From IMG/VR virus record IMGVR_UViG_3300046171_000218: DNA of 64,000 bases. One strand, given 5' to 3'. The DNA is from an uncultured virus (IMG/VR IMGVR_UViG_3300046171_000218) (Duplodnaviria; Heunggongvirae; Uroviricota; Caudoviricetes). Of this stretch, positions 1 through 64,000 are shown piece by piece. The notes below the pieces were generated by a model. The model searched no databases. It was not told where the DNA came from and saw only the letters and a program-made list of their open reading frames with translations. Position numbers and translations under genes: made by a program. The number at the start of each line of letters is the position of its first letter. Positions within the stretch are counted from its first letter, which is position 1.

Positions 1-259
1 CAACAGACTTACCGCGAATATTAAGGAACAAATATTCAATATCAAACGTAGGAAGAGTTTCTACTTTGACACCGCGTGTCTGAATACAGTCTTTTAAAAC
101 TGCCTTGATTGCATTGGTGATTTCCTTTGAGTCATCACTTTCAAGTGCAAGAACTAATAACTTTTCTTCTTTTACAAGAAAGGGACGATACTTGATTGTT
201 TTTCCAGTCGAAGGTAATTCCAACTCATAAGTTGGCGTTGAAATTTTTGGTAAAGGCAT
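1..259 (-). CDS. gp26: Baseplate hub subunit (T4 gp26-like), runs off the window edge
   Basis: Manual translation from ATG at 259: MPLPKISTPTYELELPSTGKTIKYRPFLVKEEKLLVLA...LPTFDIEYLFLNIRGKSV, the typical gp26 N-terminus. Confidence 0.85.
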   Translation of the reverse strand, partial: MPLPKISTPTYELELPSTGKTIKYRPFLVKEEKLLVLALESDDSKEITNAIKAVLKDCIQTRGVKVETLPTFDIEYLFLNIRGKSV

Positions 260-287
260 GATATGTTATTCAGTATGTGTATTTATT

Positions 288-920
288 CTAGTTGTTCTTA
301 CTTCTTAAGACATAGCGTGAGAAGTTAAAGTTAACTCTGCATAGTAAAAGTTCAGATGCATCATAGCTTACCTCCATCTGATCAATAGAGATTGGATATG
401 CATTAAGGAATTTATACTCTAGGTTTCTTCCCTCATAATCCCTCTCAAACTTTCTAATGAAGATATCAGTCTTATATTCGTTTGGGAAATTTACTCTGTA
501 ACTGTAATTTTCTTTTTCCGCTTCTTTTAATCCACTTTCATTAACAATAAATGCGATCCAGTTTTCAAAGAAATAAATTAGATCATATTCTTTATCAACA
601 TAGAAAGTGAAGGAAGCAGTGGGGTTATACTGTCTCCTGTATGCATGTCTTTCGGTTACACCTGTAAAATCATTATCTAAAGTATGAGTTGCTAGTGAAG
701 TTCCTGGCAATGCAGCATCTCTACATGATAATGTTAATTTTTCTCCCAAGGTTCCAGGAGAATATCCATTACCAAGTTTTAATATGCTTCTACTATAAAT
801 CCAGGATCTAACATCAGATGGAGGATTAAAGTGACACTCGTAAGTAGATGTAAGAGCAGGATTTAAAATTGTAGATTTTAATTTATCAACTGTTTTTGCC
901 TTTGGTTTTGGCGTTGCCAT
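288..920 (-). CDS. Tail-tube-fold baseplate protein (gp54/gp19-like tail tube initiator)
   Basis: LSCRDAALPG...FTFYVD...FFENW...YKFLNAYPISI pattern; position between gp4 and gp26. Confidence 0.65.
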   Translation of the reverse strand: MATPKPKAKTVDKLKSTILNPALTSTYECHFNPPSDVRSWIYSRSILKLGNGYSPGTLGEKLTLSCRDAALPGTSLATHTLDNDFTGVTERHAYRRQYNPTASFTFYVDKEYDLIYFFENWIAFIVNESGLKEAEKENYSYRVNFPNEYKTDIFIRKFERDYEGRNLEYKFLNAYPISIDQMEVSYDASELLLCRVNFNFSRYVLRSKNN

Positions 921-949
921 CTAAATAGTTGTTACCGTATATATTATGT

Positions 950-1393
950 ATGGGAGTTAGTAAGAAAAGTATTTACAACCCTTCTAATCCTAAAAAATAT
1001 AAAGGAAATGCTAGCAATATTATTTGCAGAAGCAACTGGGAGAGGCGTTTCTGTAAGTGGTGTGACTTAAGTGAAAGCATCCTTGAGTGGGGTAGTGAAG
1101 AATTCTTTATCCCATACTTGTCACCAGTTGATAAAAGAGTTCACAGATACTTTCCCGATTTTATCATAAAAGTGAAGGAAAGCACAGGACAAGTGAAGAC
1201 ATATGTTATTGAAGTTAAACCAAAGAAGCAAACTAAAAAACCAACTAGTAAGTCTTCTTTGTTTGAGTGCAAAACCTATGCTATTAATCAAGCAAAGTGG
1301 AATGCAGCTCGTGAATGGTGTGCTGATAGATTGATTGAATTTAAAATCATCACAGAAGACGAGTTAGGTATCAATTATGGCAAGAAGGGCTAA
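950..1393 (+). CDS. gp4: Head completion nuclease (T4 gp4-like)
   Basis: YNPSNPKKYKG...RSNWE...YFPDF...IEVKPKKQT motifs; ATG at 950 preferred, after late-promoter-like CTAAATA at 921-927. Confidence 0.9.
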   Translation: MGVSKKSIYNPSNPKKYKGNASNIICRSNWERRFCKWCDLSESILEWGSEEFFIPYLSPVDKRVHRYFPDFIIKVKESTGQVKTYVIEVKPKKQTKKPTSKSSLFECKTYAINQAKWNAAREWCADRLIEFKIITEDELGINYGKKG

Positions 1394-1871
1394 ACGAAGA
1401 AGATCAGGTGGGCCTTCTTATGAAGAGGTGAAGGCACAAATTGATGCAAGAGAAGAAGAGAAGCGTCTAAAACGCGAAGAACGACAATCAGCAGATGAAT
1501 TTCAGTTTGAAGGACAAGTAGGTGATAATCGCATTGAACCTGAAAAAGACTCTATCAGAGACTTGGGTGATCCTGAAGAAATGATGCTTGAGATTATGAC
1601 TATCTTGAATGAAACCGTAGTTATTCCTGATCTTGGTGAAGTATACACTTATATCTACAACGCAAAAACTCCTAAACTCAAGTACGATCAACATCCATTA
1701 GTCACTGTGACTAGTGTAAATCGATGGGGATTTAGCGGACTTAACTTTCACTGGAATCAAGTAAGAAACTACACCTGGAATGAGATACCAGGAAGTTTGC
1801 ATCTCGTCAGAACAAGTGAACTTCAATCATTACTTGATATACCTTATGCATATTATCTCACCAACCCCTAA
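1377..1871 (+). CDS. gp2: DNA end protector-like protein (T4 gp2-like)
   Basis: YTYIYNAKTPKLKYDQHPLV...GFSGLNFHW motif; synteny with gp4 and gp48. Confidence 0.7.
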   Translation: MARRAKRRRSGGPSYEEVKAQIDAREEEKRLKREERQSADEFQFEGQVGDNRIEPEKDSIRDLGDPEEMMLEIMTILNETVVIPDLGEVYTYIYNAKTPKLKYDQHPLVTVTSVNRWGFSGLNFHWNQVRNYTWNEIPGSLHLVRTSELQSLLDIPYAYYLTNP

Positions 1872-1896
1872 TAAATAGAAAAAAGTTCTGTCTATA

Positions 1897-3267
1897 ATGT
1901 CTGCACAAGAAGCGACAAGCGAGTTAACAGTTGAACGTCCTGTGGGTAGCGGTAAGAAAGATTTCTACACCATAACAACATATGAAAACTCGAAACCGAC
2001 AAACACTGAAATCAAAATGTCGATTGATCCATCGACTTATAAATCTTATCAACTAGAGGGTGGAAAGGCTGCAGAACTCTCTAATGAGAGAGATGGAAAA
2101 TATTACGTCACCGTCAGAAATGGAGGAATTGATTCAATATACTCTACAACAGATGTAAGAAAAGTTTTAGCAGATACAGGAAATAACTCTTTAACAACTG
2201 TATTAAATGACAGATCAATAGATGCATTGACATCACAATTTACAGAGGATCAAGAGGGCAGTAAAAAATCATTTTGGCAAAATAACTACAGTCCTTTTGA
2301 TAATGTTGCTATAAGTCCCAATGAAGTGCAACCTCGTATTGCAGAAAACTTTGCAATTGATGAAATTAAAATCGAAGTAAAAGATAGACGAAAAAAATAT
2401 GAAAATTTATTTTATCCAGAAGATATAGTTTCTTCAAAGCAAGATAAGGTAAGATTTACAATGTTCTTTCAGGGGGTTCAAGAATTGGATTTGATTTAAA
2501 TGCAAGAAATCCATTTAAAATAGGAAAGAAAATACAAACAAATATAGAAGGTTCTGTTACACTTCCTATTCAAGGCGGAATAGGAGATCAAAACGAAGTT
2601 GGTTACAATAATAATAGTACATTAAATCCAGTTCAAGGTGCATTGGAGCATCTTGCTTTAAATCCACAAGCAGCTGTTCAAAATTTGATTGATGTTTTTA
2701 GAGGTGGTACTGATATTCAAGCAGCACTAAGGAGCACAGAAGCAACTAATACTATTGGAGCATTAAGACTTTATCTAGCACAGCAAGCAGTTGGAGCATC
2801 AGGATTAATTCCCAGAACAACTGGTGCAATACTAAATCCTAATTTAGAATTAATTCTTCAATCACCATCACTTAGAAGTTTTAACTTTACTTTTACAATG
2901 TCTGCTAGAAGTAGAACTGAGGCAACACAAATCAAAAAAATAATTAGATTTTTTCAAACAGGGAATGAGTGTAAAAAGATCTGATACATCTTTGTTTGTC
3001 GTATCTCCAAATATGTTTAGAATTCAATATTTGACAAGCACTGATGGAAATATATCAATAGATCATCCATCAATTGGTAAAATTAAAGATTGTGCCTTAA
3101 CAGCAATAAATACAGAATATACTCCTGATGGAACTTATATGACATTTGACGATGAAGCAAGGACAATGACTTCATATAGAATCAATATGCAATTTACAGA
3201 ACTAGAACCATTAACTGAAACTGATTATATTGAAACAGCAGCAAGGCAAGATTCAATAGGTTACTAA
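1897..3267 (+). CDS. gp48: Baseplate tail-tube cap (gp48-like), split by about 2 frameshifts
   Basis: Fragments 1897-2499, 2643-2984 and 2965-3267 join into LFYP...GAILNPNLELIL..PSLRSFNFTF...IGKIKDCALT..YTPDG...FTELEP. Confidence 0.8.
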
Positions 3268-3934
3268 TGGCAAGTTATTTCAGACAAGTACCAGACTTCG
3301 ATTATGTCAACAGAGATTCTGATGGCAAAAATATTGGTGACTATCAAGTCGTAAAAAACTTATTAAAGAGGTAAAGATTCGTCAAGACATTCTTGAAAAT
3401 ATAGCATACTTTACTCAATATCAGATTGTTGGTGATGATCGTCCTGACAATGTTGCTTTTGAAATCTATGGAGACGAAACATTTGATTGGTTAGTTCTTC
3501 TTTCCAATAACATCGTCAATATTCAGAATGAGTGGCCCATGAATCAATTGGCATTTGATGAATTCTTAATTAAAAAGTATGGAAGCATTGAGAAAACACA
3601 GAATATTCATCACTATGAAACCAGAGAACTGAAGAATGATTCTGGACAGATCGTAACACCTAAAGGATTAAATGTTCCTAAAAATTATAAAGTTGAATAC
3701 TTTGATACAAAAAGAAATCAATATGTAGTTAGAACGAATGAAGTAGATGCAGTAACGAACTATGTTTATGAAATCCGTAAAGAAGAAGCAAAGAGAAATA
3801 TCTACTTACTGAAACCAGAATATGTTGAACTAATTCTTGATGATACTCAAAGATTGATGAGATATAAAAAAGGTTCCGCTCAGTATGTGAGCAGAACCTT
3901 GAAGAAAGGAGAAGATATTAGATTGTTTAATTAA
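3267..3934 (+). CDS. gp53: Baseplate wedge subunit (gp53-like), one frameshift near 3355-3365
   Basis: ATG at 3267 gives MASYFRQVPDFDYV; downstream frame has GDDRPDNVAFEIYG...WLVLLSNNI...EWP...IHHYET. Confidence 0.85.
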
Positions 3935-4875
3935 CTCTCTGCCAGTTTCTGGAAGTAAGAGAGTGCATCATCTTCGTCTTCATCCTTAGATGCAACTGGT
4001 GTAGATACAGTGATATCAGGAGCATTGAAGTCAGGCTTAGAGCGTGTCAGTGACTCTTGAATCTGACGCTCTGCAGACTCTTTTGCTGCATAACCATCAT
4101 ACTCAGTTTCTTCATCTGCAGGAGAAGGAGTACGGGACTTCTGTCCCAAAACATACTTCAGACGACGCTCAAGATCTTCATATGACTTGAACTGATCTTC
4201 AGCAGTCAGTCCTGCAAGAGAATACTGCTTCTTCCAGATTGCTTCCATGGCATCATCATCGGAGAGGAGCGGAGAAGCTGCTTCAAACTCAGACTTGTCA
4301 TAATTCCAGTAACCATCTTTCTTGACAATCTTCAGTTTGAAGTTTGCACCCTGCCAGAAGTCAAAAGGATTGATAGGAGTTTCGTCTTCAAACTCAGGTT
4401 GCATTGCTTCCATGATCTTATCAAAGATCTTCTTACCGAACTTATAGAGGAAGACACCACCTTCATTGTGAGGATTAGTAGGATCCTTCACAACATAAAC
4501 ATTTGCATAGTAAGACAGTTTACGCTTCTGCTTACGAACAATTTCTTTGTTAGAGTCAATACCGCTGTTCCACAGTTCGCGGTTGTGCTCTGATACGGGA
4601 TCTTTTTGTCCCAGAGTTGTGAGAGAGTTTTCAATGTACCAACCACCAGTGCCTTGGAAGGCATGGGAGTACATCTTTGCCCAAGGGAGATCTTCTCCAT
4701 CAGGGGCAGGAAGGAAACGGAGGACAGCAAACCCGTTACCAACTTTATCTACTTCGGGTTTCCAGAGGCGATCATCACCTCCACCACCACTATTATTCAT
4801 CTTCTCTACTTCTTTGACGAGTTTAGAAGTCAGAGAACCAATAGAGGATTGCTTTTTAAGATCAGAAAAGGACAT
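3931..4875 (-). CDS. gp32: Single-stranded DNA-binding protein
   Basis: GNGFAVLRFLPAP, HAFQGTGGWYIENS, FDFWQGANFKLK, acidic tail DDALSYFQKLAE. Confidence 0.97.
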   Translation of the reverse strand: MSFSDLKKQSSIGSLTSKLVKEVEKMNNSGGGGDDRLWKPEVDKVGNGFAVLRFLPAPDGEDLPWAKMYSHAFQGTGGWYIENSLTTLGQKDPVSEHNRELWNSGIDSNKEIVRKQKRKLSYYANVYVVKDPTNPHNEGGVFLYKFGKKIFDKIMEAMQPEFEDETPINPFDFWQGANFKLKIVKKDGYWNYDKSEFEAASPLLSDDDAMEAIWKKQYSLAGLTAEDQFKSYEDLERRLKYVLGQKSRTPSPADEETEYDGYAAKESAERQIQESLTRSKPDFNAPDITVSTPVASKDEDEDDALSYFQKLAES

Positions 4876-4930
4876 TTTTGTATTTGTGAGATTTGGCTTT
4901 TGGGTACTTCGTTATTCTACAGTTCTTTTT

Positions 4931-5263
4931 CTAGGATTCGTCAAGTGCTTTACGCATTGTTTCGATTGACTTGGACATTTGTTCCAAGATAACAACAATA
5001 TTTTTATCTGAGTCGAGACCCATCATTGAGGCAGAGTCAATGATTCTCTGCTTCAGTTTTTGAGCCTCGGGATCATCAGATAAACTCAACCTAGTATAAA
5101 GAACTTTTTGTTTTTCTAAGAGGCGAGATAAAAGATCAATGTGTTTAATTTTATCCTCTTTAGTCATAGAGTAAAAAGAAAACATGTTGGTATATACTTC
5201 TTGTTGAAGTTGACCAACCTCTGTCATTTCTGCTCGGACTACTTCGGAATCAAAAAAACTCAT
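4931..5263 (-). CDS. Conserved cyanophage protein (DUF1825-like)
   Basis: MSFFDSEVVRAE...RLSLSDDPEA motif, usual neighbour of gp32. Confidence 0.7.
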   Translation of the reverse strand: MSFFDSEVVRAEMTEVGQLQQEVYTNMFSFYSMTKEDKIKHIDLLSRLLEKQKVLYTRLSLSDDPEAQKLKQRIIDSASMMGLDSDKNIVVILEQMSKSIETMRKALDES

Positions 5264-5484
5264 GCGTCTTCTTCCACATCTTCATCAACAACTTCATCAA
5301 CAACTTCTTCTACTGATTTAGAAGCTTCAATTTGCTCAAGAACTTCAACGGCACCAGCAACTCTCAGAAGAGTATTTGATGTATTTTGCATTTGAACATT
5401 TAGTTCTTGCATGTTTTTTTCTAATTCAGTTTTTCTTTCCTGCAATTCAATCAGGACATTCGCATTTTCAAGTGCCATAAACAA
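5260..5484 (-). CDS. Hypothetical coiled-coil protein with acidic tail
   Basis: Fills the gap, overlapping both neighbours. Confidence 0.6.
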   Translation of the reverse strand: MFMALENANVLIELQERKTELEKNMQELNVQMQNTSNTLLRVAGAVEVLEQIEASKSVEEVVDEVVDEDVEEDA

Positions 5485-6061
5485 CCTCTTTTAAAATTTT
5501 TTTGTATCGAAATACATCGATATTTAGGAAGGGAGAATACTTTCGCATTCTCATACTTACGGATTCCCACACCGGGTCTTGCAACCTTTTGTCAAAGTTA
5601 GATCTGAATCCGAGAATTTTATCAAGTATCACAAGTGTTTCAATTGATAGATCACCAGCCAAATATTTTTTAAGTATTGTTGGGTGACCACTTACCCTTG
5701 CAAATATAGAATCTAAAGTAGAATTTGCAAGAACTTTTTCTATTTCTTCTTTGAAGACATAAGAAAGGGACTGATTTCTTTTCTTCCATGAAGTATAGCG
5801 GCCTTCACCCTCTCGTATCATTTCACCAATCCAAAGTTTGCTTGGATCGGTACAAGTAATAAAATTCGAGACAAAAAAATCGACGACTTCTTTGTCGTCT
5901 TTTTGGCGAGCTAGTTTCTCAAACCAGAAGCGATCTTTACGCTTATAGAATGATTGGACTGTTGCTCTACTCTTTCCACAATACTTATGATAATCGTATT
6001 TTTCTTTTGTAAAATGATTTTTTAAGGACAAATAACAACGATAAGCATCAAAGGGCATCAT
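5468..6061 (-). CDS. gp59: Helicase loader (T4 gp59-like)
   Basis: YLSLKNHFT..KYDYHKY..FYKRKDRFWFEKL motif. Confidence 0.9.
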   Translation of the reverse strand: MMPFDAYRCYLSLKNHFTKEKYDYHKYCGKSRATVQSFYKRKDRFWFEKLARQKDDKEVVDFFVSNFITCTDPSKLWIGEMIREGEGRYTSWKKRNQSLSYVFKEEIEKVLANSTLDSIFARVSGHPTILKKYLAGDLSIETLVILDKILGFRSNFDKRLQDPVWESVSMRMRKYSPFLNIDVFRYKKILKEVVYGT

Positions 6062-6062
6062 T

Positions 6063-6344
6063 TTAAATTGGTAGTTTTGCTCGGGAAGTTCTCTTTAGAA
6101 AATTAAGTTCCATAGCTTCATATTTAATTTTCTCTTTTAGGGGTTTAGAAATAAGTTTAGGAACTGAATCGAACTCAATATTATTATTTTCGCAGAATAA
6201 AATGATAGCATCAATGTAACTCATGTTAGAGTCCTTGACCATATTCTCTATCTCTTGTGCGAATTTTGTAGGGCAGAAAAACTTCTTTTCTAGTTCCTTC
6301 TTTAATTCATTTGACATTACTTGTCCCAGTATGGTGATGTACAA
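6063..6344 (-). CDS. gp33: Late-transcription coactivator (T4 gp33-like); true start probably a little downstream
   Basis: YIDAII..CE.N.IE...VPKLISKPLKEKIKYEA..LNFLK motif. Confidence 0.9.
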   Translation of the reverse strand: MYITILGQVMSNELKKELEKKFFCPTKFAQEIENMVKDSNMSYIDAIILFCENNNIEFDSVPKLISKPLKEKIKYEAMELNFLKRTSRAKLPI

Positions 6345-6990
6345 ATTCTTTGATGTATCTAACTAGTAGCTTAATATACTCGCCTTTGTTACGTTTGTCA
6401 AATACTTTTACTTCACCACTGGGAGTTACCATGAGAGTGATTAATTTTTTAACTGGAATACCAGTCATCTCATAGTATGCACACGCATAAAATGTTTCTT
6501 GGACAAAATAGTTTTCCAACCATTTCTCAGGTTTGATCTTTTCAGATGTTTTAAAATCAATAACTGCTAGTTCTCCTTCGTACTCACCAATGCAGTCAAC
6601 CCTACCAGCCAGTCCATAATACTCTGAATAAAGAGTTCTTTCAATAGCATGTACGTTATTTATCTTGTCAAGATATGGTTTAGCATGATGAAACATAAAC
6701 TGAGTCATGGGACGGAAATCATCCCAGTTCAGATGTAGATTCATCAAATATGCTTGAGCCGCTTCGTGAAAATCAGTTCCCCTAGCAGTTGCTTTCTTTG
6801 TGATACGATTTGCCTCTTCAATACCAACTCTCTTCCGCCACTTCGTAAAAATCTCTCTATTATAAAAAGAAGTCACAGAAGTAATGGAGGGAACCCACTG
6901 TCCATCTGGAAGATTATAGAAGCGAATTCCCTGTGTTTCTTTTTTGTTTAGTTCAATATCACCCAGATAATTATGATGAATGAAGTTCAT
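6307..6990 (-). CDS. PD-(D/E)XK exonuclease
   Basis: PSITSV, RGTDFH, AGRVDCI, VIDFKTS motifs. Confidence 0.85.
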   Translation of the reverse strand: MNFIHHNYLGDIELNKKETQGIRFYNLPDGQWVPSITSVTSFYNREIFTKWRKRVGIEEANRITKKATARGTDFHEAAQAYLMNLHLNWDDFRPMTQFMFHHAKPYLDKINNVHAIERTLYSEYYGLAGRVDCIGEYEGELAVIDFKTSEKIKPEKWLENYFVQETFYACAYYEMTGIPVKKLITLMVTPSGEVKVFDKRNKGEYIKLLVRYIKEFVHHHTGTSNVK

Positions 6991-7739
6991 AGTTTAAGTT
7001 CGTCTTTCGCAAGCAAGTATTCTTTACATAGTCCAGAACGGACAATATCTTCAACACCAAATTCAATAATATCAACGGAAGGCATAACTCTAAGAATATT
7101 CATAAAATCATGAATACCATTTCTTTCATTCTGTTTAACCAAGTCAGTCTGAGTTGCGTCACCGCAGAACATAATCTTGGTATCTTCACCAACCCTTGTA
7201 ATAATACTATCAAGTTCGTGAAAGTTCAAGTTTTGATATTCATCAACAATAATAATCGCTCTGTCTAAAGTTGTTCCTCTAATAAAAGATGTACTCCAGA
7301 AACTAATTGTTCCTTGAGTCTTCAGATTACCGTAAAGCATTTCAAAGTCTGTCTCCGAAGGGAGAGAAAACATATACTTTACCATATTCTTGTATGGAAT
7401 CTGATAGATATCAGACTTGTCCTCATGATCACCAGGTAAGAATCCAATCTCTCTAGTTGCTACAAGAGATCGAACAATATAGATTTTATCATATGGAGAT
7501 CTTTCATCAAGAACTTCTCTCAGTGCATTGTAGAGAGTGATGAACGTTTTACCTGTACCTGCTGCACCATATGCAACTAAGTTTTTATTATCAGAGTAAG
7601 CGTCAAATAGTTTTTGTTGATTATCAGTGAGAGGATCAATACTCCTCATCAAATCGGTATTGATTGGTTTACGACGTTTCATCTGCTTTGCAGTTAAACC
7701 GACACCAATAGGGAGATCTCTTTTTCTTTTTGCAGGCAT
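6987..7739 (-). CDS. phoH: PhoH-family ATPase
   Basis: Walker A GAAGTGKT, IGFLPG, SFIRGTT, DEYQN, GDATQTD, DIVRSGL. Confidence 0.95.
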   Translation of the reverse strand: MPAKRKRDLPIGVGLTAKQMKRRKPINTDLMRSIDPLTDNQQKLFDAYSDNKNLVAYGAAGTGKTFITLYNALREVLDERSPYDKIYIVRSLVATREIGFLPGDHEDKSDIYQIPYKNMVKYMFSLPSETDFEMLYGNLKTQGTISFWSTSFIRGTTLDRAIIIVDEYQNLNFHELDSIITRVGEDTKIMFCGDATQTDLVKQNERNGIHDFMNILRVMPSVDIIEFGVEDIVRSGLCKEYLLAKDELKL

Positions 7740-7742
7740 AGA

Positions 7743-7991
7743 TTAAACAGGTTTGACAGTGGAACCAGGATACTTAGATGCACGATGTAAAACATCGTTC
7801 CATCCAGGATGAGACTTTTTAAGTTTATCGTAAACTTCTCCGAGTTCACCGCAGCCGGGTGCAGTGCTTGGATCACTCCAGTCTCTTTGCCATTGAGGAT
7901 TATCCTCTAACCATTGAGTCCATTCATGTACACTAAGTTTGACATCCTTTTGTTCACCAGTTTCCTTATTAATAACAGGATATGTGGCCAA
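7743..7991 (-). CDS. Conserved small cyanophage protein upstream of phoH
   Basis: MATYPVINKETGEQK...PGWNDVL; GGAGG RBS upstream. Confidence 0.8.
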   Translation of the reverse strand: MATYPVINKETGEQKDVKLSVHEWTQWLEDNPQWQRDWSDPSTAPGCGELGEVYDKLKKSHPGWNDVLHRASKYPGSTVKPV

Positions 7992-8042
7992 TTAAACCTC
8001 CATAGTGTGTAAGAATATTTATTATAGCACAACTTAAGTTGA

Positions 8043-8882
8043 TTAAGAATAAATCACTTTTTTTACCGATGCTTTTTTATAATTAACCCTCCTTACCATC
8101 ATATTATCATTTGATTTTCCATATGTAAAGAAATCTTCCAATGCAAACTTATGATGTTCATTCTTCCACCAATCATAATACATGTCTCTACACTCCCGAA
8201 ACCATCCTCTTGCAGTTCCGGATAAATCAACATCGCTTCCCAAATCTGAATTATTAGTAATCAATGGCATTGAATATGTTTTTCCTCCTTCAAGGATAAA
8301 TGCATCTACCATACCATAGATTTTTTTATGTCTAATATCACTTGTTTTTAAATTTAATTTAAATTTTCCATCAATATAATGAAGTTTAAGAAGTTTTTTT
8401 GCATAGTCACGATTTATTAAACAAGGGCCAAATCCATGATTATGATGAACAGGATGTAAATAAAAAAAGAGAATATCTTCATTTTCATAACCCAGTTGAA
8501 TACAATCCCAGTTTTCTGGAATATGATTCATTAAATAGTTCCAATCAAAATTCCAGTACTCAATCAAAGAAAGATCATAGTCATCTTCCATGATTAGTAG
8601 ATGTTCTTCATCAGTTGTCTCCAACCAATTATTAATCATTTCTATATGAGTGATTGAATCACCTACGGCAGCAGATCCAAATGGGAGTCCCTCAGTATCT
8701 AAAACTAAATGCTCCCATTTATAATCCTCTGTAGAAAGATATTTTGTTGCAGAAATTCTATGGAAATTACTAATTTTCCAATAATCAAATTGAGATTCCA
8801 TATAATCTCTACGATCTGTTCTATGATCTAGATTGACATAATATATTGTGGGAAGTCCTTTCAATTTATCTTTTAAATTCAC
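8043..8882 (-). CDS. Glycosyltransferase family 25-like
   Basis: YYVNLDHRTDRR...RISA...LIMEDD...WDCIQL; similar to 32707-33543. Confidence 0.8.
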   Translation of the reverse strand: MNLKDKLKGLPTIYYVNLDHRTDRRDYMESQFDYWKISNFHRISATKYLSTEDYKWEHLVLDTEGLPFGSAAVGDSITHIEMINNWLETTDEEHLLIMEDDYDLSLIEYWNFDWNYLMNHIPENWDCIQLGYENEDILFFYLHPVHHNHGFGPCLINRDYAKKLLKLHYIDGKFKLNLKTSDIRHKKIYGMVDAFILEGGKTYSMPLITNNSDLGSDVDLSGTARGWFRECRDMYYDWWKNEHHKFALEDFFTYGKSNDNMMVRRVNYKKASVKKVIYS

Positions 8883-8883
8883 A

Positions 8884-9843
8884 TCAATCTCTCTCCAAAT
8901 CTAAAGTAACGCAATGAAAAATACCGCTCAGTGTTCTTCCATGTCTCATGGGAAGCATAGCACATTCTATTCCATGTTTTTCAAGTGCTTTCCTTGTTGG
9001 TTCTTGATGTTCTTCAAGAGCAATCAAATTCTCATTAACACTAAAAAGATTCATGTTAACCCACTCAGAAGCATGATTATATCCGGGAAAATATCCAATG
9101 TCAACTGGTTCTGGACACCATACAACATCCCAACTTCTAAATGGTTCTGGAAGAACCTCAACAGATTTAATTCTTTCGGAATTAAGTAACATTAGTCCTT
9201 CACGAAGAAAAGCAATAGTGGTGTCGATATGCATATAACTATAAACTCCCTGCAGCATATTAATCTTTGCTCTATCCCCAAGAATTTCTTGAAGTAACTC
9301 TGCACCTTTTACATTCCCACTATTAGAAACCAAATAAAGAATATCGTCATTTGCTCTAAGAATATTAGCAGCATCGAATGCTGGTAATAATTCATTCAAT
9401 GCCAGTATGTCTTTATCACCTACACAATTCAAGTTGTAAAGATCATCACAATAATTGCAAGATATTACTTCAAAATCTAAAATTTCAGAAAAAGGTTTCC
9501 ATGCATCTGCTCTACATTTAAGAGGCATAGGAGTTGCAATTGAAATGTCTTTATGAGTGAAGATTACATCTCTTGGACAAAAATTATAATAATCTGTTTT
9601 AGATCTATCAGGCCTTAAAACCTCAACATTTTCTCCTTGTAAAAAGTTGACAAATACATCTAAATCTTCGTTTGCTTCCTCTATAACTTGTTGAGGATAT
9701 AAACCAACTGGAATATCTGATATGTTTTTCCTATCTGCATAATTGATGGTGCGGACACTTAAATCAATCTCTGGAACACTTGCGTAATCAGCAACTCCAA
9801 CTATGACTTTTTTTAATTTGCCCCATTCATTTTGACTTCTCAT
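8884..9843 (-). CDS. Amidinotransferase (glycine/inosamine-phosphate amidinotransferase family)
   Basis: NEWGKLKKVIVG, FCPRD, FDAAN (Asp), MHIDTT (His), GIFHCVTLD (Cys): catalytic triad motifs intact. Confidence 0.88.
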   Translation of the reverse strand: MRSQNEWGKLKKVIVGVADYASVPEIDLSVRTINYADRKNISDIPVGLYPQQVIEEANEDLDVFVNFLQGENVEVLRPDRSKTDYYNFCPRDVIFTHKDISIATPMPLKCRADAWKPFSEILDFEVISCNYCDDLYNLNCVGDKDILALNELLPAFDAANILRANDDILYLVSNSGNVKGAELLQEILGDRAKINMLQGVYSYMHIDTTIAFLREGLMLLNSERIKSVEVLPEPFRSWDVVWCPEPVDIGYFPGYNHASEWVNMNLFSVNENLIALEEHQEPTRKALEKHGIECAMLPMRHGRTLSGIFHCVTLDLERD

Positions 9844-10344
9844 TTATTTCAAAATACCTGTAATTTGAACTGCATATCTATCATTCATACTAAAATTGTA
9901 GAATGCATGTATTTCATCATAATTCCAATAAAAACAATCGCCAGACTTCCACTTACAGTAAGCGGTATCTTTAACCTGTAAAATTTGTCCAGGACTACTA
10001 TCTTCCAACATAACCATACATCTAATTATATTTTTTGGATCAGCATTAAAAATTTCTGCATATCTTCCATACAAATCAATGTGAAGAGGTAAATACTGTC
10101 CAGGTTTAAAATAATTTATAGCAGGTGCAGGATTATCTAAAAAGTTAAATCTTGGTAGGATATAATCATCAATACATGCAGGCATCTTATTTGGTAGATG
10201 ATACTTATACATAGACATATTTTCTCTATTATGCCCCGATCTTACATAATCTTCAACTAACTCTTCATCTCTATGGGTTGAGAGAATATAGTTCAAATTT
10301 TCAAAATCTGTTATAATCCACTTTGGATCTACATGATTTATCAT
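9844..10344 (-). CDS. 2OG-Fe(II) oxygenase / cupin-fold protein
   Basis: PGQYLPLHID (HxD), distal H in EIHAFYN, R in DRYAVQITG. Confidence 0.7.
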   Translation of the reverse strand: MINHVDPKWIITDFENLNYILSTHRDEELVEDYVRSGHNRENMSMYKYHLPNKMPACIDDYILPRFNFLDNPAPAINYFKPGQYLPLHIDLYGRYAEIFNADPKNIIRCMVMLEDSSPGQILQVKDTAYCKWKSGDCFYWNYDEIHAFYNFSMNDRYAVQITGILK

Positions 10345-10940
10345 TTTTGAAAAACTGATAATTTTTTTAAATCTGGATAATCTTCAAACGTCCACTCTCT
10401 TGAAGGACGATTTCTGACATCTGATAGTTTTTCAATGCCTAACATCGCAGTCTCTGGAGTCATATAATAATGATATCCTATTGTATCGATATTTTGCTCC
10501 GCCCATGGTTTTGATAAATCTCTACCATCGTATGACATTTTTTTAAGAATATCATAGTCTTCTTTGTTCTGTAAAAGAATAGATCCACCTCTACCAAGAC
10601 TTAAATGTTTTTTAAATTGAAAACTTAAACACATAAACGTATTCTCTATGTATCCGTTCTCTTCCCAGTAAACTGCAGCATCAATTATATTAGTGCCTTC
10701 TAGATAATAGAAATTTTTCCATTCTTTATATTCAAAATTCCACTTTAAATTTAATTTCTCAAACGTGAAAGGAACTGAGATGTAAGTATGATTAGGAATA
10801 GTAATATTATTAAATTTTTTATATCTTAAACAAAGTTCTATGGCATGTGTACAGCAATCTGTTACGACTGCATATGGGGCACCATAGAACTTTGCCAATT
10901 CTTGTTCAAACTTTTCTACATGTTCAAACATTTTTACCAC
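10341..10940 (-). CDS. Short DegT/DnrJ/EryC1/StrS-family PLP aminotransferase
   Basis: FEQELAKFYGAPYAV..CTHAIEL, IIDAA, LSFQFKKHL (Schiff-base Lys position), GRGG, GYHYYM. Confidence 0.8.
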   Translation of the reverse strand: MVKMFEHVEKFEQELAKFYGAPYAVVTDCCTHAIELCLRYKKFNNITIPNHTYISVPFTFEKLNLKWNFEYKEWKNFYYLEGTNIIDAAVYWEENGYIENTFMCLSFQFKKHLSLGRGGSILLQNKEDYDILKKMSYDGRDLSKPWAEQNIDTIGYHYYMTPETAMLGIEKLSDVRNRPSREWTFEDYPDLKKLSVFQK

Positions 10941-11569
10941 TCCAGTGCTTCTGCAATAGAAGGGAACTGTTCTTTAAAGACACGCTTAGCATCATTAGCG
11001 ATGTCCATGTGCTCCTTTTGTGTGCCGTTTGCAGAGCGCAAATCAATGTAATGGATCCATGAGCGGATAGAACCCGTCATGTAGAGTCTGGTGGGCACAG
11101 CGAGGGGAAGGACGAAGCGAGCACACTCCTTAGCGATACCTTCACGAAGAAGTTCATTATACAGATCCATACCCTCATTGAAATAGTTTTCAATGCGTTT
11201 CTTTAAAAACTTAGTTTGTTCTGGATCGATATCATCAATAGAGTTCTGACGATTCTTTTCATCCTGACGACGAAGTTCGGGAATAGGAATACCAGCATCT
11301 AACCAGTTCACATCAGCATATCGTTGTGAAAATTCCTGATATGTAAAACTCCTATGCCGAAGCACCTGAGCCGCGATACCACGACTGGTGTTCAGTTCCA
11401 GAGTCATGAATGCCTGTTCAAAAATACTCCAGTGCTGATGTTTGATACAGTATTTCAACAATCCAGAGAACTTTTCATTCTCTTGATTTTGAGGATTACT
11501 TACGCGAGCACAATATGCAATGTGTTTCTCCGCATCAGGAGTTACACTGATCAGTTTTACGTCGTTCAC
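10934..11569 (-). CDS. thyX: Flavin-dependent thymidylate synthase
   Basis: HWSIFEQ, QVLRHRSFTYQEFSQRY, ECARFVLP, GTQKEH motifs. Confidence 0.97.
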   Translation of the reverse strand: MNDVKLISVTPDAEKHIAYCARVSNPQNQENEKFSGLLKYCIKHQHWSIFEQAFMTLELNTSRGIAAQVLRHRSFTYQEFSQRYADVNWLDAGIPIPELRRQDEKNRQNSIDDIDPEQTKFLKKRIENYFNEGMDLYNELLREGIAKECARFVLPLAVPTRLYMTGSIRSWIHYIDLRSANGTQKEHMDIANDAKRVFKEQFPSIAEALEW

Positions 11570-11698
11570 TTTTTTTCAGTACCTTCTTCACTAGTTTAGC
11601 ATACATTACATCTTCTTGGGTATACCAGTCTGGATGTTTTTTTGCACTTTTGATTATTTTTTTAGCTGCTTTCTTTGCAGATTTTTCTTCCATAGAAG

Positions 11699-11872
11699 TT
11701 AATCGGGATAACCGTCATCGTCATCAAAGATCTCATCGTAATCAGTTATAACTGCACTACTTTCACTATTATATTTAGATACGTCAGAATATACCTCAGA
11801 CTCCAGTGCCTCTACTAGAGACTTAAGATTGCGAACAATCAGTTTCAGTCGCTCTTGCTGTTCTGCTTCCAT
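11699..11872 (-). CDS. Small conserved cyanophage protein (57 aa)
   Basis: Manual translation MEAEQQERLKLIVRNLKSLVEALESEVYSD...DDDDGYPD. Confidence 0.7.
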   Translation of the reverse strand: MEAEQQERLKLIVRNLKSLVEALESEVYSDVSKYNSESSAVITDYDEIFDDDDGYPD

Positions 11873-11919
11873 TAAAAAGGGGGGCGAGTGCCCCCATTAT
11901 AACATATTAAGATTGCAAG

Positions 11920-12078
11920 TCAATTAAATACTTTCCATTTTGGTATGCCTAGAGATTTTAGAAAAACCCACTTAGCATATGTAACGCCACGATATGTCAG
12001 AAGTCTGAAGACTTTATCTGGATCATGTACCTCTGGATTGTACTCTGGAAGATCATATTCTACTTTGATCTTCAGCAT
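11920..12078 (-). CDS. Small protein with LTYRGV motif (DUF4278-like, 52 aa)
   Basis: Manual translation MLKIKVEYDLPEYNPEVHDPDKVFRLLTYRGVTYAKW...; GAGGAGG RBS. Confidence 0.65.
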   Translation of the reverse strand: MLKIKVEYDLPEYNPEVHDPDKVFRLLTYRGVTYAKWVFLKSLGIPKWKVFN

Positions 12079-12089
12079 TTAATTCCTCC

Positions 12090-12185
12090 TCAAGAGTGTT
12101 GAAGAAGAACGATTTCACCATAAAGTAGAGCCATAGTTGCAACACATGCAAAGGTAATTACGCCTGTGATTTGTAGTGCTTCCAT
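12090..12185 (-). CDS. 31-aa single-TM peptide
   Basis: MEALQITGVITFACVATMALLYGEIVLLQHS; GAGG RBS. Confidence 0.55.
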   Translation of the reverse strand: MEALQITGVITFACVATMALLYGEIVLLQHS

Positions 12186-12192
12186 AAGTGCC

Positions 12193-12357
12193 TCACTTAG
12201 TATAAGTGCGTCCACGATAGCAGAATGTGCCATGTGGTACTTTGCCTGACTTACGAACTTCACATTCTACACCACGATATTTGGTGAGAGTGATTTGTGA
12301 ATCATGAAGAGCAGCCTGCTTGTTGATCTGCTCTTTAATAAGTTGAAGGGTGTTCAT
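12193..12357 (-). CDS. DUF4278-like small protein with two YRG motifs (54 aa), directly downstream of the glutamine riboswitches
   Basis: MNTLQLIKEQINKQAALHDSQITLTKYRGVECE...FCYRGRTYTK; AGGAG RBS. Confidence 0.75.
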   Translation of the reverse strand: MNTLQLIKEQINKQAALHDSQITLTKYRGVECEVRKSGKVPHGTFCYRGRTYTK

Positions 12358-12415
12358 TTGTTTTCTCCTGAAGTGGGTGATTTTGCTCCTTTAACCCCGT
12401 AGGGTGATCCGAGTT

Positions 12416-12460
12416 CCCGTTCCTTCAGTCGTTTGCGTCCGTCAAAGACGGATGAACGAT
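12416..12460 (-). ncRNA. glnA-type glutamine riboswitch aptamer 2
   Basis: ATCGTTCA-TCCGTC-TTT-GACGGA-CGCAA-ACGACT-GAAG-GAACG: P1 CGTTC/GAACG, P2 hairpin, GAAG E-loop strand. Confidence 0.8.
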
Positions 12461-12696
12461 CCGTTCCGCGACTTACTTGCGTCTCATGTGTATGCTCCCT
12501 TACATTCCCCCGCGACTTTCGATCTAAGGTAACCTATAAGATTATACTTAGATTGGCGATCAAGATTGGAATCCATTTGAATTTCAACTGATCGTTGTAG
12601 AAACCTTTCACAAGACATATGCCAATCGTAAGGATTGGCGTCATTATGATGGGCAAGGGTTAATGCCAGTAAGATACTGAGCATGAGATGAACGAC
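12461..12696 (-). ncRNA. glnA-type glutamine riboswitch aptamer 1 with a 193-nt ORF-containing P2 loop
   Basis: 5' half GTCGTTCA-TCTCATG (12696-12682); 3' half CATGAGA-CGCAAGTAAGTCG-CG-GAACGG (12488-12461). Confidence 0.7.
12484..12684 (-). CDS. 66-aa protein with signal-peptide-like N-terminus, nested in riboswitch aptamer 1
   Basis: MLSILLALTLAHH... hydrophobic leader, two Cys; open from ATG 12684 to TGA 12484. Confidence 0.7.
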   Translation of the reverse strand: MLSILLALTLAHHNDANPYDWHMSCERFLQRSVEIQMDSNLDRQSKYNLIGYLRSKVAGECKGAYT

Positions 12697-12702
12697 AAGT
12701 GT

Positions 12703-12731
12703 ATACTACACTATCAATTCTATTTAGTCAA
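12703..12731 (-). promoter_or_regulatory. Sigma70-like promoter (TTGACT-17-TAGTAT, extended TG) with overlapping late-type CTAAATA
   Basis: -35 at 12731-12726, -10 at 12708-12703; predicted start falls at the 5' end of aptamer 1. Confidence 0.65.
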
Positions 12732-12742
12732 ATGTGTTGGTA

Positions 12743-12985
12743 TCAACACGAACATTTATAGTTGATCTTGTTAAGATAATTCAGTGTCTCTTTGAGACTT
12801 CCACGATGCTTCACTCCGATAGCAATCTGTGGGTACTCCGCACCTTCTCCAAACTCTGCTCTGAATTGTGCTTCAGTAAAGTCTACATCTAAAAGATATT
12901 CATGGAAATCATTATGAATACTTTTCAAAAGCATAGCAGCTCTTTCACATTCTTGATTTCCGTTACTGTAGATCCATGCTTGCAT
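12743..12985 (-). CDS. Glutaredoxin-fold protein lacking CxxC
   Basis: MQAWIYSNGNQECERA...FG..AEYPQIAIG.KHRG; start at 12985 avoids overlap. Confidence 0.65.
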   Translation of the reverse strand: MQAWIYSNGNQECERAAMLLKSIHNDFHEYLLDVDFTEAQFRAEFGEGAEYPQIAIGVKHRGSLKETLNYLNKINYKCSC

Positions 12986-13025
12986 TACTTTTTCTCCTGA
13001 GGATGATTCTTTTGTATTATGTATT

Positions 13026-13691
13026 TTATGAATAAGTAATTTTGCACGTCTTTGGTAAAGGAAAAGAATAACTATTATCCAGAAAATTTCCAAATAAATC
13101 AAAAGTAATAATACATCTCACTGATTTTGTTGGACTTGATGATGCATGATAATGCCTTCCATCAAAAATCAAAACTCTGCCCTTCTTTGGAGTGACTCTG
13201 TGAGTTATATTCAAGTCACAATATTCATCCGGATATTGTTCTTCATAAGGAATATCATCCATTGTTTTGTCATATAAGATAGTATCGCCATCAGAATCAT
13301 TTACATAATAAAGCAACACTAAATGTGGAACATCACGATTTACATGGATTGTGTTTTTTCTAGTTTTGTTGGGTATGAAAACTTGTATAGCACTATAACA
13401 TCTTTCTATTTTTTCAATATTAAAATTAATTTTATTACATGCAGCATGTATTATCAAACGTATTTTTTCAAATGACTTTGAATTTGAAGGATTCAATAAA
13501 TTAGCAATGAAAGTTGGAGCAATGTCATATTCTAGAGGATTTACAAATTGACGATATTTAGAATCTGAAGATTTTGATCCAAGAACATTATCATTTTTAA
13601 AACTCCAGTTAACGTCAAACATACAATCTTCTATCTGATCCTGATAATCTTTAACAAATAAATCATCCAATATAATAGGCAGTGATGTCAT
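13026..13691 (-). CDS. 2OG-Fe(II) oxygenase-like protein
   Basis: IHVN, LLYYVNDSDGDT, PKKGRVLIFDG..YHASSSP...RCII. Confidence 0.8.
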   Translation of the reverse strand: MTSLPIILDDLFVKDYQDQIEDCMFDVNWSFKNDNVLGSKSSDSKYRQFVNPLEYDIAPTFIANLLNPSNSKSFEKIRLIIHAACNKINFNIEKIERCYSAIQVFIPNKTRKNTIHVNRDVPHLVLLYYVNDSDGDTILYDKTMDDIPYEEQYPDEYCDLNITHRVTPKKGRVLIFDGRHYHASSSPTKSVRCIITFDLFGNFLDNSYSFPLPKTCKITYS

Positions 13692-13832
13692 TTCTTTCTG
13701 CAGTTATACTCGATTACAATTTTTTCGTGTTCGGTAGTTTTATCACAGCAAATATAATGCTTTGCTTCCCCACCCAAGATTTTACACACATTATCTATCT
13801 GAGTTTTAACAGCAAATTTTTTAAAGTCGTCG

Positions 13833-14147
13833 TCAATCACGTTGTCTCCAATCATCAGGTTTATCTTGCTTGAACCAATCTACGATTTCATCTGCACCAT
13901 CGAATCCCGTTTTATAATTGGATGGATCGGGATCACCTAGTCCCATCCTATTCATAAAATCATCAACAGTTCCCTCCTCAATATCGTGAGCGGCTTGACG
14001 ACGTGCTTTATTCAACCAATCCCTAGCAAGGGTGTGTGCCTTGGCAAGTTTTTCTGCCCAAATCATATCCTCTAGTGGAACATCTTCTTTGTTGGCAATG
14101 CAACGGCAGATAGACTCCAGACGAAGGCGGTATGCGGTGGAAAGCAT
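13833..14147 (-). CDS. Conserved cyanophage hypothetical protein
   Basis: MLSTAYRLRLE.IC...DMIWAEKL...DDWRQRD. Confidence 0.75.
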   Translation of the reverse strand: MLSTAYRLRLESICRCIANKEDVPLEDMIWAEKLAKAHTLARDWLNKARRQAAHDIEEGTVDDFMNRMGLGDPDPSNYKTGFDGADEIVDWFKQDKPDDWRQRD

Positions 14148-14148
14148 G

Positions 14149-14346
14149 TTAGTTCGTTTTGAGTTTGTCTTTTAGATCTAAAACCTTATTGACTTCATCA
14201 ATAGCAGAAGTCATCCTCGCACCAAGGATATCCATGATATCACTGTAGATTATTTCATTATCCACGTAGTCATCGAAGTAAGTGTCGATTGCTTCTTTGA
14301 GATATCTTTTTCGATGCCACTCAGGACTGTAAGGTTTGTAAGTCAT
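14149..14346 (-). CDS. Hypothetical protein
   Basis: YKPYSPEWHRKRYLKE; in-operon. Confidence 0.7.
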   Translation of the reverse strand: MTYKPYSPEWHRKRYLKEAIDTYFDDYVDNEIIYSDIMDILGARMTSAIDEVNKVLDLKDKLKTN

Positions 14347-14379
14347 AATTAAGGTATCATGTGGATATTTAGTTATTGA

Positions 14380-14706
14380 TCAACGCTCAATGTAACTAAG
14401 GTTATGGTTCTTGGATTTTAACTGATAAATGATAATATCGCAACCTATCTTAGGTTCAGCGTCACCACATGTAAATATATCCACCGCTGCTTCTCCTTTT
14501 TCAGGCCAAGAATGAATACTGATATGACTCTCAGAGAGAAGACAAACAGCAGTTACGCCATGCGGTTCAAACTTTTTTGAAATAGTCTGAATAACAGTTG
14601 CACCGCTTGCCTCAGCAGCGATCTCCAACAATTCTCTTAGATAAGTTTCGTTATTAAGATAACAAAACTCACATCCATAAAGATTAAGGAGGTAATGCTT
14701 TCCCAT
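14380..14706 (-). CDS. speD: Pyruvoyl-dependent S-adenosylmethionine decarboxylase proenzyme family
   Basis: GKHYLLNLYGC, FEPHGVT, LLSE/SHISIHSWPE self-cleavage site, DIFTCG. Confidence 0.9.
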   Translation of the reverse strand: MGKHYLLNLYGCEFCYLNNETYLRELLEIAAEASGATVIQTISKKFEPHGVTAVCLLSESHISIHSWPEKGEAAVDIFTCGDAEPKIGCDIIIYQLKSKNHNLSYIER

Positions 14707-14924
14707 TATTCTATTGCTTCTGAGTCGATACCATATTTGTTAACCAAGCGATCAACTTCTGTTTCGATTCCGGAGAGTTTAGATAATTCAGCGATATTTG
14801 ATTTTTGAAATTTCTTTAGTTTTTTGTATTTTTTGATGAGTTTTCCAACTTCATCAGTGTCTATTTCAAACCTAACGTTTCCTTCTTTATCAGAGTCGTT
14901 GGTAAATCCTTTGAACCCACTCAT
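14706..14924 (-). CDS. Hypothetical protein
   Basis: Start taken at MSGFKGF; abuts speD. Confidence 0.55.
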   Translation of the reverse strand: MSGFKGFTNDSDKEGNVRFEIDTDEVGKLIKKYKKLKKFQKSNIAELSKLSGIETEVDRLVNKYGIDSEAIE

Positions 14925-15193
14925 TATTTTTTCTTCTTTTCTTTTGGGGGAGGATTGCCCCAAAGTTTTGGATTAGCCCTTCCCTCAGATTGTACCATGG
15001 TTACAAAATTCTCTCTATACTTATCATAATAAGCATCAAAGATTTTTGATTGTTTTGCTGCAACAACTAAATCGTAGTGCTCTACATCATCTACCTTATA
15101 TGTGACAAGGTAGCAACTATTAGGAAGATCCGTTTTGTTATCCACATTAGGATCACAATCCTCTTTAATAATCTTCAACTGCGTCCACCCCAT
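14924..15193 (-). CDS. Conserved hypothetical protein
   Basis: DCDP...LP..CYLVTY...IFDAYYDKY...NPKLWG. Confidence 0.7.
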   Translation of the reverse strand: MGWTQLKIIKEDCDPNVDNKTDLPNSCYLVTYKVDDVEHYDLVVAAKQSKIFDAYYDKYRENFVTMVQSEGRANPKLWGNPPPKEKKKK

Positions 15194-15741
15194 TGAATGT
15201 CAGGATATGCCTGTTTCACTACATCATAAGTGATTTTGTATTTCTCTGCAAGTTTTTTGTCCTTTACTAGACAAAGAACCTCAGCTTCCCGTGGATGCAA
15301 ACCACGAAGGAGATTGATAAACATCATCTCTCTACGAATGTTACTGAGAGAATCATTACCACCTTTTACAAAGTTGTAGAGGTTTTTATATTCTCTACGT
15401 AGTGAAGTCTTACCTCTACCGTCTAAATCTTGTCCTGTCGCAGACTCTCCACCCTTTGCTTCCCGTGCCAGATTTTCAGATAAGGTTCCAGAGTAAACAG
15501 ACTGATCATTGCCGTCTGCATATGGAACCTCACCTTCAGGAACAAGACTGACAACAGTCTCATCAAAGTTCCAAATAAGAATGCTTTTTAATGCATCATT
15601 TTCGTATTCTTGAAGAACCTCAACTTTCTTTGCTTTAGCTCGTTGCTTACTTGCAAGTTCAAGAATTTCAAAAAGAAAAGGGTTGGGTGGTAACTCAACC
15701 TTCGTCTTCGTCTTCGTCGTAGTCGCCATAATCGTTTTCAA
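15175..15741 (-). CDS. Conserved T4-like hypothetical protein
   Basis: LIWNFD...PEGEVPY...LYNFVKGG...RREMMFI.LL.GLHP.EAE. Confidence 0.8.
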   Translation of the reverse strand: MKTIMATTTKTKTKVELPPNPFLFEILELASKQRAKAKKVEVLQEYENDALKSILIWNFDETVVSLVPEGEVPYADGNDQSVYSGTLSENLAREAKGGESATGQDLDGRGKTSLRREYKNLYNFVKGGNDSLSNIRREMMFINLLRGLHPREAEVLCLVKDKKLAEKYKITYDVVKQAYPDIQWGGRS

Positions 15742-16015
15742 ATCGTACTGCTACTATTTCATCGGGAAGAATATTCCCATTTTCATCAAACATTTCGGGA
15801 TGTATATACACTGGTTGTGTAGCGTAGACATGTTCTTTTGCCAACCATCCTACCATACCTCCAACAAAAAAGAACATTATTGATACCAATGTCCCAATCG
15901 TTAATGTTACTGCTAACATTTTCCCGTCCTCCGAGAGTCTATCTTTTCCGAATATCCAAATAAAAATTGAAGTGGAAAACAAAATCTCTCTTGAAGAGAG
16001 AAACCATGTTTCCAA
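15695..16015 (-). CDS. Hypothetical membrane protein (start probably at MLAVTL)
   Basis: TM segment followed by HPEMFDENG. Confidence 0.65.
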   Translation of the reverse strand: METWFLSSREILFSTSIFIWIFGKDRLSEDGKMLAVTLTIGTLVSIMFFFVGGMVGWLAKEHVYATQPVYIHPEMFDENGNILPDEIVAVRFENDYGDYDEDEDEG

Positions 16016-16166
16016 ACCTTACCTGGAAAGTTTTGGGCGGTTCTGCTCTCCTCCTATTTCTAAGTAATAACTCTACCCCACGATTAAGATGGGGATCTGA
16101 TTTATTTAGAGCGTTTAGTTCTCCGTCCTGGCCTTCTATCATAACTATACCTTTCAGCGTCTTCAA
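15939..16166 (-). CDS. Hypothetical protein
   Basis: LNRGVELLLRNRR motif; start uncertain. Confidence 0.55.
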   Translation of the reverse strand: MKTLKGIVMIEGQDGELNALNKSDPHLNRGVELLLRNRRRAEPPKTFQVRFGNMVSLFKRDFVFHFNFYLDIRKR

Positions 16167-16500
16167 GGATACCTTCTAAAAATTTTTTGATTTTTCTTGC
16201 TTGTGGTTTGGGAATATGTCCATAAGCTTCACGAAGTTGCTTATGTTCATTATCCTGTCCACCTTTTAAATATTCATCCAATTCAAGGATAAGATCTTTG
16301 ATTTCTTTAGAAGTGCTACTCGCGATAAATTCATCAGCATCCTTTCTCTTTGCACCAATAACCCTAAGATAATCATACAATTTCAACTGAAATTTCTGTT
16401 GCTCAAAAGCAACATCAATTGATTGTTCGACGACTTCGTAGACTTCTTGATCCATTAAACCAGATTGTTTTCTCTTAAGTACTTGACTGTTTCTTGACAT
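16102..16500 (-). CDS. Conserved hypothetical protein
   Basis: GG...HKQLREAYGHIPKPQARKI. Confidence 0.75.
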   Translation of the reverse strand: MSRNSQVLKRKQSGLMDQEVYEVVEQSIDVAFEQQKFQLKLYDYLRVIGAKRKDADEFIASSTSKEIKDLILELDEYLKGGQDNEHKQLREAYGHIPKPQARKIKKFLEGILEDAERYSYDRRPGRRTKRSK

Positions 16501-16694
16501 CCACCAATTAAATCATCATTAAGTACAACACGAGGAAAAGTAGATCCTTTTCCAAACTTTTCGTAAAACTCTGCTCCAGTAAAGTCCCTACCCAATTTAT
16601 ACTCTACAAATTGTTGTTCTGCAAGTCCGAGAGCAGCGATTACTTTAGTACAATAGGGACAACCAATCTTTGTGTAAACTGAAAAACTTTTCAT
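16455..16694 (-). CDS. nrdC: Glutaredoxin
   Basis: GCPYC active site, TFPRV, IGG. Confidence 0.9.
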   Translation of the reverse strand: MKSFSVYTKIGCPYCTKVIAALGLAEQQFVEYKLGRDFTGAEFYEKFGKGSTFPRVVLNDDLIGGCQETVKYLRENNLV

Positions 16695-17335
16695 TTTTTA
16701 ACGGACTCCCAATCTTTGTCGAAAATTTCCAAACCTTTGTCAGTGAGAATGTGATCATACATTTGATCAAATACCTTTGGTGGCATTGTACAAATCTCAG
16801 CACCATTATACCACGAACGAATTGCTCTCTGAACACTACGAATAGATGCAGAAAGAACCTGAGTCTTCATTCCATGAATACGATACAACTCTGAAATAGA
16901 GCGCACAACTTCAAGTCCTGCTACTGACTGATCGTCCAAGCGTCCTACAAATGGAGAAACATAAGTAGCACCCGCTTTGGCAGCCAGAACCGCCTGTGAG
17001 GCGCAGAAGATCAAAGTGACGTTCACCTTAATACCCTGCTCTGAAAGACGCTTACAGACGATTAAACCATCTCTAGTGCAAGGAACTTTGATGGTAGCAA
17101 CCTCACCAAATTTTTCATAGAGTCTGATACCTTCATCATACATTTCTAGATCAGTACCAACGACTTCCATGCTGATGTCTTTGACACCCATGTCCTTGAT
17201 TGTTTGGTAAACGTCCTCTGGATTTTTACCACTCTTCATAATGAGAGTTGGATTAGTAGTTACGCCGTCTACTAACCCCGTAGAAAAATACTTTGCGATC
17301 ACATCTGTGTCCGCAGTATCAAGAAAAATTTTCAT
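16691..17335 (-). CDS. talC: Transaldolase (TalC/Fsa family)
   Basis: MKIFLDTAD, GVTTNPTL, IKVP, NVTLIF, YVSPFVGRLDD, LSASIR. Confidence 0.97.
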   Translation of the reverse strand: MKIFLDTADTDVIAKYFSTGLVDGVTTNPTLIMKSGKNPEDVYQTIKDMGVKDISMEVVGTDLEMYDEGIRLYEKFGEVATIKVPCTRDGLIVCKRLSEQGIKVNVTLIFCASQAVLAAKAGATYVSPFVGRLDDQSVAGLEVVRSISELYRIHGMKTQVLSASIRSVQRAIRSWYNGAEICTMPPKVFDQMYDHILTDKGLEIFDKDWESVKK

Positions 17336-17526
17336 TTAGACAGATACTCCTTCTCTGATTTATACAAGAACGATTTTTCCTTGTCAAAAAACATTGTAAT
17401 ACCAACATGAAGTTCTGGCAATAACCATTCATGAACAGGCAAACAATATTGCCAATTGGCAGGTTGAATACAATTCATAACAACCACTGTCCAGAATGCT
17501 GAAACATGATTAATAATTGTAAGCAT
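17332..17526 (-). CDS. Hypothetical protein
   Basis: FWTVVVMNCIQP.NW.YC; overlaps talC start. Confidence 0.65.
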   Translation of the reverse strand: MLTIINHVSAFWTVVVMNCIQPANWQYCLPVHEWLLPELHVGITMFFDKEKSFLYKSEKEYLSK

Positions 17527-17585
17527 AAAAAAAGAGGGGGTTATCCCCTCTAGTGTATCATATAAAAAAATGAATTTAATAATTT

Positions 17586-17798
17586 TTACTTGTCTTCATA
17601 TAGTTTTTCCAGTCTTTCTCTGGACAGATCTACGTACATTACCTCATCTCCTTCTTTTGGTGCCTCTGGATGTTTTGGTTTAGGAGATTCATCCATCATC
17701 ATATTGATGGATTGGATGTTACTCCACATCATCGCAAAAGCACCACCAGCAATTATAGCAAAGCAAACAAAGTAGAAGAAGACTTCAAAGTTGTTCAC
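17586..17798 (-). CDS. Small membrane protein (DUF2973-like)
   Basis: TM helix, then [10 protein letters not shown]. Confidence 0.6.
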
Positions 17799-18851
17799 AG
17801 TGCATTACCTCTTGGCAATACTTCTTCTGGGAACACAAAATTCTCATGTGGTTGATCGACTGGTGCCAACCATGCGCGGAGTCCTTCATTTAGAAGAATG
17901 TTCTTAGTGTAGAACGTTTCAAACTCTGGATCTTCTGATGCCCTTATTTCTTGTGAAACAAAGTCATAAGCGCGAAGGTTGAGAGCAAGGCCAATAATAC
18001 CGATGGAACTTGTCCACAAAGCCCATAACAGGAACAAACAGCATAAAGAAATGCAACCACCTCTTATTACTAAACGCAATACCGAAGATCTGACTCCAGA
18101 AGCGGTTTGCTGTAACCATTGAATAAGTTTCTTCTTCTTGAGTGCTGTCAAATGCTTTGAATGTATTTGCCTGATCACCATCTTCATACAGAGTGTTCTC
18201 AACTGTTACACCATGGATAGCACTCAATAGTGCTCCACCAAGTATACCAGCGACTCCCATCATATGGAAGGGATTGAGCGTCCAATTATGAAAGCCCTGG
18301 AGGAAGAGAAGGAAGCGGAAAATCGCCGCGACACCGAAACTCGGCGCAAAGAACCAACTAGACTGTCCGAGTGGATAGATGAGGAAAACAGAGACAAAAA
18401 CAGCAATAGGCCCAGAGAACGCAATAGCATTGTACGGACGGATTCCTATGAGACGAGCAAGTTCAAACTGTCTAAGCATGAAACCAATGAGGGCAAATGC
18501 ACCGTGGAGAGCAACAAAGGCCCAAAGCCCTCCAAGTTGGCACCACCGGACAAAGTCTCCTTGAGCCTCAGGGCCCCAAAGTAGAAGAAGAGAATGGCCC
18601 ATAGCATCAGCAGGCGTTGACACAGCCGCTGTAAGGAAATTAGCACCCTCAAGATAACTACTTGCGAGTCCGTGAGTGTACCAAGACGTGACAAACGTAG
18701 TACCAGTAAGCCAGCCACCAATTGCGAGATAAGCAGTGGGAAAAAGAAGTAATCCACTCCAACCCACAAAGACAAAACGATCGCGTTTAATCCAGTCATC
18801 CAGGACATCGAACCACCCCCTTGTTGGTTGTTGTAGTGTTGATGTTACCAT
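17795..18851 (-). CDS. psbD: Photosystem II D2 protein, one frameshift near 18018
   Basis: [22 protein letters not shown] ... FMLFVPVMG / LWTSSIG ... [12 protein letters not shown]. Confidence 0.97.
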
Positions 18852-18923
18852 TTTTATTTACCTTTTGTAACTTTACAATAGTATCACAACCAGTAGTGGT
18901 ATCACTAGAGTTGAAATACCTAT

Positions 18924-18953
18924 AAAAAACCCCCCCACGAATGTGAGGGGGTT
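18924..18953 (-). terminator. Rho-independent terminator after psbA
   Basis: AACCCCCTCAC...GTGGGGGGGTTTTTT hairpin plus U-tract. Confidence 0.7.
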
Positions 18954-18973
18954 AAAACTATCAGGTTGCATTA

Positions 18974-20050
18974 TCAACCGATGGTAGGTGCAGTCAGAGC
19001 AACAGGAGTTGACTCAGCAGCAGCAAGATCGAGGGGGAAGTTGTGAGCATTGCGCTCATGCATCACTTCCATACCAAGTCCAGCGCGGTTGAGAACGTCT
19101 GCCCAGGTATTCAGAACTCGTCCCTGTCCATCAATAATGGACTGGTTGAAGTTGAAACCATTCAGGTTAAATGCCATCGTGGACACACCCAGAGCGGTGA
19201 ACCAGATACCAACAACAGGCCATGCTGCGAGGAAGAAGTGCAGTGAACGGGAGTTGTTGAATGATGCATATTGGAAGATCAAACGTCCAAAGTAACCGTG
19301 AGCGGCGACGATGTTATATGTTTCTTCCTCTTGTCCGAACTTGTAACCATAGTTCTGAGACTCAGTTTCAGTGGTTTCACGTACAAGACTGGAAGTAACC
19401 AGACTTCCGTGCATAGCAGAGAAAAGAGATCCACCGAATACCCCAGCAACACCGAGCATGTGGAACGGGTGCATAAGGATATTGTGTTCTGCTTGGAATA
19501 CAAGCATATAGTTAAAAGTACCAGAGATACCAAGAGGCATAGCATCGGAGAAACTACCTTGTCCGAAAGGATAAACGAGGAAGACTGCAGAAGCAGCAGC
19601 GACAGGTGCGCTGTAGGCAACGCAGATCCAGGGGCGCATACCCAAACGGTAAGAGAGTTCCCACTCACGTCCCATGTAAGCATAGATGCCGATCAGGAAG
19701 TGGAACACTACGAGTTGGAAAGGGCCACCATTATACAGCCACTCGTCGAGAGAGGCGGCTTCCCAGATGGGATAGAAGTGGAGTCCAATTGCGTTGGAAG
19801 AAGGAACAACAGCACCAGAAATGATGTTGTTACCGTAGAGAAGTGAACCAGCAACAGGTTCACGAATACCATCGATGTCCACAGGGGGAGCAGCGACGAA
19901 TGCTACGACGAAACAGATGGTTGCTGCCAACAGAGTTGGAATCATCAGTACGCCGAACCAACCGACATACAGACGGTTGTTTGTTGATGTTACCCACTCG
20001 CAGAAATTTTCCCAAGTGGATGTTTGTTGTCTTGAAAGAGTTGAAGCCAT
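18974..20050 (-). CDS. psbA: Photosystem II D1 protein, no intron
   Basis: Canonical D1 sequence ([10 protein letters not shown] ... [14 protein letters not shown]). Confidence 0.99.
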
Positions 20051-20067
20051 TTTGAAAAAGGGTTAGT

Positions 20068-20170
20068 TATGAGTGCGGGGAACACTAGGTAAAATATTCC
20101 AACTCTACCCTCCAGAGTTGGTATTAGAGGCGTTTTTATACTCCCTAGAGGCCTCGGTTTGCAGAGAGTG
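20068..20170 (-). ncRNA. Structured psbA 5' leader (PhotoRC-II-like motif)
   Basis: ACCGAGGCCTCTAGGGAG...CGCCTC...CCAACTCTGGAGGGTAGAGTTGG hairpins directly upstream of phage psbA. Confidence 0.65.
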
Positions 20171-20177
20171 GTACAAC

Positions 20178-20243
20178 TTTACAGAAGTTTACATTCTGCG
20201 TCGTTGATGTATTTATACTATACCAGATCTAGGGTGCTGTCAA
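20178..20243 (-). promoter_or_regulatory. psbA promoter: TTGACA-17-TAGTAT, overlapping late TATAAATA, plus HLR1-like direct repeat
   Basis: -35 at 20243-20238, -10 at 20220-20215, TATAAATA at 20217-20210, TTTACAGA-AG-TTTACATT at 20178-20195 (+ strand). Confidence 0.65.
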
Positions 20244-20356
20244 CACTTGACGCCACTTGTAAAACTGGTTAGACTTGGTTTGTTGTTCTTCAAGATACAT
20301 TAATACCTTTTAGATAATATTGATATCTAAATAAATATACACTTCGTCTTATAGAT

Positions 20357-20854
20357 ATGAAAAAAGCATTATTAGCTTTTGGAATGTTATTGTTGACAGC
20401 AAGTTCAGTAAATGCAGGAGGACTTGTTTCAAAGCACGCATCTAGTGTTCAGTTGACAGTTGATGCAGCGAGAGCAACTTCTTCTAGAATTGGATCTTCA
20501 TACAGTATTTCTGGATCAAATATAGATACAACTGACGGTTCAACTGCTAATACAGTTTCTGCTGGTACTATTACTACCGGAGTATACAATCCTGGCACTA
20601 TTGCTGCTACTCAAGATACTCCTGGGGCAGCGTTTAGTTTTAGTCAGTCTTATACACAAGCTGATGCAGTTCCAACTGGTGCGGTTACTTTAGGATCAGC
20701 ACCTAACTTCTCTAGCGTTACTTCTTATGCTGCTGGTGTTAACACTGATTTAGCAGGTACTGTAACTTCTGCTGGTGTCCTTACGGTGACTGCTGGTGGG
20801 GCTGGTTCTACTGCTATCGGCCAATTCGTCAGCGAGATCACTGTTATCGATTGA
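20357..20854 (+). CDS. Signal-peptide-bearing Ser/Thr/Gly-rich hypothetical protein
   Basis: MKKALLAFGMLLLTASSVNA; late-promoter-like CTAAATA upstream. Confidence 0.75.
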   Translation: MKKALLAFGMLLLTASSVNAGGLVSKHASSVQLTVDAARATSSRIGSSYSISGSNIDTTDGSTANTVSAGTITTGVYNPGTIAATQDTPGAAFSFSQSYTQADAVPTGAVTLGSAPNFSSVTSYAAGVNTDLAGTVTSAGVLTVTAGGAGSTAIGQFVSEITVID

Positions 20855-21336
20855 GGTTAAATATTATGACTAGATTACAAGAGGCAATCAGTTTAGGGTT
20901 GGTTCTTGGAATCATTCATGGTTTGATTCAACCAGCACACTCCGTACCAGTCGTTCCAAATTTCACTCAGGGCTCAATGACGAGTCATACTGAGACTACA
21001 TCGAAAGTGACTGAAACTATTAATTCAATTGATTATAATACAGGATGGCAATACTCAGTAACTGGAAGCAACGTGTCCAACAACGGACAATCTTTACTAC
21101 CATCAACGACAAACAACAATATAATAGTGAATCCTCTGGGTGGAGCGGAAGGACAGATAACAAGTCCATCTGCTGGACTAGATTTTACCAATTCAAATTT
21201 CACGATAACAAATCCCGGAGAAGCATTCCAGTTTACCCAAACCTACGACGGGCCTGGGGTTTCAAACCAAACAGTGATTCAAAGAGTTACCGAAGTAACA
21301 AGCGTAACAGACACAACAAGTATCTTTACCCAATAG
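20851..21336 (+). CDS. Signal-peptide-bearing hypothetical protein
   Basis: AHSVPVVPNFTQGSMTS...GEAFQFTQTY.GPG; start at 20851 or 20866. Confidence 0.75.
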   Translation: MRLNIMTRLQEAISLGLVLGIIHGLIQPAHSVPVVPNFTQGSMTSHTETTSKVTETINSIDYNTGWQYSVTGSNVSNNGQSLLPSTTNNNIIVNPLGGAEGQITSPSAGLDFTNSNFTITNPGEAFQFTQTYDGPGVSNQTVIQRVTEVTSVTDTTSIFTQ

Positions 21337-22367
21337 TATTATGTCTAACCAATCTTGCGATTGCCCCTGCCACACTGGCGGCAGATGTCGGGGGTGTAAG
21401 TGCAACAGCAAATCCGATAGCTAATTCATCAGGCTCGGTTACTAACCAAGCTATTCAGGTTTTACAAGGCCCATATATTACCAACACTTATGGGGGTGGA
21501 ATCAGTTGCCAAGGGCCAACTGCAAACTTCACTCCTTACATTACTCACGCAAGAAACGATAAAGATCCTTTTGAAAGATATTACTTAGAACCTCAGTATG
21601 ATGCTAGAGATTTCAAGGGAAGAAAGGTAGAAGTTCAAAAGAATGTGAAGAACTGGCCCTGGGAAGACTGGTATAATACTCAAACATATGTTAATGAAGA
21701 AGGTGAAGAAGTAAGGGCATATGAAGATGGGCAGGATATGACTATTACTACCATGGAAGTGCAGGGCGATGGTATTCCTGATAAGCCTGGCCGGGTTTTA
21801 TGGAATAAACCAGTAAGAACTGGTATGGCAAGAAACTTCAGTACTAGTATTGGTTTATCAGCAACTCTTTCTTTACCTCTTGATGGTGGATTACAAGAGC
21901 GTTGTAAGCAAGCAGCAGAAACACAAATCGCATTACAATCTCAATTACTCGCTAATAAAAGACTTGATTTTGAATTAGCCCGACTCAAAAATTGTGGAGA
22001 GTTAATGAAAGCTGGAATTCGTTTTCACCCACGAAGTCAATATGGTAAAATCTGTGCAGATGTCTTAGTACAAAATGTGAATGTAATCGCACCACATAGA
22101 CATTCTATTCCTCGTCCTACTTCTTCTTCGGCATTACAGAACGAAGCATCTTCAGCGCGTGGTTCCTCTGTCTCTGCTCAGCCCGCCGTTCCCCGGCAGA
22201 TGATACCCGGATCTTCTTACCCCGTAAGGCAGCAACCTTCGTCAGCACCTTCTTCACAGTCGGTTTCACCACTTTTAACAAAAGATCAGCAAGAGGTTTT
22301 GCGAGCAGTGCCGAAGTCGTGGCAACCACTGCAATCGACGCCGTTGCCGTCACAGCACCGGCACTAG
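21045..22367 (+). CDS. Hypothetical exported protein, start uncertain (see findings)
   Basis: SATANPIANSSGSVTNQAIQVLQG...CQGPT...RLDFELARLKNCG..CADV. Confidence 0.7.
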   Translation: MAILSNWKQRVQQRTIFTTINDKQQYNSESSGWSGRTDNKSICWTRFYQFKFHDNKSRRSIPVYPNLRRAWGFKPNSDSKSYRSNKRNRHNKYLYPIVLCLTNLAIAPATLAADVGGVSATANPIANSSGSVTNQAIQVLQGPYITNTYGGGISCQGPTANFTPYITHARNDKDPFERYYLEPQYDARDFKGRKVEVQKNVKNWPWEDWYNTQTYVNEEGEEVRAYEDGQDMTITTMEVQGDGIPDKPGRVLWNKPVRTGMARNFSTSIGLSATLSLPLDGGLQERCKQAAETQIALQSQLLANKRLDFELARLKNCGELMKAGIRFHPRSQYGKICADVLVQNVNVIAPHRHSIPRPTSSSALQNEASSARGSSVSAQPAVPRQMIPGSSYPVRQQPSSAPSSQSVSPLLTKDQQEVLRAVPKSWQPLQSTPLPSQHRH

Positions 22368-22914
22368 GAATATTCTCTAATACTTGAGTGGGTATATCAA
22401 TATCTCTCTTCACAGTAATGCAAACCCAGTTGTTCCCTTGCATTACTAATCGATGCTCGACTACTACCTGATCACCAATAACTTTACCAATAGGTTCTGT
22501 CAATGCCTGAATGTCTGATGGACAATCAGGTTTTTTTGTCTTTGGAATGTTAGGTGTCTTTGCTTCGGGAACTACAGGTGGTTTAGGTTCTGGTGCTTTG
22601 TATGGTGGTGGTTTGGGTGCCTCTTGTTTTATTTCAATTCTTGATGCGTCATAATCTACAGGATAAAAATTTGGTGCTCCAGCATCACAATAAGTTACCA
22701 ATCCATCATCATCATCTGCAGTTAGTGTTTGATTTTCACTACTATCTTTATGCGCTTCAACGCAGCCAGGCAAGTTGACAACCGGAACACCGATTTGCGT
22801 TGTAACTGGTGGATATATTGGTAATGCAGAGGGTGGATTTGTTATATAACTTGGAATAGATATATCTGGAATTTTTCTAATTCCGCTATTCACATCAGGA
22901 ATGACTGGTATCAT
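22117..22914 (-). CDS. Pro-rich conserved cyanophage membrane-associated protein
   Basis: IGVPVVNLPGCVEAH...CDAG.P...ASIAVVATTSALLAKPLADLLLKVVKP. Confidence 0.75.
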   Translation of the reverse strand: MIPVIPDVNSGIRKIPDISIPSYITNPPSALPIYPPVTTQIGVPVVNLPGCVEAHKDSSENQTLTADDDDGLVTYCDAGAPNFYPVDYDASRIEIKQEAPKPPPYKAPEPKPPVVPEAKTPNIPKTKKPDCPSDIQALTEPIGKVIGDQVVVEHRLVMQGNNWVCITVKRDIDIPTQVLENIPSAGAVTATASIAVVATTSALLAKPLADLLLKVVKPTVKKVLTKVAALRGKKIRVSSAGERRAEQRQRNHALKMLRSVMPKKK

Positions 22915-23435
22915 CAGAAGTAAACTAAATTTAATGCAAGTCTTCTATGAACATCAGTGCAAGTAGTACCTGAATGTTTATAGTGTGCAGGAAAGATAAC
23001 ACATCTATTAGCAACTGATTCTACTTTTGTTCCATCTTCAAAACAAGTAAATCCATTATTAGTGTTCAAATATAATATAGCAGTTTTCATTCCATCTAAT
23101 CCAGTAGAATGCTCTTCGGGATACAACATATCGGTATGAAAACCATGAATTACTATCTCTTCTTCTCTACAGATAGAATTAACCTTACATCTCACAAGAG
23201 CCCTTGCATCTAACTTTGTAAGAAAGGGTATCATATTGTCAAAAAATCTACTGACAGGTTCTTGTTTAACGTAAATAGAATGAACATATTGATAATTGTA
23301 TTTTTGATCACAAATGAGTTGATAGTCAGGTAATATTTCACTAAAAGTCCATGGAACACCCGGATCAAAAATTACTTCCAATCGTTCAAAAATTTCTTCA
23401 CTTAAAAAATTATCAATTACTTCAATTTCGTTCAT
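22914..23435 (-). CDS. 2OG-Fe(II) oxygenase-like protein
   Basis: GFHTD, TAILYLNTNNGFT, VESVANR, KHSGTTCTD..R. Confidence 0.8.
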   Translation of the reverse strand: MNEIEVIDNFLSEEIFERLEVIFDPGVPWTFSEILPDYQLICDQKYNYQYVHSIYVKQEPVSRFFDNMIPFLTKLDARALVRCKVNSICREEEIVIHGFHTDMLYPEEHSTGLDGMKTAILYLNTNNGFTCFEDGTKVESVANRCVIFPAHYKHSGTTCTDVHRRLALNLVYF

Positions 23436-23437
23436 AA

Positions 23438-23914
23438 TTAAACCAACGTTCCTTGTGCTCTACGAATTTCTCTTAATTCTTCAAAGTTTTTTTGTTTTGT
23501 TCCACCATCATATGCCCAAGCATAACCCTCTTCAATCATCTGTTCATTCAGCGATGTTTCTCCATCTCCAATATATAACCAACCAAGAAGCCTACCATAC
23601 TTACCCATACCACCAACCAATTCAGTTCTAATGATGAGATCTTCGTCTCCAGAAATAGCACCATCTAGTTTCTCCTTCATCCAGTTGGTAGCATCTATCC
23701 CCAGTTCCTTTTCGTCAAGATCCCTGGTTCTCTTCTCCGGTGTGTCCACTCCTGCTATCCTCACTCTCTCCTTCTTGTAAAGATCGAATCCCAGATCGAT
23801 CGTCACATCTATCGTGTCCCCGTCCACTACTCTATTGATCTCGATCACTCGGAAGTTGTAGCAACTCTTCCGACTTGGAGGTGTCATCGCTCCCATAAGA
23901 TTCACTTTCATCAA
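23438..23914 (-). CDS. Thermonuclease (SNase-like) family endonuclease
   Basis: RVVDGDTIDV..DLGF, RIAGVDTPE, GKYGRLLG. Confidence 0.88.
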   Translation of the reverse strand: MMKVNLMGAMTPPSRKSCYNFRVIEINRVVDGDTIDVTIDLGFDLYKKERVRIAGVDTPEKRTRDLDEKELGIDATNWMKEKLDGAISGDEDLIIRTELVGGMGKYGRLLGWLYIGDGETSLNEQMIEEGYAWAYDGGTKQKNFEELREIRRAQGTLV

Positions 23915-24928
23915 TTCTTAGTATATAGACGATTATATAAAAAACACCTATTAAAAGTATGATAATTGAAATAATCACACTCCAGACAGGATCATTGGGA
24001 TTTTCAAGTGGACGTAATACTAAATTCATGGGTTTCTTCTATCAATTCCCATACTATCAAGATATTCTAACCACCAATCTTGATCCTTTATGTATCTCCA
24101 ATTAGGAACATTAAGTCCCCTCTCAACAGTATAATATTGATATAATGCTTCATCAATGATTGCAGAAATTTCAACGCTCTTCTGCCTCTCTGTCAATATC
24201 TTCATACGGGTTTTCCAAATATGGGCCGTGTTCTCTTCTGGATTCTGATTCGACATACTTTTCCTCGGTGTAAATTCCTGTCAACCACACAGATAATTTA
24301 ATCATAATAAAAATTATTGCTAATGGCAAGAAACATGCGAGTAATACTATGTTCATTTGTGTTTCTTTGTAAATGGTTCCCAATGTTCCCATCCGTACTT
24401 ATGCACTGCCCACATTCCAATGATAGGAACAAACACAAGGCACCATGATAAGATGCCAACAGTGTATGAGTTATTTAACACCCAAGCGGCAAAGCGTCCT
24501 GCAGAATGTATCATCCTTTCACCTCATTTTGAAAGTACTCTGGTAAAGGACATCCCTTAAAATCGTTTATCTCATCAACTGCTAAGACAAACATAGTACA
24601 AAATCCGATACAGAAGGCAAATAACATCTGGGGAAAGTTATAGTTTCCCATGTATGCTGTAGGATCAGGTTCATCATCGTGAGGATGAATCATCCTTGCG
24701 ATTTCTTCTGATCGCTTCTTCGATTTGTCTTCTAACTCTGTCCCTTGCTTCGGGATCTTCGGTTTCTTTTCTGGAGTATCCATATTTTTGATGGTAAATG
24801 AAGTGTCCTTGACAAATCATAGTGAGTCCAAACAAAAATGCAAGGACTACACCTATCCATTCTAAGATTTCAGTATTAAAATCATTCACGTTTCCTTTTC
24901 CTAACCGGCCATGTAAGTTCCATGGCAA
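23832..24928 (-). CDS. Run of short hypothetical/membrane ORFs (23832-24029, 24026-24256, 24171-24392, 24511-24783, 24674-24928)
   Basis: Tightly overlapping small ORFs, several with TM segments; individual starts uncertain. Confidence 0.5.
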
Positions 24929-24970
24929 CTATAAGTAAGATTGAGAATAAGATTACTACTATTGCTGCGC

Positions 24971-26308
24971 TCATTCTGGATAGTCCCAATTGGTAATTGA
25001 ATCTGTCTCATTACGAGGGCCCCATGATCCCACTTCATGTATATACGGAGTGGTTCTAATTGGACAGGAGTCGCCAGTACAAAGGAGATCATCAACAATC
25101 CTCCATGATTCTATCACTTCTTCGGAATGAACAAAGTGTGATTGATCACCTTCAATAGCATCATATAGAAGTTTTTCATAACCATCAACTCCTAACCAAT
25201 CAGGATAGCGGTGAGTAAGAGTAGCTAACTCTACACTCTCTCCTAATCCTGGAGATTTTACATCAATTTGAATATCTAGGTGAGCATGAGGTTGTAAACG
25301 CATAACAATTCTACCAGGAGTCTCCCCTTCAAATAAACCTAAAGGTGGTGCTTTAAGTTTTACAATAACCTCCACACATTGATAAGGCATTTTTTTGCCT
25401 GTCATAAAACGAAAAGGAACTCCCTTCCAACGCCAGTTATCGACGAATAAAGTACCAGAAACGTAGGTAGGAGTGTGACTGTCAGGATCAACGCCCTCTT
25501 CATCACGATAAGTGTCATATTGTCCAAGGATCATGTCCTCCCCTAGATGAGTAGCAGATAAAACTTTGACTTTTTCTCTTCTAATTTCTTTTGCGTCCAT
25601 TCTACAAGGCGCTTCCATTGCAACTAGTGCAATAATTTGAAGCATATGATTCTGCAGCATATCTCTTACAACACCTGCACCATCATAATATTGAGATCTT
25701 CCTTCACAACCAATAGTTTCAGTCGCAAAAATCTGAATTTCTTCTATGTACTCCCTGTTCCAAAGTGGTTCAAGAAGAACATTACCAAAACGGGTGGCAA
25801 GGATATTATTAACAGTATCTTTACCGAGATAATGATCAATGCGATAGACTTGTTTTTCGCGTAGATGTCGCTCCACCACTGACTGTAAATGATTAGCAGA
25901 TTTAAGATCGTACCCAAAGGGTTTTTCAATAACAACACGGGATGTCTCCGGATCATCTAAAAGTCCTCCTTGCTTGAGGTTGATGATTGCCCACTCATAT
26001 CTTTCGGGTGGGACAGATAAGAAATAAGTTGTGTCATCAGTTTGGGGAAGTTTATTTAAACTTTCCTGACTGGATAAGTCGCAAGAAACATAATCCAATT
26101 GATGTAGAAATTCATCTGGATATTCTCCAAGAGATTTTTTCCAAGCATCAACTCCAACATCTCTTCTAGCAGCACCAGTAATTAAAAATCCCTTTGGAAG
26201 AAGATCTTTCTCCCAAAGTTTATGAAGTGCTGGAATAAGTTTTCTTTTGCACAGATCTCCAGTAGCACCAAAGATTACTATACCTCTAGTGAGCGGTTCC
26301 GTTTCCAT
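24971..26308 (-). CDS. zwf: Glucose-6-phosphate 1-dehydrogenase
   Basis: IFGATGDL, EKPFG, YRIDHYLGK, RDMLQNH, NWRWKGVPF. Confidence 0.97.
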   Translation of the reverse strand: METEPLTRGIVIFGATGDLCKRKLIPALHKLWEKDLLPKGFLITGAARRDVGVDAWKKSLGEYPDEFLHQLDYVSCDLSSQESLNKLPQTDDTTYFLSVPPERYEWAIINLKQGGLLDDPETSRVVIEKPFGYDLKSANHLQSVVERHLREKQVYRIDHYLGKDTVNNILATRFGNVLLEPLWNREYIEEIQIFATETIGCEGRSQYYDGAGVVRDMLQNHMLQIIALVAMEAPCRMDAKEIRREKVKVLSATHLGEDMILGQYDTYRDEEGVDPDSHTPTYVSGTLFVDNWRWKGVPFRFMTGKKMPYQCVEVIVKLKAPPLGLFEGETPGRIVMRLQPHAHLDIQIDVKSPGLGESVELATLTHRYPDWLGVDGYEKLLYDAIEGDQSHFVHSEEVIESWRIVDDLLCTGDSCPIRTTPYIHEVGSWGPRNETDSITNWDYPE

Positions 26309-26403
26309 TGTACTTGTCTGTCTCATAATAGTTATTTTCACCTTTTCTCATTCCAAAATATACAGTAGTCAATACAAAAGGTATTGAAATCGCCATTAGA
26401 AAA

Positions 26404-27423
26404 TTACCTAACATGATGCCCTCCAAACATATATCGCATACCATTAAGAACTTTATTTGCAAATGCTCCTAACTTTCTTGATCCGAATCGTTCAAATAGT
26501 GCGGTAGATATAACAGGTGCGGGAACACCAAGATCCACAGCAGCGTGGACAGTCCAACGCCCTTCACCACTATCGCTAACTCCCCCACCGAACTTGCTAA
26601 GCTCTCGATCGCTGCGTAGAACATCAGCGGTAAGATCAAGCAACCAACTGCCAACCACGCTGCCACGACGCCATAACTCAGCCACTTCAGCACAGTCAAT
26701 ATCATAGCAATAATCTGCCGGATTTTCCATCGGAGCCACCTCAGCATCTCCTTCCTTAACATATTTTGCCCCAGCATTAGCTTCATGCAGGATATTAAAT
26801 CCTTCTGCGTATGCTTGCATGATTCCATACTCGACTCCATTATGAACCATTTTTACAAAGTGTCCTGCACCTGGAGGGCCGCAATGCAACCAACCATACT
26901 CAGCACTCGTTGCTCTACTCATAGGATCAGTTCTGGGAGATGATGCGATGCCTGGTGCAAGTGCCCTAAAGATAGGAGCGCAGACGGATACTGCGCTATC
27001 TGTACCACCAACCATAAGACAGTATCCACGCTCCAAACCGTAAACACCACCACTAGTGCCACAGTCAATATATTGGATGCCCAACTTAGAAAGACGCTCT
27101 GCCCTCCTCCTACTATCCTTAAAATTACTATTGCCGTGATCAATAATAATATCTCCCTCACTACAAAACTGTAGTAACTCATTTAAGGTGTCCTCTACTG
27201 TTTCTGCTGGTACAACCATCATGAAAATTCCAGGAGCTTTGCTCTTTACAGCACTACAAAGTGATTGAATATCAACAGTTACACCATCAATACCACCATT
27301 TTCCAAAAGTTCTTGCGCCTTTTCATAATTTCTACGGTATCCCCACACTTCTATACCATCTTTCATCATGCGGCGAGACATACCTTCGCCCATTCTTCCT
27401 AGTCCAATAATTCCTACTTTCAT
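26404..27423 (-). CDS. gnd: 6-phosphogluconate dehydrogenase (short type)
   Basis: GLGRMG, IDHGNS, DCGTSGG, GAGHFVKMVHNGVEYG, DSGEGRW. Confidence 0.97.
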   Translation of the reverse strand: MKVGIIGLGRMGEGMSRRMMKDGIEVWGYRRNYEKAQELLENGGIDGVTVDIQSLCSAVKSKAPGIFMMVVPAETVEDTLNELLQFCSEGDIIIDHGNSNFKDSRRRAERLSKLGIQYIDCGTSGGVYGLERGYCLMVGGTDSAVSVCAPIFRALAPGIASSPRTDPMSRATSAEYGWLHCGPPGAGHFVKMVHNGVEYGIMQAYAEGFNILHEANAGAKYVKEGDAEVAPMENPADYCYDIDCAEVAELWRRGSVVGSWLLDLTADVLRSDRELSKFGGGVSDSGEGRWTVHAAVDLGVPAPVISTALFERFGSRKLGAFANKVLNGMRYMFGGHHVR

Positions 27424-28021
27424 TTTTGTTCTTCTGTTGATACTAATGTTACTGAACTCAAATCACTTAAATCTGGTGGAAATGGTTCACGATCTTTTTC
27501 CCTTACAGTTAGACGATCAGGATCAATCATTCTAATTGCTTCCGCTAGTTCTTGAAAGTGTTGAATTTCATCATTCATAATTTCGCAGATTTTTTATCAT
27601 CTGGAAAGCGAGTTAGATATTCAGCATACGTTTCAGCAGCGTGCATCTCTATCTCATAGGAGAGGTGGTAAGCAGAGCGAGGAGCCAACCAATAATAAAC
27701 CACGTTGATCCAATAGTAGATAAGGACAAGGTGTCTGGCGACAAAGCGATCCACCCAATAAGTACTACCGCCCCTGCTCTCCATATATTCAAGATGTTCT
27801 GTTTCGTTAAGAGTTTGAGCAAAATGTTCCTCCATTAGATATATGTGCCACTGTCCACGTAATCCTAGTGATTCTCTTAAATGAAGAACACTTAAGAAAG
27901 CAAAGTATGGTGCCCGAGCAATCTCCTCAAGCACCCAAAAACGTGGAAAATCTCTTCCTTTATAAAGAAAATCAATAATTGCTACAGTGAAATTTAAAAC
28001 CCATGTGTTAATAGTTTTCAT
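27420..28021 (-). CDS. ptoX: Plastoquinol terminal oxidase, frameshift in an A-run near 27592
   Basis: RFWVLEEIARAPYF, NETEHL, EMHAAETY; shifted frame continues ICEIMNDEIQHFQEL to TGA overlapping the gnd ATG. Confidence 0.9.
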
Positions 28022-28026
28022 AGTAG

Positions 28027-28212
28027 TTAAACATAAATTTTAGGTTCCCCATCCTCATCATCGTCATAATCATAAATCATACGACAATCAGACAAATCAT
28101 CCCACTCTGGTTCATAGAGTGGACATGGTTCCTCAAATAAATGACTCATTCTTAATTGATGAATCCTTTCTCTGAGAGATTTGTAAAACTCTCGTTTTTC
28201 GTCTTTGTTCAT
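28027..28212 (-). CDS. Hypothetical protein
   Basis: LRERIHQLRMSHLFEEPCPLYE. Confidence 0.6.
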   Translation of the reverse strand: MNKDEKREFYKSLRERIHQLRMSHLFEEPCPLYEPEWDDLSDCRMIYDYDDDEDGEPKIYV

Positions 28213-28538
28213 TCTACGTGTACTGTACCGATCATCCCTGCTCCTTTATGTGGCCCACACCAGTAAGTATAGTCACCTTTATCTGAAAATACAACGTCTT
28301 GAGATTCTCCCGGATTAAACATGAGCGATTCTCTAGAAAGATCAGGGCGATCTTCGACAATTATATTATGCGGAGGTAACATATTATTTTCAAAATGAAC
28401 AGTGTCACCTGCACTTATTGTAACTTCAGCAGGATCAAATACTAAGTTGCCATTAGAACCCATCTGCACATCTACAGCCCAAGCAGGTGCAGCAAGAAAT
28501 AATGTAGCAAGAAGTCCGAATAAAAACTTCATAAACAT
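28209..28538 (-). CDS. petE: Plastocyanin
   Basis: Signal peptide, PHN, YWCGPHKGAGM copper ligands. Confidence 0.95.
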   Translation of the reverse strand: MFMKFLFGLLATLFLAAPAWAVDVQMGSNGNLVFDPAEVTISAGDTVHFENNMLPPHNIIVEDRPDLSRESLMFNPGESQDVVFSDKGDYTYWCGPHKGAGMIGTVHVE

Positions 28539-28555
28539 TTTTATAACTACACTAT

Positions 28556-28762
28556 CTATTTCAGATTCAATCCCCTGTAACGAGGGTTTGTTTTGACTTC
28601 CTGACTTATCATTTTACTGTGTTCGTCCACACAATTACACCATTTTTTTCTTAATTCTTTTGCTTTTTCTTTATCTTTTATTTCATACTGAAAGTGCCAC
28701 CATTCATTCCAAATGGTGGTACACTCGTCACTCTTCTTTTGAAGATGTGGTTCTAGATACAA
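28556..28762 (-). CDS. Hypothetical protein
   Basis: EPHLQKKSDEC...LRKKWCNC. Confidence 0.6.
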   Translation of the reverse strand: MYLEPHLQKKSDECTTIWNEWWHFQYEIKDKEKAKELRKKWCNCVDEHSKMISQEVKTNPRYRGLNLK

Positions 28763-29065
28763 TTACTTTTTAGGTTCTATTGCTGACTGAACTGGTGGTT
28801 CTTCTTTCTTTTTAGAATGTCCATTACCATTACCTGCCTTGGCGGGACTAAGTCCGAAAGCAGCCAGTGATCCAGAGAACACTGAGGCAATGAATGTAGG
28901 ATCAAAATCTAAAATCTTTTGTCCGTTTGGAAGTCTAACATAGGAGAATGTGAGAAGGGATGCACTCCAAATAAGGACTACAACTTTCACCAAATTACCA
29001 AGAACTTCACTTTTGTCTTCATCTTGTTGCTTCTCTTCTACCTCTGCTTTGGATTTACCGAGCAT
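28763..29065 (-). CDS. Hypothetical membrane protein
   Basis: VVLIWSASLLTFSY...DPTFIASVFSGSLAAFG. Confidence 0.7.
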   Translation of the reverse strand: MLGKSKAEVEEKQQDEDKSEVLGNLVKVVVLIWSASLLTFSYVRLPNGQKILDFDPTFIASVFSGSLAAFGLSPAKAGNGNGHSKKKEEPPVQSAIEPKK

Positions 29066-29086
29066 TAGTATAGAAGTAAGGCATCT

Positions 29087-29740
29087 TTATTTAGAGATAA
29101 AACCCTGTTCCATCAACCATTTTTCAGTAAGAGGTGTTGGTTTATAAACTTCCCACATCCTTTTAGGGCCTGCACAAACTTTAAGAGCATCTCTAGTCAT
29201 GGTATCAGAGAATGCAGCAAACATTGCTTCCGCTTCATATGGAGATGCTGAGGGTGGATATGTTCTATTCGCCCCATCTACAATCCAATCAGGAATTTTA
29301 CCGTCCTTAAGGATTACAGCAGTAAATGTATTATCAATGGTTCCAGCCATGCAGTCTTGAGCAGTATGCCAACCCTCATGACGAAGAACTTTCAAGAGCA
29401 TATTAGGAGAAGAAATATATCTCTCATTAAAGAACATATCATTTCCCTTTACATAATAAAGTCCGCGTGTAGCAAAAGCAAAATATTTGTCGCTACCAAT
29501 ATAAACATTTACTCCGATTTGGTTAAGACTGGTGAGGATATCAGTGATCTCATCTTTGTATACTTCATGTTGCTCACCAAAACTCATCCAAGTTTTCACC
29601 TGTCTTACATCTTTGGTGCATTCGCGAAGCATCATACAACCCATAGAGTCATAAGAATTCCAGCTTTTAATTTTTGATTCATCGGCAAGGGCAGGTGTAG
29701 TCAATGCTGCTGCCATCAACATCATAAAAAATTTTTTCAT
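29087..29740 (-). CDS. Exported zincin-like (HExxH) protein
   Basis: Signal peptide; LRHEGWHTAQDC; downstream EAEA. Confidence 0.65.
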   Translation of the reverse strand: MKKFFMMLMAAALTTPALADESKIKSWNSYDSMGCMMLRECTKDVRQVKTWMSFGEQHEVYKDEITDILTSLNQIGVNVYIGSDKYFAFATRGLYYVKGNDMFFNERYISSPNMLLKVLRHEGWHTAQDCMAGTIDNTFTAVILKDGKIPDWIVDGANRTYPPSASPYEAEAMFAAFSDTMTRDALKVCAGPKRMWEVYKPTPLTEKWLMEQGFISK

Positions 29741-29743
29741 ATC

Positions 29744-30585
29744 TTAAAAAGGTAATACGCCACCGGTTGTTTGTGGAAGTGCCTCTGGGAGTTCTGCATC
29801 TAATGCAACAGGAAGAGCATCTGTAATTGCTTCTCCGATCGCCTCAGTCATTCGTGACTTGACATTCGCAATAATGTTATCCTTATTGAGATAAACATAA
29901 CCCCCTCCTGCAATTATAGCAGAAGTTCCTACGAATGAAAGTAGTGCTAATACATTAATTACTTTTTGCATAATATGCCTTGTAGTATTGAACTATGCCA
30001 GCTGTATGCATGTTGCCTTGAGATACCCAATCGTTGGCACATTCATAGATGGACTGACTCGAATATTTAGGAATAACACCATCCATTTGTCCTCCATATT
30101 TTGTAAGCAATATCTTAAGTGCCTGCTCACGCACCTTCATTTTGTGATCGTTGTAGCGCCAATCATCGATGGACATTTTCGGAACCGCCTTGAAAGTTTT
30201 CTGAACCACCAATAGGATTTAGTTGCAAAGTGGTTTTACCATTTTGCGTGGATATATCATACATCTTCTGATGCATACCATCATCCCCGTAGGACTGTTT
30301 CTTAAACTCATCAACTGCAGTATAAGGGGCATACAGAGGCCCTTCATAGTTTCCAGCAAATTCTACTTCTTTCTCTTTCATAGGATTTGGAAACCAATCA
30401 TCATGAGGTAATTCTTTTGGGGCTGGAATGCCAGTGAAGTAATTTATTGCATCATCTTTAAATGCTTGTCCTTCATTATAGTCGTCTTGTAGTTCACTAC
30501 AATCAACAATATTATTGTCTACAGCACATTCAATCTTATCTGTTGCTTGTTCTCTTTTGAAGAGTGCTTTAATTTTTTCGATCAT
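29744..30585 (-). CDS. Three hypothetical ORFs (29744-29971, 29955-30212, 30163-30585)
   Basis: Overlapping co-oriented ORFs. Confidence 0.55.
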
Positions 30586-30759
30586 AAAAAAGGAGCAACC
30601 TGTGCTCCAATTATAGTAAATTTATTTAGTTTTGTCAAGGGGAGGGAACCGATGCTGGTATCATCATTCCTCCACTCATGTCGTCGTCATCATCAACATC
30701 CCGTGCCAAGAATGATCCAACGATAAATCCTGCGAACAAAGACATTGCTAAGACTAACA

Positions 30760-30867
30760 TCACCATAATCCGGGAATAATCTGGCCCGTTACGGCATATG
30801 CACCTAGAGCGGCAACAATGCCGATCATGGCTGCGAGTCCATTAATTCTTTCTGCTGTTTCGTTCAT
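30760..30867 (-). CDS. hli: High-light-inducible protein (35 aa)
   Basis: Manual translation MNETAERINGLAAMIGIVAALGAYAVTGQIIPGLW. Confidence 0.9.
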   Translation of the reverse strand: MNETAERINGLAAMIGIVAALGAYAVTGQIIPGLW

Positions 30868-31085
30868 GATTCTAAGGTAAGGTAAAATTTAGTTTGATCG
30901 GATGGTGAATTTTCATAAATGGAGGAATCACCATACTCCTTATGATCTTTGTATCCAACCATGCGTCCCTTTGTATTTTGAAGGGCAGGCATGAATACGA
31001 TAAAAAAGAATACTCCTGGGGCACCAATCAGAAGGGCACCACCAATAACATAATAAGTCAGAATTTCAAGAAGGGAGTTTTCCAT
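30864..31085 (-). CDS. Hypothetical membrane protein
   Basis: TM segment, FMPALQNTKGRMVGY. Confidence 0.6.
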   Translation of the reverse strand: MENSLLEILTYYVIGGALLIGAPGVFFFIVFMPALQNTKGRMVGYKDHKEYGDSSIYENSPSDQTKFYLTLES

Positions 31086-31306
31086 TAGGGATGTTCAGTA
31101 AAATGTTTTTGAATAACTTCTAAGCGTTCTTCCTCATGTGCAATAATATCGAGTTGATCTTGAATTGCAGCAAGGATATCTGGATGTTCACCAATGCCTA
31201 CCGGTTGGTGTAGATAGACTTCTACATTTGCTTTTGCTTTAGCAATATTACCCTGAGCATCGGCACTTAGTGCTTCGATAATTTTAGCGCGGAGATTGCA
31301 AGACAT
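31085..31306 (-). CDS. Conserved hypothetical protein
   Basis: AKANVEVYL..PVGIGEHPDI. Confidence 0.75.
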   Translation of the reverse strand: MSCNLRAKIIEALSADAQGNIAKAKANVEVYLHQPVGIGEHPDILAAIQDQLDIIAHEEERLEVIQKHFTEHP

Positions 31307-31596
31307 CAGTACAGTTCTTCCTCTTTTTCGGTTTCAATTACACAATCACTTTCAGGATATGCAACACATAGTAGAGCAAATCCCGCTTCAATTTGATCAT
31401 CATCTAAAAATGATTGTTCTTCTTGATTTAGTGAACCTTCAACAACCTTTCCGGCACAAGATGAACAGGCACCTGCACGACAGGAATAAGGGAGATCAAT
31501 ACCAGCTTCATCAGCAGCATCTAAAATATATTGATCATCTTCACATTGAATAGTATTTTCACCTTCGGGGGTTTTGAGAGTGATAGTGAAAGACAT
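31306..31596 (-). CDS. petF: [2Fe-2S] plant-type ferredoxin
   Basis: [15 protein letters not shown]...LLCVAYP. Confidence 0.97.
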
Positions 31597-31656
31597 TTAA
31601 TACAATCGGATGTAAAGATTATATAGATTCTGCGATACCAAGTCAAGTATCAATTA

Positions 31657-31875
31657 TCAGAATCCGAAGACACCAAAGAAAAATACACTACCAGTAGTAG
31701 CATAAGAGATGATAGCAGAAACAAATCCAAGCATAGCAGTACGTCCATTTAATTTTTCCGCACGCTCTGCATACGTTTCATATCCATAACGCTCAGCGTC
31801 AGTCTTAGAGACGTACATCTGTGGCTCCTTAGCAAACAGATTCTGCTGCCCAAACTCATTCGTTGTTACAGTCAT
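31657..31875 (-). CDS. hli: High-light-inducible protein
   Basis: NLFAKEP, AEKLNGRTAMLGF. Confidence 0.93.
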   Translation of the reverse strand: MTVTTNEFGQQNLFAKEPQMYVSKTDAERYGYETYAERAEKLNGRTAMLGFVSAIISYATTGSVFFFGVFGF

Positions 31876-31884
31876 TAACTTATT

Positions 31885-31930
31885 GTTATGAAACTTTACA
31901 TAGTATATAGTAAAAAAGCACCCCTGTCAA
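31885..31930 (-). promoter_or_regulatory. hli promoter TTGACA-17-TATACT with HLR1-like repeat at the start site
   Basis: -35 at 31930-31925, -10 at 31907-31902; GTTATGAA-AC-TTTACATA at 31885-31902 (+ strand). Confidence 0.65.
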
Positions 31931-31953
31931 GGGTGCTGTGTAGTGATTTATAC

Positions 31954-32163
31954 TCAGTAGTCGTCCCCTTCAAGGATATCCTGACATTTCTCAGGATTCT
32001 TCTCACAAAATTTTCTGACATAACCATGAACATCTTCATCCATATGATAATGGTAGTTGTTGTGCATCACACCGACAATAATCAAAGTTCCCACAATCAA
32101 AATATTGAGTTGGGTAACAGGAGAAAGTAGAATCCTCTTCATAAAAAAGGGGTGCCGTCGCAC
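31954..32163 (-). CDS. Hypothetical membrane protein
   Basis: TM segment, HNNYHYHM..D.HGYV..FC. Confidence 0.55.
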   Translation of the reverse strand: MRRHPFFMKRILLSPVTQLNILIVGTLIIVGVMHNNYHYHMDEDVHGYVRKFCEKNPEKCQDILEGDDY

Positions 32164-32200
32164 CCCAGTATATCATCTAGATGTATTATTGTCTATCGTA

Positions 32201-32575
32201 TCAGAAGTTGTACTTCACACCCAATTTACCACCGACGCTAAGATCATCCATTTCAAACTCATCGGTAGCGGTAATCGCAGAGAGTTCGGCATAGACGCCA
32301 AGTGCATCAGTAACGGGGACGCCAACACCAACCTTACCGGAGATACGGGTTTCGTTCTCTTCACCATCGATAGCAACGATAGCAGGGCCACCCTGAACAT
32401 AAACGGAAGCAGCACCGACTTGGCCTTCAACGCCTACGTGGATGTCGGTAGTTGCCCCGACATAATCATCGCCCGCCCAACCTGCATTAGTTTCTACGTT
32501 GACATAAGGGCCTGCAAGGGCAGCGCCTGCGGAAGTGAACAGAGCAGCAGTTGCTGCGAATACAGTTTTAAACAT
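32201..32575 (-). CDS. Small outer-membrane beta-barrel-like protein
   Basis: Signal peptide, alternating beta-strand pattern, C-terminal KLGVKYNF (terminal Phe). Confidence 0.65.
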   Translation of the reverse strand: MFKTVFAATAALFTSAGAALAGPYVNVETNAGWAGDDYVGATTDIHVGVEGQVGAASVYVQGGPAIVAIDGEENETRISGKVGVGVPVTDALGVYAELSAITATDEFEMDDLSVGGKLGVKYNF

Positions 32576-32706
32576 TTTTGTGTACCTTTATTTACTTGCG
32601 GAATGGTTACCCGCAGATGGAAAGAACCTCGACTTGGTTCTGTGTAATTATACCTAATGCAAAGCAAAAGGTTAAGTATTTATGATAACAGTTTCTTCAA
32701 ATTCTG

Positions 32707-33543
32707 TCAACTTGATGGGTTTTCCGCCTGTTTTGCGGCTGCTACAGCAGCAGAGTTCTCAGTGATTCTACCTAAATATGGATCATAATTCATTTGATCC
32801 TGAATACTCATTTGAGCACCATTTGTAATCCAGTAATTAGATTGTGCTTTATAGTTGCCTATATGAAAAGCATCAATATGTTCTGGATGAATACTAGAAC
32901 CCAAATCAGTCTTATAAAGAAGAAGTGGAATGGAGTATGTGTTACCCGAATTGTAGATTAAATCATCTGCAACAGGACGCGGTTTCACTCCGTTATCTAT
33001 TTTATATTTGTTACCGCGTACATGAAAGTCTAACAGTTTTTGTGCGTGGCGTCTAGTAATCATGTAGCAAGCGGTAGAGAAGTCATTTACAAACCGCTTG
33101 TGAATCTTGACATGAATATCGCCCGTACAAATAATTGCAAGTTGAATTACATCATAGTCATAAGGAGTGTATGCAATAAAATCATCCCATGTAAAGTTCC
33201 AACATTGAACTGTTTCAAGACTACAATCATCTTCCATGATGATTGCATAAGAACTATCAGATGACTCTAACCAGTGTTTAATTGCTTTTAGATGAGAAGT
33301 GGTACAACCAATCTCACCAGAAGACATTAGATCTGGATATCTTCCCTTAATAATATGCCCAAGATCATCATCTCTACCATCATAAGCAGAGATACGTTCA
33401 TAATTTTCAATACCCCAATACTCGAACTGATCTTCCATGAACTGACGCCGTTCTGGTTGATCATCCAAGTTTAGATAATAAACAGGGCCAAAATTACAAA
33501 GTTTATGTTTTGATTTGTTTTTTTCGGCGTTACTAAAAGTCAT
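32707..33543 (-). CDS. Glycosyltransferase family 25
   Basis: YYLNLD..PERR, RISAYDG, GEIGC..SH, IMEDD. Confidence 0.85.
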   Translation of the reverse strand: MTFSNAEKNKSKHKLCNFGPVYYLNLDDQPERRQFMEDQFEYWGIENYERISAYDGRDDDLGHIIKGRYPDLMSSGEIGCTTSHLKAIKHWLESSDSSYAIIMEDDCSLETVQCWNFTWDDFIAYTPYDYDVIQLAIICTGDIHVKIHKRFVNDFSTACYMITRRHAQKLLDFHVRGNKYKIDNGVKPRPVADDLIYNSGNTYSIPLLLYKTDLGSSIHPEHIDAFHIGNYKAQSNYWITNGAQMSIQDQMNYDPYLGRITENSAAVAAAKQAENPSS

Positions 33544-34679
33544 TAGATATCTACCTCAAATACTTCTTCGTTAGGTTCTCCAAACTTTACTCTATCATAA
33601 TATTGATCATATAGAGTATCTTTGACACGATTCAGAATAGTTTCGTTATCATTGATGTAAACAGTATATCCTTGATTAAGTAATTCCTTGCAAAGTTTAA
33701 ACTGTTGACTCTCCGTTAGAATATCAGTTCCTTTCTTATATGAAACGTAGTCAAAGTAAAAAGGAAGATTCTTATGATTCTTACAAATCATGTAATCAAG
33801 AAGAAATTTATTATGTGCTTCATTGAAGTTATCAGTCGTAGCACCTAAGTTATATTCAACACCAAGACTCTTAGCATAGGCAGCAAAAGCACGATTATCT
33901 CTAGGAAGACAGGGGCCACCAAAACCATAACCAAACTTCAGATACTTCTTACCAATTCTACTATCTGCACCGATAGCATCGAGTACGGTATCAATCTCAT
34001 CCTCCATGCCATCTAGAGTGAGCACTTGTCCCATCATGTTGGCATAACTAATCTTTGTGGTAAGGAAGCAGTTAGTGGCGATTTTAACCACCTCTGAGGC
34101 AGTTCTAGACATCAGACTAATCTGAGGTTTTGTAACTTGAATCTTATGATAAAGTTCAGATAATTTATCAAATGTTTTACCCCACTTACCACCAATCAGA
34201 ACCATATCAGCGTTCTGAAGATCTTTAACAATAGATCCTTGTGCGATAAATTCTGGATTATAAAAAGTTTCCCAACCAACTTCATCCAGTCTATCTTGGA
34301 ACATCTCACAATCACCAGGATTAGTGGTACATCCAACGATAAAAGGTTTATCCTTTACACCAGACTCGATGATATCATCAACAACTCTCCACACAGCACT
34401 GACATCATAGTCACCACTGGGAAGAGAAGGGGTTGCAACAAGTGTGTAAATGATATCACACTCTTCAATTACTTTTTGATTGCTAGTTGTGGCTGAGAAA
34501 TTATTAGATTGACTAAGCAAATCTTGAACATCAGGTTCATTAGTCTTGATCTTCTTTTCCATAAGATCAGCGACGTAATCTTCGCGAATATCAGAGACTA
34601 ATACATCATACCCTGCTTGTTCACAAAGAAGTGCGAAGCAAATACCAAGTCGCCCCGCACCAATTACACCAATTTTCAT
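33543..34679 (-). CDS. UDP-glucose/GDP-mannose 6-dehydrogenase family
   Basis: GAGRLG, VATPS, YNPEFIAQG, GFGGPCLPRD. Confidence 0.9.
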   Translation of the reverse strand: MKIGVIGAGRLGICFALLCEQAGYDVLVSDIREDYVADLMEKKIKTNEPDVQDLLSQSNNFSATTSNQKVIEECDIIYTLVATPSLPSGDYDVSAVWRVVDDIIESGVKDKPFIVGCTTNPGDCEMFQDRLDEVGWETFYNPEFIAQGSIVKDLQNADMVLIGGKWGKTFDKLSELYHKIQVTKPQISLMSRTASEVVKIATNCFLTTKISYANMMGQVLTLDGMEDEIDTVLDAIGADSRIGKKYLKFGYGFGGPCLPRDNRAFAAYAKSLGVEYNLGATTDNFNEAHNKFLLDYMICKNHKNLPFYFDYVSYKKGTDILTESQQFKLCKELLNQGYTVYINDNETILNRVKDTLYDQYYDRVKFGEPNEEVFEVDI

Positions 34680-35527
34680 AGTTTGAATGTTGGAATAGAG
34701 ATCATTTTATGCTTGTTCTGGCGGTGAAACTTACCATACTGTCTGATAGCAGACTTTTGATTTTCGGTTAGTTCTTTACCCCTCCACATGGTAGCAGACT
34801 CTGGATTTTTTTCATGAATGAAAATTCCAGATTCCATAACCCATTCTAGATCTTCATAGGAAGCACCAACCTGTGCTTCATCAGTCCTACTATCTTCCCA
34901 CAGTCCATCTGTAGGAGCAGCAGAGATAATACGCGGATCAACACCAAGGTGTCTACCAAGTTCCCATACTTCTGTTTTGTACAAGTCCGCGATAGGTGCA
35001 ATATCCACACCGCCATCACCATATTTAGTGTAGAATCCGATACCGTAATCTTCAACCTTGTTACCAGTACCGACAACCATACCACCAACTGTTCCTGCAA
35101 TCTGATACAGAGTCACCATACGAAGACGTGACTTTGTATTTGCATTTGCAAGTTGATTGGAAGTATATGTTCCTTTCTCTCCGCCATGTGCATCAGTCCA
35201 CCAGTCAATAGAACTGAGTAATTTTTCATATGTAGAAGAAAGATCTACATTTTGCATCATGACATTTTCATACTGCTCTCTCAGTTCAGTCGCATGTGCG
35301 ACAGATAGAATAGTATTATCCATCTTTGAGTTTAGAGACATCGTCAGGACATACGTAGGCAGTCCTGTACGAGCACAAAGAGTTGATACAACAGCAGAGT
35401 CAATGCCACCAGACACACCACAAACAAGTGCTCTGATATTATTATTATCAGCGTATTCTCTAAGCCAGAGAACGATTCTTTCTTCTAATTCAGCGTAGTC
35501 TTTAATTCTGTTCATAGGATAATCCAA
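34676..35527 (-). CDS. nadE: NH3-dependent NAD+ synthetase
   Basis: GVSGGIDS PP-loop, SRLRM, GTGNKVE, GFYTKYGDG, DIAPIADLYKTEV, PTDGLW. Confidence 0.92.
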   Translation of the reverse strand: MDYPMNRIKDYAELEERIVLWLREYADNNNIRALVCGVSGGIDSAVVSTLCARTGLPTYVLTMSLNSKMDNTILSVAHATELREQYENVMMQNVDLSSTYEKLLSSIDWWTDAHGGEKGTYTSNQLANANTKSRLRMVTLYQIAGTVGGMVVGTGNKVEDYGIGFYTKYGDGGVDIAPIADLYKTEVWELGRHLGVDPRIISAAPTDGLWEDSRTDEAQVGASYEDLEWVMESGIFIHEKNPESATMWRGKELTENQKSAIRQYGKFHRQNKHKMISIPTFKL

Positions 35528-36366
35528 TCAGGGCAATAGAGATCTGTAGTGTCTTTATCTGCATAAGCAGGCCCGAACCAGTTCTTCGGAGCAATAACTT
35601 TTTTGTTGAGGTTTGCTTGTAACCAGGCTCCCCACCAACTCATACTACTGTTAGCAATAATAGCATGAGAGCATAGAGACATCAAGCACAAGTCAGCATA
35701 TGGAGTAAAAGATCCATCTGCATATTTATCAAATGGTTCTGATATCAAAAATCTATCACCAGAGAAGAATTCTTGTTCTTTCACCCAATCAACAGAATCA
35801 GAGAATACAAAGACGGGTTGATTGTCATCAAATTCTGCAAGAGCACTTTCATAATATTCAATACTTTGAGGTGGATGTTGCGATGAACACTGAGTATATG
35901 CCCATTTAAATCCACGGGGATCTGTCAGGTTAGGATCACCCCGCCGAACATGAAGCATGATGGGTTCTTGATCCTTAAACTCATCCATGATTTGTTTGCA
36001 AGGTTCGAGATGCTCATCATGAAAAGTATATTCTCTCCGAATAATATCTTCTGCATTCTTAAAGTATTTTTCAGACTGAAAGAATCCATGAAGACTGACG
36101 TTATCAGGACACTTTTCTACAAGTTGTTCATCATAATTGAAGAATCTTTCTTGCACATATCCAGAATTTCTTTGTTGAAGGTTTTCTTCTTTTACATCCT
36201 CCATCTTGAAACAATAGTGTAAACTATAGTTCTCAATACTCTGTGCATTATATGGAGGAATACACCAGTCATATCCATGCTTAGCAGCAATACCACGAAG
36301 TGCAGCATACTCAAACATTTGATTACCTAGTCTTCCTAGATTACCTAGTTGATTAAATGCTAGCAT
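35512..36366 (-). CDS. Glycosyltransferase family 11 (alpha-1,2-fucosyltransferase-like)
   Basis: GRLGNQMFEYA, GFFQSEKYF, HVRRGD, IIANSSMSWWGAWL. Confidence 0.9.
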   Translation of the reverse strand: MLAFNQLGNLGRLGNQMFEYAALRGIAAKHGYDWCIPPYNAQSIENYSLHYCFKMEDVKEENLQQRNSGYVQERFFNYDEQLVEKCPDNVSLHGFFQSEKYFKNAEDIIRREYTFHDEHLEPCKQIMDEFKDQEPIMLHVRRGDPNLTDPRGFKWAYTQCSSQHPPQSIEYYESALAEFDDNQPVFVFSDSVDWVKEQEFFSGDRFLISEPFDKYADGSFTPYADLCLMSLCSHAIIANSSMSWWGAWLQANLNKKVIAPKNWFGPAYADKDTTDLYCPDWIIL

Positions 36367-37165
36367 ACTTCTCCAGATATTCTTGATTAGAATAATAATC
36401 CATTAATTGTTTTTTGTCCATTCCACTTATCATTTCCCATTCTTGCAGATTAGATTCCATGTGTGGGTTAGAGAACCATGAATTTTCTCCTCTGGCATGT
36501 TCTAAGTGATAAACAACGTTATCAATTCTGCCAACTTTATATCCCAATGTAGTGAATCTAAAATATCTTTCTTTATCTTCAGGAGCATATGCTCGGAAGT
36601 TTTCATTCTCCATGCCACCTTCAATATAAACACTGCGTCTAAAGAACTGGGCCCATCCAAAGTCAGATGTATGTTCATTAGAAACAGCATCTAAAACAGC
36701 ATAGTCATTACTATCAAGGAAAGCAGATACAATTTTATCTTCTGCATTTACTTGTCGTTGATACATTCCATCACCATATGGATACACAACATCAAAAACT
36801 TTTTCTTTAATCCCCATGTATGCAGTCACATATGATTCAAGGGGCAGAATCACATCACAATCATAATTAACTACTATTTCTGTGTCTGCCTCTACAATCA
36901 TTTCATTAAGAACTCTCTGACGATGAAACAGAGGTTGATCACTCTCTTCAAAAATGTGCTTTACCTTGACATCTCCAAAAAAACTTTCTAGTTGAGGGAG
37001 TGCTCTTTCTTTGAACACAGAAGTTTTATCAACTTCTTTAATAATAATATTTGTGTTGAAGTTGTTCAAAAGAAATGCTACTGAAGTAATAACATTCCTC
37101 AATCTATCTTCCGATTCAATGCGAATAGGAATGATAAAGGTTACGTCGGTTAAATCAATTTTCAT
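36353..37165 (-). CDS. GT-A glycosyltransferase (GT2/GT7C-like)
   Basis: TFIIPIR...DRLRN, NYDCD, GGMENENF..YAPED.ER, YHLEH. Confidence 0.8.
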   Translation of the reverse strand: MKIDLTDVTFIIPIRIESEDRLRNVITSVAFLLNNFNTNIIIKEVDKTSVFKERALPQLESFFGDVKVKHIFEESDQPLFHRQRVLNEMIVEADTEIVVNYDCDVILPLESYVTAYMGIKEKVFDVVYPYGDGMYQRQVNAEDKIVSAFLDSNDYAVLDAVSNEHTSDFGWAQFFRRSVYIEGGMENENFRAYAPEDKERYFRFTTLGYKVGRIDNVVYHLEHARGENSWFSNPHMESNLQEWEMISGMDKKQLMDYYSNQEYLEKYASI

Positions 37166-37913
37166 CAGGATACTTTCTCGTCACAAAAAATTCTGAATGC
37201 TTTTGATAGATATGATCTATTTCTTCTTTATTTACCAACCAAGTTCTAGATGAGTCAGAAATAGTAGCGTTATAATCAATCCCACCGGAACTCGTTCTAT
37301 TATCATGCTCACGGTTTGCTGTTAACACATCGTCAATTATTGCTGGCATACCATGCTTAATTCTCATTCGATGGTACAATTCGGTATCAATTAATAGGTT
37401 AAGTTTTTCATCCATACCATCATAAGTGCCATTAAGAAATGCCGTGCCCGATGGATTACCTAATAAATTGTCACCTTCAAGCATTCTTGCAGTCCATTTC
37501 GGGCAGCAATCTCTATGAGTTTCTACACCATCTGTAGTGTGAGTAAACCCATGAATCAACCATTTAGCCCCATTTTGAAATACTTCATATATTTTTTGAA
37601 GGGCATCATTGCTAATAAAAATATCATCCTGGTAAATCAATTTTAATATTTTACCCTCAGCATTTTCAATAGCACAATTAGTATTTGCTGCTAAACTCCC
37701 TCGTCCATTTGGATTTTTAATATATGTAATATCAAAATCATAGTCACAATTACGACACCATTCCCGAATCACATCATCCTTACTATGATCAGAAATAACA
37801 ATATCAAAGTCTTTGAAAGATTGATTTGCAATTGTATCAAATAACTTTCCAAGATAAAAAACTCCATCACCTCGATATTCATAGGTGGGAATGCATATAC
37901 TAATTTCTGACAT
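37155..37913 (-). CDS. Glycosyltransferase family 2
   Basis: ISICIPTY, IVISDHS, N.N.AI, YQDD; start taken at MSEIS. Confidence 0.85.
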   Translation of the reverse strand: MSEISICIPTYEYRGDGVFYLGKLFDTIANQSFKDFDIVISDHSKDDVIREWCRNCDYDFDITYIKNPNGRGSLAANTNCAIENAEGKILKLIYQDDIFISNDALQKIYEVFQNGAKWLIHGFTHTTDGVETHRDCCPKWTARMLEGDNLLGNPSGTAFLNGTYDGMDEKLNLLIDTELYHRMRIKHGMPAIIDDVLTANREHDNRTSSGGIDYNATISDSSRTWLVNKEEIDHIYQKHSEFFVTRKYPDEN

Positions 37914-38706
37914 CAAGATACTCCCAACGATCGATGTAAATGTCTGTAGGATCTTCGCCATCAGGGCCAAACCACAGTCTGGGTGCAATCACATTACTGT
38001 GTCCTGAGAGCCATGCTCCCCACCAAGAGAAGGTGGAGTTTGCAATGATGTTGTATTGTGACATTGACATGAGGCACATATCGTGAATGTTGTCACTCTC
38101 AGAGATAAAGAAACGATCTGATTCAAAGAATTCGTGTCCGAACGCCCACGATGGATCATCCGTGAGTACAACCACAGGGATATCCTTAGGCATTCGTCCA
38201 AGTGCTTCTTCATAATAACTGATAGGTAAGACTGGGTGGAATGTTGGTTTGATTAAATGATCTGTGCGACGAACATGAAGGGTGATGAAATCATTCTCAC
38301 CTACCGCTTGATCTAGAAAATTATGACAATTTTCTTCTACTTCATCTCTAAAAGTAAAATCCTCACGAATTTCATCCTCAATATGCTTGAAGTATTTTTC
38401 CGATTGAAAATATCCGTAAAGATTTACATCGTCAGGACATTCATCGACAATATTTTGATCATAGCGAAAAGATGCTTCTTTACGATAACCTGCCTCTAGT
38501 AAACCAATATTCTTAGCACCTGTCATATTAAATGCCATGAAGAGTTTATGTTGTTTCTCTTCATCAACAAACTCTTCATCTGTTCTAGGCCCATCAGGGA
38601 TAATAAAATCATATCCCCGCGCCACAGCGATGCCTCTAGTTGCAGCATACTGGAACATTTGATTACCAAATCTTCCGTTTCTACCAATGTGATTGTGTCC
38701 GATCAT
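37900..38706 (-). CDS. Glycosyltransferase family 11
   Basis: GRFGNQMFQYA, GYFQSEKYF, HVRRTD, IIANSTFSWWGAWL. Confidence 0.9.
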   Translation of the reverse strand: MIGHNHIGRNGRFGNQMFQYAATRGIAVARGYDFIIPDGPRTDEEFVDEEKQHKLFMAFNMTGAKNIGLLEAGYRKEASFRYDQNIVDECPDDVNLYGYFQSEKYFKHIEDEIREDFTFRDEVEENCHNFLDQAVGENDFITLHVRRTDHLIKPTFHPVLPISYYEEALGRMPKDIPVVVLTDDPSWAFGHEFFESDRFFISESDNIHDMCLMSMSQYNIIANSTFSWWGAWLSGHSNVIAPRLWFGPDGEDPTDIYIDRWEYLDVRN

Positions 38707-39500
38707 GTTACTATCCAGTCAATACAAGTTCTAATCTCTTCATTGTACTTCCATACTTCTTTGAGCATGTCAGCATTTATTCCTGCACCCTCCATTTGAA
38801 CAATTAGAGAGTTGAGATCTTTTGGAAAACATGTTCCTCCAAACCCACGATCATTATCTATACCAGGAACTTTAATATGAGAGGCACCAATACGATGATC
38901 CGCAGATACTCCCAGTGCTACTCTATCATAATCCATACCTAGACTGGTACAAAAATCATACATCTTATTAAAGTACGCAACCTTATAAGCAAGGAAAGTA
39001 TTTGAGAAATACTTAATTGCCTCACTTTCATCAGATGAGACAATTATGCTAGGTATACTGCGAAAGTTCAAAAAGAACATCTCTGCAAATTTTTCTGCAA
39101 GTGTTCTTTCGCCACCAATAATATTCCTATCAGAATTAGCGAAATCATTTACTGCATTTCTAGCAGTAAGAAACTCTGGATTATGAATTACCCGATGCTT
39201 TTCAGCATATCTTTTAGTTGTTCCTACGGGAACAGTAGACTTGATTACAAAGATAGTTTCTTTATTATCAAGATTAGTTGATAATGTGTCAAAAAAGTTA
39301 TCAAGTAATGATGTATCACAACTGCCATCGGATGTCATGGGAGTTGGAAGACATACAAAAACAAAGTCTTGAATAAGGACTTCACTAAGTGTATTAAGAC
39401 TGCGATTTTTATCTATATCGTAGACTTTTGTTTCTACTTTGTCTCTAAAATTTTGGTAAACAGCATTACCTACAAATCCATTTCCAATAATACCAATCAT
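38703..39500 (-). CDS. UDP-glucose/GDP-mannose dehydrogenase family (short)
   Basis: GNGFVG, CLPTP, IKSTVPVGTT, NPEFL, GFGGTCFPKD. Confidence 0.88.
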   Translation of the reverse strand: MIGIIGNGFVGNAVYQNFRDKVETKVYDIDKNRSLNTLSEVLIQDFVFVCLPTPMTSDGSCDTSLLDNFFDTLSTNLDNKETIFVIKSTVPVGTTKRYAEKHRVIHNPEFLTARNAVNDFANSDRNIIGGERTLAEKFAEMFFLNFRSIPSIIVSSDESEAIKYFSNTFLAYKVAYFNKMYDFCTSLGMDYDRVALGVSADHRIGASHIKVPGIDNDRGFGGTCFPKDLNSLIVQMEGAGINADMLKEVWKYNEEIRTCIDWIVT

Positions 39501-40198
39501 GAGAGTTCAACTCCTGGTGGCAATCTATAATGGAAACCAAACGGTGTTACACCTTCTGCTTCAGGCACTCTGGTTTCCTGTGAGAACCTTACTGCAATGT
39601 CAACGGGAGCATATTTCATACCTTCCTTCTGAAAGATATGCCTATTGTGGACACAGACATTTCCGTCTTCATGATAGTTTACCACACCCTCAGGCATCCA
39701 GTAAAAATCACTATTGTTTGTTTCCCAAGGGACTTCTACTTTCGTTGGAACTTCAAGAAACCTTTTACTTCGCATGGAGAATCCACCATTACCAACACGC
39801 CAGTGTCTACCAAAAGGATCAATGTAAGCGTCCTCTACAATCGCCCAGGGTGCTCCAATATAATCATATTCAAGCCATGTATCATCCCACTTATCAGGAA
39901 ACAATACGAACCCATCCGGTTGAACAAGAAGGCAATGTGATGTGTCTACATGTTCATGAAGATGATACACCACATAGTAATTGTAATCATCATAGTTTTT
40001 GATATCACGTACAGGAGTCTGCATCGTGATACCATCATCTACAAGTTTAGGATTGTTGTCAATCTGCTCCTGTGTCGTGATAAGTTTGACATCACCAAAA
40101 TTGATGCCAGACATACTAGTATAGACACCATTAAGAGTTCCTGATAAATCATCAGTGGTATCAACAGATATCAATGTGACATCTGGCAAATTAATCAT
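39497..40198 (-). CDS. DUF5672-like putative glycosyltransferase
   Basis: LLVQPDGF, YDYIGAPW, VGNGGFSMRS, HED, FGFH. Confidence 0.75.
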   Translation of the reverse strand: MINLPDVTLISVDTTDDLSGTLNGVYTSMSGINFGDVKLITTQEQIDNNPKLVDDGITMQTPVRDIKNYDDYNYYVVYHLHEHVDTSHCLLVQPDGFVLFPDKWDDTWLEYDYIGAPWAIVEDAYIDPFGRHWRVGNGGFSMRSKRFLEVPTKVEVPWETNNSDFYWMPEGVVNYHEDGNVCVHNRHIFQKEGMKYAPVDIAVRFSQETRVPEAEGVTPFGFHYRLPPGVELS

Positions 40199-41115
40199 AA
40201 GTCTCCATCGTAAATGTTTGAAGTCTTTTTATACTCTTCCCATTCTACTCTACATTCGTCTGGTGTAAAGAGTTTACCATCTCTATCCATATAATATGTT
40301 GGATAACTATAGATACTGCACCCAAGACTCCACCAACCTTGAGATAAGTTATGATGAAACCAGTACTTAGGTGCAATACACATCTCTAGATTTTTTGATG
40401 TCCAGAGAGGGAAGCAGGAGAAAGTAGAGGTGGTACAGATAACATTCCTTGCATTTTTGACAGCGACATAATCCCATGCAACGTCAACATGGTATGCAGG
40501 AATATCAGGAAGCATCCTGTTAGCAGATTTAACATCATCGGTTACAATGCAATACTCCATATTTGGATTATACTGAGACATATGCTCCATTGCATTTTCC
40601 CAATATGCTTTAGGGACAAATGCACCAGCATTGCCCACCATATCTCCACCACGAAAATTAAGAACACAGATGTTCTTTCCGTTTGTGTCATCATGTTCGT
40701 ACATTATACGAACTTTTAACCACTCTTTTACAAGATTGATTTCATTATAAAAATAATCTTCAGACTGAAATATACCATGAAGAAGATGATTATCCGGTAT
40801 AGAGAGTAAATTTCTATCAGTTAACCGAATATCAGTATGTAAATATTCATCAGTGTGAAAGGCATGTCGATATTCAAAATATGTTTCAAGATTATCAGGA
40901 ACTTCTTTCCCATAATCAAGGTTCATAAAATAAAAACCTTTCTTATTAACTCTGGAATCTCCAGCGTTATGAAGTCCTTTGATACCAAAGTCGTAACCCA
41001 ATCTACGGGCTAAGACTCTAGTTGTTACATATGCGAATAATTGATTTCCAAGTCCTTGTCCATGCAAAAATTCAGTCGCTAACATATTCAGATGATACCT
41101 TACTAATATAATCAA
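40195..41115 (-). CDS. Divergent GT11-like glycosyltransferase
   Basis: GQGLGNQLFAY, FQSEDYF, NFRGGD, VTDD, STFS, IAPKYW. Confidence 0.75.
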   Translation of the reverse strand: MIILVRYHLNMLATEFLHGQGLGNQLFAYVTTRVLARRLGYDFGIKGLHNAGDSRVNKKGFYFMNLDYGKEVPDNLETYFEYRHAFHTDEYLHTDIRLTDRNLLSIPDNHLLHGIFQSEDYFYNEINLVKEWLKVRIMYEHDDTNGKNICVLNFRGGDMVGNAGAFVPKAYWENAMEHMSQYNPNMEYCIVTDDVKSANRMLPDIPAYHVDVAWDYVAVKNARNVICTTSTFSCFPLWTSKNLEMCIAPKYWFHHNLSQGWWSLGCSIYSYPTYYMDRDGKLFTPDECRVEWEEYKKTSNIYDGDL

Positions 41116-42367
41116 TCATCTCATCGGTGATTGTAGGCGAACACCCAAGGAAAAATACAAGATCTAACACTTGGTTCGCGTTTGGATATTTATTCGCGTC
41201 GTCAAGGTGTGAGTATCCAGGGTGAAGAAGAATGTTTCCAGCAAAGTAATTTCTAGTTTGAATCTTATTCTTTTCAAAGTGAAGAACTAGAGAGTGCTTC
41301 AGTTTTTTATTTTCACATAAAATAGGAACACCAAACCAACTAGTTTCGGCGTTAGGCATCTCATTCATTACACGAATACCAGGAATGCTTTCAACAATTT
41401 GCTGAATCTTCCACTTGTTACGACGACGTTTATCGTGAATTTCTTCATACTTGAGTAATTGAACAGATCCTACAGCGCCCTGCAGATCAAGAGGTTTAAG
41501 GTTATAACCCATATTAGAAAAGACATACTTATGATCCACAATGTCATCATACTTGTCTAACCACTTGTCGAAACGCTTTCCGCATACTCCATTAGGTAGA
41601 AGGTTTTGCTGTCCCACACAATAGCATCCTCGGCCCCACCATGCAAAACTACGTGCAAGATCCACAACACCTTTGAGGTTAGAGGACACCATACCACCCT
41701 CGATCGTACATAGATGATGTGCTGGATAGAATGAGCATGATGCTGCTACAGCACGATCTGTAAGGTACTTCCCATCATACTTACTACCAAGACTATCACA
41801 ATTATCGGCGATCAGTTCAAGTTGATGTCTATCAAGAATATCATACAGACAATCCATGTCATAAGGATTACCAAGGACGGGTGAAGAAAATACTGCTCTT
41901 GTCCTGTCCGTAATTTTAGATTCTACTTGTTCAAGATTCCAGTTAAGATCATCCCAGACAATATCTACAAACACTGGTTTTAAACCCGCCTGAACAATAG
42001 GTGCTACTGTTGTGGCAAACCCACATGCACATACGATAATCTCATCACCATCTCGCCAATTAAAGTACTTCTTCAATGCAGCAATCATAACAAGATTGGC
42101 AGAACTACCAGAGTTCACCATCACAGAGTGCTCAAATCCAAACTTACTTGAGAACTCATGCTCAAACTTATTAACTTTCTCACCAGAAGACAACCACTTG
42201 CCTTTCATGATTGAATAAACAAGTTCCCTCGCTTCATGATCATCCCAATAAGGGCCTGAGTAATACACAGGTTTACCCTCTTTCCAATCTTTATTTGCCA
42301 TGAAAGGAAAGATGTCATCATCCATCTCCTTTGCATCATTAATAAAGTTTTCAATCAGTTGATACAT
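41072..42367 (-). CDS. rfbH: NDP-4-keto-6-deoxyhexose 3-dehydratase (RfbH/DdhC E1-like)
   Basis: DegT fold with His in place of the Schiff-base Lys (SFYPAHH), GRGCYC...C motif, DHKY...GYNLK, TRNYFAGN. Confidence 0.85.
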   Translation of the reverse strand: MYQLIENFINDAKEMDDDIFPFMANKDWKEGKPVYYSGPYWDDHEARELVYSIMKGKWLSSGEKVNKFEHEFSSKFGFEHSVMVNSGSSANLVMIAALKKYFNWRDGDEIIVCACGFATTVAPIVQAGLKPVFVDIVWDDLNWNLEQVESKITDRTRAVFSSPVLGNPYDMDCLYDILDRHQLELIADNCDSLGSKYDGKYLTDRAVAASCSFYPAHHLCTIEGGMVSSNLKGVVDLARSFAWWGRGCYCVGQQNLLPNGVCGKRFDKWLDKYDDIVDHKYVFSNMGYNLKPLDLQGAVGSVQLLKYEEIHDKRRRNKWKIQQIVESIPGIRVMNEMPNAETSWFGVPILCENKKLKHSLVLHFEKNKIQTRNYFAGNILLHPGYSHLDDANKYPNANQVLDLVFFLGCSPTITDEMIDYISKVSSEYVSD

Positions 42368-43149
42368 AATTCTCTGATGATGTCTGTTTGCGATATTTGT
42401 GGTTTAAAACCAAGTGCTCTTAGTTTACAGGAGTCAAGATACATGTCTTGAGTATCTGCTTTCTTTGTCAGAATTTTTGAATCTGATTTTAAGAAATGTT
42501 TCGCCGTCCTAATTATATCACCTAGAGTTGTCCGCTGTCCACTACCAATATTGTATACCGTATCAAATTCTCCACGGATTACAACCTGGTTAATTGCTCT
42601 ACATACATCATCTACATGCATTATATCTTTGATTATATCTCCATCATTATAGAGAGTAATATCATTACCCTTCTTAAGTTCGCCAATTAGATAATGAATA
42701 GCGTTCTTCTTTGGGGATGCTTTTGGATCATATCCTCCCACAACATTAGGCATCCTTAATATTCTATACTTTACTTTATAGGTTCTACAGAAATCAATCA
42801 GTAGATCTTCTGCACACTTCTTTGTAATAGAATAGAAACCTCTTGGATTGCATATAGAATCTTCTTTAGCAGGAAGTTCACAATCTCCATAAACAAACCA
42901 AGAAGAAATAAAATTGAAAACGCGATCAGCACTCCTGCAATGATCCAACACTTCACAAAGAATATTGAGATTTGTCTTGACATCTAAAGTAATATCTGTG
43001 TAAATGTTACTGTTATCAATCGTTGAAATAAAGTACAAAATCTCCTGAGTTTCAGGATTTCTTTGTTCTCTGGGAATAATCAGTGTTTCATTAGGATACA
43101 TTTCACAGTATCTACCACCAATATACCCAGCACCATATACACTCAGCAT
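42355..43149 (-). CDS. NAD-dependent epimerase/reductase (SDR)
   Basis: GAGYIG, FISSWFVYG, YSITK. Confidence 0.85.
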   Translation of the reverse strand: MLSVYGAGYIGGRYCEMYPNETLIIPREQRNPETQEILYFISTIDNSNIYTDITLDVKTNLNILCEVLDHCRSADRVFNFISSWFVYGDCELPAKEDSICNPRGFYSITKKCAEDLLIDFCRTYKVKYRILRMPNVVGGYDPKASPKKNAIHYLIGELKKGNDITLYNDGDIIKDIMHVDDVCRAINQVVIRGEFDTVYNIGSGQRTTLGDIIRTAKHFLKSDSKILTKKADTQDMYLDSCKLRALGFKPQISQTDIIRELCIN

Positions 43150-43796
43150 TCTGACGTTCTCAAAATAAAAAATCCATTTCCGTGTGGATGCGGTTTAATC
43201 CACTTTTCTTTAATTGATCCTAATGAATATGAAAATTTTACAAGTTCCATACCCTGAGATTCAAACATCCTAATCCACCACTCCTCATCTTTCTTAGTGA
43301 CGTGAGTAACGTCTACTTCATACTCTCGAATCCTAAATCTATCATTATCTCCGAGAGGAATTACAAAGAAAAACTGATTTGATTTCTTCTTGAAATTTTT
43401 AAGAACAGAGGAAATGTCCTCAACCTCAACATGCTCAAGAACATCTTTACAAATAAGTAAATCATAAAATTTGTCATTTGGTAAGGATACATAATCTCTT
43501 ACATTAGGATGACAATTCTCAACAGCATACTGACTTATATCTTCTCCCCAAGCGTCACACCCAATAATGCGAAGAGCGTTTACAAGAAATCCTTTTGCAC
43601 ATCCATAATCAACACAAGTCTTAAATTCAAAGTTGTTTTGTATATCAAGTGCTTCAGGAATTGAACGAGTGGGCATCCACTTGTAGTCTTCATACCCAGA
43701 AATATGTTTTCTTACACCATCCTCATAATAGTCTTTAGTGAATTGATGCATATCAAGCGAAATCATTGTGAATAGTATCAGTAAGAATATCGTCAA
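43143..43796 (-). CDS. Class I SAM-dependent methyltransferase
   Basis: DYGCAKG, DIS, DVLEH; start probably at MHQF. Confidence 0.85.
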   Translation of the reverse strand: MTIFLLILFTMISLDMHQFTKDYYEDGVRKHISGYEDYKWMPTRSIPEALDIQNNFEFKTCVDYGCAKGFLVNALRIIGCDAWGEDISQYAVENCHPNVRDYVSLPNDKFYDLLICKDVLEHVEVEDISSVLKNFKKKSNQFFFVIPLGDNDRFRIREYEVDVTHVTKKDEEWWIRMFESQGMELVKFSYSLGSIKEKWIKPHPHGNGFFILRTSEC

Positions 43797-44886
43797 CTAG
43801 TTCATTTTGCATAGCATACTTGCAATAATGGCAAGCATGATGTCTCAAAGTTGGCCCTTGATTGTAAAAATCTTCAATACCATCAATGTCACATACAGCA
43901 AATTGAGATTCGGGAACGTAATTGTAGTTGTTCTCAATAGACAACTCTGCAGAAGGGCAGGCATAGATATATCCATCCGTGAAGAGGAATGGTTTTACCA
44001 TATGCATATAGCAGTGATCATTTCTACGCTCACCTTGGAAGTTAAAGTCAGATAAAAATGCAGACTTTAGTTTTCTGCCACGATCTTTTTCATATGCCTC
44101 GATGATACCACGGATGGTTTCAATATCCTTCTCGGTTTCTTTAACATCTTTGATGGCATTGAATGCGATGCGACAAGGAATCTGATTTTCCTCGATCCAG
44201 TCTAACATACGAATGAAGTTTTCGGTAGTCTGGAATTTCTTAGAAAGCACACGCTTGTTCTTTACGTCGCTCCATTCTCCAGTAATGTTAGGGTTCTTAG
44301 AAGTCTCCAGGTTTTCATCCCAAACATATGCTGCAGATGGCTTACAGTTGGTTCCTTCAAAGATACTCAAGTCATAATCATAACCCTCATAAAAACCATA
44401 CATTCCCAGGCGAACCCAGTCAAATAGTTCTACGATATCCTTTTTAATAGGACGATTAGCACCAAAACGAGCTCCATTCGTGCAGATACCAAGACTAAAT
44501 CCTAAGTCTTTAGCATACTGAACAATCTCTTTAAAGTGTGGGTGAATACTTGGTTCACCTCCACCAGTGAATTCGACTCCAGTTACTCCAATAGCTTTAA
44601 AACTTTCAAGTGCCTGGAATACCTTCTCGGTAGGCATCTTTTCTGAAATATCTCTGTTCGCGAAACAGCAGAAAGAACAAGTCAGGTTACAAGCATTTGT
44701 AAGAGAAATGTGTGCCATTACAGGAGATGCTTTTTTGCCTTCCTGAAGGTTCTGCAATTTTGGCAATTGCTTAAGAAGTTTAGTTAGATTACTACTGTAA
44801 CTTCTACCCTGAACTTTATCATCTTCCTTTCTGAATGTCCCGTCTTCATTAAAGATTGGAGTTCCCTTATAAGGTACTGTAGTCAT
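43753..44886 (-). CDS. Radical SAM enzyme with Cys-rich C-terminal domain
   Basis: CNLTCSFC, FTGGGEP, CTNG, C-terminal HCY...ACP...CHYC. Confidence 0.9.
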   Translation of the reverse strand: MTTVPYKGTPIFNEDGTFRKEDDKVQGRSYSSNLTKLLKQLPKLQNLQEGKKASPVMAHISLTNACNLTCSFCCFANRDISEKMPTEKVFQALESFKAIGVTGVEFTGGGEPSIHPHFKEIVQYAKDLGFSLGICTNGARFGANRPIKKDIVELFDWVRLGMYGFYEGYDYDLSIFEGTNCKPSAAYVWDENLETSKNPNITGEWSDVKNKRVLSKKFQTTENFIRMLDWIEENQIPCRIAFNAIKDVKETEKDIETIRGIIEAYEKDRGRKLKSAFLSDFNFQGERRNDHCYMHMVKPFLFTDGYIYACPSAELSIENNYNYVPESQFAVCDIDGIEDFYNQGPTLRHHACHYCKYAMQNELVDDILTDTIHNDFA

Positions 44887-44931
44887 TTTAAAATGCTCAT
44901 GATGATTATTGCCTGTGTTATTTATTATACG

Positions 44932-45657
44932 CTAGTCATCTCTTTCTACTAAATCTTCATTCCAAATCAAATAAAACATCCTTTCAATAATATGAGCTTC
45001 TGCACAAGTTGGATCATATCCAGACTCTGGTTCATAGTATAGAGCACTTACCATTTTTTCGTATACATCTTTAGAGTACTTTAAGATTACTTCTTTAGGT
45101 ACTGCAAAATTAGAAGCGGGTATAAATTCAATAGTGTTAGTTTTTGGTGGATCAATAAAACACCAGTCAAGTAATTCATGATGATTAGAAAAATGTCTAT
45201 CTTCTAAGTCATTATTACGAGAATAATCACACCATACAACTGGTTGAATCAATCTACCATCGTTAAGTGTCTCAAGAGGAGTATAGTCAGTATGTCTCAA
45301 ATCTCCAACTAATACATTTTTATCAACCCAGATACTGAAAAATTCTGTAGCGATTAAAGACTGCAGAAATCTTTCTTCTGTTGTGTAATAGTTTTCTCCC
45401 CTTGAAAAAAGATTTCCCTTGATAAAGACACTCATGTCTGGAAGATCTTCATAGTTTTCAATGATGAATCTAAGTATGTCAAATTGATTAGCTCCGACAT
45501 TAGGAGATTTAATAACCTCACCAAGATGAGATAAATCTTTACTAACATCACTTTTATCGTAAATGACTGTATTATCTGGAGAGAATCCATGATCATACGT
45601 CATCTTCAACCATTCAAGATCCCAATTATAATTTGATACTACTAGAGTTTTTTCCAT
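44932..45657 (-). CDS. DUF3431-like putative glycosyltransferase
   Basis: VVSNYN.DL.W, IYDKS, PNVG, FIIENYEDLPD, AHIIERMF..IW. Confidence 0.7.
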   Translation of the reverse strand: MEKTLVVSNYNWDLEWLKMTYDHGFSPDNTVIYDKSDVSKDLSHLGEVIKSPNVGANQFDILRFIIENYEDLPDMSVFIKGNLFSRGENYYTTEERFLQSLIATEFFSIWVDKNVLVGDLRHTDYTPLETLNDGRLIQPVVWCDYSRNNDLEDRHFSNHHELLDWCFIDPPKTNTIEFIPASNFAVPKEVILKYSKDVYEKMVSALYYEPESGYDPTCAEAHIIERMFYLIWNEDLVERDD

Positions 45658-46566
45658 TTTTCAAAAAAGTTATTAAGATCAAGTTGAGATAAATCTTGCG
45701 TTTGAGCGTCTAGAAACATCTGATTATTATCTAGAAGCAGTTGTTCAGTCACTTCAGAATAGTCGTCAACAAAAAGAACCTGGTAGTCTTTATACAATTC
45801 TTCTAGAAACGGAGTTCGTTTCATTACGGGAACACGCCGCATGTAGATTGTCTCCCAGTTTCTATGACAATCAATAGCATTTCCTCTAGGACATAAAACA
45901 AACTTACACCTTCTCATGTGTTCTAAGTAAGTTTCAAAATCAACTCTTCCAGTCTCCACAGTTGCCCAAGTTTCATCAATGAACTTAGTTGATAAACCTC
46001 TACGATCTTCATGTGAGTTTTCATTTATGCCAACATAGAGCAATCTAAATGATCTGGGATCTCTCTCATTCATGAAGTGATTGAGAATTTCAATTCGATC
46101 ATCATTTGGATTCATACGTCTCTGCACACCATATGGTGCAGGAATCACTTTACCACCAAAGGTGACGGCATTAACAGCAACGATACGAACTACATTATCA
46201 GGAATAAACTCATAAATGTAATCGTCAATCGGAGTATCTTCAAGATTAGTGAAGATAATAAACTTCATGTCCTTGAAGTTTCTGCAGAGATTAAGAAGAT
46301 TACTCTTTTGCATCATTGCCCTGACAGCAGGCCAATCTTCGTCTTTAACATCCGCAATCTTTCTATGATATAAACGAATGTTATCAATAAACAGAGTCAT
46401 ATAATTTCTGCTTCTCTCAATCTCAAAAACTTTACTGACGAAACTCAAAGTTCATCAGGTTAGCTTCCTTCATGAAATGCGTATATATGCCACTCCATTG
46501 TCCCGATTGATCGCCAAACGAGTAATCACAAAGTTCTGATAGTGCTACACCTTCAATTAATTCCAT
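45642..46566 (-). CDS. Exostosin/GT47-like protein, frameshift near 46441-46449
   Basis: N-terminus MELIEGVALSELCDYSFGD from 46566; C-terminal KFVLCPRGNAIDCHRNWE. Confidence 0.75.
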
Positions 46567-47411
46567 GGTTTAATAAATTCTGCGTACTTCTCCTGATTAT
46601 TCTGAATATACTTCGGATAACTTTCGTCAATTGGAACTGGATGATACGATATTCCTCTACCTAAAGGATCAGATTTATTAATCACTCTTGAGGAAGATTC
46701 AATTTCTGTAAGTTGTTGACTATCAGCACCTGCAGTCATTTTTTGCCTGTACCTTTCAACCCCTCCAAAGTAACTCCAGTGCCACCCACCATCTAGAAGA
46801 CGATGTGATTCCTCCCACATACTATCACGTAATTTGTCAACTGACAAATTCTTCATTTTACCCCATGTGCATACCCTAGATCCTCTCCAATCATCTTGGT
46901 AGTGAGTATTAAGATCATAGTAAAATGCTCTCTGCATAGCAGCATATAAGTTATTAGGATCAAACCAATCAGTATTTTCAAGTATCAACGGATTTATTAT
47001 TTCATCAGCATCACTAGTGATCACCATGTCATCATCTTCAACCCCAGACTTTTCCAATGAGAACGCAGTGTAATTTCTTGCGTACATATCTTTTTGGTAT
47101 CTATTAGGAATGTCAATATATCGCATACCACAATTAGGATCAATATCTTTATATGCAGTGTGATATTTTTGCTTTTCATAATATGCAGCGAAATCACTGG
47201 GAATATCATCCATTACATTATGAATAACCTTATCATTGAATTTAGAAAAACGATCTCTGTTCTCCCAATAATAAAGTGGTTTACTATCACCCATTGTTGT
47301 ATATGGTGATTCTGTGATTACAAAATAATCAACAACATCATAAAGAATATTGAATCTAATTTCAAGAATTTCTAGTTCATTAAAGAATCTAAAGGAATCA
47401 AATATTTTCAT
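46557..47411 (-). CDS. Glycosyltransferase family 17
   Basis: MKIFDSF.FFNELEILEIRF..L..VVDYFVITES, SDADEI, GGWHWSY. Confidence 0.85.
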   Translation of the reverse strand: MKIFDSFRFFNELEILEIRFNILYDVVDYFVITESPYTTMGDSKPLYYWENRDRFSKFNDKVIHNVMDDIPSDFAAYYEKQKYHTAYKDIDPNCGMRYIDIPNRYQKDMYARNYTAFSLEKSGVEDDDMVITSDADEIINPLILENTDWFDPNNLYAAMQRAFYYDLNTHYQDDWRGSRVCTWGKMKNLSVDKLRDSMWEESHRLLDGGWHWSYFGGVERYRQKMTAGADSQQLTEIESSSRVINKSDPLGRGISYHPVPIDESYPKYIQNNQEKYAEFIKPWN

Positions 47412-48403
47412 CAATTTTTCCAATAGTCGTAAATGTCTTTCGTCACTTCGTAATCCATATCTTTAACTTTTCTATTAGGTTGCTTCATAGCCCAAACAAA
47501 CATACTCTCAATCAGTTCATTGAGGTTTGTATTATCCTCAAAGTTGAGAATAGTTTTTGCTTTAGTGTGATCACAATAAGCATGTTTTACTTCATGACGT
47601 GGTTCACCATGCTCAATGTTGACATGATAACCATACTTCGCAGCAATAGTCTGAACTGAAATAGCAACTTCATTCAGTGAAAAATGTTTATCAGCGCCAA
47701 TATTAAATGTCTCACCATCATGATCAGTTAAGAGTTTATCAAACGGTTCCATGTAATATTTGATATCTGAGAATGCTCTTGTTTGTTCTCCATCGCCATA
47801 GACAAGAATAGGTTGCCCATTCAATGCCTTACGGATGAAGATACCAATCACATTACGATACCTGTCCCAGATATTCTGATAAACGCCGAGAACATTATGA
47901 GGACGAACAATATTATATCGCAATCCAAATTGTTCATGTGCTAATTTCAAATCACATTCTACCGCATATTTCGCGATACCATATGGATCAATAGGTTGTG
48001 GACGTTTATCTTCGGTAAATGGTGGAGTTTGATCTCCATAGACTGCCATACTAGAGGTGAAGATAACTTTCGTTTCATAGGTGATGCACTCATTGATCAG
48101 ATTAGCGGAAACGATAAGATTATTACGATAATTGTAATTACGAATAAAAGGAGAAAGTCCTTCAGCCGCATACGCCGCGAAATGAATAAGGACATCAGGT
48201 TGATGCTCTTTAAAAAGTTCAGCAACTTTTTTCCTCCTTTCTAGATTTAGTTTTACAAACGTAAATTTCTCCCCTTTAGGTACAAACGCTTTGTACCCTC
48301 CAGAGAGATCATCAATACCTACTACATCATGCCCTGCAGCAAGAAGGTGGCGTGAATAATTTGAACCAAGCAAACCAGCACAACCCGTTACGAAGATTTT
48401 CAT
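47411..48403 (-). CDS. NAD-dependent epimerase/dehydratase
   Basis: TGCAGLLG, TSSMAVYG, PYGIAK. Confidence 0.92.
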   Translation of the reverse strand: MKIFVTGCAGLLGSNYSRHLLAAGHDVVGIDDLSGGYKAFVPKGEKFTFVKLNLERRKKVAELFKEHQPDVLIHFAAYAAEGLSPFIRNYNYRNNLIVSANLINECITYETKVIFTSSMAVYGDQTPPFTEDKRPQPIDPYGIAKYAVECDLKLAHEQFGLRYNIVRPHNVLGVYQNIWDRYRNVIGIFIRKALNGQPILVYGDGEQTRAFSDIKYYMEPFDKLLTDHDGETFNIGADKHFSLNEVAISVQTIAAKYGYHVNIEHGEPRHEVKHAYCDHTKAKTILNFEDNTNLNELIESMFVWAMKQPNRKVKDMDYEVTKDIYDYWKN

Positions 48404-49257
48404 TCGTATCCATACTCCTTTTTCATTTCGTCGAATATTTTTCTGATACCCACATCAATTGTGGTTTGAGGAATCCACCAGTCAAGGATGTAAGTATCTG
48501 GTGCGTTTCTCTTGTCAAGTTGAACGCTATCTTTAGCAAGTCCAGACTTGATATTAATATCATGCCTCCCAATCAATCCAAAACATCCCTGGATGATATT
48601 AGCAACCTCTCTAATAGTGTTAGAGCGGAATGAGGTGATGTGAAGAGGATCTTCTGGTTTGAAGTCAGTATAAGACTCCATGATAGTCTCTAATGCCTCA
48701 CAGCAGTCTTCAGCATAGAGGAACTGACGCTCTTCTGTGCCATCTGTCAGCATCTCAAACTCCTTCTCTTCAAATCCTTTACGGATAAAATCAGTGATGA
48801 CATGTGCTTTATCCATATTTTTCTCAATACCGTAGACATTCCAGAACTTGACAATCAGTCCTTTTAGAGTACTAGTGTAAAGTTCACCAACACGTTTCAA
48901 TACACCATAAGGAGAGTAACTCATGTTACTCATCTGAGATGATGCAAAGACAAAACGCTTCTTATACTTGCCAAGCAAATTAAAAATGTTTGCCATCATA
49001 CGAGTGTTGTTATTAACAAAATCAAACGTATGTTGATACTTCTTTAGATATCTAGAACCACCCACATCAAAGGCAAGAACAAATACAAAGTCTGCATTCT
49101 TGATTGCACGATCAAGATTATGATTCGGAATCTGAGTCAAATCTTCACCATGATGTCGAGCGATGTCGAATGGCGTGACATCATGCCCTTTAGCGGAAAG
49201 GTGCTCAACGAGATAAGCACCAATCTGTCCACTTGAACCCAATACTGTAACTTTCAT
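48400..49257 (-). CDS. NAD-dependent epimerase/dehydratase
   Basis: LGSSGQIG, FASS, YGVLK, NVYG, R.FLY..D. Confidence 0.88.
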   Translation of the reverse strand: MKVTVLGSSGQIGAYLVEHLSAKGHDVTPFDIARHHGEDLTQIPNHNLDRAIKNADFVFVLAFDVGGSRYLKKYQHTFDFVNNNTRMMANIFNLLGKYKKRFVFASSQMSNMSYSPYGVLKRVGELYTSTLKGLIVKFWNVYGIEKNMDKAHVITDFIRKGFEEKEFEMLTDGTEERQFLYAEDCCEALETIMESYTDFKPEDPLHITSFRSNTIREVANIIQGCFGLIGRHDINIKSGLAKDSVQLDKRNAPDTYILDWWIPQTTIDVGIRKIFDEMKKEYGYE

Positions 49258-50303
49258 CGATTAGCAACCTGAATAGCAATCCAATTATATGTCTTTCTAA
49301 TTCCTTCTTCAAGTGTCTGAGAATAATCCCAATCAAGTTTCTCACGAATGAGATCGTTATTAGAATTACGTCCACGAACACCAAGAGGTGCATCAAGTTT
49401 GTGACGCTTCTGAACAACCTTTCCAGAGACTCTAGCAGCAGTCTCTACAAGTTCATTGATGGTTACCATCTCTTCAGAACCAATATTGACAGGGCCAATA
49501 AAATCACTATCCATCAACCTTCTAGTTGCTTCAATGCATTCATCAATGAACAGGAAGGAACGAGTCTGTAAGCCATCTCCCCACACCTCGATGGATCCAC
49601 CGAGCGGCGCGAGATCTGCGACTTTACGGCAGATTGCAGCTGGCGCTTTCTCTCTTCCACCCTCCCAGGTTCCTTCAGGCCCGAAGATATTATGATATCG
49701 AGCAACCCGAACAGGGATATCGTGATTACGATGATAAGCAAAGTAAAGTCGTTCAGAAAATAGTTTTTCCCATCCGTATTCCGAGTCTGGATTGGCGGGG
49801 TATGCGGATTCTTCACGGCAATCTGGATTATCAGGATCAAGTTGATTATGCTCTGGATACATGCAGGCAGATCCAGAATAGAAAATCTTTGTCTTATTTA
49901 CTTCTGTCCTTTCGTTAAGTTTACGTTGCTCTTCAAGGACATTCAGATTAATCGATACTGAATTATGCATGATGTCTGCGTCGTTCTCGCCAGTGAAAAC
50001 GAAACCTGCACCACCCATATCGGCAGCAAACTGATAGATCTCATCAAAAGATTCAATCAGTCTTTCTGGAACATTTTTAAAAAAGTTTCCATTATATCCT
50101 TTAAACTCAAGAACTCTTTTCACAAATGAAACATCCCTGAGATCACCAAGAATAAATTCGTTTGCTCTAGTAGAAGAGAACTCAGGATTCTTTAGATCTA
50201 CTCCGCGAACCCAGTAACCTTCTTCGCGGAGTCTTTTAACCATATGACTTCCAATAAAGCCACCTGCACCAAGTACCAGTGCAGTCTTATTATATTCAGA
50301 CAT
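49254..50303 (-). CDS. GDP-mannose 3,5-epimerase-like SDR
   Basis: GAGGFIG, AADMGGAGF, SACMYP, YGWEK, GGREKAPAAICRK, GVRGRNS. Confidence 0.88.
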   Translation of the reverse strand: MSEYNKTALVLGAGGFIGSHMVKRLREEGYWVRGVDLKNPEFSSTRANEFILGDLRDVSFVKRVLEFKGYNGNFFKNVPERLIESFDEIYQFAADMGGAGFVFTGENDADIMHNSVSINLNVLEEQRKLNERTEVNKTKIFYSGSACMYPEHNQLDPDNPDCREESAYPANPDSEYGWEKLFSERLYFAYHRNHDIPVRVARYHNIFGPEGTWEGGREKAPAAICRKVADLAPLGGSIEVWGDGLQTRSFLFIDECIEATRRLMDSDFIGPVNIGSEEMVTINELVETAARVSGKVVQKRHKLDAPLGVRGRNSNNDLIREKLDWDYSQTLEEGIRKTYNWIAIQVANR

Positions 50304-50322
50304 GATGAAGACTTATACGTGT

Positions 50323-50556
50323 CTATTTAGATACTGTATCTTTGATGTAACAAGGAACACCTTCAGGATCTAACCACTTTGTATACTCGAAGTCATCCAT
50401 AGCAGTAATCAATTGCATTTTGTTGTCAAGCAAATACATGTCACTGTATCGCTTAGTGTAGTAATGTGCTTTTTGAATACGATAGTCAGGATGTCCGTTC
50501 TCTAGGACACCGGACTCAACGTAACGATAGGGGAAGCGTTCAAGAAGAACTTTCAT
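50323..50556 (-). CDS. Conserved hypothetical protein
   Basis: ERFPYRYVE.G.LENG.PDYRIQK...DFEYTKWLDP. Confidence 0.75.
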   Translation of the reverse strand: MKVLLERFPYRYVESGVLENGHPDYRIQKAHYYTKRYSDMYLLDNKMQLITAMDDFEYTKWLDPEGVPCYIKDTVSK

Positions 50557-50819
50557 TGGACTTCGATAGTTTCAAGATCATTATACACGTATTCCATCAG
50601 GATGTCATAGTCATCCATGGGATCGCCAGAAAAAACCACACCGCTATTCTCATAATACTTGCGGACTTTCTTGAAAAGTTTTGGGTTCTTCACATCGAGA
50701 AAGAATTCTCCATTTGCTGCACTTCGGAGAGTCTGTACGTCTTTCTTGAATTTTGTAGTCAGTGTCATTTTGCTGGGTGTTGACGAGTCAAGTATAACTG
50801 ACTTATGTATCCTTGTCAA
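50553..50819 (-). CDS. Conserved hypothetical protein (start probably at MTLTTKF)
   Basis: LDVKNPKLFKKVR.YYE..GVVFSGDP.DDY. Confidence 0.7.
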   Translation of the reverse strand: MTRIHKSVILDSSTPSKMTLTTKFKKDVQTLRSAANGEFFLDVKNPKLFKKVRKYYENSGVVFSGDPMDDYDILMEYVYNDLETIEVQ

Positions 50820-50892
50820 TAGGGGTTGCGAGGATCGAACTCGCCTTAGGCAAATTATGAGTTTGCTGCATTCACCAGATTGCTAAACCCCT
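50820..50892 (-). tRNA. tRNA-CAT (Met or lysidine-type Ile2)
   Basis: Cloverleaf, anticodon arm GCAAA-CTCATAA-TTTGC, T-loop GTTCGATC. Confidence 0.85.
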
Positions 50893-50967
50893 TGGTAGGA
50901 CTGCTGAGAATTGAACTCAGTTCACACCGTTATAAGCAGTGGGCCTTAACCAATAGGCGACAGTCCC
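50893..50967 (-). tRNA. tRNA-Ile(TAT), CCA encoded
   Basis: Anticodon arm CACTG-CTTATAA-CGGTG, T-loop GTTCAATT, ends ACCA. Confidence 0.88.
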
Positions 50968-50972
50968 TCAAT

Positions 50973-51143
50973 TCAAGAACCTTCTTCGTGTTCTGTATAC
51001 ATTTTTAGTAGTTCGTCGTCCTCTGGTATAAAGACAGCTGCTGTACCATCTTCTTTGACAATACCAAGTCTCTCTCCATTCTCAACTCGTGCGAAGAGTT
51101 CGTCGAAATTTTCTTCCCATTCTTTTAAAGTAAAGATTTCCAT
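50973..51143 (-). CDS. Small protein, possibly Phd/YefM-like (56 aa)
   Basis: Manual translation MEIFTLKEWEENFDELFARVENGERLGIVKEDGTAAVFIP. Confidence 0.6.
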   Translation of the reverse strand: MEIFTLKEWEENFDELFARVENGERLGIVKEDGTAAVFIPEDDELLKMYTEHEEGS

Positions 51144-51825
51144 TTGTCAACAAGAGCGAAAAGTCCATGAGAGTAGAATCCTAGGACTATCGATCCCAGA
51201 ATCGCACTTATAATTGTAGCAGTTTTATTGTGTTTGTCAATTGCCTTATCAATCATTTCTTGGCACTGTTTTTCCGTAACATAGTGCTCTGGTTTGATTT
51301 CATCCATTCTGTGACTCATCTTCGTCTAACTGGGACAATCTCTTCTCCCATGTTACTCCACCTTCCATTCCAACGCAAGGGTTTATACAGGTTTCATCAC
51401 CAAGATTATTACATACTAGTCCTGCAAGATCTAATTCATTTCCCAACTTACCGGTTCCACTCCAGTAATGTTGCCCGCCTATCCATGTAGCGCCGCATTT
51501 TGGGCATATCTTAGTATCAACTGACAAAGATGTTTGTTCATCAGACATTCTTCTTTTGCTCCTTGAATAATTGTTTTCTGTCTTTCACAAGTTGAGATCT
51601 AATTTTTCTCATCAAGAAGTATGATCTCAATTTAATAAAAGAATACCTGACATTAAGATCAATGTATGCTACAAGTCGCATAGTGGCATTATAACCACCT
51701 ATTAAAATTAATGCAACAAATATTAGAACAAGAAGATAAAAGAGAACCAATATTTTTATGCAGGTATAATTGTATATAGAAACAAGATGTTTTTTAAGAT
51801 GTGTAACATGTTGATACAAAGACAA
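51125..51825 (-). CDS. Three small hypothetical ORFs (51125-51319, 51300-51548 with CPKC, 51541-51825)
   Basis: Overlapping co-oriented ORFs within the tRNA region. Confidence 0.55.
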
Positions 51826-51899
51826 TCGGGATGATAGGATTTGAACCTACGGCCACTCGCTCCCAAAGCGAGTGCTCTACCAAACTGAGCTACATCCCG
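51826..51899 (-). tRNA. tRNA-Pro(TGG)
   Basis: CGGGATGTAGCTCAG...CTCGC-TTTGGGA-GCGAG...GTTCAAATC. Confidence 0.93.
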
Positions 51900-51987
51900 T
51901 GGAGGAAAGTGAGGGATTTGAACCCTCGGAGGTGTTACCCTCTCCAGTTTTCAAGACTGGTGCAATAAACCACTCTGCCAACTTTCC
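51900..51987 (-). tRNA. tRNA-Ser(TGA), CCA encoded
   Basis: CCAGT-CTTGAAA-ACTGG, long variable arm. Confidence 0.93.
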
Positions 51988-52159
51988 GTTCGTTATCGTT
52001 CCAGTGTCTTATGACTCCAGATACAATAAAAGCGTTAGTAACCATGTAGCTAACAAATATAATGGTGCGTATGCCAGCAACGTAATTATCGTAAGGAGCT
52101 GTTTTGTCGTCACTGAAACTTCCGATGGCATACTTCCAAACTTCCCAAACTTTTTTCAT
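51935..52159 (-). CDS. Membrane hypothetical protein reading into tRNA-Ser
   Basis: WKYAIGSFSDDKT..YDN...RHWN; stop lies inside the tRNA. Confidence 0.65.
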   Translation of the reverse strand: MKKVWEVWKYAIGSFSDDKTAPYDNYVAGIRTIIFVSYMVTNAFIVSGVIRHWNDNERKVGRVVYCTSLENWRG

Positions 52160-52404
52160 TTAATTTCAAAATCAAGTTTGCGAACTTTACGCTTTCTTCT
52201 CTTCTCTTGATCTGCAAGATCTTGATTAGAGAGAACATTATTTGATAACTTTTTCTTATCAGAATTGATCATAACAATTTTGCTAAGATCCTGAGCAGAA
52301 ACTTTATCACCTAACACAGTCATCATGTTAGGGCAACCACAGACTTGAGTTTTAGTATTACTACAAATTTCTGTGTTGCATTCTTTGCAACGTACAATAA
52401 TCAT
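52156..52404 (-). CDS. Zn-ribbon-like hypothetical protein
   Basis: RCKEC...CGCPN. Confidence 0.7.
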   Translation of the reverse strand: MIIVRCKECNTEICSNTKTQVCGCPNMMTVLGDKVSAQDLSKIVMINSDKKKLSNNVLSNQDLADQEKRRKRKVRKLDFEIK

Positions 52405-52428
52405 TTTTCATAACCCTCCTAATGGGAA

Positions 52429-52500
52429 TGCTTGATGACGGGATCGAACCGCCGACACCCAGAATGTAACTCTGGTGTTCTACCTCTGAACTAATCAAGC
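52429..52500 (-). tRNA. tRNA-Val(TAC)
   Basis: CCAGA-GTTACAT-TCTGG anticodon arm, GTTCGATC T-loop. Confidence 0.85.
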
Positions 52501-52504
52501 AAAG

Positions 52505-52576
52505 CTCCCCCACTTGGACTCGAACCAAGAACCGCTCGATTAACAGTCGAGAGCTCTACCATTGAGCTATAGAGGA
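52505..52576 (-). tRNA. tRNA-Asn(GTT)
   Basis: TCCTCTATAGCTCAATGG...CTCGA-CTGTTAA-TCGAG. Confidence 0.92.
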
Positions 52577-52734
52577 TTGTTTTTTTGTTCCTTCTTTAGT
52601 TTGAAATACAGTTTATGATACTTATCACACATTTTTCTGAGAACATCTCTGTCTTCGTCAAAACCAAGTTTCTTAGTGTGTTGATAAGAACCTTCTAACT
52701 CTGATATAAGTAGAAGAATTTCAACTGGTTTCAT
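52567..52734 (-). CDS. Small hypothetical protein (55 aa), stop inside tRNA-Asn
   Basis: Manual translation MKPVEILLLISELEGSYQHTKKLGFDED...; AGGA RBS. Confidence 0.6.
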   Translation of the reverse strand: MKPVEILLLISELEGSYQHTKKLGFDEDRDVLRKMCDKYHKLYFKLKKEQKNNPL

Positions 52735-52750
52735 GTTCCTAAAAAAGGAA

Positions 52751-52822
52751 AGCGGAGTATCGGAATCGAACCGACGACATCTAACTTGGAAGGATAGCGT
52801 TCTACCGCTGAACTAACTCCGC
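52751..52822 (-). tRNA. tRNA-Gly(TCC)
   Basis: GCGGAGTTAGTTCAGCGG...CTTCCAA loop...GTTCGATT. Confidence 0.92.
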
Positions 52823-52826
52823 GAGG

Positions 52827-52900
52827 CGTCTCAGGTAGGACTCGAACCTACGGCCGACTGCTTAGAAGGCAGTTGCTCTAATCCACTGAGCTACTGAGAC
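52827..52900 (-). tRNA. tRNA-Arg(TCT)
   Basis: ACTGC-CTTCTAA-GCAGT anticodon arm, GTTCGAGT. Confidence 0.92.
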
Positions 52901-52912
52901 AAAAGAGAAGAC

Positions 52913-53119
52913 TCAAATCTCTGATTCAGAACCCCGAGTTGTGTCTTCAAGTACAATGTAGTCCATTCCATCCATTTTGTCAAGATCGAACCACTCGTAC
53001 CATTCATCCATCATTGCAAGTCTATCATAAATTTGATCAACTGATTCAGTTGTTGCCATTTCTTCAATGCGATTGATTGCCCAATCACGAGCTTGCATTA
53101 CTACGTCCGTCGTTTCCAT
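52913..53119 (-). CDS. Hypothetical protein (start taken at METTD)
   Basis: ARDWAINRI...EWYEWFD. Confidence 0.6.
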   Translation of the reverse strand: METTDVVMQARDWAINRIEEMATTESVDQIYDRLAMMDEWYEWFDLDKMDGMDYIVLEDTTRGSESEI

Positions 53120-53558
53120 AGTAGTCTTTTCGGAAGTATCTGCTGAGGATGTTACTATTGTAGAACTTTGGAACTCCGTTGTCAAGGGATTCTGTGAGGA
53201 CTCCGTTGACGAAGAGTTGTCTGGTTTCTTCAAAATTAGTTTTGCCCTTCGTTTTATGAACGCTGATAATAGTTCTGCTAAAATTTTGCTTACCGAATTT
53301 GTCAATGTCTTCTTTAAGTTCCGGACAAGAACCATAATATTTTTTCCAGTCAGATTCAGATTTTACTTTTCGTTTTTTACCTCTTGGAGTTCTAAACTGC
53401 CAGAAGTATTTTCTACCGATGTACTGTCGATTGTTTTGTAAATTTGTAATGAGGTAGACAAAACCGAACTTATCGCCAATATTTTCAGATAAAAAAGGTT
53501 GTCCTTCAAAAATCCAGGGATTTTCATAATCACATTCAAATCTCATCAACAATATCAA
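53085..53558 (-). CDS. GIY-YIG endonuclease (T4 EndoII/Seg-like)
   Basis: GFVYLITN..N.RQYIGRK, SDWKKYYGS, FYNSNI. Confidence 0.85.
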   Translation of the reverse strand: MILLMRFECDYENPWIFEGQPFLSENIGDKFGFVYLITNLQNNRQYIGRKYFWQFRTPRGKKRKVKSESDWKKYYGSCPELKEDIDKFGKQNFSRTIISVHKTKGKTNFEETRQLFVNGVLTESLDNGVPKFYNSNILSRYFRKDYYGNDGRSNASS

Positions 53559-53577
53559 TGATATGTTTAGTTATTTA

Positions 53578-54270
53578 TCAAGAATAACTAAACGATTTTT
53601 GTTTTTCTTCAGGTAATGAATCATCATCAAATAATATCAGTACGTCCTCAGAAAAAACAGCATTATAAATGATGTGTTTACTGTATTTGATATCAAATTC
53701 AGTTATAGTCGCACCTATAGTATATCTTATTTGATCACTGTTATTTGATCCAACCATATGGTATATACTATTGTCAACTAATTGTATATGTCCTAATTTA
53801 TTTTTTTCGTGATGATACTTATATCTTGGACAATTTATATATGGAAAAGCATAGGTTATACCCAGATTTTCATCTCCACCGATAAAAATATTCGCAGTTA
53901 ATCCATTGGTGGGTTTGTACGGAGAATAAACTGAATGCTTATGCCATTTTATATTTTGATTTTTTTTATAAATATTGCCCCAAGATTGAACTAATAACGG
54001 GTAATGTAAGTTTGGAAATTTATTTTTTAAAAATTTTTTTAATCTAGAAATATATTTTGGATTATCTTTAAAAAAGTTATATGACTCATACAGTCCTGTA
54101 GTATAATTTGTAAATGTAGAAGTGTCATCAATATTTCTATATTTTTTATCGAGTTCATCTTTTAAATTTTGTTTGAGATAATTTTCTTTTTCTTCAATGT
54201 ATTGGATTATCTCTAAACACTCATGTTCGTCAAAAAACGGTAAGTGTGTTAACTCTATTATATTTTCCAT
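53578..54270 (-). CDS. AT-rich hypothetical protein, probable 2OG-Fe(II) oxygenase fold
   Basis: QSWGNIY...WHKH...YHMV...RYTIG. Confidence 0.6.
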   Translation of the reverse strand: MENIIELTHLPFFDEHECLEIIQYIEEKENYLKQNLKDELDKKYRNIDDTSTFTNYTTGLYESYNFFKDNPKYISRLKKFLKNKFPNLHYPLLVQSWGNIYKKNQNIKWHKHSVYSPYKPTNGLTANIFIGGDENLGITYAFPYINCPRYKYHHEKNKLGHIQLVDNSIYHMVGSNNSDQIRYTIGATITEFDIKYSKHIIYNAVFSEDVLILFDDDSLPEEKQKSFSYS

Positions 54271-56663
54271 ATTAAATCACAATAATTACGAATCGATCTA
54301 TCTGATGAGAAGAATCCAGATCTAGCGATATTTATCAATGACTTACGACTCCATTCTTCACGATTGCCCCAAGTGGTATCTACAACACTCTGGGCACGAT
54401 TATAATCCTCAAAGTCAGCACATACACAGAATGGATCACTATTGAGAATATTATCAATAAGTGGTTTGAACACATCTCTGTCACCACCACTAAAGTGTCC
54501 AGATTTTATAAGTTGAATCGCTTCAAATAATTTTGGACTCATGTAGTGTTTTGGATTGTATCCATTACTCCATAGTTCACCAATCTGCTCCTCAGTATTA
54601 CCAAAGAGGAAGAAGTTCTCTTCACCTACCAAATCACGAATCTCAACGTTTGCACCGTCAAGTGTACCAATAGTCAGAGCACCATTCATCTGGAACTTCA
54701 TATTACCAGTACCAGATGCTTCCTTACCTGCTGTAGAAATCTGTTCTGAAAGATCAGCAGCAGGATATACCTTCTCTCCAAGTTTAACACTATAGTTTGG
54801 AAGAAAAATAACTTTCAGTTTCCCATCCATATCAGGATCACTATTGATAGTCTCGGCAATAGAGCAAATAAATCTGATAATAAGTTTTGCCATCCAGTAA
54901 CCTGGAGCAGCTTTACCACCAAATATTACTGTGCGAGGTACAACGTAATCGTCTTTATGATTTTTGATATACACATACCTAGAAACCACCCATAAAGCAA
55001 GGAGATGCTGGCGTTTGTATTCATGAATCCTCTTTACTTGAACGTCAAACATACTTGACGGATCAACAGAAACACCAAGAGTCTTCTGTATATATTGAGA
55101 CAGTTTATGCTTTCCTAAAGTTTTAGTATTTGTAATCTGTTCAAGTAAATTAGAATCATCAAGTCCATCCTCAAGTCCTTGAAGTTTACTCATATCAGTT
55201 ATCCAATCAGAACCGATATAATCAGTAATAACTTCACTTAATGCTGTATTAGAACTTGCCAACCACCTTCTAGGGGTTACACCATTAGTAACATTAGTAA
55301 ACTTATGAGGCCAAAGTTCATAGAACTCTGGCATGAGATTTTTAGTGATAAGATCAGAGTGAAGAGCAGCAACACCATTTACATGATGAGATCCAACCGT
55401 TGCGAGGTTTGCCATACGAACGGATCTGTTTCCGTCCTCATCAATGATCGAAAGTTTCCTGAGGATTTTATCATCGCCAGGATACTTCATTCTAACAACC
55501 TGTAAAAATCTATGGTTGATGTCATAGATGATCTCAAGGTGTCTAGGAAGTAAATCCCCAAACATCTCCAGATCCCACTTCTCAAGTGCTTCTGGAAGCA
55601 GTGTATGATTAGTATATGCGATTGACTTGGTTGTAATATCCCATGCTAGATCCCAATCAATTCTATTGTCATCAACGAGAAGTCTCATCAACTCAGCAAC
55701 AGCTACTGCTGGATGAGTATCATTTAATTGAACTTGATAATGTTTATGAAAATCTTCTAAAGAAATATTGTTTTCTTTAAGTGTTCTAATCATGTCCTGA
55801 AGTGAGGCACTAACAAAGAAAAACTGTTGCTTCAGTCTCAGTCTTTTTCCTTGACAGGTTCCATCATTTGGATAAAGAACTTTAGAAATAGTCTCAGTAA
55901 AGACACACTTCTCTACCGAACCCAGGTAGTCTCCTTGGTTAAATGCATCGAAATCAAATACATCGCAAGCATCTGCTCTCCAGAGTCTTAATTTGTTGCA
56001 CCCCTCAACATTATATCCAACCTGAAGAACATCATAAGGAACCGCAAAGACGTACTCCTCAGGCACCCAGCGTACTCTCTTAATATTATCCCCATTGTTT
56101 GAGGTATAGTGCTCGACTTTGCCGCCAAATCCAACCTTTACAGATTGATCTGGATAACTGACTTCCCAAGGCCAATCACCATGCAACCAGTTATCAGTGA
56201 CTTCTACCTGCTGATTATTGTGTATGCTCTGCTTGAAAATACCAAACTTGTATCTAATACCATATCCCGTTGCAGGAACCTTCAGGGTGGAAAGAGACTC
56301 CATATAGCAGGCAGCGAGTCTACCCAATCCACCATTACCCAATCCAGGTTCTTCTGCTTGTTCTAAAATCTCATCAAGAGAATATCCATACTCTTTTACA
56401 GACTCTGCAGCAACTTCTTTCAATCCAAGATTGAGTAAATTATTTGCTAGTTGTGGCCCTATCAAAAACTCTGCTGATAGATATGCAACTGTTTTATTTG
56501 GTTTGGGATTATTATGATAAGATGTCATCATCCTATCCCTAATGGCATAACACAATGCCATATACACATCATGAACCGTTTCAGTTTTTGGTTTCTTACC
56601 TAAGGTGAATGTAAGGTGATCACCAATTGCCGAACTAATATCAACAGTACTAATTTTATGCAT
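54258..56663 (-). CDS. glgP: Glycogen/starch/alpha-glucan phosphorylase (GT35)
   Basis: LGNGGLGRLAAC, LYPND, QLNDTHP, YTNHT, NGVTPRRW, QVKRIHEYKRQ, GKAAPGY, EASGTGNMK (PLP Lys), GTLDGAN, FSSDR; uninterrupted 801 aa. Confidence 0.97.
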   Translation of the reverse strand: MHKISTVDISSAIGDHLTFTLGKKPKTETVHDVYMALCYAIRDRMMTSYHNNPKPNKTVAYLSAEFLIGPQLANNLLNLGLKEVAAESVKEYGYSLDEILEQAEEPGLGNGGLGRLAACYMESLSTLKVPATGYGIRYKFGIFKQSIHNNQQVEVTDNWLHGDWPWEVSYPDQSVKVGFGGKVEHYTSNNGDNIKRVRWVPEEYVFAVPYDVLQVGYNVEGCNKLRLWRADACDVFDFDAFNQGDYLGSVEKCVFTETISKVLYPNDGTCQGKRLRLKQQFFFVSASLQDMIRTLKENNISLEDFHKHYQVQLNDTHPAVAVAELMRLLVDDNRIDWDLAWDITTKSIAYTNHTLLPEALEKWDLEMFGDLLPRHLEIIYDINHRFLQVVRMKYPGDDKILRKLSIIDEDGNRSVRMANLATVGSHHVNGVAALHSDLITKNLMPEFYELWPHKFTNVTNGVTPRRWLASSNTALSEVITDYIGSDWITDMSKLQGLEDGLDDSNLLEQITNTKTLGKHKLSQYIQKTLGVSVDPSSMFDVQVKRIHEYKRQHLLALWVVSRYVYIKNHKDDYVVPRTVIFGGKAAPGYWMAKLIIRFICSIAETINSDPDMDGKLKVIFLPNYSVKLGEKVYPAADLSEQISTAGKEASGTGNMKFQMNGALTIGTLDGANVEIRDLVGEENFFLFGNTEEQIGELWSNGYNPKHYMSPKLFEAIQLIKSGHFSGGDRDVFKPLIDNILNSDPFCVCADFEDYNRAQSVVDTTWGNREEWSRKSLINIARSGFFSSDRSIRNYCDLIWKI

Positions 56664-56695
56664 AATATTATGCGATGTGTTTACTATTTAAGCAC

Positions 56696-56729
56696 AAAAA
56701 AAGAGTCCGTCAACTAAGTTGAGGACTCT
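56696..56729 (-). terminator. Rho-independent terminator after nrdB
   Basis: AGAGTCC...GGACTCT hairpin followed by a T-tract. Confidence 0.75.
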
Positions 56730-56745
56730 GTTTTGTTTTCCTAAC

Positions 56746-57935
56746 TCAAAGTTGGAATCCAGAGAAAGTATCTTTCTTTACATCCTGCTTGATACCAGCC
56801 TACAACATAAGACTCTACTTCTGTCTCTTGAGGAGCAACCTGAAGTCCTTTAGAAGAGATCCAATGTTGAGTCCATGGCAGAGGATTGTTCTTGGCAGCA
56901 ATATCATACTGAGGAGTCAGTCCAATAGATTTGAGACGACGATTTGCAATCCATTCAACATACTGCTGAAGAAGTTTGTCATTCAGTCCGATCATTGAAC
57001 CATCTTTGAACAAATAGTCTGCCCAACGCTTTTCTTCATTAACAGCACGATCAAACATCTTATAAGTCCACTCTTCTTCTTCCTTCATGATTTGCTTCAT
57101 TTCAGGATCATCACCTTGTTTCCACTTATTAAGAATGTTTTGTGTGATTGCAAGATGCTGGTTCTCATCTCTGGCGATAAGCGAGATAATCTTAGCGGAT
57201 CCTTCCATAAGTTTAAGTTCGCCAAATGCAAAGCTGCAAGCGAAACTAACATAGAATCGAATACCCTCTAGATGTTGACGTTTGCAACTGCTCTATAAAG
57301 TTTACGCTTAATGTCATTAATCTCCCATTGTGCTGTGGGAGAATCTCTGAACTCTTTACTCCACATCTTACTGGTTCCCCAGTTCTGAGCACCATTAATG
57401 AAGTCATCATATGCTTCTGTAACGCTGCTAGCACGCTCTAGAATACGCTGATCAGTGACGATCTTATCGAATACCTCTGAAGGATCCGAATAGACGTTCT
57501 TGATGATATAAGTGTATGAACGACTATGGATCATTTCCATGAATCCCCAGACTTCCATACATGCTTCAATTCAGGAAGAGAGCAGTAAGGAATGAATGCC
57601 ATTCCAGGGCCTCTACCTTGAATAGAATCTAACATAATCTGATACTTCAGATTGGAAGTATAGATGTGTTTTTGTTCTGGACGAAGAGTTTGATAATCTC
57701 CACGATCCTTCTGTAGAGATACTTCTTCTGGACGCCAAAAGTATCCAAGTTGTTGAGTAGTCAGTTTATCAAAAACTGGATACTTATAAGAGTCATACCT
57801 CTGGACTCCCAGAGGTTTTCCAAAAAACATAGGTTGCTTTTTGGTATCTACTTGTTCTGTATTGAAAACAGTCATCCCTTTGACTTCTGTTTTCTTATCT
57901 TCTACTGATGAAACCTTAAACTGCACAGGATTCAC
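56746..57935 (-). CDS. nrdB: Ribonucleotide reductase class Ia beta subunit, several frameshifts
   Basis: FWRPEEVSL, MEMIHSRSY, ARDENQH, QVAPQETE, C-terminus DTFSGFQL across fragments. Confidence 0.93.
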
Positions 57936-60217
57936 ACTCTCCCTCCTCGGCTTGTTCTAATTCTTCTAATAAATTATTCAGTTTTTCTTTGTCTTCCTCC
58001 ACTTCATCAGACTTTAGATCATTTGTATTCTGGTAGTAAGAGGTTTTCCAACCGTACTTATATGTAGTTAAAAAGTCTTGTGCCATGACGGACACTGGGA
58101 CTTCATTGTCAGCATAATGCTCCGGATTGTAACTCCAGTTACCAGAAATTGCCTGATCAAAGAACTTTTGCATTACTGCGACAACATTAATATAACCTTT
58201 GTTGTTAGGCATGTCCCACAAAAGAGTATAATTATTCTTCAAAGAATTGTATTGAGGAACAATCTGCTTAAGAGGCCCCTTTCTTTGATTTTTTAACGGA
58301 CAAGTAGTCGCGAGGTGGTTCGATTCCATTGGTTGCATTTGACACAACGGAACTGCTCTCCGATGGCATCTGTGCGGACAGCGTGCTGTGCCGTAATCCG
58401 AATTCGTTGATAGATGCCCTAAGAGATTCCCAATCATGCTGGAGTTGTTGAGAAGAAATTTCGTCTACGTCCTTCTTGTATGTATCAATAGGAAGAATTC
58501 CATCGGCGTACTTAGTGCGTCCAAAGTATTCGCAGTGTCCCTTTTCCTTAGCAATTTGATTAGAAGACTTCAGAAGGTAATACTGGAAGGACTCAGAAAG
58601 TCCATGAACAGCATCCCATGCCTCTTGATCACCATACTTATATCCAAGTTTTGCCAAATAATGTGCTAAACCAATGAAACCAATGCCAAGCGATCTACGT
58701 GCCCTTGTAGCGATTTCTGCTGCCCTTACAGGATACTTCTGATAGTCAATGAGTTCTTCTAGTCCCCGAACAGAAAGATCACAGAGGTTCTCAAGTTCTT
58801 CATCAGACTTGACTTTACCAACATTGATAGCGGAAAGAATACAAAGTGCAATCTCACCATACTCATCATCAATATGATTCAGAGGATATGTCGGAAGAGT
58901 AATCTCTTGACACAAGATTAGGACATCTCAACCTTGTCTTTGAAGGATGAGTGAGAGTTACAATGATCGATGTTCATGATATAAACACGTCCAGTCTCTG
59001 CACGTTCTTTCAGCAGATCAAGAATCAGTTTCTGAGCACCGATAGTCTTTCTTGGAATAGACTGATCTGATTCATAGTCCCACATAGCGAGCGTCAAATG
59101 AATCAGTACCAAAAGCATCATACAAACCTGGTACGTCATGCGGTGAGAATAAGCTAATTTCTCCATCCTGGATGAAACGCTCATAGAAAAGTTTTGAAAT
59201 CTGGATGGAGTAGTCAAGTTTCCTTACGCGATTGTCCTCTGTACCCTTGTTGTTCTTAAGGACAATTATGTCTTCGATTTCTTGGTGCCAGATTGGGAAG
59301 TGGACAGTCGCTGAGCCACCTCGTATTCCATTTTGTGTACAACACCGGACAGTCGATTCAAACTTTTTAAGGAATGGTACAACACCTGTGTGTTGAACTT
59401 CTCCGCCTCTGATTTTACTGTTGATGCCACGGATTCTGCCTGCGTTGATACCGATGCCCGCCCTTTGTGCAACATATCTGCCGATAGCCATATCAGAAGT
59501 AAAGATGCTATCGAGGGTGTCATCAACATCAACAAGAACACAGCTAGCAAATTGTCGAAGTGGAGTTCGCACTCCTGCCATGATAGGTGTGGGAATGTTG
59601 ATTTTGTGTTTGCTGATTGCGTCGTAGTATCGTTTGACATAAGTCATCCTGGTTTCTTTGGGATACTCTGCAAAAATAGTCAGAGCAATCATGATATACA
59701 TGAACTGAGGAGTCTCGTACACTCCACCAGCGCTGCGATCTTGAACCAGATACTTATCTGCTACTTGACGCAACCCAGCATAAGTGAAGAGAAAGTCGCG
59801 ATGATGATCGATATAGGAATTTGCTTTCGCAATCTCCTCCTTAGAGTATTTAAGGAAAATCTCTTTGTCATACACCTCAATATTTGTGCAACTCATGATA
59901 TGAGTTTCTAAATCAGGAAGTTCACGCATCTTTCCATATAATTGCTTCCTGAGCGAGAATAGAAGCAGTCTAGCAGCGACGAATTGATAGTTAGGATGAT
60001 CTAGATCAATCAGATCGCTTGCCGCCTTAATCAAAATTTCTTGAATCTCTGCTGTTGTGATGCCATCATAAAACTGAATACCAGACTTCATCTCAACTTG
60101 ACTAGCGGAAACACCTGCAAGTCCTGTGGTTGCTTCATCAACCATCAGATGCATTTTATCTAAATCAAGAGACTCGATTCTACCGTCTCGCTTTTTAACC
60201 TTGATACCGTTACTCAT
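57916..60217 (-). CDS. nrdA: Ribonucleotide reductase class Ia alpha subunit, about 3 frameshifts
   Basis: ATP-cone VKKRDG, PTPIMAG, ASCVL, CQEI, CILSAIN, MPSESSS, NGIEP, KTSYY, C-terminal CESC; ~2.3 kb leaves no room for an intron or intein. Confidence 0.95.
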
Positions 60218-61182
60218 ACTTTCTTCCAGGTGTTAAATTTAAGTTTTGCTTCCAAACCACTGTATGTGTTACATTCTACAATCTTCTGAACATCATGTCC
60301 AGCGATAACCATATCATTAATGTCCTTTTCATCCATGGATGATGGAAAGATAACTACTGAGTCACCTTTGTCGATTGTTCTATCGATTCGGTTGACAATT
60401 TCCCGATTACGTGGTTCGTTATCATAGATCCAAACAGGATTGTTAATCCCCCAACGACTAACATCAGCGTCAGCTCCGCACATAGCAATCGCGTTGCGAA
60501 TGAACGTTGAGTCAAAGGGGCCTTCAGTGACGTAAACTGCCTCAGATTTTTTAACATCATCAAGTCCATAAATTTTTGGCGCATTGTCATCAAACATCAC
60601 GGTGATATATTTAACAGGGTTGGGATCTATAGATCTACCCTGCAATCCGATCAGATTTTTCTCATAGTAGATCGGAATAATTATTCTCTCTTCATCATAG
60701 CGGGTATCATCAAAAGTTGGTTTGATTGTATTAACAAACTTCTTGAACTTCTTTGTATAATAAAACTTTGATGAATCAAGTTTTCTTGCAGTCAGATATC
60801 CATTAGATCGAGGATTCTCAAAAGCTTTAGGAATACTCAAACTTTTTTTGAACTTGGGTGCTTCAAACTTAAAGTCTGGTTCTTCAACAACAAAGTTTCT
60901 ACCAGTATGTCCTTCTTTGAATTTCTCTAATGAGTATTGCTTATGAGTCGGAGCATCCACATGCTTCAGAAAGTTACTAAAAGACATCGAAGCACCACAG
61001 TTATGGCACTTGAAGTTTGTATTAGTCTTTACGGAGTAAATATAACCTCGTGTTTTATTTTTATTTTTCTTCGAGTCGCCACAAATGGGACAACGAAAGT
61101 TGTAGAGATTTGATTTAACTCTCTTAAATTTTCCTAAGCGCGGAGAAATAATCCCAATGTACTTAGAATCAATGTGATCCAT
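60214..61182 (-). CDS. gp61: DNA primase (T4 gp61-like)
   Basis: NFRCPICGDS, CHNCG, QGR, TEGPFDS, YDNEPRN, KDIND. Confidence 0.95.
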   Translation of the reverse strand: MDHIDSKYIGIISPRLGKFKRVKSNLYNFRCPICGDSKKNKNKTRGYIYSVKTNTNFKCHNCGASMSFSNFLKHVDAPTHKQYSLEKFKEGHTGRNFVVEEPDFKFEAPKFKKSLSIPKAFENPRSNGYLTARKLDSSKFYYTKKFKKFVNTIKPTFDDTRYDEERIIIPIYYEKNLIGLQGRSIDPNPVKYITVMFDDNAPKIYGLDDVKKSEAVYVTEGPFDSTFIRNAIAMCGADADVSRWGINNPVWIYDNEPRNREIVNRIDRTIDKGDSVVIFPSSMDEKDINDMVIAGHDVQKIVECNTYSGLEAKLKFNTWKKV

Positions 61183-61570
61183 TCACGAAAGCGACTACTG
61201 GTGCTACTATAGCACTTTCAGTAGAGGATATCAAGGGTTTAACAAGTTTTAATGCTTGAGGATTGGTTAATGCAACCACTAGTCCAAGTGATCCAATAGC
61301 GATCCAAAGTTTTCTTTCGAGTAAAGATAATCTTGTAGCGACACCGTCATGATCGCTGTCCATTTTATCACGGAGTTTGTCAATTTTATCAAAGAGTACT
61401 GAGTCGATTTGTTCTTGTTTTGATATTCTTTCTTCATGGACGGCAAGCATCCTAGATACATTATTATTTACCTCAGCAATTTTTTCAATCGCAGAATCTA
61501 ACTTTGTGACAACTGCCTCAAAGTTTTGAAGTTTTTCTTCTAAAACTGCAACCTTAATTTGCTCAGCCAT
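61169..61570 (-). CDS. Coiled-coil membrane-anchored hypothetical protein
   Basis: KLDSAIEKI.EVN..VSRMLAVHEERI, C-terminal TM. Confidence 0.75.
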   Translation of the reverse strand: MAEQIKVAVLEEKLQNFEAVVTKLDSAIEKIAEVNNNVSRMLAVHEERISKQEQIDSVLFDKIDKLRDKMDSDHDGVATRLSLLERKLWIAIGSLGLVVALTNPQALKLVKPLISSTESAIVAPVVAFVNGSH

Positions 61571-61775
61571 TTTGACGCCAAGTTCTGCGAGTGCCGTATC
61601 TACCTACAGGTGTTGGTTTTCTTTTTTTCTTCCTCAGGTAAACTGGAGGATCTTCTCCAGGTGCAGCACCAGCAATCTTGCCATCACCAACATTATTAGT
61701 AGGAGTACCAACAGCTCCCGCACCCATCATTTCTCTAAAGAGATGTAAAAACTTTTCTACTGATTTACTGCTCAT
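61563..61775 (-). CDS. Hypothetical protein
   Basis: PTNNVG.G.IAG...PPV, basic tail. Confidence 0.7.
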   Translation of the reverse strand: MSSKSVEKFLHLFREMMGAGAVGTPTNNVGDGKIAGAAPGEDPPVYLRKKKRKPTPVGRYGTRRTWRQNG

Positions 61776-62151
61776 TGTGAAAAGAAATAAGTTCTCTTAA
61801 ACAATTATCATCCATTTCCAAATCATGAATATAAGTATGAGGAAACTCTGGTAATTTACCTAAAAACACTACAAATGTTTTCAAACAACTTCTAAGATCC
61901 TGCTCATCTATCTTATAAAATAACATCGGTGTCGTTGCTTCACCAAAGATATTATACAAAACAATGAAATGATTAAGAAGGAGATGTACTTTCAATTCAC
62001 CAGTTGACTTATATCTTTTAAGTAACCGCTTGATATATTTAAAATGATTTAGATCCTTATCAAAGTCTTCTCTCGTTACTGCCTGAGGATTTTCATAATT
62101 TTTAATGGCAAAGAGGAGAAAATTCTCCGAATTCAATTCGTGGAATAACAT
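61765..62151 (-). CDS. Conserved T4-like hypothetical protein
   Basis: FLLFAIKNY.NP...DL..FKYIKRLL.RY...LLLNH.IVLYN.FG. Confidence 0.8.
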   Translation of the reverse strand: MLFHELNSENFLLFAIKNYENPQAVTREDFDKDLNHFKYIKRLLKRYKSTGELKVHLLLNHFIVLYNIFGEATTPMLFYKIDEQDLRSCLKTFVVFLGKLPEFPHTYIHDLEMDDNCLRELISFHNEQ

Positions 62152-62160
62152 CCTTCAATA

Positions 62161-62730
62161 TCAAACAGCGTTCTCAATATTTGGGTAAGTAGGAACGTTA
62201 CCCGTAGTGATTCCAGACATGGCGACAAGAATCTCTTTCTTAACTCTCAGATTACCAGCATTATCAGTATAAGTGGTAACACCAACCCAGCCTACACCAG
62301 TTTCGTAAACGGTTCCTGATGCATCAGCAGATCCACCTGCAGCAACTCCATAAGTGAGTTTGGAATATCCATGCCCCTGTGCTTCTGCTTCGCTGAAGGA
62401 AGAATCAGTAACACACCACTTAGGAGATTGAGAAGCAGAGAAAGAGGTAGCAGCAATTGCAGCACCGCTGAGATTAGCAGTAGAACCAATAGACAGAGAA
62501 GTAGTACTAGCAATACTTACAACAATTGCTTCGCCAAAATATGCCTTTCCGCCACCCTTGACTCTATCACCAAAACGAATTACATCACCCTCTTGAATCG
62601 AACCCGATTCACCAAACATAGTTCCCGAACCAGGAGATTCTAAGTTAGAACCAGTACAAATACCAGTTGCATAATCAAGGGTTACTGTACCCTGTGCGTC
62701 AAGATTGTCATTATTGCCCCAGAGTGCCAT
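62161..62730 (-). CDS. Putative virion structural protein
   Basis: MALWGNND...GWVGVTTY.D..GNLRVK.E.LVAMSGI; late promoter TATAAATA upstream. Confidence 0.7.
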   Translation of the reverse strand: MALWGNNDNLDAQGTVTLDYATGICTGSNLESPGSGTMFGESGSIQEGDVIRFGDRVKGGGKAYFGEAIVVSIASTTSLSIGSTANLSGAAIAATSFSASQSPKWCVTDSSFSEAEAQGHGYSKLTYGVAAGGSADASGTVYETGVGWVGVTTYTDNAGNLRVKKEILVAMSGITTGNVPTYPNIENAV

Positions 62731-62773
62731 GTGTCTCTCTCTGTAATTTATTTGCTATAAGATATTTATAAAT

Positions 62774-62986
62774 TCACTCTTCTCTCATTTTGATTGCTTC
62801 GGTGACAACTTCAAGAAGTTTATCATCCATATCAGTCTTGGTTAACTTAACCGCTTTAGCAAGGATAACAAGACAGATCTCAACCAACTTCTCACCGAGT
62901 TCTTCGTTTTCCGGAATCTTTGCGACTGCATCTGAAATAATTTTTGACGCTAATGGGAGTAAAAATGCAAACATGATGAACCTCAA
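62774..62986 (-). CDS. Hypothetical protein
   Basis: FLLPLASKII...KLTKTDMDDKL. Confidence 0.65.
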   Translation of the reverse strand: MRFIMFAFLLPLASKIISDAVAKIPENEELGEKLVEICLVILAKAVKLTKTDMDDKLLEVVTEAIKMREE

Positions 62987-63002
62987 TACTACATTCTATA
63001 TA

Positions 63003-63791
63003 TCAATTATCAGGTGTGAAAACTCCTTTATTAAATGTTCCCATCTTGCCTTTATGATATCCACGCATTCCAGTTGATTTAGATCTTACTTTCTCTACAT
63101 CTTGTACAAATTTACCAAACTTTTTACGCTTATCGTCTTTGGCGAATTTCTTTTTCTCAGCATCATATTTTTTGATTTTTTCCGCTCTTCCGGAATCAGA
63201 ACCACTATAGATTTCGTTTACCTTTTTCATTTTTCCTTGGCAATGTGCCTTTTGAGAGAATCCTTTAGGATTATTGCAATCAATCGATTTCTTATACTTA
63301 TCACTCCATCCTTCATTCATTTTTTTAGTTTTCTTTTTCATCGCATTGATATACTTTCTGTAGACTGCTGCCTCAGAAGTCTTACCCATCTCTCTTGCTC
63401 TTTGCTCCATAGCAACTGCTGCCTGAATTTTGTGAGCATGAGATCTTGACGAATTACGAATTTTAGTGACGGATGCTTTAGCAGTAGCAACATCCTTGAA
63501 CCCTAAACCATGAATGGTTCCTTTAGGATTCTCATCAGTATAAAGATCAGAGTGTTTCTTAGAATTAGCAGGTTGTCCTTTTTTTCTAGGAATACGAGGG
63601 TTAGATTCCTCTTTAGCAACTACTTTCTCAGGAAGTTTCTTATGCTTTGTTGATGCAAAATCTTTTACATCTTTTTTCTTCATCTCAGCAGCTGCCTTTG
63701 CAGTCTCAGGAGTAGTAGGTGCCATCTCACCTTTTTGGATGGCACGAACTATTCCAAAGAAACGCTGCTGCTTTTTAGATACGGCAGGCAT
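63003..63791 (-). CDS. Basic modular protein, probable internal head protein
   Basis: MPAVSKKQQRFFG, HSDLYTDENPKGTI, WSDKYKKSIDCNNPKGFSQKAHC modules. Confidence 0.65.
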   Translation of the reverse strand: MPAVSKKQQRFFGIVRAIQKGEMAPTTPETAKAAAEMKKKDVKDFASTKHKKLPEKVVAKEESNPRIPRKKGQPANSKKHSDLYTDENPKGTIHGLGFKDVATAKASVTKIRNSSRSHAHKIQAAVAMEQRAREMGKTSEAAVYRKYINAMKKKTKKMNEGWSDKYKKSIDCNNPKGFSQKAHCQGKMKKVNEIYSGSDSGRAEKIKKYDAEKKKFAKDDKRKKFGKFVQDVEKVRSKSTGMRGYHKGKMGTFNKGVFTPDN

Positions 63792-64000
63792 CAGTCACTA
63801 CTTCCCATTCTGGGTTTACCTACTGCATCAGTCATCTTCTGAGCATCTGTTCTAGTATCCTTCTTAGGGGCAACTTTTGCAACATTGCCCATTGCTTTTT
63901 TGTTTGCTGCTTTCTTCTGCTCAGGAGTCATTCTATTATACTTCTGAGAGATTTTCATCTGATCATCAACAGATAATTCCTCACTCATGCGCTTTGCAAC
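63791..64000 (-). CDS. C-terminal part of a basic hypothetical protein, possibly starting outside the window
   Basis: Open frame to the edge; abuts the next gene. Confidence 0.5.
   Translation of the reverse strand, partial: VAKRMSEELSVDDQMKISQKYNRMTPEQKKAANKKAMGNVAKVAPKKDTRTDAQKMTDAVGKPRMGSSD

Follow-up and report, generated by a model that had tools for sequence, protein, structure and literature searches.

Riboswitch aptamers are usually compact and lie upstream of the gene that they belong to, and protein genes looped out of a structured RNA are known from group I and II introns, which can carry ORFs in peripheral loops (for example the T4 td intron). The closest described counterpart of the element analysed here is the glutamine-I aptamer (RF01739) of the Synechocystis gifB/IF17 leader, for which the available text describes a CGUUCA...CGC-AAGUA...GAAG-GAACG-G core, a three-way junction with an E-loop, a position upstream of a DUF4278 gene, a proposed release of the ribosome-binding site (RBS) and an NtcA-type promoter (PMC6212724); each of these has a likeness here. 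The glutamine-I pocket contains the pair C1:G59, G22 on G2:C58 and a long-range 23:60 pair (PMC6698751, available in part). Glutamine riboswitches are stated to 'occur in tandem' in the accessible part of PMC2864571, with 157 doublets and 4 triplets given in that of PMC9481103. In cyanophages they have been mentioned in passing (PMC9964418, PMC9602691, PMC9004378 and PMC5473149, each available in part), and a 2017 survey listed only two glutamine aptamers in phage genomes and concluded that riboswitch use is rare among phages (PMC5473149).

The present element lies on the minus strand of a 64 000-nucleotide stretch of viral DNA (the window). Judged from its genes the window is part of a T4-like cyanophage; the neighbours of the element are thyX, a thioredoxin-domain gene and members of cyanophage PHROG families, and the region is matched by 403 phage records, nearly all from Synechococcus phages or cyanophages. 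It differs from the gifB leader in that two cores are nested through one P3, the P2 loops hold genes and the element is phage-borne. As in the tandems, there are two glutamine cores in one leader; the tandems, however, are described as side-by-side pseudo-cooperative units, and the words 'nested' and 'interdigitated' are absent from the available text of PMC9481103, whereas covariation here places one core inside the other. The glutamine-II class (Downstream-peptide, RF01704) is similar in its pocket bases, its occurrence in marine picocyanobacteria and its small DUF4278-like ORFs downstream, but it is described as a pseudoknot without an E-loop and with the small ORF downstream of the aptamer (PMC6698751, in the part available), while here the ORF is inside. 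Membership of that class was considered and rejected (RF01704 scores 30.5 bits against a threshold of 33, with five non-standard P2 pairs, and the E-loop is present). The introns likewise loop a protein gene out of a structured core, sometimes overlapping core bases; they are self-splicing ribozymes with a mobility protein, whereas the present element has a metabolite sensor, small non-nuclease proteins and no sign of splicing. No account of a gene within a glutamine aptamer, or of a nested pair, was found in the literature covered, which is incomplete. By sequence comparison, the structure is widespread and its architecture is new within a known riboswitch class: the aptamer encloses whole genes, their start and stop codons are stem bases and a second aptamer sits inside P3.

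The features of the unit, from 5' to 3', are as follows.

12740..12753, minus strand: NtcA-type box with one mismatch (GTT-N8-TAC), just 5' of the -35 hexamer, from the sequence
12703..12731, minus strand: sigma-70-type promoter TTGACT-17-TAGTAT (9/12 match)
12700..12712, minus strand: inverted repeat around the -10 hexamer, with arms that change together across loci
12690..12694, minus strand: outer P1 5' strand CGUUC, pairing with 12422-12418 by covariation
12682..12688, minus strand: outer P2 5' strand UCUC-AUG, including the start codon
12484..12684, minus strand: nested gene, 66 aa (PHROG 6471, E 1e-34)
12482..12488, minus strand: outer P2 3' strand CA-UGA-GA, including the stop codon, which covaries with the bases before the ATG
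12469..12481, minus strand: outer J2/3 CGC, E-loop 5' strand AAGUA (12478-12474) and shared P3 5' strand AGUCG, from the RF01739 alignment of gene-free alleles
12454..12466, minus strand: inner permuted P1 hairpin GAACG-GAU-CGUUC (computed P=0.67)
12438..12452, minus strand: inner P2 (slot 2), a hairpin with a 3-nt loop, empty in the window
12417..12437, minus strand: inner J2/3, P3 3' strand CGACU, E-loop 3' strand GAAG (12426-12423), outer P1 3' strand GAACG and G60
12365..12373, minus strand: CUUCAG-GAG, anti-Shine-Dalgarno partner overlapping the Shine-Dalgarno (SD) sequence of the downstream gene, by covariation
12193..12357, minus strand: DUF4278/IF17-like gene, 54 aa (PHROG 545; Pfam PF14105, E 4e-4)
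12185-12090, minus strand: 31-aa ORF following the DUF4278-like gene, first part of the remainder of the unit (11880..12185)
12078-11920, minus strand: 52-aa YRG-motif ORF (PHROG 6192)
11895-11880, minus strand: terminator ending the unit

Two glutamine-I aptamers and their register

Comparison of homologous loci makes it very probable that the leader consists of two glutamine-I aptamers joined back to back via one P3, the inner one circularly permuted. The sequence-only reading had instead placed two independent aptamers side by side, with 12694-12690 and 12466-12462 as P1 of the first. All the motifs that it quoted are found on the minus strand where it put them (TCTCATG at 12688-12682, CATGAGA at 12488-12482, ATG at 12684, TGA at 12486-12484, CGTTC at 12694-12690, GAACG at 12466-12462, TTGACT at 12731-12726 and TAGTAT at 12708-12703), and its P1 complement exists, but the conserved pairing differs: both covariation and the Rfam alignments favour a nested pair sharing P3. 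In this register, 12466-12462 pairs with 12458-12454, and the first G of the intervening loop is the equivalent of the inner G60. The second aptamer is present with its 3-nt P2 loop, but its independence is not supported and most relatives have a gene at that position.

At the variable P1 position the nested register (first strand with last, middle with middle) holds in 204 of 204 distinct elements, whereas the side-by-side register, in which each aptamer would close its own P1, is broken in 77 of the 204 (74 from a variant-selected set and 3 of 130 unselected elements). The outer P1 pair is altered separately in eight elements. A search in which one middle strand was fixed returned 119 loci in 96 distinct contexts; in all 69 contexts having both strands the change is compensatory, CAACG being accompanied by CGTTG, and the 27 contexts lacking the partner strand were judged by eye to be 25 chance matches and two interrupted elements.

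In the nested register AGUA-AGUCG and CGACU-GAAG form a single E-loop and P3, completing a P1/P2/P3 three-way junction with compensatory changes. P3 reads AGUUG/CAACU in 5/232 cases, and some longer-P3 variants have C.A mismatches. At the base of P3 the outer core carries the E-loop (AGUA/GAA), which the inner core lacks, and GAAG is replaced by AAAG in 45/204 elements. Both cores of the window carry the pocket bases CG, CGC and CG-G. The G60 equivalent is G in 201/204 outer and 204/204 inner cores; the remaining pocket positions are required by the element parser and therefore give no independent count.

No glutamine riboswitch is recognised within the window at the Rfam gathering level; at a lower threshold RF01739 matches the 3' half only (12460-12414; 33.3 bits against a gathering threshold of 35). 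The natural alleles L123 and L146, in which both P2 loops are empty, score 45.0 and 41.7 bits, above gathering, and Infernal picks the nested register for them, treating the inner aptamer as an insert of 39-46 nt in P3. Three further double-empty alleles (L142, L162 and L163) give only single-aptamer matches under gathering, and the gene-filled alleles L007 and L453 have no Rfam match. The assignment to the glnA class and the presence of a gene within the P2 loop, both from the sequence-only reading, are supported. In two loci (L215 and L250) a second copy of the element's 3' end comes before a new CGTTCATCCC start, which may mark an additional aptamer unit.

Genes in the P2 loops and the start-stop stem

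Across relatives each aptamer P2 is, by alignment, a slot that holds either a few bases or a whole gene from a family of small proteins with two cysteines and a predicted helical hairpin; in the window the outer slot (slot 1) is filled and the inner slot (slot 2) is empty. Of 332 loci, 326 have the linker and 269 are complete, giving 204 distinct elements. Their slot 1/slot 2 states are empty/gene in 114, gene/gene in 73, gene/empty in 11 and empty/empty in six. Loci were also gathered by RNA motif rather than by protein; these proportions reflect the locus collection, as does the count of 187/204 elements with slot 2 filled. Loop lengths are bimodal (12-47 or 199-224 nt in slot 1 and 12-27 or 143-204 nt in slot 2), and every distinct long loop contains an ORF starting near the stem (86/86 in slot 1 and 197/197 in slot 2). 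Every filled slot has its start codon within the stem or beside it, most often at +4, and its stop codon in the stem or the E-loop. On a tree of slot 2, slot 1 changes state at least 13 times.

The slot-2 gene has 46-66 codons in most relatives, belongs to PHROG 504, PHROG 13397 or neither, shares the two-cysteine pattern of the slot-1 proteins and has a dN/dS of 0.356 in its commonest length class. In 240 of 268 loci it reads through P2 and ends W-D-A-N-D with its stop codon inside the E-loop strand. A GGAG formed in part from inner pocket bases precedes the slot-2 AUG by 10 nt; in the unselected set it is present in 106/113 filled against 4/17 empty slots, counts that ignore relatedness. In the CAACG variant set it occurs in 22 of 74 elements with slot 2 filled and is absent from 52.

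The sequence-only reading had reported a perfect 7-bp inverted repeat enclosing the ATG and TGA of the 66-aa ORF and had suggested testing homologous loci for covariation of this start/stop stem. The repeat is confirmed, and the stem does covary: the stop codon changes with the bases before the ATG, the combinations being TC/TGA (47), TT/TAA (12), CA/TAG (8) and others (2) among 69 sequences. In the CA/TAG sequences one altered pair is preserved, while the other position is an A.A mismatch. In 65 aligned sequences the 7-bp stem is 97.6% paired, with two-sided changes at two positions (in 8 and 12 sequences). The paired fraction of the 16-pair structure was reached by 0/500 shuffles, and sliding the partners by 1-3 columns left only 26-45% of the whole structure paired. 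A tree of the ORF interior gives about eight changes for each stem side and nine joint ones, with only four independent pairs on supported branches (p 0.125, not significant). Every one of the 160 homologous loci compared, comprising the best 80 of 354 from viral contigs and the best 80 of 471 from metagenomes (two sets with a probable overlap in origin), retains the flanks: CGTT[CT]A precedes the ATG by 4-8 nt, and CGCAAGTAAG follows the stop codon at a distance of 2-6 nt.

The stem was computed to be closed in the window with or without the aptamer core (P=0.98). P2 also stays closed after shuffling of the loop, so its closure needs no special loop sequence; the natural loops fold 9-14 kcal/mol more stably.

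By comparative measures the nested gene is real, as had been claimed: its dN/dS is 0.148 (78 sequences, with 2010 of 3003 pairs within the divergence limits). Cys25 and Cys61 are both invariant in an alignment of 20 slot-1 proteins, and across 58 diverse family members Cys25 is invariant and Cys61 nearly so. In the predicted structure (pLDDT 79.7) a hydrophobic N-terminal helix is accompanied by a helical hairpin with the cysteines on either side of it; a disulfide and export are inferred. No Pfam family and no convincing NCBIfam family was found for the protein, a Foldseek search of the PDB gave no match at E 0.001 (best VIA-align Z 4.0) and its Atlas matches are viral clusters without names, under 0.9; these missing matches do not amount to a new fold. 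Direct comparison of the slot-1 and slot-2 profiles is weak (probability 12.8, E 0.002), and the case for their common ancestry consists of the aligned cysteines, a joint profile and the viral fold matches.

The gene had also been described as lacking an SD sequence, and none of 75 slot-1 genes has one. Synonymous sites in codons 2-16 (12681-12637) are constrained (mean 0.09 versus 0.27, p=0.0006), and this stretch, perhaps an initiation element, contains a GGCA/UGCC hairpin at 12667-12652 with no compensatory changes.

In five T4-like isolates all eight family matches fall in slots. Syn9 gp196 (the name under which a homologue of the nested protein is annotated), gp197 and gp198 are the slot-1, slot-2 and downstream genes, and P-HM2 has both slots filled. 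Phage records matching a slot-2 protein number 320, many of them redundant and with E values up to 1, and those matching the nested protein 50. Family members also occur outside any aptamer (L465 and L466, with an ordinary SD sequence), which indicates that the protein has a life of its own; as slots are often empty too, neither aptamer nor family needs the other. Among genome contigs the linker pattern has 12 matches, nine showing the element and three being chance or cut off; their phage-type promoters suggest phage DNA in bins or infected cells.

Several side observations concern the distribution of these genes. An unannotated homologue of the nested protein lies between hli and psbA in the T7-like cyanophages (podoviruses) P-GSP1 (L562:334-603) and MedDCM-OCT-S05-C849 (L563), where it overlaps hli in another frame, has no aptamer and possibly has a signal-like N-terminus. 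In Synechococcus phage Sf-CH5 (PV340852.1, L452:1085-1675) the inner P1 loop is occupied by a gene annotated as a homing endonuclease, which lies between the slot genes; L100, L367 and L389 have similar interruptions starting at this point. In Sf-CH5, as in several other phage records, the slot-1 gene is unannotated, and the slot-2 gene is present but unannotated in P-SSM2 (AY939844.2, L479, locus about 604-753).

Promoter region and downstream gene

The NtcA-type consensus is GTA-N8-TAC. An exact copy is absent from the window, which has the one-mismatch box; among 194 distinct upstream regions of homologous loci, 95 contain one (against 3.3 in shuffles), in most cases where the window has its box, and this supports the link to host nitrogen status that had been suggested. 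In a minority of loci (L010, L018, L026, L075, L212 and L561) the box covers the start region, ending 5-8 nt short of the aptamer, rather than lying 5' of the -35 hexamer, and may there serve repression rather than activation. The sigma-70-type promoter is present where the sequence-only reading had placed it, but the match alone is weak (9/12, with five such sites found against 4.6 expected); a -35-like hexamer occurs in 164/194 homologous upstream regions, a count made without a control. Overlapping this promoter is CTAAATA (12727-12721), which resembles the T4-type late promoter consensus, and a loose late-like motif is found in 187/194 regions, again without a control. The inverted repeat around the -10 hexamer may act as an operator or, in a late transcript, as a 5' hairpin; at least four pairs are folded by 194/194 upstream regions but by most shuffles too.

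The transcript is predicted to start at about 12696, which would give the nested gene a 12-nt leader. One RNA-library contig ends at 12696 (one run, a weak hint); the RNA data are contigs from four runs, from which start, strand and level cannot be read. The joints in run X12 have short sides and probably come from other organisms, so they do not speak for excision.

The element stands as a leader with an expression platform before the DUF4278/IF17-like gene. That this gene is DUF4278-like, as had been stated, is supported by PF14105 at 21.2 bits, under the 25.3 cut-off, and its likeness to IF17 is, in sequence terms, the DUF4278 resemblance only. IF17 is an inactivating factor of glutamine synthetase (GS), which it binds and inhibits. 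Short IF17-like proteins are described as being without the C-terminal part needed for GS binding (PMC6212724, in the available sections).

The anti-SD strand CUGAAG (12428-12423) is part of the E-loop 3' strand, whereas for gifB the available text proposes C68 and the following bases (PMC6212724). At the variable pair of the anti-SD helix the 204 elements have G:C (80), G:U (63), A:U (43) and A:C (0), with 18 unparsed or mis-parsed, and a CUAAAG strand always faces CUUUAG (43 cases). On the tree this covariation comes down to five independent pairs (p 0.25, not significant); the tree-based covariations of stem and anti-SD helix, resting on 4-5 independent pairs, are all in the expected direction or neutral. 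In the window the helix has a computed P=0.6 without ligand, and that fold also has the downstream start region paired with the 5' GUUCA. As a P1 strand, GUUCA(U) (12693-12689) is complementary to the downstream start AUGAAC (12351-12355), which is found in 147/204 elements, with AUGAAU in 16; this may be a second OFF helix, or merely the protein start M-N.

When the aptamer was forced, the downstream AUG was computed to be more open in 37 of 44 sampled elements, and SD opening was mixed (22 rise and 8 fall, n=44). Adopting the aptamer state carries a computed cost of 2-14 kcal/mol, the model having no terms for E-loop and ligand energies. In the absence of glutamine, CUGAAG would pair with the SD region of the DUF4278-like gene and turn it off; glutamine would close outer P1 and P3 and free the SD sequence, as proposed for cyanobacterial gifB. 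That glutamine acts as an ON signal for the downstream gene is probable, and this logic accords with the one shown for gifB, for which Klahn 2018 postulated RBS release (PMC6212724, available in part).

Possible control of the nested gene and competing explanations

Taken at the level of sequence, comparison establishes the nested fold, the gene, the start-stop stem and the anti-SD helix. The explanation that we favour, with a probability of roughly 0.55, is that the element forms the 5' unit of a cyanophage operon that responds to nitrogen, and that translation of a nested gene and sensing by nested aptamers compete in it. With a 12-nt leader and no SD sequence, the nested gene would require ribosomes to load co-transcriptionally, ahead of synthesis of the P2 3' strand, or at times when P2 is kept open by traffic. 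A ribosome at the nested stop codon could then unzip P2 and the adjacent pocket, and each mRNA would either translate the nested gene or be able to sense glutamine. That the competition is functional is somewhat favoured; it is argued for by the ends of most slot-2 genes in the E-loop and by a GGAG built from pocket bases. Against this explanation, a slot-2 ribosome stopping in the anti-SD strand could open the downstream gene without glutamine.

Ligand-induced folding had been put forward as what hides the nested AUG, a proposal that the computed folds do not support. The AUG is computed to be paired whether or not the aptamer forms, so that hiding it would not take glutamine, and AUG access changed upon aptamer formation in 0/25 slot-1 and 3/28 slot-2 genes sampled. 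Glutamine might at most lock a stem that is already closed. The ON switch is better supported than the still hypothetical control of the nested gene by glutamine. We regard only tentatively, and as the lesser possibility, a two-output switch in which glutamine would turn the nested genes off (in slot 2 by capture of the SD G residues in the binding pocket) and the IF17-like gene on, and nested translation would reset the sensor. In such a switch, base pairing between start and stop codons might also enable a ribosome that terminates on the SD-less gene to begin on it anew. Were this true, glutamine sensing would be near-standard in T4-like cyanophages and overlooked by covariance searches. The 320 and 50 phage-record matches, together with gene-filled alleles that have no Rfam match, indicate that nitrogen sensing by phages infecting ocean cyanobacteria may be common, and the locus suggests that other riboswitches may be masked by genes in their loops.

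Rather unlikely, though the best placed of the alternatives, is that the P2 loops are a safe harbour: the double aptamer would control the downstream gene only, its loops tolerating insertions, and a small gene would merely borrow the nitrogen-controlled promoter, with translation and sensing on different molecules and no selected cross-talk. All four filled/empty combinations occur, the slot-1 state is labile, P2 closes without ligand, homologues exist outside aptamers and Sf-CH5 has a homing endonuclease gene in its inner P1 loop. A passenger would, however, more simply be placed inside the loop with its own SD sequence, whereas the genes start in or next to the stem, stop in the stem or E-loop rather than free in the loop, and GGAG tracks slot-2 occupancy. 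Much less credible is the arrangement of two side-by-side aptamers whose glutamine-stabilised folding sequesters the nested AUG. The complement on which it relies could form transiently during transcription, and its constrained ensemble lies only 1.3 kcal/mol above the nested one. Side-by-side pairing nevertheless has P=0.03 when the window is folded without constraint, leaves both aptamers without P3 or E-loop and is contradicted by the register counts; an AUG computed as paired without ligand also speaks against this arrangement. At least as improbable is a leader peptide that acts only in cis, reporting translation capacity to the riboswitch, while the protein would have no role of its own. 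The missing SD sequence, the absence of a known domain or fold, the constrained codons 2-16 and the several divergent subfamilies that fill slot 2 would suit it; it is at odds with purifying selection on the amino acids, the conserved cysteines, and the homologues that have an ordinary SD sequence or lie between hli and psbA in two podoviruses. The A-N-D at the slot-2 end, whose codons are set by the aptamer sequence, resembles the start of a tmRNA tag. That the element is a permuted two-piece tmRNA or other noncoding RNA is scarcely conceivable, even though a two-piece tmRNA call containing a glnA-like motif is reported for a marine phage (PMC9004378, in the available text), as ARAGORN found no tmRNA in the window or in 60/60 loci and Rfam gave no tmRNA match.

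Elsewhere in the window, a PhotoRC-II RNA motif is present at 20086-20181 (69.5 bits), and eight tRNA genes, one with the anticodon TAT, are clustered at 50820-52900.
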